From Octopus bimaculoides (Eukaryota), in NCBI RefSeq assembly GCF_001194135.2, contig NC_068987.1:6404442-6437287 (forward strand): DNA of 32,846 nucleotides, written 5' to 3'. The notes under the pieces are model-generated. The model did no database searches and had not been told where the DNA came from. It was given only the letters and a program-made list of their open reading frames with translations. The position numbers and the translations under genes are program-made. Position 1 is the stretch's first letter, and each line of letters starts with the position of its first letter. Of the stretch, positions 1 to 32,846 are shown one piece after another.

Positions 1-56
<56 letters not shown>

Positions 57-67
57 GATGGATGGAT
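1..67. repeat. (TG)n microsatellite grading into TATG/TGGA units
   Basis: Direct reading; runs off the window start. Confidence 0.97.
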
Positions 68-473
68 GTTTTATTTTAATCCGATCAACCCCTTGCTACT
101 CTCAGTCTCGCCTGTGGGTGCTCTGGGTCACGACTGCGCACCCTGTGTAGCCACAGACGAAACTCGGAGTAGCAAGAGACTGACTCGACCAAAATCAAAT
201 ATTAATCTCTACTCTGATATGGATTTCTCTTTATTTCTCTCCCAACAATCATCATTAAATTAAACGCGCGTGCGTGTGCATAAATATGTAAATACATATG
301 TACATACGAATACATATATATACATGTATATAAAAATATATACACAGGCATATATGTCTGTGAGTGTATGTAAATGTATATGTATTTTAAACAGTTATGT
401 ACGTAAATATATGACGTAAATATGTACGTTTATGTACGTAAATATATATGTGTGTGCATGGATAGAGAAAGAG

Positions 474-478
474 AGAGT

Positions 479-526
<48 letters not shown>
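474..526. repeat. (TAGA)n microsatellite at the 3' end of the Tx1-like LINE
   Basis: About 11 perfect TAGA/GATA units directly adjacent to the LINE 3' end. Confidence 0.95.
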
Positions 527-1372
527 CATTTCTTTTATTAGCCACACAGGGCTCAACGAAGATGGGACAAATACAATGTAGAGCTTTTCTTTTTGGGAGG
601 GGGAAGGAAAAAAAAAAAAAGAAAGGTGGTGTCGATCAAAAGGGATCGTAGGAAGGGAAAAAGGGGGAGTTCGATCAAAAGGGATCGGAAAAAAAAAGAA
701 AAAAAGGCCGATCAATAGGGATCGTGTATCACACAGTAATGTTCTCGTGTAAAAAGAGGGGAGGACAGTTTAGGTTTAGCCGTGGAAAGAAAAGCCTACG
801 GAAAAGACCACGCTAACCTTGGTCAATATTCTCATTGAAGAAACTATAACAGTAAGTGACTCTCTTTTGCCTTTTTGTTTTGNNNNNNNNNNNNNNNNNN
901 NNNNNNNNNNNNNNNNNNNNNNNNNNNNNNNNNNNNNNNNNNNNNNNNNNNNNNNNNNNNNNNNNNNNNNNNNNNNNNNNNNNNNNNNNNNNNNNNNNNN
1001 NNNNNNNNNNNNNNNNNNNNNNNNNNNNNNNNNNNNNNNNNNNGATTGCCCAGAGAGGAAAGTCTTTGTCTCTAGACCTTTCAGACGCGTCCACCATACA
1101 CATTCTTTCGCCATAGCCACAAGTACGATGAAAATAGCTCTTCCTTCCCGTTTAAAGGAAGGAGGCGCGACAATATTCACGATAGACTCGGCTGATAGAC
1201 CGACTCGTCCCACACGCGATAGCAGTTGTTCGACGTAAGCCCACAGCTCGGAAATGGTGGGACACTGTACGAGTGCGTGCAGAACGGTTTCGTCGCTCTG
1301 CCGGCATCTCGGACAGGTCGGCCCCGTGTTTCTCTAGCCATGCCTGTAGAGCTTATCCCGAACGGGTAGTGC
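527..1372 (-). mobile_element. 5'-truncated Tx1/L1-clade non-LTR retrotransposon (ORF2 C-terminus with CCHC zinc knuckle plus 3' UTR)
   Basis: Minus frame from 1372 reads ALPVRDKLYRHG*RNTGPTCPRCRQSDETVLHALVQCPTISELWAYVEQLL...AKECVWWTR, continuing into track ORF 776-1213 (one in-frame stop, gap at 883-1043). CxxC-x8-H-x4-C-P-x4-LW is the L1/Tx1 zf-RVT-type motif. AATAAA on the minus strand at 534-539 precedes a (TCTA)n tail. Confidence 0.85.
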
Positions 1373-1519
1373 TTAGATAGATAGATATGAATATATATGC
1401 AAATGGAGGTTTTTAAGACCTCTTATAGAATTTAGAATAACTCATATTTTTCTGAAAGTGATGAGGAAACAAAGTCGTAGGGGCACACTTGGGTGTGCTA
1501 CGAGGTGATTCTAGGTAGA

Positions 1520-1905
1520 CGATTCTCCCTCAACTGCTTCTCGTTCGCACGGAAGTTTTACCAACAGAGAACTCTGGAGTGGTCATAGGAACGAGAATGG
1601 GCCCCAACTTTGCGAACCTGTTCGTTGGCTGTGTTGAGGCCCGAATATTCTCACAATTCATTGGTCCCATTCCCAAGCTATACGGTCGTTATATCGATGA
1701 CTGTAGCGGCGCGACTTCACTCTCCCACGAGTATCTGGACTCTTTCCTCTCCTTTGTCCAATCATTCCATCCTGCCCTCGAATTCCCCTGCACTATTTCT
1801 AACTCTTCCGTCGAATTTCTTGACATTTCTGTCAGCATACACCGCTCCGCTCCCACCACCTCCATCCACTACAATCATACTGACATACACTTCTACCTTA
1901 ACTTT
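1520..1905 (+). pseudogene. Penelope-like element (PLE) reverse transcriptase fragment, frameshifted
   Basis: Frame from 1502 gives ...LNCFSFARKFYQQ. A frameshift near 1568-1570 then gives NSGVVIGTRMGPNFANLF...YGRYIDD...FHPALEF...SVEFLDISV...TSIHYNHTDIHFYLNF. These match the PLE RT motifs GxxMGxxxGPxxANLF, RYIDD, FLD and the YKxTDxHxYLxF-like thumb. Confidence 0.88.
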
Positions 1906-2103
1906 CGCCCACAAACATACATTATACACACACACATACATACACATGTGCACACAGCACCTGAACAAGCACGCATCAACTACTACACACAACACACGCG
2001 CGCGTGCACGTTAGACTCACTCGACTCCATTCACACATATACACTCACACACGCCATTCTCACAGACACACACACGCTTGCGCCCCTTATGTAAGTATGT
2101 ATG

Positions 2104-2132
<29 letters not shown>

Positions 2133-2134
<2 letters not shown>

Positions 2135-2290
2135 GACGGGCTTCCACACAGATTCCGTCTATTAAATCCACTCACAAGGCATTAATCAAATACGGGTTAT
2201 AGAAGAAGACACTTGGTTCCAAGTGCTGGATGTGCAATTGCACTGAACTCCGCAGTAGACGGTTGCAAAACGAGCCGAGCTTCCTTAATG
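2133..2290 (-). mobile_element. SINE family B fragment (tRNA head with CORE-like centre)
   Basis: Reverse complement of the ...GAGTGGATTT.GTAGACGGAAACTGAAAGAAGCCCGTC segment also seen at 15120-15190 and 5196-5230; diverged. Confidence 0.6.
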
Positions 2291-2442
2291 TTATCTTAAG
2301 CATATTAGGAAGATAACAATGATAATGAAATCGGAAAATAGAGCAACCTTGAAAATGAACTGATTCAAACGAGCTTAAATTACAAATGAAATATTTAATT
2401 GTCTTGCTTATTAAGAAAGAAAAACAAAAGACGCATTTAACT

Positions 2443-2560
2443 ATGCGCAGGGAAGAGTGTGCTAAGAAGCTTGATTCCCAGTCATGCGATCTTGGGTTGC
2501 GTTCTGTTGCGTGAAACCTTGGGCGAGTGTCTTGTTCCCTAGTCATGAAACGACCAAAAT
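2443..2560 (+). mobile_element. SINE family B 5' fragment
   Basis: tRNA-like head, then CCTTGGGCGAGTGTCTT, which resembles the MIR/CORE motif CCTTGGGCAAGT. Confidence 0.6.
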
Positions 2561-2784
2561 CTTGTGCTAGTGTGTGCGTGGTGTTGTGTTGTGAAGTGAT
2601 GTGTTATATATACACATACATATATATATGTATCTATATATATGCATAAGGGCGAGTTTAGCACTCCTCAAAGATCAGATCCTGTTTTGAAAGCTCATTG
2701 GAAGCAGGCCCATTCCTTTAAAGAAATGTCTAAGATAACACTAAGATATCATCAACCGCTAGAGGCAAAGAGGAAGTCTCAACA

Positions 2785-2968
2785 CAGCCGCTCGATCTGC
2801 GAGAAATAACAGTCAAATTTACTTTAAAATACAATTTCTATCCTCTACAAAAAGTCACAATTTGACCTTGAATAATAAAGGTGGGGGCTGCTCGTGACTG
2901 GAATATACATATTTTTTTTATCGTGGGTCTGCTCAATCAGGGCTGACCTGGGGTTAAATAATTACAAC
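2785..2968 (+). mobile_element. SINE/LINE-tail family E (ends GACCTGGGG(C/T)TAAA-(AAC)n-like)
   Basis: Homologous to 20005-20235 (CGCTCGA(T/C)CTGC(G/T)AGAAATA...TAAA-CAAC tail). Confidence 0.55.
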
Positions 2969-2981
2969 TGTAACAATTATA

Positions 2982-3337
2982 CAGTTCTATATTTAAGAGA
3001 TGAGGAATTATTTACATTATTTACATTATCTACATTTGACGGATATTCGTCCTCATCTTGTTTGTTGTTAACACAACGTTTCGGCTGATATACCCTCCAG
3101 CCTGATATATCCCCAAGGTTCCGAGTTCGATTCACGGCAGCGACCTGATTAATAATAATAATAATAATAATATAATAATAATAATAATAGTAACATCGAT
3201 AGGAATGAGAACCCAGGTTCGAAATTTCCCCAAGACACCTGACGAAGGCTGGAGGGTATATCAGCCGAAACGTTGTGTTAACAACAAACAAGATGAGGAC
3301 GAATATCCGTCAAATGTAGATAATGTAAATAATGTAA
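2982..3337. mobile_element. Fold-back copy of the tRNA-headed, hammerhead-bearing element (family H): minus-strand 3' part plus plus-strand head-to-tail part
   Basis: Perfect 92-bp inverted repeat 3012-3103 / 3246-3337. Plus arm has B box GTTCGATTC (3126-3134), (AAT)n, then the HHR. TGTAACAATTATA occurs at 2969-2981 and 3333-3345. Homologous to 23463-23779. Confidence 0.9.
3234..3279 (+). ncRNA. Minimal type I hammerhead ribozyme, intact core
   Basis: GACAC | CTGACGA | A | GGCTG-GAGGGTATAT-CAGCC | GAAA | CG-T-T | GTGTT. Helix I GACAC/GTGTT, helix II 5 bp, palindromic helix III ACGT, predicted cleavage after GUU at 3274. Confidence 0.85.
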
Positions 3338-3454
3338 CAATTATATTTTAGAGTTTAATGATTTTAATCGCTACGAAGTCACGAATTGAATTGATGTCTT
3401 ACGTCCAATCTTATCTCCATCTCACCTTCTCTCTCTCTTTTACTAATTCTCTCT

Positions 3455-3474
3455 TACCTGTTTCACTCACTGTC

Positions 3475-3512
<38 letters not shown>

Positions 3513-4004
3513 ACTCTCTCGATCTCTTAGTCTATCTATCTCTCTATCTCCGTCTCTGTACCACTTTCTCTCTGTCTCTCTCTCAGTCTATGTATCTTTA
3601 TCTTTATCTCTGTCTCACTTTCTCTCTTTCTTTCTTTCTATCTATCTATCTATTTATCTGTCTGTCTGTCTGTCTGTTTCTCTCTCTCTCTCTCTCTCTC
3701 TCACTCTCTCTCTCTCTCTCTTTATTGACTCTCTCTTTCACTCTCTGAAACCGTCTCTCTCTCTCTCTCTCTCCTTCACTCATTTTCTCTCTCTCATCCT
3801 TTCTCTTTCACTCATTCTCTCTTTCTCATTCTCTCTCCCCCTTTGACTCTCAGTGTTTCTGTCTGCGACTCTCTCTCATTTTCTCCCTCTGTCAGTCTAT
3901 CTGTTCGTCTCTCTCTCTCAATTTCTCCCTCTTTCTCTCTCTCAAGCTGTCTATCTGTCCCTCCCTCTCTTTCTCTTTCTCCACTTGTCAGTCTATCTGT
4001 CCCT

Positions 4005-4045
<41 letters not shown>

Positions 4046-4240
4046 GCTCTCCCCTCTCTCACACATTCTCTCCCTCACTCTTCCACTCATACTATATTCC
4101 TCATTCCTTCTCTCTCACTCCCCCTCTATGTGTCCCTGTCTCCGCCTCTCTCTCTCTCTCTCCCTCTCTTTTTCTCTCTGTCTTCCTTCTCTGCTTCTAC
4201 ACTTTGCCTTCATATCACCTTGTTCGTTTCTCTCTTCCTT
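3455..4240. repeat. CT-rich low-complexity tract ((CT)n, (CTAT)n, (CTGT)n)
   Basis: Direct reading; source of the SLSLS-type spurious ORFs. Confidence 0.95.
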
Positions 4241-4659
4241 TTTATCCTTTCCATTCGTTGTGTATGTATATGTATATGTATACCTATGTGTATATATGCG
4301 CATGTGTTGTATATATATATATATATAAGTGCATGTACGTTCGCGTGTATGTGTGTATATGCGTGTATGTGTGTATCTATCTTCGTTTCTCTTTTTCCCT
4401 TTCTTTTTTTCTATTCTCTATATTACAGATACACTCTAATTAATACAGCGCATAATTAATACACGCACACACATACATACACACAACACACATACATACA
4501 CACACTTATTACTATATATGTGTGTGTGTTTGTGTGTGTGTGCATGTGGGTGTATAAATTTGTATATATTTATGTCTACATAAATGTATGCAGTTGTGAT
4601 ATTTATATGTGCACGTATACAGATACAATTGTATAAATATATGTATCCTTATGTATACA

Positions 4660-4663
4660 TGTT

Positions 4664-4748
<85 letters not shown>
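4660..4748. repeat. (TG)n microsatellite abutting a gap
   Basis: Direct reading. Confidence 0.97.
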
Positions 4749-5195
4749 NNNNNNNNNNNNNNNNNNNNNNNNNNNNNNNNNNNNNNNNNNNNNNNNNNNN
4801 NNNNNNNNNNNNNNNNNNNNNNNNNNNNNNNNNNNNNNNNNNNNNNNNNNNNNNNNNNNNNNNNNNNNNNNNNNNNNNNNNNNNNNNNNNNNNNNNNNNN
4901 NNNNNNNNNNNNNNNNNNNNNNNNNNNNNNNNNNNNNNNNNNNNNNNNNNNNNNNNNNNNNNNNNNNNNNNNNNNNNNNNNNNNNNNNNNNNNNNNNNNN
5001 NNNNNNNNNNNNNNNNNNNNNNNNNNNNNNNNNNNNNNNNNNNNNNNNNNNNNNNNNNNNNNNNNNNNNNNNNNNNNNNNNNNNNNNNNNNNNNNNNNNN
5101 NNNNNNNNNNNNNNNNNNNNNNNATGTATTTATGCGAATACAGGAATACGGTGGTGCTTCAGCATGACCGCAGGCGTATATCTGAAACGAATAAA

Positions 5196-5260
5196 AAGAA
5201 AGGTAGACGGAAACTAAAAGAAGCCCTTCGTATATATATATATGTGTGTGTGTGTGTGTA

Positions 5261-5296
<36 letters not shown>

Positions 5297-5510
5297 TGAT
5301 TGTATAACTGTGTTTGTCTCCCAACCATCGCTTGACAACCGATGTTGGTGTGCTTACGTCCATGTAACTTAGCGGTTCGGCAAAAGACCACGACAGAATA
5401 AGTACTAGGCTTACAAAGAATAAGTCTTGGGGATCGATTTGCTCGACTAAAAGCGGTGCTCCAGCATGGCCGCAGTCAAATGACTGAAACAAGTAAAAGA
5501 ATAAAAGAAT
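5196..5510 (+). mobile_element. SINE family B, central and 3' part with internal (TA)(TG) microsatellite
   Basis: GGTAGACGGAAACT...GTAACTTAGCGGTTCGGCAAAAG...GCGGTGCTCCAGCATGGCCGCAGTCAAATGACTGAAACAAGTAAAAGAATAAAAGAAT. Confidence 0.85.
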
Positions 5511-5516
5511 ATATAT

Positions 5517-5645
5517 ATTTGACTGCGGCCATGTGGCGCGCCGCCTTTAGTCGAACAAATCGACCCAGGATTTATTCTTTGTAAGTTTAGTACTTATTCT
5601 ATCAGTCTCTCTTGCCGAACTGCTACGTTACGGGAACAAGCATAG
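5517..5645 (-). mobile_element. SINE family B 3' part, tail-to-tail with the preceding copy
   Basis: TTTGACTGCGGCCATG...CTTTAGTCGAACAAATCGACCCAGGATTTATTCTTTGTAAG is the reverse complement of 5390-5480. Confidence 0.85.
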
Positions 5646-5956
5646 ACACAAACATTTCATATATATACATATATATATGTATATATATATACTCGCATAA
5701 CCATGATTGTAGTATACACCACGCTTTCGCTAATTGCTTCTCAATGTAAACACATAAACACCCAGATACACACACACCTATATACANNNNNNNNNNNNNN
5801 NNNNNNNNNNNNNNNNNNNNNNNNNNNNNNNNNNNNNNNNNNNNNNNNNNNNNNNNNNNNNNNNNNNNNNNNNNNNNNNNNNNNNNNNNNNNNNNNNNNN
5901 NNNNNNNNNNNNNNNNNNNNNNNNNNNNNNNNNNNNNNNNNNNNNNNNNNNNNNNN

Positions 5957-6314
5957 GGGGATCGATTTGCTCGACTAAAAGCGGTGCTCCAGCATGGCCG
6001 CAGTCAAATGACTGAAACAAGTAAAAGAATAAAAGAATATATATATTTGACTGCGGCCATGTGGCGCGCCGCCTTTAGTCGAACAAATCGACCCAGGATT
6101 TATTCTTTGTAAGTTTAGTACTTATTCTATCAGTCTCTCTTGCCGAACTGCTACGTTACGGGAACAAGCATAGACACAAACATTTCATATATATACATAT
6201 ATATATGTATATATATATACTCGCATAACCATGATTGTAGTATACACCACGCTTTCGCTAATTGCTTCTCAATGTAAACACATAAACACCCAGATACACA
6301 CACACCTATATACA
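5957..6314. repeat. Copy of 5429-5786 across a gap (probable assembly overlap)
   Basis: About 358 bp reading identically at offset 528, separated only by the N run 5787-5956. Confidence 0.8.
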
Positions 6315-6979
6315 CACACACTATATTCATCTTATGGCATCGAAATACCAATCTCTGGGTAACAGTTTATAGCATATTTCTGCTCTACCCGTTCATTGAC
6401 CAGCGACCACCATCAGCAGCAGCAAGCATCCATCGCCTTCCCTCCTTCTCTCCTTGTCTTCCTCCTCCAACTCTTCCTCCTTACCATCATCCTTGCCTAT
6501 GTCTCCTCCCCACCCGCCACACCCTCCCCTACTACAACAACGTCTCCCTTGCTATTTCCGGTCGAATTTCGATCCCTTCTTACACATAACCCCCCCCCCC
6601 TCTCTCTCTCTCTCTGTTCTTCGCATCATTTCATTCTTTACCATATATATGTTCTTTCTTCTCCATTTCTCCTTCGCAATTTTCATTCTTTAATTATTAT
6701 TATTATCAATTTTATTCATTGTGTCTCGTCCTTTTATTTCGCGCGCACATTCATGCGTAAACACGCATGCAGATTCATTATCGCTGTTCCCCTCTTTCTC
6801 TCTCTTTCCCTTTCTCTCTCTCTCTCTCGATTATATAATATTCATATATATGTATACATACATACATGCTTACACGCACACACATATATACTTGTGTGTG
6901 TGCGTGTATATGTATATATCATATATCGTGAGTATTTACCAAAAAACAAAAGACGAAGGCGGGTGTGTAAACAACAAAC

Positions 6980-6980
6980 A

Positions 6981-7056
<76 letters not shown>

Positions 7057-7140
7057 GTATGTATATATATATATATATATATACTACATACATATATACA
7101 TATACGTACACACGTATATATTATATGCATACATGTATAC

Positions 7141-7174
<34 letters not shown>

Positions 7175-7252
7175 GTATGTATACTGTATATATATATTTA
7201 TTTATTTATATACATATATACACATACGTACACACGTATATATTATATGCAT

Positions 7253-7320
<68 letters not shown>

Positions 7321-7383
7321 TTACATATATATATATGTATGTATACTGTGTATATATATATATATATATAAATATATATACAT

Positions 7384-7430
<47 letters not shown>

Positions 7431-7490
7431 GAGAGAGACAGAGAGAGACAGAGACAGAGGGAGAGAGAGACAGGCAGACAGACAGACAGA
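6980..7490. repeat. (TA)n/(CA)n/(GA)n compound microsatellite
   Basis: Direct reading. Confidence 0.95.
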
Positions 7491-7954
7491 CATATATTCC
7501 TAATTATCAGGCAATCAGGCATTTCTTTCAAATTCCTCTTCGCCATCATCGATGTTTACTGTATAGCGTTTCTTGTTAAATAGTCATCGGTCTCGGCTTC
7601 ACATGTGATCTCTGAGAGCAACAACCCGACAGCAGCAGCAATCGCAGCAGCTGCAATAATGTTCCTAGCAGCAACAATGCCAACAGCATCAGCAGCAACT
7701 GAAGCAGCAACAATGCTGTCGATGAGAACAATAGCGGCGGCAACGATAATTTTCTTTTTATCTGACATAAAAGACCGTCCTTACAAAGAAAATGGATTTT
7801 TTTTTAGCTAATTACATCAAATGTAACGTATTACTGGTACCTATTTTAACGATTCCCCCATGGAGATTTGAACCTGAAGCGGTCAAGCGTGAAATTTAAT
7901 GTTACCCTGATAAACATTTTGCCTTTCCTTTGTCATTATGTAATAGTCTAATGT

Positions 7955-8185
7955 AAGACAGCAATCTGGAAGAATCGGTAGCGCGCCAGACAAAATGCTC
8001 AGCGGCATTTTCGTCTGTCTTTACGTTCTAAGCTCAAATTCTGCCGGCGTCGATTCGATTTTACCTTTCATCGTCTCGGGATCGATAAAATAAGCACCAC
8101 ACTAGAGTCGGTGAAATCGACAAGCCCCCACCCCCCGCGCTCCCCACGAAATTCCTGACCCTGAGCCAAAATTTCAAATCGTTAT
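7955..8185 (+). mobile_element. SINE family A, diverged copy
   Basis: AAAATGCTCAGCGGCATTTTCGTC...CTCAAATTCTGCC...CCTTTCATCGTCTCGGGATCGATAAAATAAGCACCA matches the family A consensus. Confidence 0.7.
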
Positions 8186-8218
8186 GTAATAATAATAATA
8201 ACAGTTTATTATCTAAGT

Positions 8219-8425
8219 AGAAGGTGGTGAGCTGGCAGAATGGTTAGCACGCCCGGTGAAACGCTTAGCGGTATTTCGCCCACCGCTACGTTCTGAGATC
8301 AAATTCCACCGAAATGAAATTTCCCTTTCATCCTTTCGACTTCGATGAAGTAAGTATCAGTCATGTACTGGGGTCGATCTAATCGACTATCACCCTCCCC
8401 TCCAATTCCAGGCCTCGTAGACAGG
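8219..8425 (+). mobile_element. SINE family A
   Basis: GGTGAGCTGGCAGAATGGTTAGCACG (A-box region), GAGATCAAATTCC (B-box-like), TTTCATCCTTTCG central domain. Confidence 0.85.
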
Positions 8426-8464
8426 ATTATTTAAGCACCAGGTTAGTAGTTTGTTAGTTTTGAT

Positions 8465-8600
8465 GGGTGGCTTTACCATAATTAAATCGTCTCCAGCATT
8501 TGGTGGATATTTTATTTTATCGACCCCGTAAGGAGGAAAAGCAAATTTGACATCAGCACGATTTGAACTCAGAGCGTAAAGATCGTCAGGAAAAATATTG
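8465..8600 (-). mobile_element. SINE family A fragment
   Basis: TTTATCGACCCCGTAAGGAGGAAAAGCAAA...ATTTGAACTCAGAGCGTAAAG is the reverse complement of the family A core. Confidence 0.6.
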
Positions 8601-8657
8601 CATAAATAATCATTGGTTTCAGTTTAGGCTCAAGATCAGCGATTTTAAGGGACATAC

Positions 8658-8926
8658 CAGTGGGGGNNNNNNNNNNGGGGGGGGGGTCTGGAGGCTTCCT
8701 GGCTTTGGGTAAAAGAAAATACAGTTAATCATGATTTTATTGAACATGTTACCCCTCTTAGATCCACACAGTTATTGCAGCGGTCCTTCGGTTTTTCCAA
8801 GACCTGTAAAAGAACTCGGAAGGTTGGGCCTCCAACCAGGTCTTTCGAGACACCCTTAAAGCCAATTTACATTTTTGTTACATGGGACCCACAAAATTTT
8901 ATATGGACCCCAGTTAAGAACCACTG
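8658..8926. mobile_element. hAT (Charlie-like) MITE, one end clear
   Basis: Right end GTTAAGAACCACTG (reverse complement CAGTGGTTCTTAAC) followed by GTTTAGAG, an NTCTAGAN-like target. Left end (CAGTGG at 8658) is interrupted by a gap and has no matching TSD. Confidence 0.6.
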
Positions 8927-9124
8927 GTTTAGAGTGATTCCATGTTTATGCTGTACTTAAGCTCACTCCCTACATCAAATAGATGTTGCTTGAAAGTAAA
9001 GTGATATGTGTTGCGCTCAAGAACACAGCTCACCACCCGCTCCAGGATCTGGTCATCGTGTGTGTAGCACCCGATTTTATTGAAAGCATCGACAGCACAA
9101 TCCTCCACAGTAACTGACCAGTTA

Positions 9125-9250
9125 TAATCCTGTCGGGGTAAAACACACTTGCCCAATCTGTCACACAGGGGTATTGAACCCGAAACTATTGTCTGTGTGT
9201 ATGTATGTGGTTGGGAAGCGACTTACTTAATTGTACAGCCATGCCTGCAC
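9125..9250 (-). mobile_element. SINE family B head, diverged
   Basis: Reverse complement reads GGTGCAGGCATGGCTGT...CCCAACCACAT...CGGGTTCAATACCC...TTGGGCAAGTGTG. Confidence 0.55.
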
Positions 9251-9709
9251 CATTTTCTTTCCATTTTTTTTTATTTTCAAAAAGAGCAAATAAATTTATT
9301 TTGTATACGTAGATTTTTAAAAAATCGACAAAAACCGATAAAATCTCGCTCAGTGAAACGATGCAGTTCTCCTATAACAGCGTCCGAATTATTATTTCAT
9401 ATAACTGCCAGACATTGTACTCAAAAACCTGATGTACCGAACTACATATACTTCGTGTATGTTAGATTGAGTAGATTTCAGTACAAGTTATTGTGTATAA
9501 CGGCAGAAAGAATGGAGAATTGATAAAAAATTTAATAGGTTCCACGCAAAATTTGCATATTGGACATATTCTGTCCATTTTCTTACTGAAAATATCATGG
9601 TGCATTGGTGCTCAATGCTTCTCTAAACAGCATGTGTGCATATATATGTTTACATCTGTATGTGCATGTATACACACACACACACATATACATATATAGA
9701 TATATACAC

Positions 9710-9850
9710 ATATGGTTGTGTGGTTAAGAAGCTAGTCTTACAACCGCGTGGTTTGGGGTTCAGTTCCATTAATCAGCACTTTGGACAAGTGTTTTCTTCC
9801 GTAGTACCGGACGAACCATTGCTTTGTATGGGAATTCGGTAGACCCCAGC
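9710..9850 (+). mobile_element. SINE family B head
   Basis: TGGTTGTGTGGTTAAGAAGCT...GGGTTCAGTTCCA...TTTGGACAAGTGTTTTCT. Confidence 0.7.
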
Positions 9851-10035
9851 ACTTTTTTTTTTGGAAACCTGTCGCTTAATCTAACGCTCTTTTTTGCCGA
9901 ACCGCTAGTTTATGAGGACGTAAGCATATCAGCGCCGGTTGTCAAGCGGTGTTGGGGGACGAAGATAAACACAAACACACATACACATACACACACGACA
10001 GGCTTCTTTTAGTTTCCGGCTACTAAATCCATTCA
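9848..10035 (-). mobile_element. SINE family B central part
   Basis: TTTGCCGAACCGCTAGTTTATGAGGACGTAAGCATATCAGCGCCGGTTGTCAAGCG...GGCTTCTTTTAGTTTCCG. Confidence 0.75.
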
Positions 10036-10039
10036 CTGC

Positions 10040-10220
10040 TTGACAGTCGGTGTTGGCGTGTTAACGTGTGCGTAACGTAGCACTTCGACAAAAGATACCG
10101 ATAGAATAAGTATCAGACTTTGAAAGAACAATTAAGTACTGGGGTCGATTCGCTCGACTAAAATTCTTCAAGGCAGTGCCCCAGCATGGCCGCAATCTAA
10201 TGACCGAAACAAAGATAGCA
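10040..10220 (+). mobile_element. SINE family B 3' part
   Basis: CAAAAGATACCGATAGAATAAGTA...GGGGTCGATTCGCTCGACTAAAA...CCAGCATGGCCGCA. Confidence 0.75.
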
Positions 10221-10946
10221 GAGCTACCATTNNNNNNNNNNNNNNNNNNNNNNNNNNNNNNNNNNNNNNNNNNNNNNNNNNNNNNNNNNNNNNNNNNNNN
10301 NNNATATATAGGGTGGGGGAGTATGTGTGTGTCACGGATTCAATTTGAGTTGCAGCTTTTACGAAGAATCGAGTGTCGGAAATATAGAATCTCTGTCCGA
10401 AATCCATGACCACACCAATTGTCCATGCAAAACATTTTCACTCGAGATTTTGCCCAAAACAGTGGGCGATTGCTGCAGTCACCTGACTGATTCTCAGGTA
10501 CGTCATAGTAAAATATAAGAAACAACAGAAGTCAAAGGTTAATGTATACATGACAAAGATAATGTAGAACAAGCTTACTTGGTAGAGGAAGAAAACGCGG
10601 TGATAGTAACCAAATTTGTTTACAATCGGCAAAGAAAGATAGGAGATGACACGAATACACTGAATGATTAATAACTATGCGAAAATGAGAAGTTAGCACA
10701 CGCAGTGGCATAATATGTACTTGTTGATAATAACAATGGCAAAGAAAGTGATACAAAAACGAGCAAGAGAAAGCTAGTAAAGTAACTTTTTTTCTTTTTT
10801 TCGAGAAGTACTTTTCAGGCAAGTGATTTGATCTGAGGTCGTGTGTTGAAAAAAAAATACAATTGCAGCGTGGAAAATACGCATTAACCATTCAAAAACA
10901 CCACAAAGACTATTTAAATTTATTTAGTAGATATTTACTATTTGGC

Positions 10947-10990
10947 GTCAAAACGTTTCGTCGCACCAACTGTGACCTGGTCACTGACAC
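10947..10990 (-). ncRNA. Decayed type I hammerhead-like motif
   Basis: Minus strand: GTCA GTGACCA G GTCAC-AGTTGGT-GCGAC GAAAC GT T TTGAC. The GAAA-ACGT half is intact; the CUGANGA box carries substitutions. Confidence 0.45.
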
Positions 10991-11036
10991 GATTCAACTG
11001 CATCTGGCTTGTGATGAAGTTGTTGGTTAGTATATA

Positions 11037-11180
11037 CAGGGTGCCTATGAATTATCTTTAGAATTTGGAAATTTCAGAAAAAAAAAGGATAATTCAACAG
11101 GGGTTATTGAAAAACATAGGCAAGGAAATAAAATTTTATTAGAAGCATCCAAACATTTCCACGCGGGTTCCATTACTTAC
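11037..11180 (+). mobile_element. Possible Tc1/mariner terminal fragment
   Basis: TA followed by CAGGGTGCCTATGAATTATC, typical of mariner-type TIR starts. No partner TIR found. Confidence 0.35.
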
Positions 11181-11204
11181 ATACAATAATCATTTCTCTG
11201 ATAG

Positions 11205-11297
11205 GGTACAAAGCCTGAAATTTGGAGGAGGGAATAGTCGATTACATTGACATCCGTACACAACTGGTACTTATTTTATCGATGCCGAATGGATGAA
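11205..11297 (-). mobile_element. SINE family A 3' part, cut by a gap
   Basis: GTCGATTACATTGAC...CAACTGGTACTTATTTTATCGA...GGATGAA. Confidence 0.7.
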
Positions 11298-12312
11298 NNN
11301 NNNNNNNNNNNNNNNNNNNNNNNNNNNNNNNNNNNNNNNNNNNNNNNNNNNNNNNNNNNNNNNNNNNNNNNNNNNNNNNNNNNNNNNNNNNNNNNNNNNN
11401 NNNNNNNNNNNNNNNNNNNNNNNNNNNNNNNNNNNNNNNNNNNNNNNNNNNNNNNNNNNNNNNNNNNNNNNNNNNNNNNNNNNNNNNNNNNNNNNNNNNN
11501 NNNNNNNNNNNNNNNNNNNNNNNNNNNNNNNNNNNNNNNNNNNNNNNNNNNNNNNNNNNNNNNNNNNNNNNNNNNNNNNNNNNNNNNNNNNNNNNNNNNN
11601 NNNNNNNNNNNNNNNNNNNNNNNNNNNNNNNNNNNNNNNNNNNNNNNNNNNNNNNNNNNNNNNNNNNNNNNNNNNNNNNNNNNNNNNNNNNNNNNNNNNN
11701 NNNNNNNNNNNNNNNNNNNNNNNNNNNNNNNNNNNNNNNNNNNNNNNNNNNNNNNNNNNNNNNNNNNNNNNNNNNNNNNNNNNNNNNNNNNNNNNNNNGT
11801 GGTGGTGGTGGTGGTGGTGGTGGTTTCGGCGGCGGTGGTGGTGGTGGTGGTGGTGGTGGTGTCAGTGGCAGTGGTTGTAGTAGCAACGGTACAACTGATG
11901 ATGCTAATTGCAATTAAATGACGGTTAATTAGTACTAAAGTTAATGTATCGAGCTCGCTGGTCAATTGAAAAAAAAAAAAGATTGATTCAGTTGAATATA
12001 GGTCTATCCTCGTTTATCACGGGTATTAAATGAATCAGTGATAAATGAATTATAGAACAAATGAGTAAAAGTAGTTTTCGTTCCGAGACACCAAGTTATC
12101 CCGAATATTGTAGGTGGTCGCCGAGGCATGTTTCTGCGGCACAATCACAGTCTGTGACTGATCACCGACCCATGTTATCGCAGATCAATTTCTGATAAGC
12201 GTAACACGGTTCACAATTACCCCACCGTGTTATCTCGGATTAGTGAGGAATGAATCAGAAATAAGCAAGACAGCATATAATAGGCAGAAAAGTCCGCGCA
12301 AATGTTCTGTTA

Positions 12313-13288
12313 TTTTGATGATTCTTCAAATTCCTTGAATTTTTTATTGGCATCGAAACAACTAGATTCATTTACAATTGGGAGAGTCTCCAATTTCTCC
12401 GTTTCTTTCAAATACTCTGCAAGTAGTAAGTCACCGTTTCGAGTTTGTTTTATCTTTTACTTCTCATCTTGTAAGATATTTATGGTAACCGAAAGCAGAT
12501 GTTTCTTGATTAACGCTTTGAACTTCATGCTAAATTAATTTTCCACCTCCAGAGTAAAGAGTCTATGAAAAATCTACTCCTCAGTTTTCCTGAGCGCACT
12601 TTTAGAAGGACGTGCAACTAATTCGGCATCTTGAATCTTCAAACTTCTTGGACCAGAAACATATTTAAGTAACCCTAAAATTTTCATTTGTCTCCTTGAA
12701 AAATAATAAATAATCCAGCATTCCTTTAGTGACGTTGCCAAAGGAATATTGTGCGGTTGTTAATACTTGAAAGAGACTTCAGTGGTCAAAGTCGTTCCTT
12801 CTCTTGAACAAAGGCCCTTTAGTGTCATCTCAGAAGGGACGACACACAGTGACGATGCCTTTAAAATTCCCCATTTGTTTGAAATAATAGTCTCTGTGAA
12901 TTGAATTACACTTAATGCTCTTGCTTTCAGTCAAGGATCGTCTTAATTTCTTTACAGTTAACTCGGTATTTAACAAATTCTTGGGGCATCTTATTTTTCA
13001 AACAAAGTATCCAAGCAGTTCGACTAATTTTCCTTCTTCCTTTATTTTTTTATTTTTTGCTTTTTCAGCAGAGAAGCTCTCTTGAAAGGATGGAATAATT
13101 TACCTGTTCTTGAAGTTCCAAAACGGGATTTTAAATTCTTCAATTGAACCATCAACGTCTTCAATTTCATATAAAACTTCACTGAACGCAACTATAACAA
13201 TTTCGACTTCATCATCGTCACTTCCCGTGTTCTCATCTCTTGATTCTTCAATAAAATCTTGTTTATGATGTTTAATTTGAAATCTCGT
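12313..13288 (-). pseudogene. Degenerate coding remnant of unknown identity (possibly transposon-derived)
   Basis: One minus frame runs 12930-12313 (about 206 codons) with only 4 internal stops in AT-rich DNA. Adjacent frames upstream give RRKISRTAWILCLKNKMPQEFVKY... and an acidic stretch DFIEESRDENTGSDDDEVEI. No motif recognised with confidence. Confidence 0.45.
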
Positions 13289-13517
13289 TTTTTTTTTTTT
13301 TAATTTTAATTTTTAAATTAGGGGTTTTAGCTAAATCGACTGCATGCGCTAAACATTGCTGATGTCGGAGTAAGATTTCTCTTCCAAAACCCTACCATAA
13401 CATGCAAACATAATATACTATGAAGCATACTAAATGTTTTTTGTTCTTTTGTATTTTTAAAAGTCAGTACCACTTTCTGTTACATCAGTAGAGCTTCTTA
13501 CATTATTTTTGGTAAGG

Positions 13518-13632
13518 TAAGGCGGCGAACTGGCAGAAACGTTAGCACGCCGGGCGAAATGCTTAGCGGTATTTCGTCTGTGCCTAGAGTTGAAAATAAT
13601 ATAAATTCCGCCGTGGTCGACTTTGCCTTTCT
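13518..13632 (+). mobile_element. SINE family A 5' half
   Basis: AAGGCGGCGAACTGGCAGAAACGTTAGCACGCCGGGCGAAATGCTTAGCGGTATTTCGTC...GTCGACTTTGCCTTTC. Confidence 0.9.
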
Positions 13633-13858
13633 TATTTCTTTATTGCCCACAAGGGGCTAAATATAGAGAGGACAGACAAGGACAGACAAAAGGATTAAGT
13701 CGATTAGATCGACCCTTGTGCGTTACTGGTACTTAATTTATCGACTCTGAAAGGATGAAAGGCAAAGTCTCTCGGAGAAATTCGAACTCAGAACGTAACG
13801 GCAGACGAAATACCGCGAAGCATTTCACCCGTCGTGCTAACGTTTTCAACCAGCTCAT
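13633..13858 (-). mobile_element. SINE family A, near full length, inverted relative to the previous copy
   Basis: TTCTTTATTGCCCACAAGGGGCTAAA...TGGTACTTAATTTATCGAC...GAACTCAGAACGTAACGGCAGACGAAATACCG...GTGCTAACG...CCAGCTC. Confidence 0.9.
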
Positions 13859-13923
13859 CATCTGTGATCTGTTATATTAATTCATTCCTAATGAGAAACA
13901 TTCATTAATCATATGTGGGTATA

Positions 13924-13973
<50 letters not shown>

Positions 13974-14180
13974 TCAAGGAATAAGAATACCTCTTATATA
14001 ATGTTGAGAGATGTCAGAACTCTGGGAACTATGTCAAAAATTGCAATTCTCAACAAAAACTAGTGCTTTCCACCATCCACACATTGACATCAAATAACCC
14101 AATTATTTCAGAGCTAAACAATAAACTAGTTATTGTTTTTCTTGTGAGACCTCCGAGTCAATTCATGATTTAAATAGACC

Positions 14181-14240
<60 letters not shown>

Positions 14241-14419
14241 NNNNNNNNNNNNNNNNNNNNNNNNNNNNNNNNNNNNNNNNNNNNNNNNNNNNNNNNNNNN
14301 NNNNNNNNNNNNNNNNNNNNNNNNNNNNNNNNNNNNNNNNNNNNNNNNNNNNNNNNNNNNNNNNNGAAGCCCTCCGTTTTATTTTTTATTATTTCTGGGG
14401 ATTTTGAGTGGACGCTTGG

Positions 14420-14601
14420 GTCACAACTGTTTCATTTTCTGTGCGTTACAGATGGACCCAGTGTGCTAAAATTTTGTTACCTATTCTGTAAACTGTTAAT
14501 CTCGACGGAGCTGGTCTTTGAAACTCTTCAGTTCATTTCTGTCTAACCATTTCTGCATTCCCCGTTTTCCAATACTGCTTGATGATCCACTTTCGTTCAT
14601 C
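14420..14601 (-). pseudogene. Tc1/mariner-type transposase N-terminal HTH fragment (DUF4817-like)
   Basis: DERKWIIKQYWKTGNAEMVRQK*TEEFQRPAPSRLTVYRIGNK, then after a frameshift F*HTGSICNAQK. Resembles the WIxxxYW...WxEEF..P.PSR.TI.RI..KF..TGS pattern of this domain. Confidence 0.7.
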
Positions 14602-14602
14602 G

Positions 14603-14840
14603 TTGACACATTTCCTGTGTCCTTATGTTTACAAGGGAGAGATAAGCATCTCCACCCAGCTAAGCCTGCATCCAGAGACATGTCTCTGAGTCTTTGCTCG
14701 TCATCTGTCTGGAGTAGCAATGGCCTGCTACTTGTAAACATAAGGACACAGGAAATGTGTCAAGGCCGACAGGAAGCGATGCTGCATCCTAGGGCTAAAT
14801 AGCAGTAGTATTATTCCCTCACATGGAACTGTCACATTAA
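14603..14840. mobile_element. Family D hammerhead-bearing repeat, fold-back copy
   Basis: Perfect 33-bp inverted repeat 14603-14635 / 14731-14763. Homologous to 18370-18560. Abuts the transposase fragment. Confidence 0.8.
14671..14713 (-). ncRNA. Type I hammerhead motif (family D), core-mutated
   Basis: TCCAGA CAGATGA CGAG-CAAAGA-CTCA GAGAC AT GTC TCTGGA. Helix I is a perfect 6 bp and helix III is the palindrome ACATGT; two core substitutions relative to the 18403 copy. Confidence 0.6.
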
Positions 14841-15064
14841 GTTGACAACATATAACTATTTTATATATAGATTATTTTACGCAAAATCTAATTTTGTACA
14901 GTGATATTTTATCCGAATTTTCTTACACTATTCTATCTAGTATGTGGTATTTTTAAATTCCATTTTTTTTTCAGTAGTTGTGTGGACTCTTCCTATATGT
15001 GTATAGCTTTTTAGAGAAATTACTGAAGGGTAATTTAAAATTTCACCAAAAACTTTAAAATTTA

Positions 15065-15390
15065 TTCAGATTTCCAAGTTCAATCTCATTGCGTAGCACC
15101 TTGGGCAAGTCTTTTCTACTATAGCCTCGAGCCGTCCAAAGCCTTGTGAATGGATTTGGTAGGCGGAAACTGAAAGAAGCCCGTCGTGTAAATACACACA
15201 CACATACAAACATGTGTGTGTGTGTGTGTGAGTGAGAGAAAGAGAGAAAGAGAGAAAGAGAGAGAGCCGGTCTTGGTGTGTTTACGTCCCCGAAAAATGA
15301 GTACTGGTGTCGATTCATTTGACTAAAAATTTTTCAAGGTGGTGCACCAGCATGTCCGCAGTCTAATGACTGAAACAAGTAAAAGATAAA
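15065..15390 (+). mobile_element. SINE family B, long copy with CORE-like motif
   Basis: GCACCTTGGGCAAGTCTTTTCTACTATAGCCTCGAGCCG...GGAAACTGAAAGAAGCCCGTCG, (CA)(TG) repeat, then CCAGCATGTCCGCAGTCTAATGACTGAAACAAGTAAAAGA. Confidence 0.85.
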
Positions 15391-15925
15391 AGATAAAAAA
15401 CAATAGAGCTACAAAAAAAAAACCATAAAAGACAACGATAAAAATATTTTACGTTTCAATTTTGCGTTTCGTTAATTTATGTTAATTTAAATAACATTGG
15501 AAATGTAATTTAAATAAAATAAAATAAATTAATTGAAATAAATGGAGGGAAAAAAACGAAGGAATTTATTTAACAACTCAATAAATACCTGAATATTGTT
15601 ACACGACATTTTCGCATGTCTTTTCCATTACTAATAGCAGACTGCCTACATTACTGTACACCTAAACACACACACATACACAGTGCGTAGAAACGACACA
15701 TATACATATACGCGCACACAAACTTTACCGCACGTATTATATACACGCATGCGCACACACGCACACAGTCACACAGAGGCTGCAGTAAATGTCTCTTATG
15801 ACAATTATATGTCCTCGCATTACGTTGCTTTCCTGAACACTTACTCACGGCATCTCACATTTCTATTGAATCATTTATGTATGTAAAGCATGTTTCTGCA
15901 GCTATTTTATGCATGCACTTTTTTC

Positions 15926-15971
<46 letters not shown>

Positions 15972-15981
15972 NNNNNNNNNN

Positions 15982-16027
<46 letters not shown>

Positions 16028-16124
16028 GACAAACACACTCTTTCTCTACAAACTTGTGCACCCAACCAGCCAACCTACCAACCTACAAACCTACCGACCT
16101 ATCTCCAAAACAGGACGTACAAGT

Positions 16125-16536
16125 CTACCCATGTAGCTGTGGTAAGAAGTTTGCTTCCCATCCATATGGTTCCGAGCTCAGTCTCACTGCGTGGCACCTT
16201 GGGCGAATGTCTTCTACTTTGTGGTTGGATTTGGTTGACAGAAACTGAAAAAAGCCGCGGCGAGCTGGCAGAAACGTTAGCACGCCGGGCGAAATGCTTA
16301 GTGGTATTTCGTCTACCGCTATGTTCTGAGTTCGAATTCCGCCGAGGTCGACTTTGCCTTTCATCCTTTCGGGATCGATAAATTAAGTACCAATTACGCA
16401 CTGAGGTCGATATAATCGACTTAATCCCTTTGTCTGTCCTTGTTTGCCCCCTCTATGTTTAGCCCCTTGTGGGCAATAACGAAATAAGAATCTGAGAGAA
16501 GCCCGCTGTATATAAATATATATATCCCTGGACCTT

Positions 16537-16577
<41 letters not shown>

Positions 16578-16695
16578 CGTGCGTGTGTGTCTTTGTATCA
16601 GTGTCTGCCCACCACTACTGCTTGATAACCGGTGTTGGTGTATTTACGTTCCCGTAACTCAACGGTTAGGCAAAAGAGACCGATGGGATAGGTGC
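16125..16695 (+). mobile_element. SINE family B copy interrupted by a family A insertion
   Basis: B head 16125-16255; B body resumes at about 16490 (GAAGCCCGCTGTATAT...GCAAAAGAGACCGAT). Confidence 0.8.
16256..16490 (+). mobile_element. SINE family A, near full length, nested in family B
   Basis: GCGGCGAGCTGGCAGAAACGTTAGC...GAGTTCGAATTCCGCCGAGGTCGACTTTGCCTTTCATCCTTTCGGGATCGATAAATTAAGTACC...GCCCCTTGTGGGCAATAACGAAATAAG. Confidence 0.92.
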
Positions 16696-16735
16696 CGATG
16701 ATATTTCGGAATTACAATTCCTTCTTCAGATATTC
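16695..16735 (-). ncRNA. Hammerhead-like motif with intact core and short helix I
   Basis: Minus strand: AT CTGAAGA A GGAAT-TGTA-ATTCC GAAA T AT C AT. Helix II is a perfect 5 bp and helix III is the palindrome ATAT; helix I is only 2 bp. Confidence 0.5.
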
Positions 16736-16759
16736 TTAGATGGAGTCTCTGCTATAAAC

Positions 16760-17180
16760 TGTTTTCCAACGGTAGTGCATTGTTGTACCATTCTAAACTT
16801 TTTATTCTTTACAAACAATACACAACGCTTCAAGTGAACTACAATACTCTCCTATTATTTGGGAAGTTCAAAACCAGAAACCCAAGGATTACTTATACAA
16901 TATCACTGAACTGCAGCATATAGCAATACTTTGGTAATAGATTTTGAGGCAGCCAAGGTCAACACTCTAAGAGAGGAAAAACCCAGAGTTGAGTCGTGTC
17001 CAATCTACTCCAAATGACGGAAATTGCAGCTGCAACGACTGCAGCAGGATCTACAAATCCCGTTTAGGTCAAAATTCTTACATAAGCGGCACAACAAAAC
17101 ATCGAACTAAGAACACTGTACAACTGTGTCCTACCGAACGGTCATTCATTGAAACGACAACTAAGCCTAACAGACCTGGT
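16760..17180 (+). mobile_element. Decayed 3' end of an RTE-like LINE ORF2
   Basis: Pieces in shifting frames: LLLFGK...RNPR, VIDFEAAKVNTLREEK, CNDCSRIYKSRLGQNSY. The last resembles the terminal CxxC-R-SRIGLxSH motif of RTE-type LINEs. Confidence 0.5.
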
Positions 17181-17217
17181 TCCATCCACCAACTTGGCCC
17201 TTAAATGTTCTCTATAG

Positions 17218-17502
17218 CAGGGGTTTTCAAACTTTTTGACTTGCGGATCCCTTTATATTTCAAGCTTTACCTTAGGGACGCTTATGAAATTTATACATAA
17301 ATATTTGCTTAAATTAACATATATTTTTACATTTATTTATTTAACAGTATTTACCAAATAGGTTTATTGTCAATTAAAAGATTTAGATTAAAAAACATAT
17401 ATAAAATCAAATTGCCCATAAAAAGTATTTGCTGTCCACGGACCCCCTGTCTTGTCCTTGCGGACCCCCTGTGGTCCACGGACCACAGTTTGAAAACCCC
17501 TG
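17218..17502. mobile_element. hAT-superfamily MITE (285 bp), complete
   Basis: Perfect 15-bp TIRs CAGGGGTTTTCAAAC / GTTTGAAAACCCCTG and perfect 8-bp TSD CTCTATAG (17210-17217 and 17503-17510). Confidence 0.95.
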
Positions 17503-18031
17503 CTCTATAGAGTGCATTCTTTTACAAACATTCAGAAAAACACCAATTTCGAATATTTTTCTAATTCTACAAGACAAAGAGAGGGGCTCTGGGAAAAGTC
17601 AGGAGTGATGACCTTGTCTAGACTAGGTCATGTACAAAAGAAAAAGAAAAAGAAAAAAGACAAAAACGTGTGTGGATGAAAGGGATGTTGTGGACATAAA
17701 CCAGGTCCCCAAATCTAGGAATTTAGGTAGTTGAGTGAAGCTGTCTATATTTTGATATAATGCAAAGTGACGAAAATTGAAAACTAACGAAGCCAAGTAA
17801 CCAAGCTTTTGAAGCGGCAAACATCAAAGGAAATCATCAAAGTTAGAGTTAAAACAAGATTAAACCAGCTGTGAAACAACTGTCAGGATTTTGGTTGTTT
17901 TTTTTTTTGGTTTTGGTTTTTGTCTTTTGACAAACCCTAAAATAAACCATGAAGTATCAATAACATCTGACTAATCAATAAATAATGCACACACACACAC
18001 ACACACTTGCACACGCATATACACTACCCTT

Positions 18032-18067
<36 letters not shown>

Positions 18068-18369
18068 CGTGTGTATATATATAGTTCATATTTATATATA
18101 TATATATATATTTATATAAACACACACACATGTACATATACACAGATATACCTATGCATATACAAACATACATATATCTATAGAAATGGGTGTGTATGTG
18201 TATGTGTGTGTGTGCGTACGTGTGTGTGTGTGTATGTGTGTGTATGTGTGTGTATGTGTGTATGCAATATAAATACAATAAACTGAAATCCCTCATGGTA
18301 TAAATATTAAATAAAATACATTTTCCTATTACCGAATCATAATTATGCTATTTGGAAAATAACATCCTA

Positions 18370-18770
18370 TAAATACAAGTAGCAGGCCATTGCTACGCCA
18401 GACTGATGACGAGCAAAGACTCAGAAACATGTCTAGGCTTAGCTGGATGGGGACGCTTGTCTCCCCCTTGCAAACATAAGGACACAGGAAATGTGTCAAG
18501 GCCGACAGGAAGCGGTGCTGCTTCCTAGGGCTAAATAGGGACTGTCACATTAAGTTGATGAAGAGAAATAACCCCGAAATCGCGATACACAGATATTGTT
18601 TTGAGCTGAGTGGGGATTCTAGATTCCCTTGTTCGAAAATATAAGGACACAGATCGTGTCGTATAGCCAGCTGGAGACGATGTCGCCTGGGGCTAAATTA
18701 CAGCAACATTCGTCCTAAACCAGGACTGCCATGTTATGATGTCAAACAATCTTTACTCCATACGCGGAAA
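18370..18770 (+). mobile_element. Family D repeat followed by a diverged tandem unit
   Basis: Unit 1 matches 14600-14830. Unit 2 (about 18545-18720) repeats TTCCCTTG..AAA.ATAAGGACACAG...GTGTC...CCTGGGGCTAAA. Confidence 0.7.
18397..18440 (+). ncRNA. Type I hammerhead motif (family D), core intact, helix I damaged by deletion
   Basis: GCCAGA CTGATGA CGAG-CAAAGA-CTCA GAAAC AT GTC. About 8 nt (CTGGATGC) of the 3' helix I strand present in the 14671 copy are missing here. Confidence 0.65.
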
Positions 18771-19423
18771 TCCAGAACTTATGGGAGAACGAAATAGTAT
18801 CGCTGAAATTCAACATTTTTCAAAGAATAAGAAATCGAAAATGCCCTTTAATGTTCTGAAGGCGGTATATGTTCCACAGCAAACGACCTTTGCTTCTATT
18901 AAACTGAATCGTGGTAAGGGCACGTATACGCAACCTACTANNNNNNNNNNNNNNNNNNNNNNNNNNNNNNNNNNNNNNNNNNNNNNNNNNNNNNNNNNNN
19001 NNNNNNNNNNNNNNNNNNNNNNNNNNNNNNNNNNNNNNNNNNNNNNNNNNNNNNNNNNNNNNNNNNNNNNNNNNNNNNNNNNNNNNNNNNNNNNNNNNNN
19101 NNNNNNNNNNNNNNNNNNNNNNNNNNNNNNNNNNNNNNNNNNNNNNNNNNNNNNNNNNNNNNNNNNNNNNNNNNNNNNNNNNNNNNNNNNNNNNNNNNNN
19201 NNNNNNNNNNNNNNNNNNNNNNNNNNNNNNNNNNNNNNNNNNNNNNNNNNNNNNNNNNNNNNNNNNNNNNNNNNNNNNNNNNNNNNNNNNNNNNNNNNNN
19301 NNNNNNNNNNNNNNNNNNNNNNNNNNNNNNNNNNNNNNNNNNNNNNNNNNNNNNNNNNNNNNNNNNNNNNNNGATGCACACTCACACACAGAGACAGAGA
19401 GATGTATGTATGTATTATGTATG

Positions 19424-19457
<34 letters not shown>

Positions 19458-20004
19458 TGTATGTATGTATGTATGTATGTATAGACATAGACATACACAC
19501 ACGTATATGTATAGTTAAATAGATAATCAGAGGCGGTCAACCAGGCAGATAGATAGATAGATAGATATTGAGAGAAAAGGAAGAAAAGATCATTTACAGA
19601 AACATTAAAAATTCACCGTTCCTCATTGGATGAAGATGGATTTAACCTTTCATACATCAGTGTAGGCCGAAAGAGTAATAGTCACGTGTGTATTTCGATC
19701 TGGTACGGGATGACACATGTTGCTGTCTAATCGACATTTAAAAGTGGTCATCGATATCTATGAGCTATGTCTAACATGTTGACAATTTGTGAACTCTGAT
19801 TACCAAATCGAAATCTACAGCTAAGAAAATCGATATCTAAAGATTCCTATCAATCATATTACTGTATTTATATTGTCTACAGCTATTGCTGCCTTGTCGA
19901 TACCTGAAGCCAATTTATGAAACCGACGTCTGAAGTTTCTTCTATGTCAAGTCAACATCCAGCAACGACATTTAATCAGTTGATACAAGTCTAAGAGAGG
20001 GCTT

Positions 20005-20188
20005 TTATGTAATCGCTCGACCTGCTAGAAATAGAAGCCAAATATCCCTCGAATTAAACACTCACATCTTAAAGGAATACATGAATGGATAGTGTTGTTC
20101 ACAGTACATTGCGTCTGAAAAAGTCATGATGGGCATGGTTGGAATTCCTATGATTATATTTCTCGCACGATCGCTATTCACGTGGGCC

Positions 20189-20233
<45 letters not shown>

Positions 20234-20235
20234 GC
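20005..20235 (+). mobile_element. Family E repeat with (AAC)n tail
   Basis: TCGCTCGACCTGCTAGAAATAGAAGCCAAATATCCCTC...GGGCCTAAAC(AAC)n. Confidence 0.7.
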
Positions 20236-20261
20236 AATTCTTTTTGTCTTCTTGTTTTCGT

Positions 20262-20445
20262 TTTACTGGTTACAGTCTTTCGACTGCGGTCATGCTGGGA
20301 AACTGCCTTGGAGGGTTTTAGTTGACCGTATCTACCGCAGTACTTTTTTTTTAAAGATTGGTACTAATTCTATCGGTCTCTTTTGCTGAACCATTAAGTT
20401 ATGGGGACGTAAACAAACTAACTCCAGTTATCAAGTAGTTGTGTG
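20262..20445 (-). mobile_element. SINE family B 3' part
   Basis: CTTTCGACTGCGGTCATGCTGGG...TTCTATCGGTCTCTTTTGCTGAACC..AAGTTATGGGGACGTAAACA. Confidence 0.75.
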
Positions 20446-20478
20446 GGGCAAACACAAACACAAAGACTCACATACACG

Positions 20479-20529
<51 letters not shown>

Positions 20530-21219
20530 NNNNNNNNNNNNNNNNNNNNNNNNNNNNNNNNNNNNNNNNNNNNNNNNNNNNNNNNNNNNNNNNNNNNNNN
20601 NNNNNNNNNNNNNNNNNNNNNNNNNNNNNNNNNNNNNNNNNNNNNNNNNNNNNNNNNNNNNNNNNNNNNNNNNNNNNNNNNNNNNNNNNNNNNNNNNNNN
20701 NNNNNNNNNNNNNNNNNNNNNNNNNNNNNNNNNNNNNNNNNNNNNNNNNNNNNNNNNNNNNNNNNNNNNNNNNNNNNNNNNNNNNNNNNNNNNNNNNNNN
20801 NNNNNNNNNNNNNNNNNNNNNNNNNNNNNNNNNNNNNNNNNNNNNNNNNNNNNNNNNNNNNNNNNNNNNNNNNNNNNNNNNNNNNNNNNNNNNNNNNNNN
20901 NNNNNNNNNNNNNNNNNNNNNNNNNNNNNNNNNNNNNNNNNNNNNNNNNNNNNNNNNNNNNNNNNNNNNNNNNNNNNNNNNNNNNNNNNNNNNNNNNNNN
21001 NNNNNNNNNNNNNNNNNNNNNNNNNNNNNNNNNNNNNNNNNNNNNNNNNNNNNNNNNNNNNNNNNNNNNNNNNNNNNNNNNNNNNNNNNNNNNNNNNNNN
21101 NNNNNNNNNNNNNNNNNNNNNNNNNNNNNNNNNNNNNNNNNNNNNNNNNNNNNNNNNNNNNNNNNNNNNNNNNNNNNNNNNNNNNNNNNNNNNNNNNNNN
21201 NNNNNNNNNNNNNNNNNNN

Positions 21220-21264
<45 letters not shown>

Positions 21265-21819
21265 AAATCCAGACAGATATCAATAGATCACTCAGAATTT
21301 GAATGATATTTTGTGTATGTTGAATTAACAAAAACGATCATTACATACATACATACATACATACATACACACACACACATACATACATGATGTGTATATA
21401 TATAGGAAAATTATGAAAAACTCATGATGCAGTTTATACCATTTTTACCACGCCATTGTGGCTATTTGTATCCTCTGAATCGGTTGTTTACAGAACAATT
21501 GGATGTCGATCCACAACACTTCTTCAGAGCAACACTTTATAGCATTTTGCTGACACTGATCAAATGCTTCTAGTTTGACACATGGCGATAGTTTTTATCA
21601 TAACTAGGAATGCTACAAAGTTTCAATAGTAACCACATCAATATATTAGTTGTAGACTGGAGGATGATACTCTATGTGGGGCTCCAGTTGTCGTACAGCT
21701 GGCTGCACACACGGGAAATAGTGTGTGTATGTAGGAAGTTATTATCTCTTGATTTTAAATCCTCAATCAAATATTTATATTTATTTAATCACATATTTAA
21801 TCAAACATTTATGCTTATT

Positions 21820-21880
21820 CATATCCTAGATCCGATATCGTATATATGACATATCCTAGATCCGATATCGTATATATGAC
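21820..21880. repeat. Exact 30-bp tandem duplication
   Basis: ATATCCTAGATCCGATATCGTATATATGAC twice. Confidence 0.95.
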
Positions 21881-22214
21881 AGACATGTTGATTAAAACAC
21901 TGAGATTTTAATCTGTTGTGTAATACGATATGTTCCACAGTAATATCCTTGAGTCTTTGTTCTTTTTTTTTTTTGGTATGCCCAGAATTGAACATAAAGC
22001 ATTAATGTGTGTGCTGGTGTTTCTACGTATGTATGTGTGTGTGTATGAATGTATGTATGTGTGTATGCATGATGTATGTATGATTGTATTTAGTATGTAT
22101 GCATGTATGTATGTATGTATGTATGTATGCAATGTGTGTATGTACGCATATATAAATATGATTGCATGTGTGTGTGTGTATGATTGTTCTCTCTAGTTTT
22201 TTAATTATTCGAAA

Positions 22215-22236
22215 TTTTCTTCTTCTTCTTATTCTT

Positions 22237-22301
<65 letters not shown>

Positions 22302-22480
22302 AACTCGGAATCTTGCGGTTAGTAGCCCGTGCTCTTAACCACTATGCCATATGCCCGTGGGCAATTATAGAGTGAATTTTAGGGCTTATAAATCTAATAG
22401 ATTTATAAGCCCTAAAATATTAGATTTATAAGCCCTAAAATTCACTCCATAAATGCCCACGGGCATATGGCATAGTGGTT
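22215..22480 (-). mobile_element. Family H head region (tRNA-like) with (AAT)n/(AAG)n, in head-to-head palindrome
   Basis: Minus strand GCATATGGCATAGTGGTTAAGAGCACGGGCTACTAACCGCAAGATTCCGAG. Inverted arms 22337-22399 / 22418-22480 match at 61 of 63 positions. Confidence 0.85.
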
Positions 22481-23462
22481 CTCCGAGGAAAAAGACTTCA
22501 AATAATTTATAATAGCACAGACAACGACCAATATAGATACATGCGATGTGGTATTATTCAGAAACAGGCAGTGAAATCTGACCTACAACTTCCAAATTTA
22601 TTTTATCAATGACTTGATGAACGCAGCAAAAATCTGTAAAAAATTGTTTAAAATCTTTATTTTTTAATTATTTTTTTTTTACTTTGAACAGTATTTGAAA
22701 TTGCAGCCGGAATCTAATAATACATATCATTCAAATGTAGGTGTATGTCAACATATACATACATTTAGCCAGCCATTCCATAAATACTTGCGTTGTTCAT
22801 AGAACGTTGAGAATGTTGTCAAATGAAACTGTCATTCCGACTAGGTAGGTTGCTGTACGTCATTATCATTGTTTCCAGTGGGAATATCTTCTCACAAGAA
22901 TTCGACCAAAGAGACAAAAAAAAAAAAAGAAAGAGAGAGAGAGGAGGAGCAGGAAGAGTGAGTTAGTGAAAGCGTCAGAAGAATATCAAAGTCCAACCGA
23001 TCGGTGATTCTAACTAGAAATAGCTCACCTAGCTCCTAAATGTTAAATTCTATTTTTAATTCACCTGTAGAAAATGTATTTTTTTTCACACGAAGTCATT
23101 GATTTGTTCATCAAAAAAAAAAAAAAAAACGTTTGAAACGGCTGTAGTGAATCTCAACCTATTTGTATTATTATATATACGTCTGAGGAAGTAAGATAAT
23201 AGACTCATACAAATGGGGCTCAGGTTGACTTGCTGCCCAAACTTCAGCTGGAACTGCGACTAAAAACGTAATGAGGTTATTAGCTGCCTAATAAAGATTA
23301 CCAAAAGGTAGGCTTTCAATGGAGCTGTACAGCAATAATAGTAAAATCAGGCAAAACAACTGGTATCAAGATAGATTATGGCATTTATATATTTAAATAT
23401 TGACATAACTTGAGGGTAGAAATGAATATTACAAGAGTTTAAATCACAAGAGGCCGATCAGT

Positions 23463-23662
23463 TGAGGAATTATTTACATTATTTACATTATTTACATTTG
23501 ACCGATATTTGTCCTCATCTTGTTTGTTGTCAACACAATGTTTCGGCTGATATACCTTACAGCCTTCATCAGGTGTCTTGGGGAAATTTCAAACCTGGGT
23601 TCTCATTCCTAAGATATTTTTCGATGTTGTTGTTGTTGTTGTTGTTGTTATTATTGTTATTA

Positions 23663-23697
<35 letters not shown>

Positions 23698-23779
23698 GTT
23701 ATTATTCAGGTCACTGCCTGGAATCGAACTCGGAATCTTGGGGTTAGTAGCCCGCGCTCTTAACCACTACGCCATATGC
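23463..23779 (-). mobile_element. Most complete family H copy: tRNA-derived head, (AAT)n(AAC)n, hammerhead, (ATGTAAATA)n tail
   Basis: A box TGGCGTAGTGG and B box GTTCGATTCC; HHR at 23532-23577; tail AATGTAAATAATGTAAATAATGTAAATAATTCCTCA. An inverted stub of the head end lies at 23779-23792 before a gap. Confidence 0.9.
23532..23577 (-). ncRNA. Type I hammerhead (family H) with one helix III mismatch
   Basis: GACAC CTGATGA A GGCTG-TAAGGTATAT-CAGCC GAAAC AT T GTGTT. ACGT is replaced by ACAT, consistent with CpG decay. Confidence 0.75.
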
Positions 23780-24709
23780 AGTGACCTGAATANNNNNNNN
23801 NNNNNNNNNNNNNNNNNNNNNNNNNNNNNNNNNNNNNNNNNNNNNNNNNNNNNNNNNNNNNNNNNNNNNNNNNNNNNNNNNNNNNNNNNNNNNNNNNNNN
23901 NNNNNNNNNNNNNNNNNNNNNNNNNNNNNNNNNNNNNNNNNNNNNNNNNNNNNNNNNNNNNNNNNNNNNNNNNNNNNNNNNNNNNNNNNNNNNNNNNNNN
24001 NNNNNNNNNNNNNNNNNNNNNNNNNNNNNNNNNNNNNNNNNNNNNNNNNNNNNNNNNNNNNNNNNNNNNNNNNNNNNNNNNNNNNNNNNNNNNNNNNNNN
24101 NNNNNNNNNNNNNNNNNNNNNNNNNNNNNNNNNNNNNNNNNNNNNNNNNNNNNNNNNNNNNNNNNNNNNNNNNNNNNNNNNNNNNNNNNNNNNNNNNNNN
24201 NNNNNNNNNNNNNNNNNNNNNNNNNNNNNNNNNNNNNNNNNNNNNNNNNNNNNNNNNNNNNNNNNNNNNNNNNNNNNNNNNNNNNNNNNNNNNNNNNNNN
24301 NNNNNNNNNNNNNNNNNNNNNNNNNNNNNNNNNNNNNNNNNNNNNNNNNNNNNNNNNNNNNNNNNNNNNNNNNNNNNNNNNNNNNNNNNNNNNNNNNNNN
24401 NNNNNNNNNNNNNNNNNNNNNNNNNNNNNNNNNNNNNNNNNNNNNNNNNNNNNNNNNNNNNNNNNNNNNNNNNNNNNNNNNNNNNNNNNNNNNNNNNNNN
24501 NNNNNNNNNNNNNNNNNNNNNNNNNNNNNNNNNNNNNNNNNNNNNNNNNNNNNNNNNNNNNNNNNNNNNNNNNNNNNNNNNNNNNNNNNNNNNNNNNNNN
24601 NNNNNNNNNNNNNNNNNNNNNNNNNNNNNNNNNNNNNNNNNNNNNNNNNNNNNNNNNNNNNNNNNNNNNNNNNNNNNNNNNNNNNNNNNNNNNNNNNNNN
24701 NNNNNNNNN

Positions 24710-24749
<40 letters not shown>

Positions 24750-25550
24750 TCATACATACATACATATATATGTATACATGCGCGTGCGTGTGTGAGTGTG
24801 TGCTCGTTTATCTTTATAGCAGAGTGGATGGAAATCCTTTGGCAAGAGACACCTGAGGATAAAAACAGATTAATAGCGAGATTAAATTAAATCAATATTA
24901 TTGTGATTACAATTACTATTTGGTCGTCTGCAACTATACATACATGAATGTCTGCGTATAATTTACATATTCAAACGTTCATATGTATATGCGTGTGCGC
25001 TCGTCTATATGTTTGTGTATGAGTATTCGTGTGTGTATGTGTGTATCTATGCAACAAAGCCTCTCTAAGGTGGAATCCCTTACATAAGTATTACCTTTAC
25101 CAGAGTTTCAATGAAGGATAATCACGCAATATTCAATGTATGGTATAATACAAACAACAAAAAACATCATGGACAAGAAAGCAAGAACTCTTTAGCAAGT
25201 TGAACCTTACCAGAATGAAGGAGAACTTAGAACAAAGAGCACACAAAATAGAAAAGACTGACTGGCAACAAGCAGATCAGACGCCATATATATATATATT
25301 AATAGAATGGTGTGGATTCAAAGCGTCGACTTCGGGCGTTACTACCCGTCAGTCAACCAGTTTGGCCTATACATTTTTTCTCTCAACCTTTGTTCCACTG
25401 CACCAGATTTTAAGTATTTTATGTCTAAATGTAGTTTATCACTAGTCAAACATACATACATACATATATATATAGATATATATAAATTAATAGAATGAGA
25501 TAAGAGAACCCAAGGCTGTGAATAGTTTTCACAACATTTATAAAGAGAAG

Positions 25551-25598
25551 GTCTTACAGCTGTTTCCGGGATATTTTTTATATCCCTTCATCAGAGAC
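25551..25598 (-). ncRNA. Type I hammerhead ribozyme motif (separate family), near intact
   Basis: GTCT CTGATGA A GGGATAT-AAAAA-ATATCCC G GAAAC AGCT GT A AGAC. Helix I 4 bp, helix II 7 bp, palindromic helix III ACAGCTGT, GUA cleavage triplet; A.G apposition at the base of helix II. Confidence 0.75.
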
Positions 25599-25745
25599 GG
25601 TGCGAGAAAATGTTTAAGTAATAGTTATTATAGAGAAGATACGAAATACAGAGTGAAGTGGAGGAATGAAAACAGACGTGAGATACGTGAGGATATTGTA
25701 TTTGCAGTTCCATTATTTAAGCAAAATGGTGTATATATAAGTTTC

Positions 25746-25815
<70 letters not shown>

Positions 25816-26130
25816 TGTATGTATGTATGTATGCACTCACAAAAATATACACATGCTCATATTGTTTTTATTAGTATTCTTTTAGGTTTTACTGACATAA
25901 TGCATTATTACAAAATAAAGCGAAACTCCACGTTAATCTCTCCTACATCATCTCTGAAAGATACAAGAGATAATCGCTATGATATGATAAAATATTTTAA
26001 TATTTTACTTCAGAACTAAGGTTTGATTTTTTCCCCCTAATATCAAACCACCACCACCACCACCACCANNNNNNNNNNNNNNNNNNNNNNNNNNNNNNNN
26101 NNNNNNNNNNNNNNNNNNNNNNNNNNNNNN

Positions 26131-26192
<62 letters not shown>

Positions 26193-26371
26193 AACAACTG
26201 ATGCTGCTCTCATAACGGTTGGTCTTATTTCGTTTCTTTAATATCAATGGTAAACAGAATAGTCGCGTTTTAAAAATATATATTTTTTTAGTTTCAGTGT
26301 TCATATATTATTTATTTTTCTACTTTCGCCTCTACTTCTAGTGCTAATAGTCCTGAATAGCAATAATATAC

Positions 26372-26590
26372 TTTCTAATTTTGGCACAAGGCCAGCAATT
26401 TTGAAGGGTTGGTGTAAGTCGGTTATATCGATCCCCAATGCTCAACTGGTACTTATTGCATCGACCCCGAAAGAATGAAAGGCAAAAATCTACCTTGGTG
26501 GAATTTGAACTCAGATCGCACAGAGTGCGAAGAAATGCCGCCAAGCATTCCGTCTGAGTCGCTAACAATACTACCAGCTCGCTACCTTAA
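26372..26590 (-). mobile_element. SINE family A-related copy
   Basis: TTGGCACAAGGCCAGCAATTTT...CTGGTACTTATTGCATCGACCCCGAAAGAATGAAAGGCAAA...ATTTGAACTCAGA...CCAGCTCGC. Confidence 0.75.
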
Positions 26591-26599
26591 TTTAAGTTC

Positions 26600-26985
26600 A
26601 CATTCAAGGAAACGCTGGAAATGTCGTAGCCTCACAGTATGTCTGCGCATCATCAGCTACGTCAAGCCCAGTTCTCCATACAACGGAGCACCTGACCTGT
26701 AGAATCTGTCCCTTTCGCAGAAAGCGAAAGAGCAGACATACCAGTCCGGTTTAGACGTGAACTGGGGGTAAGGTAACGACGATTAAGCAGTAATATATGG
26801 CGGAGGTGATGTGAGTGTTCGTTACCCCTGTTCGACCTTTCTTGGGTAGCTGTCTATCGGGCCTTTCTGGATGAGGCCGGCCGCCTTGCTCGCTACCTCG
26901 TCCCAATTCTCCTCCACTTGGAAACCAGGCTCCACCTAGACTCCGGTCAATCTAACCGTTTGGCGCCCTACGCTGGACCAGCTCC
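26600..26985 (-). pseudogene. Tx1/L1-clade LINE ORF2 fragment (RT thumb / post-RT region)
   Basis: With frameshifts: QVEENWDEVASKAAGLIQK / DRQLPKKGRTGVTNTHITSAIYYCLIVV...LLFRFLRKG...VR / MRRHTVRLRHFQRFL. Resembles the conserved NW..V..K...W..R.LS..GR...N...S...Y...LF.FLWKG pattern. Confidence 0.72.
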
Positions 26986-27099
26986 TCATTTGTTTAAACT
27001 ATGTTTCTGAAGTATCTGCAGTCACTTGCTTAAATCTCATTATTTTCCCTTTCTGTTTGTCATTATTTAAAATTTGTTATCACTTTTAGAAATCGTTTT

Positions 27100-27235
27100 C
27101 TTGAGACAAGTGGTTAAGGTGTTGAACTCAAGATCGTGAGATCGCGGTTTCGATTTCTAGATCGGCTGCGCGTTGTGTTCTTCTGCAAAACTCTTCATTT
27201 TTACGTTGCTGCAGTTCACTCAGCTGGAAATCTAT
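27100..27235 (+). mobile_element. tRNA-derived SINE head (further subfamily)
   Basis: AGTGGTTAAGGTGTTGAACTC...GGTTTCGATTTC...CGTTGTGTTCTT...TTGCTGCAGTTCACTCAGCTG. Related fragment on the minus strand at about 8995-9040. Confidence 0.6.
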
Positions 27236-27254
27236 GTGACGGATCAGTGTACAA

Positions 27255-27385
27255 GTTTCAGATGGTGACCCAGGAAAGTCACCCGAACGGAGGTCTTCCG
27301 AGCCACATTTGGAATTCAAGGTTCAGACGGTGACCCAGGAAAGTCACGCGAACGGTGGTCTTGCGAGTCACGTTTGGAGTTCAGT
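27255..27385. repeat. Two-copy 65-bp tandem repeat with internal hairpins
   Basis: GGTGACCCAGGAAAGTCAC starts at 27264 and 27329; each unit contains GTGAC-8nt-GTCAC. Confidence 0.85.
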
Positions 27386-28164
27386 GATCGAAAGGACGAA
27401 TAGTACAACCCGTACTGTGAATCCCGACTGGTTGCGGTTGGTTGTTCAACCACATCGAAGGATGATGATGAGTACCACACTTCTAGTTAGCAACTTTCAC
27501 CACAACACCAGAAGAAATCATGTTAAAGTACAAGTGATGGAATATTTACAAAAATACGAAATGAATGGAGCCCCCCACCACACACAACCCCCCCCCCCAA
27601 AAAAAAACCCTATTTTTTTTTACTCTAAGATAAACAATTCATGGAGACTGGATGCGTTGCAGTGTGTTTCTAATAAAATGGCGGAATATTTAATTCGTCT
27701 CCATATGAATGTCTGTCACAGTACATACATCATGAATATTTTGAGATTCTATTACGGGAAATATTGTCAAAACGTTCCGGTAATCAATAAATATCATCGC
27801 CCAGGAAAATTTTCCTTTTGCTATCTTCAGTTACGACTTTCCTGATCAGCAATTAATCTTTGCAGCTATGGAAAATTTTCTGCTGTTCTGCTAATATATT
27901 GCAATTATTATTATATTTTTTTCTTTTTTGCAGTTGTGCATGTTTATTTTGTATATGAAGGGAATGTTTTTAGAAATTGTTGTTAAGCAGGCTTTTGGTC
28001 TCTGTTCACAGACATCAGTTACATTTGGATTTAGGATAATATAATAGTTCTTCGTTCAATGATTCATTTTAGTACCGTTTATGACTTTTCATCGAAGTAA
28101 TAAATATCATTTCAAAAATGTTCCGTGAACCTGTTAAATATTTTAACCAAGAGTTTGGTTTCAT

Positions 28165-28365
28165 TATTTATTCAAGGACCAAATCAGCGAGCTGGTTGAA
28201 TCGTTAGCACGCCGGGCGAAATGCTTAGCGCTATTTCGTCTACCATTATGCTCTGAGTTCAAATTCCGCCGAGATCGACAAATTAAGTACCAGTTACGCA
28301 CTGGGGTCGATGTAATGGACCATTCCCCTTCCCCCAAAATTTTCAAGGTCTTGTGCCTAATGTAG
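28165..28365 (+). mobile_element. SINE family A with internal deletion
   Basis: GCGAGCTGGTTGAATCGTTAGCACGCCGGGCGAAATGCTTAGC...GAGTTCAAATTCCGCCGAGATCGAC; the CTTTCATCC segment is absent. Confidence 0.85.
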
Positions 28366-28374
28366 AAATAATTA

Positions 28375-28590
28375 TTTATTCAAGGCCCAAGGCGGCGAGC
28401 TGGCAGAATCGTTAGCACGCCGGGCGAAATGCTTAGTGGTGTTTGTCTATCTTTACGTTCTGAGTTCAAATTTAGCCAAGGTCGACTTTGACTTTCATCC
28501 TTTCGGAGTCGATAAATTAAGTACCAGTTGCATACTGGGGTCGATGTAATCGACTGTCCCCCCTTCCACCAAATTTCGGGCCTTTTATAT
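28375..28590 (+). mobile_element. SINE family A, tandem to the previous copy
   Basis: AAGGCGGCGAGCTGGCAGAATCGTTAGC...GTCGACTTTGACTTTCATCCTTTCGGAGTCGATAAATTAAGTACCAG. Confidence 0.9.
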
Positions 28591-28794
28591 TTAAAAAAAT
28601 TCTGGATGCTGCGGTTTTATGAAGTCTTTCTGTCTTGTTAAAAGCACGAAACAGGGAATGGTAAAACAGTCGACAACTGATGAGGAGTTATCCTCTTTCG
28701 ATAATTTGTCCTGTTCTTATCTTTCGTATGTTTACATATTTTTCACTCGTTGCTGAAGTTCTGTGCTTAATGTGTATTATATATATATATATGA

Positions 28795-28965
28795 CGACCG
28801 GTGTTAGCTTGTTTGTGTGTCTGTGACTTAATGGGCCCGGAAAAAGATACTGACTGAATAAGTGCCAAACTTTTTTTTTTTTAAATAAGTACTGGGGGCG
28901 ATTTGTTGATCTACGTCCTTCAAGGCCGTACCTAAGCATGGCCGTAGTCCAATGACTGAAACGTG
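28795..28965 (+). mobile_element. SINE family B 3' part, diverged
   Basis: AAAAGATACTGACTGAATAAGT...AAGTACTGGGGGCGATTTG...AGCATGGCCGTAGTCCAATGACTGAAAC. Confidence 0.65.
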
Positions 28966-29399
28966 TGTGTGTGTGTATGTAAGATCTATTTTCATAACCA
29001 TTTTACGTAAAAGCAACGTAACAATAACTATTATAAAACAATAGTAGTAGTAGTAGTAGTAGTAGTTTTATAAGACAATGGCATATATCCAGAGATAGAC
29101 AGACAGTGAGGAGAGAGGGAGAGAGAATGTCAAAAAACATGAAAGAAAGCAGTAACAAATACATGAACATCAACATCAACAAGAGAAACAAACAGTTATT
29201 ACAGCGAAAGTAACCTTTCTTGCCCCCCTCCTTCGCCCACCACTAATCGAGTGCCAGATTTGCCCTTCCACCCTCGCTATATAATCGCTGCAGACGAACC
29301 AAGTAGGCAGGTATTCTTGACTCGCGAAGAACAGAACCATGTGTGATAGAAGTTCGTTTTGGAATGTGTGAAGAAGCTATGGCGCGCGTCGATACCATG

Positions 29400-29875
<476 letters not shown>

Positions 29876-29989
29876 AATGAGATGTTAATAACGACCACGG
29901 CAACAGTAGTAACAACAGCAATAATATCAACAAAAACAACAAAAACAACAACAACAACAACAACAACATCGATAGCAAGAACAACAACA

Positions 29990-30285
29990 TTTAAGGCAGG
30001 GAACTGGCAGACTCGTCAGCACACCGGACAAAACGCTTAGTGGTTTTTTCTTTCGGCTTTACGTCCTAAGTTTCAAATTCCGCTCAGGTCAACTTTGCAT
30101 TTCGTCTTTTCGAGGTCGATAAGTACCAGCTATAAACTGGGGTCGATGTAATCAACTAGACTCGCCTCCAAAATTTCAGGCCTTGTGCCTATAGTAGAAA
30201 GGATTATCGGACGAAATGCTTAGTGGATCAAATTCTGCTGAGGTCAACTTTGCCTTTCATCATTGTGGGGTCGATAAAATGAAAA
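29990..30285 (+). mobile_element. SINE family A copy plus a partial tandem copy
   Basis: AAGGCAGGGAACTGGCAGACTCGTCAGCAC...TTTCAAATTCCGC...GGGGTCGATGTAATC; second partial copy at about 30210-30285. Confidence 0.75.
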
Positions 30286-30295
30286 TTAATTACAG

Positions 30296-30680
30296 TTGTT
30301 GTTGGCACTCCGTCGCTTACGACGTCGAGGGTTCCAGTTGATCCGATCAACCGAACAGCCTGCTCGTGAAATTAATGTGCAAGTGGCTGAGCACTCCACA
30401 GACACGTGTACCCTTAACGTAGTTCTCGGGGATATTCAGCGTGACACAGTGTGACAAGGCTAACCCTTTGAATTACGGGCACAACAGAAACAGGAAGTAA
30501 GAGCGAGAGAAAGTTGTAGTGAAAGAGTACAGCAGGGTTCGCCACCATCCCTGCCGGAGCGTCGTGGAGCTTTAGGTGTTTTCGCTCAATAAACACTCAC
30601 AACGCCTGGTCTGGGAATCGAAACCGCGATCCTATGACCGCGAGTCCGTTACCCTAACCACTGGGCCATTGCGCCTCCAC
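30296..30680 (-). mobile_element. tRNA-derived SINE (family C), near full length
   Basis: Minus strand GTGGAGGCGCAATGGCCCAGTGGTTAGGG (A box), GGTTTCGATTCCC (B box), about 300-bp body ending ...CGGAGTGCCAACAACAAC. Confidence 0.85.
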
Positions 30681-30687
30681 CTAACTA

Positions 30688-30893
30688 CAGTAATCTCACG
30701 ACATATCGCGGTTCACCTATTGTGCACTCAGAATATCGCGGATTTTCCTGGCTATTATATGTAAATTTATGTCGCGGACGCCTCAGTATATCGCGGGTAT
30801 CTGCGGCCGATAGGTATTTGTATTTTTTCAGATTTTAATTATTTCTGCAGGACGTTTTGGAACGTTACACCCGCGATAGTCGAAGGATTACTG
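30688..30893. mobile_element. Tc1/mariner-pogo (Tigger-like) MITE, 206 bp
   Basis: Imperfect TIRs CAGTAATCTCACGACATATCGCGG / CCGCGATAGTCGAAGGATTACTG with TA on both sides (30686-30687 and 30894-30895). Confidence 0.85.
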
Positions 30894-31044
30894 TACCAGT
30901 TCAGCCCTGGGCTCGATGTAATCAACTAGTTCCCACACCCGAAACATTTCAGGCCTTGTGTCTATTTTTGGAAAGGGGGGAAAATAACAGTAACAACGGC
31001 AATACCCAAGAAGGACAACAACAACAATAGTAAATAACTTTCTC

Positions 31045-31140
31045 GGATTTTGGCAATAAGGTGGACAATTTAAGAGGAAGGGGGCCAGTCGATTAGATCC
31101 ACCCAGTACGCAACTGGTACTTAATTTATCGACCCCGAAG
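31045..31140 (-). mobile_element. SINE family A 3' fragment
   Basis: GTCGATTAGATCCACCCAGTACGCAACTGGTACTTAATTTATCGACCCCGAA. Confidence 0.7.
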
Positions 31141-32004
31141 GAACAAATATATATATATATATATATATAATTAAGGGATCAGCTTTTTTAGCTGCTATTT
31201 CTGAACTTCGGTATATGGTGAAGCAAATGCTTGCTGATCCCTTAATTATGTTTATAAATATATGGGAACTTTTAAATAAGTTCTCCACCGATAATGGTGC
31301 TTACATACCGAAGGGCTTGGTAAAAATTATTAATTGTTGATTTATTAATAAATTAATAAATTGATAAATCTTTACCCTTTTAATNNNNNNNNNNNNNNNN
31401 NNNNNNNNNNNNNNNNNNNNNNNNNNNNNNNNNTATATATATATATATATATGAGATTTTGAATTTGGTGCACGGACCCCCATGTACTTCTTTTGCGGAC
31501 TATTTTCTTTTTCTTTTATCCAGATTTTTTTACGTGTTAATTATGAGAAAAATTTGGTTGGTATTTTCGTTAGTCCGAAATATGCAGAAGCTCCTCACAG
31601 AAAAAGTGAAACTGTGTCGATTTGTCGATGATTAATGCTGTCCAACCACTTAATTCATCGATCTCGGTAAATATGAAAACGCAATGTTGGTATTAGTTTG
31701 ACAGGAAAATGCAGTCGAACATGTGTACCGCATGTTTCAGTGTATCGCTTTTTATGGGTTTTCACACTTTTCCACTGTTACCTCGACAGTCATACAAACG
31801 TTAGATGTAACCATGTATGGCTAACAGTAGAACTGTAACGTGTCAATAAACACGTTACACTTCCCTGATGACAGATCCGTGAAACCGAACCTCTCGTCTG
31901 GTTTCTGTGGCTAGGATTCGTATTACATTTTCCTATAAATTTATGTCTATGTCATAACTACTATATATATATTCGCTAAATCATCCATAGATTTTTATGG
32001 TGAA

Positions 32005-32158
32005 TACATATGTACTGACAGAACATTAAGTCCAGAATCAGCCGAATCGAGCGATCCCTATCTATGACGCTACGGAAATAGCCGAAACTGACCGATCAGT
32101 ATAAGGAATTCTCGACCGCTGTTTTCGGGCAATTACAGTCCATGTCAGTACATACGTA
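32005..32158. mobile_element. Small MITE-like element (154 bp)
   Basis: TACATATGTACTGACA (32005-32020) is inverted to TGTCAGTACATACGTA (32143-32158), 15 of 16 matching. Confidence 0.5.
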
Positions 32159-32801
32159 TACAGCTATGTGCTTTAACTACACCATTAGAGCATTTTAGCT
32201 CTTATTTCTAGCAATGTAGGTGTTCCGAGTCATATTTAATGACTATTATAGTTTTCATTTTTGGTTTTACATTGCACATGGCTGTCTATATTAATTATAT
32301 GTATATATATAGTTGAAAAATATCGTTATCGGTATAAAAATACCATGACCAATTATAGAAAAATGGAGGAGAAAAAGATGTTGAATCAAAATTAGATTAA
32401 ATACAAAATAGAATTCAATACATACGCGCGTTTCAAAGGACGATACAAAAAAGTAAGAAAAAAAATTATAACCATAATAATAATAATTAAATTTATGCAT
32501 TGTTATTTTCATCAGTGTGAGGAATTTTTGTAAGGACAACATCTTTTTCGCCTCCATTTTTGTATAACTCTTTATGGTATATTTATACCTATAAGGATAT
32601 TTTTCAACTATTATTTTCATATTCTTATTACTTGCTCTGGCTGTTTTTTTTAATGAATATGATAAATCTCACTCGCTCGCTCACTCACTCACTCACTCAC
32701 ACACATATACACACACACACAAACACACACAAACACACATACACACACATATATATTGGGTGATCTCAGATCAAGTCAATTGCTATGCAAGTACATCTCC
32801 G

Positions 32802-32846
<45 letters not shown>

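What the first reader, a model, noticed from the sequence alone, without database searches (positions are those of the whole stretch)
23463..23792. Candidate new element class: tRNA-headed SINE carrying a hammerhead ribozyme tail (family H)
Seen: one element joins a tRNA-like Pol III head (A box TGGCGTAGTGG, B box GTTCGATTCC), an (AAT/AAC)n tract, a type I hammerhead (23532-23577) and an (ATGTAAATA)n tail. The same architecture occurs at 3111-3337, and the head recurs at 22215-22480. Known: SINEs normally borrow a LINE 3' tail; minimal type I HHRs with palindromic helix III are typical of Penelope-like terminal repeats and retrozymes; tRNA-derived SINEs are described from octopus. Inference: this is a chimeric non-autonomous retroelement that is Pol III-transcribed, processed by self-cleavage and possibly mobilised by a PLE RT. 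I do not know of this combination being described, but cannot check the literature here.
Basis: partly seen in the sequence, partly recalled or inferred. Interest (0 to 1): 0.9.

Follow-up and report, generated by a model that had tools for sequence, protein, structure and literature searches.

The report
Octopus SINE with Penelope-type hammerhead tail
This is a real short repeat family from an octopus-type genome that joins a tRNA-like RNA polymerase III promoter to a tail carrying the minimal hammerhead ribozyme motif of Penelope-like retrotransposons; it was probably copied by Penelope enzymes, which makes it a new variant of known element types rather than a new class.

Summary
Family H is a ~330-bp element. 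It has a head with a perfect A box and a 10/11 B box closed by a 15-bp stem, then (AAT/AAC)n, a unique 3' module with a hammerhead core, and (ATGTAAATA)2-3.

Head, tract and tail are collinear in two independent window copies: H1, and H2, which is 5'-truncated. Tract plus tail recur in one Logan contig. An Octopus bimaculoides UniRef ORF matches the tail.

Rfam finds no hammerhead. However, the motif meets the published hallmarks of the Penelope-like-element (PLE) minimal hammerhead:
- an unpaired base between A9 and G10.1;
- a G10.1-C11.1 pair;
- a 5-bp helix I;
- a loop-less palindromic ACGU helix III.

My descriptor hits once in the window and never in 1000 shuffles. Rfam also misses a PLE hammerhead used as a control.

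H2 abuts a 100%-identical inverted 5'-truncated copy, and the pair is flanked by a 13-nt direct repeat. That is the PLE insertion signature, not a LINE one.

Best reading: a Pol III SINE that uses PLE machinery. It is not a new class. Schistosoma Sm-alpha/Sj-alpha and PLE-derived retrozymes are precedents. Self-cleavage is untested, and cleavage of a monomer would separate head from tail.

The parts
23461..23792 (-). H1: the most complete family-H copy (head, microsatellite, linker, hammerhead module, 9-mer repeats, terminal ATTCCTCAAC). Its 5' flank is lost in the N gap 23793-24709.
23778..23792 (-). 5' arm TATTCAGGTCACTGC of a 15-bp stem that closes the tRNA-like head
   Evidence: arms 23703-23717 and 23778-23792, 100% complementary, 60 nt apart
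23764..23774 (-). Pol III A box TGGCGTAGTGG (perfect match to TRGCNNAGTGG)
23720..23730 (-). Pol III B box AGTTCGATTCC (10/11 to GGTTCGANNCC), 33 nt after the A box
23703..23717 (-). 3' arm GCAGTGACCTGAATA of the head-closing stem
23626..23702 (-). Internal (AAT)n(AAC)n microsatellite
23578..23625 (-). Unique linker ATCGAAAAATATCTTAGGAATGAGAACCCAGGTTTGAAATTTCCCCAA. It has the same 5' boundary against the microsatellite in H1, H2 and L002.
23532..23577 (-). Minimal type I hammerhead-like motif GACAC-CUGAUGA-A-GGCUG(N10)CAGCC-GAA-ACAU-U|GUGUU. Helix III is broken by a CpG-to-CpA change. The predicted cleavage site is between 23537 and 23536.
23471..23497 (-). (ATGTAAATA)3 tandem 9-mers
23461..23470 (-). 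Terminal ATTCCTCAAC, shared with H2inv (ATTCCTCATC)
3108..3337 (+). H2: 5'-truncated copy starting at head position 47. It has the B box at 3124-3134, the 3' arm at 3137-3149, (AAT)n at about 3150-3189, the linker at 3190-3233, then hammerhead and 9-mers. It is the least CpG-decayed copy.
3234..3279 (+). Intact minimal hammerhead GACAC-CUGACGA-A-GGCUG(N10)CAGCC-GAA-ACGU-U|GUGUU. It is the only descriptor hit in the window. The predicted cleavage site is between 3274 and 3275.
2982..3103 (-). H2inv: inverted 5'-truncated copy that starts inside the hammerhead at helix II. It is 100% identical to H2 over 92 nt and joined head-to-head to H2. It carries a ~27-nt 3' extension (ATTCCTCATCTCTTAAATATAGAACTG) that H2 lacks.
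2969..2981 (+). Left copy of the 13-nt direct repeat TGTAACAATTATA; candidate target-site duplication of the H2inv+H2 unit
   Evidence: only two matches in the window; 0.18 expected at up to 1 mismatch
3333..3345 (+). Right copy of the 13-nt direct repeat. It overlaps the last TGTAA of H2's 9-mer tail.
22220..22370 (-). H3: related head (A box TGGCATAGTGG, decayed B box) followed by (AAT)n(AAG)n only. It has no hammerhead tail and a different 5' leader.
1523..1899 (+). Relic of a Penelope-like-element reverse transcriptase (YIDD region), 1.1 kb from H2inv and not contiguous with it
   Evidence: (tblastn to the L003 RT: 59% identity, E 1.7e-24)

Best explanation
Family H is a short non-autonomous retroposon of an octopus genome. 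It is built from two modules.

**Module 1, the head (structure shown, function inferred).** It is a tRNA-like sequence with intact A and B boxes, closed by a 15-bp stem. I infer that it acts as an internal RNA polymerase III promoter. The sense strand has no T4 terminator, so a Pol III transcript could run through the (AAT/AAC)n tract and the whole tail and stop at T-runs in the flank.

**Module 2, the tail (structure shown).** It is a ~170-nt 3' module containing a loop-less type I minimal hammerhead of exactly the kind found in the pseudo-LTRs of Penelope-like elements. It ends in (ATGTAAATA)2-3 plus ATTCCTCANC.

**Mobilisation (inferred).** This 3' module was taken from, or mimics, the 3' end of an octopus PLE. 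It is the handle by which a PLE RT/GIY-YIG endonuclease copies the Pol III transcript into new sites. The H2 locus fits this. It is a 5'-truncated copy joined at its 5' end to an identical inverted 5'-truncated copy. One arm has a ~27-nt extension, and a 13-nt direct repeat flanks the pair.

**Role of the hammerhead (inferred, weakest step).** As a monomer it cannot close helix III, so single transcripts stay intact. Cleavage, if it occurs at all, needs two copies pairing through the ACGU palindrome. The motif may be kept mainly because the PLE machinery or the PLE life cycle requires it. Old copies lose it through CpG decay.
For: **Architecture recurs.**
- H1 and H2 are collinear from the head through the microsatellite and linker to the tail.
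- The linker starts at the same boundary in H1, H2 and L002.
- A translated-tail search hit an O. bimaculoides UniRef ORF and a Logan contig that carries (AAT)n plus the tail.

**Head.** The A box is perfect, the B box is 10/11, the gap is 33 nt, and the sense strand has no TTTT.

**Hammerhead.**
- H2 has the full core, a 5-bp helix I, helix II GGCUG/CAGCC, an extra A between A9 and G10.1, a G10.1-C11.1 pair and a palindromic ACGU with no loop 3. These are the hallmarks listed by Cervera & de la Pena 2014 (PMC4209133).
- My descriptor gives 1 hit in the window and 0 in 1000 shuffles.
- Helices I and II appear in the minimum-free-energy fold.
- Between H1 and H2 there are 0 changes at 33 constrained positions and 3 at 11 free ones (N7 and loop 2).

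**Control.** A PLE from another organism (L003: RVT_1 match below the Pfam cut-off, E 4e-4, plus a GIY-YIG domain above cut-off) carries GAC-CUGAUGA-U-GGUGUC..GACACC-GAAACGUU|GUC 860 nt after its ORF. This is the same layout, and Rfam misses it too.

**PLE-type insertion.**
- The inverted arms 3012-3103 and 3246-3337 are 92 nt long and 100% complementary.
- The 13-nt flanking direct repeat occurs only twice in the window.
- Craig et al. [quoted passage not shown]

**PLEs in this genome.** There is an RT relic at 1523-1899, and PLE families are reported as recently active in O. vulgaris (PMC13282606).
Against: - No Rfam hammerhead hit at any threshold.
- Only one of the three window tails passes the descriptor. 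H1 has ACAU, and H2inv is cut inside the motif. The Logan copy L002 has ACAU plus two core or helix changes.
- Fold energies are only about 1.7 sd below shuffles.
- Only three or four copies could be obtained. Conservation statistics are therefore weak, and L002 shows 5/33 changes at constrained positions.
- No octopus PLE 3' end could be fetched, so homology between the tail and a partner PLE is not shown.
- Short tandem 3' repeats such as (ATGTAAATA)n are also typical of the tails of CR1/L2/RTE-type LINE partners (my own knowledge).
- tRNA ancestry is not significant: ARAGORN finds none, and the best Rfam match is tRNA-Sec at 14.7 bits, E 3.4.
- The perfect inverted pair sits in a gap-rich short-read-style scaffold and could be an assembly or replication artefact.
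- The UniRef ORF matches H2inv's '3' extension' and even part of the putative target-site duplication (SSSLKYRT-I/V-stop). The boundary of the element is therefore uncertain.
Confidence: 0.55

Rival explanations
1. Family H is an ordinary tRNA-derived SINE mobilised by a LINE. The tail is a LINE 3' end with short tandem repeats. The hammerhead-like motif is a fortuitous or long-dead similarity with no role.
For: No Rfam hammerhead hit. The fold z-scores are weak. The motif is decayed in H1 and L002. 3' tandem short repeats are typical of stringent LINE partners (my own knowledge). Octopus genomes are rich in LINEs and SINEs (PMC13282606).
Against: The descriptor hit 0 of 1000 shuffles. The motif also shows four features that were not required to spot a CUGANGA/GAAA core: the extra base after A9, G10.1-C11.1, a 5-bp helix I and palindromic ACGU. 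All four are PLE-specific. The H2inv/H2 structure has two outward-facing 3' ends. That is not the twin-priming 5' inversion of LINEs but matches PLE insertions. Rfam also misses the control PLE hammerhead.
Confidence: 0.15
2. Family H is not one element but a recurrent nesting. In this reading a short PLE-derived hammerhead element, or a truncated pLTR, repeatedly inserts next to the (AAT)n tail of a simple tRNA-SINE such as H3. PLE endonucleases are known to prefer microsatellites.
For: H3 shows that the same head can end in (AAT)n(AAG)n with no hammerhead tail. PLEs have an insertion bias for microsatellites (PMC8557442). Most minimal hammerheads in animal genomes are solitary and dispersed (PMC4209133).
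Against: No microsatellite remains 3' of the tail in H1, H2, H2inv or L002. Every insertion would therefore have had to land exactly at the repeat's end. The tail's 5' boundary is the same in three copies. At the H2 locus the truncation point joined to the identical inverted copy lies inside the head (position 47). This implies that head, microsatellite and tail were copied as one RNA.
Confidence: 0.12
3. Family H is a retrozyme-like element. In this reading tandem or dimeric transcripts self-cleave at the hammerhead, are ligated into small circular RNAs by a tRNA ligase, and the circles are the template for PLE reverse transcription. The tRNA-like head then serves RNA stability or ligase recruitment rather than transcription.
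For: Metazoan non-LTR retrozymes use type I hammerheads with weak helix III and are thought to depend on PLEs (PMC7229834, PMC7761336, 10.64898/2026.07.22.740005). The 15-bp stem closing the head gives a compact, highly paired domain.
Against: The window has no direct tandem copies. There is one hammerhead per unit, and the only paired arrangement is inverted with one hammerhead truncated. The motif lacks the loop-loop contacts of retrozyme hammerheads. The intact A and B boxes at canonical spacing argue for a promoter role.
Confidence: 0.08

Closest known systems
Sm-alpha / Sj-alpha SINE-like retroposons of Schistosoma (Ferbeyre et al. 1998; Laha et al. 2000; summarised in PMC2770079 and PMC6765202)
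   Same: They are short, dispersed and non-coding. They have a tRNA-derived head with a Pol III promoter followed by a type I hammerhead. This is the same two-module logic, so the combination itself is not new.
   Different: Their hammerhead is the canonical form with loop-loop contacts. It is recognised by Rfam-type searches and active in vitro. Here it is the loop-less PLE minimal form that Rfam does not see. The host phylum differs (Platyhelminthes versus Mollusca), and sequence homology was not tested. Family H also has an internal (AAT/AAC)n tract, a 9-mer repeat tail and a PLE-style inverted insertion.
Minimal hammerheads in the pseudo-LTRs of Penelope-like elements (Cervera & de la Pena 2014, PMC4209133; Lunse et al. 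2017)
   Same: The core is the same. So are the unpaired base between A9 and 10.1, the G10.1-C11.1 pair, the 4-5 bp helix I, and the palindromic 15.2-16.2 with no loop 3, which predicts dimer-only activity. The control PLE L003 shares the GAAACGUU| layout.
   Different: The motif is not inside a PLE pLTR next to an RT/EN ORF. It sits in the tail of a 330-bp element headed by Pol III boxes. Helix II is 5 bp (6 with a G-U pair), compared with 6-8 bp reported for PLEs.
Metazoan non-LTR retrozymes (Cervera & de la Pena 2020, PMC7229834; Li et al. 2026 preprint 10.64898/2026.07.22.740005)
   Same: They are non-autonomous, carry a hammerhead, are probably PLE-dependent and are of similar size (170-400 nt).
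   Different: Retrozymes are tandem repeats expressed as circular RNAs, with fuller hammerheads and no Pol III head. Family H copies here are solitary or inverted, with a tRNA-like head.
tRNA-derived SINEs of octopus (OR1, OR2, OK; Ohshima & Okada 1994) and other cephalopod SINE superfamilies
   Same: They have the same host group, a tRNA-type head and a comparable size.
   Different: I could not obtain their sequences, so identity with family H is untested. OR1 is described as a CORE-SINE (PMC4824008). None of the papers I could search mentions a hammerhead in them.
Non-autonomous PLE derivatives such as MRC1/Chlamys in Chlamydomonas (Craig et al. 2021, PMC8557442)
   Same: They are short elements that share a 3' end with autonomous PLEs and show PLE insertion structures (pLTRs, inverted copies).
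   Different: They have no Pol III head and mostly no hammerhead, and they occur in a different kingdom.

Membership tests
Hammerhead ribozyme, canonical type I (Rfam Hammerhead_1 and relatives) | Conserved core CUGANGA ... GAAA with H17 at the cleavage site | tested here: met
   H1 has CUGAUGA/GAAA/U17 and H2 has CUGACGA/GAAA/U17
Hammerhead ribozyme, canonical type I (Rfam Hammerhead_1 and relatives) | Three closed helices around the core, including a helix III hairpin | tested here: not met
   Helices I (5 bp) and II (5-6 bp) form. Helix III has no loop: it is only ACGU in H2 and ACAU in H1.
Hammerhead ribozyme, canonical type I (Rfam Hammerhead_1 and relatives) | Match to a curated covariance model | tested here: not met
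   No hammerhead family hit at gathering score or at E<=10. The control PLE hammerhead is also missed, so this test has little power for minimal forms.
Hammerhead ribozyme, canonical type I (Rfam Hammerhead_1 and relatives) | Self-cleavage at the predicted site | not testable with these tools
   Needs in vitro transcription of monomer and dimer constructs.
PLE-type minimal hammerhead (min-HHR, PMC4209133) | Unpaired nucleotide between A9 and 10.1 | tested here: met
   The extra A is present in H1, H2 and L002
PLE-type minimal hammerhead (min-HHR, PMC4209133) | G10.1-C11.1 closing pair of helix II | tested here: met
   GGCUG...CAGCC in H1 and H2
PLE-type minimal hammerhead (min-HHR, PMC4209133) | Palindromic 15.2-16.2 without loop 3 (dimer-forming helix III) | tested here: met
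   H2 and H2inv have GAA-ACGU-U. H1 and L002 have ACAU, a CpG-to-CpA change.
PLE-type minimal hammerhead (min-HHR, PMC4209133) | Short helix I (4-5 bp) and enlarged helix II (6-8 bp) | tested here: inconclusive
   Helix I is 5 bp, which meets the criterion. Helix II is 5 bp, or 6 with a G-U pair in H2, which is at the low edge.
PLE-type minimal hammerhead (min-HHR, PMC4209133) | Location in the pseudo-LTR of an RT/GIY-YIG element | tested here: not met
   No RT/EN ORF adjoins H1 or H2. The only PLE RT relic (1523-1899) is 1.1 kb away, and no PLE coding similarity lies between them.
tRNA-derived SINE | Internal Pol III A and B boxes at tRNA-like spacing | tested here: met
   The A box is perfect, the B box is 10/11, and the gap is 33 nt
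tRNA-derived SINE | Recognisable homology to a tRNA cloverleaf | tested here: inconclusive
   ARAGORN finds none. The best Rfam match is tRNA-Sec at 14.7 bits, E 3.4.
tRNA-derived SINE | Short, non-coding, multiple dispersed copies with the same architecture | tested here: met
   The element is 330 bp. H1 and H2 lie 20 kb apart at 78% identity, and there is also L002 and an O. bimaculoides ORF. The genome-wide copy number is unknown.
tRNA-derived SINE | 3' tail shared with an autonomous partner element | not testable with these tools
   No octopus LINE or PLE consensus library or genome was available. The scans of other collections were empty.
tRNA-derived SINE | Target-site duplications | tested here: inconclusive
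   A 13-nt direct repeat flanks H2inv+H2, but part of it may belong to the element. The 5' flank of H1 lies in an N gap.
PLE-mobilised element (insertion signature, PMC8557442) | [quoted passage not shown] | tested here: met
   The H2 locus has 92-nt arms at 100% identity, and one arm carries a ~27-nt extension. This is a single locus. H1 cannot be tested because of the gap.
Metazoan non-LTR retrozyme | Head-to-tail tandem units, each with a hammerhead | tested here: not met
   There are only three tail copies in the window and none is in direct tandem
Sm-alpha/Sj-alpha family | Sequence homology to the schistosome elements | not tested
The resemblance is architectural only.

The most novel reading that the evidence does not exclude
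Family H is the first recognised Pol III-driven, tRNA-headed SINE whose partner is a Penelope-like element rather than a LINE. The PLE minimal hammerhead would serve as part of the 3' recognition and processing module. SINE-type parasitism would then have evolved on a third retrotransposon class, leaving PLE-style inverted insertions across cephalopod genomes.
Probability: 0.45. Interest if true: 0.65.

Novelty: new variant of a known kind. Interest (0 to 1): 0.5.

Why it matters
SINEs are defined in textbooks and in classification schemes such as SINEBase, Dfam and Repbase by a small-RNA head plus a LINE-derived tail. A SINE that rides on Penelope-like elements would add a new partnership type. 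It would help explain the thousands of solitary minimal hammerheads scattered in invertebrate genomes. It would also give a compact natural substrate (about 330 nt, with a defined 3' module) for asking what PLE reverse transcriptases recognise and what the PLE hammerhead is for. For octopus genomics, SINEs are about 8-12% of the genome and most are unclassified, so this would give one family a mechanism. It does not change the picture of ribozyme biology, because SINE-borne and PLE-linked hammerheads are both already known.

Tried and rejected
- **Rfam** at gathering score and at E<=10, on the whole window and on ~350-nt slices, gave no hammerhead. The many mir-297/mir-3149-type sub-threshold hits are TG/TA microsatellites.
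- **ARAGORN** found no tRNA.
- **Collection scans.** The hammerhead pattern in viral contigs gave 0 hits. The tail 20-mer in metagenome contigs gave one chance hit in a bacterial ABC-transporter gene.
- **Copies via translated ORFs.** The sense-frame tail peptide gave only 2 hits: one O. bimaculoides UniRef ORF with no contig on record, and one Logan contig. The antisense frame gave nothing. A real multi-copy conservation or covariation test was therefore impossible.
- **Pfam and PDB** on the window's RT fragment gave no hit. Its PLE identity came only from homologues.
- **Literature.** Searching for the sequence words themselves gave 0 papers. No paper combined hammerhead, SINE and octopus in a relevant way.
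- **Thermodynamic signal.** Fold z-scores are about -1.7, the same as for the control PLE hammerhead, so they do not discriminate.
- **Rejected: H2's tail is the 3' end of the PLE relic at 1523-1899.** H2 carries part of the tRNA-like head and (AAT)n. No PLE coding similarity or second hammerhead lies between them.
- **Rejected: L1-type twin priming for the inverted pair.** Both arms contain the element's 3' end.
Full report
**Source and setting.** The window is AT-rich (38% GC). It has 13 N gaps and is saturated with microsatellites and short repeats. A translated search with the element's tail hit a UniRef entry from Octopus bimaculoides at 80% identity. The family therefore belongs to an octopus genome.

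**What is there.** On the minus strand, H1 (23461-23792) reads in this order:
- a 15-nt arm;
- a tRNA-like segment with a perfect A box (TGGCGTAGTGG, 23764-23774) and a 10/11 B box (AGTTCGATTCC, 23720-23730), 33 nt apart;
- the complementary 15-nt arm (arms 100% complementary);
- an (AAT)n(AAC)n tract;
- a 48-nt unique linker;
- the hammerhead-like motif at exactly 23532-23577;
- a 34-nt spacer;
- (ATGTAAATA)3;
- ATTCCTCAAC.

The sense strand has no TTTT, so a Pol III transcript could traverse it. The 5' flank is lost in the gap 23793-24709.

H2 (3108-3337, +) is collinear with H1 positions 47-319 at 78% identity. It has the B box, the 3' arm, (AAT)n, the linker, the hammerhead and the 9-mers, but is 5'-truncated and lacks the A box. 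A Logan contig (L002) carries (AAT)n, the same linker boundary and the tail. Three independent copies thus share the microsatellite-linker-tail order, and two of them carry the head in front of it. Chance adjacency of head and tail is excluded on this small sample.

H3 (22220-22370, -) has the same head core but a different leader. It ends in (AAT)n(AAG)n without the tail. Its 5' end lies in a 63-nt inverted duplication.

**Is the hammerhead real?** Rfam gives no hammerhead match at gathering score, nor at E<=10 in ~350-nt slices.

Read by hand, H2 is GACAC-CUGACGA-A-GGCUG(N10)CAGCC-GAA-ACGU-U|GUGUU. It has the complete core, a 5-bp helix I, a 5-bp helix II (6 bp with a G-U pair), one unpaired A between A9 and G10.1, and an ACGU helix III with no loop.

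Cervera & de la Pena (2014, PMC4209133) defined the Penelope-like-element 'min-HHR' by these traits:
- helix I of 4-5 bp;
- a conserved G10.1-C11.1 pair;
- palindromic 15.2-16.2 with no loop 3, which implies action as dimers.

I coded a descriptor after theirs. It hits the window once, at H2, and hits none of 1000 dinucleotide shuffles on both strands. Helices I and II are in the minimum-free-energy fold, although the energies are only about 1.7 sd below shuffles.

**A control came from the window itself.** An ORF fragment at 1523-1899 (+) is homologous to reverse transcriptases found by protein search. One homologue sits on a 578-kb ENA contig (L003). A GIY-YIG endonuclease domain follows it (Pfam 23.6 bits against a cut-off of 22.6; the RT's own RVT_1 match is below the Pfam cut-off, 20.6 against 29.6 bits, E 4e-4). 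On that basis I read L003 as a PLE.

About 860 nt downstream of that ORF my descriptor finds GAC-CUGAUGA-U-GGUGUC(N5)GACACC-GAA-ACGU-U|GUC. It has the same extra base, the same G-C closing pair and the same GAAACGUU| layout as H2. Rfam misses this PLE hammerhead too, and its fold z-score is similar at -1.9. The Rfam negative therefore does not count against the motif. Family H's motif is a match to the PLE minimal type.

**Conservation.** H2 keeps CpGs where H1 and L002 have TpG or CpA. This holds for N7 of the CUGANGA box, for helix III, and for two sites in the tail. H2 is therefore the least decayed copy, and the ancestral motif was CUGACGA...ACGU.

Between H1 and H2 there are no differences at the 33 constrained hammerhead positions. 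There are three at the 11 free positions (N7 and loop 2), plus the CpG change in helix III. The clean flanks differ at about 6%. This is what constraint in the master copy would give, but with two sequences P is only about 0.05. The older L002 copy has 5/33 changes, including G5 to A. No more copies could be obtained, so this test remains underpowered.

**How it was inserted.** At the H2 locus, the 5'-truncated H2 is joined at its 5' end to an inverted, more severely 5'-truncated copy, H2inv (2982-3103, -). H2inv starts inside the hammerhead. The arms 3012-3103 and 3246-3337 are 92 nt long and 100% complementary. H1 differs from them by 7%, so the two arms arose in one event.

H2inv carries a ~27-nt extension beyond the 9-mers that H2 lacks. 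The pair is flanked by the 13-nt direct repeat TGTAACAATTATA at 2969-2981 and 3333-3345. These are the only two matches in the window, against 0.18 expected.

Both arms contain the element's 3' end, so this is not LINE twin priming. It matches the PLE insertion signature described by Craig et al. [quoted passage not shown] They also report non-autonomous elements that share the 3' ends of autonomous PLEs. Cervera & de la Pena likewise noted dual minimal hammerheads 100-700 bp apart on opposite strands.

There are three caveats. This is one locus. It lies in a gap-rich scaffold. The O. bimaculoides ORF matches the extension and even the first bases of the putative target-site duplication, so the exact 3' boundary is uncertain.

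**Mechanism.**
- *Shown:* a Pol III-type head, a PLE-type minimal hammerhead in the tail, recurrence of the whole architecture, and one PLE-style insertion.
- *Inferred:* transcription from the A and B boxes; recognition of the 3' module by a PLE RT/EN; and integration with PLE-typical truncation and inversion.

The hammerhead's role is the weakest step. Without a closed helix III it should be inactive in a single transcript. Cleavage at GUU|G would in any case separate the promoter head from the last ~75 nt. It may be retained because the partner PLE's machinery or life cycle needs it, and it would act only when two copies pair through ACGU.

**Comparison with what is known.** The combination is not a new class.
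- Schistosoma Sm-alpha/Sj-alpha are tRNA-derived, Pol III-transcribed SINE-like retroposons with an active hammerhead (PMC2770079, PMC6765202).
- Metazoan retrozymes are hammerhead-bearing, probably PLE-dependent non-autonomous elements (PMC7229834, PMC7761336). A 2026 preprint derives them from PLE pLTRs.

Family H differs from Sm-alpha in carrying the PLE minimal hammerhead rather than the canonical one. It differs from retrozymes in having a Pol III head and being solitary rather than tandem.

I found no description of such an element, or of any SINE-PLE partnership, in the searchable literature. I could not consult Repbase, Dfam, SINEBase or the 1994 octopus SINE paper.

**Verdict.** I rate it a new variant of a known kind, with moderate interest.

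Noticed in passing
window 1523-1899 (+): A relic of a Penelope-like-element reverse transcriptase (FYQQ...MG...ANLF...YGRYIDDC...FLD...HYNHTD). It is cut off by a microsatellite at about 1900. Pfam and PDB searches gave nothing; it was identified only through homologues, one of which (L003) is followed by a GIY-YIG domain.
   Followed up: yes
L003 8796-8834 (+), ENA contig ctg154816 of ERZ25073780: A PLE from an unidentified eukaryote (RVT_1 match below the Pfam cut-off, plus a GIY-YIG domain) has a minimal hammerhead GAC-CUGAUGA-U-GGUGUC..GACACC-GAAACGUU|GUC about 860 nt after its ORF. Rfam does not detect it. It is a useful positive control for minimal-hammerhead searches.
   Followed up: partly
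window 22337-22399 and 22418-22480: The 5' part of the H3 head and its leader lie in a 63-nt, 97% inverted duplication around an inner perfect 21-nt palindrome. This is a fold-back at the 5' end of the element. It may come from snap-back synthesis or be a separate palindromic element.
   Followed up: partly
window 29985-30200, 28389-28584, 16262-16421, 8221-8418, 13518-13637, 26372-26509 and others: A second, unrelated and much more abundant SINE-like family with at least 10 copies or fragments in 33 kb. It contains ...GCTTAGTGG...GTTTCAAATTCCGC...GGTCGATAAGTACCAG. One copy directly follows an (AAC)n-ATCGATAG junction that resembles the family-H microsatellite-linker boundary.
   Followed up: partly
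window 2969-2981 and 3333-3345 (+): An exact 13-nt direct repeat TGTAACAATTATA brackets the inverted H2inv/H2 pair and is a candidate target-site duplication. The left copy also sits in a small hairpin (ACTGTA...TACAGT).
   Followed up: partly
window 3190-3337 versus 23461-23625 and L002 1-190: H2 keeps CpGs at four positions where the other copies have TpG or CpA. This suggests methylation-driven decay of older copies and marks H2 as the youngest.
   Followed up: partly
whole window (e.g. 4469-4553, 17987-18068, 19445-19517): About 190 sub-threshold Rfam 'microRNA' matches (mir-297, mir-3149, mir-466, mir-1277). All lie on TG/TA/CA microsatellites and are far below gathering scores. They are artefacts of low-complexity hairpins.
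   Followed up: no
window 23793-24709 and 12 other N runs: Assembly gaps often abut microsatellites or repeat ends. H1's head runs straight into a 917-N gap, so an inverted partner copy there cannot be excluded.
   Followed up: no
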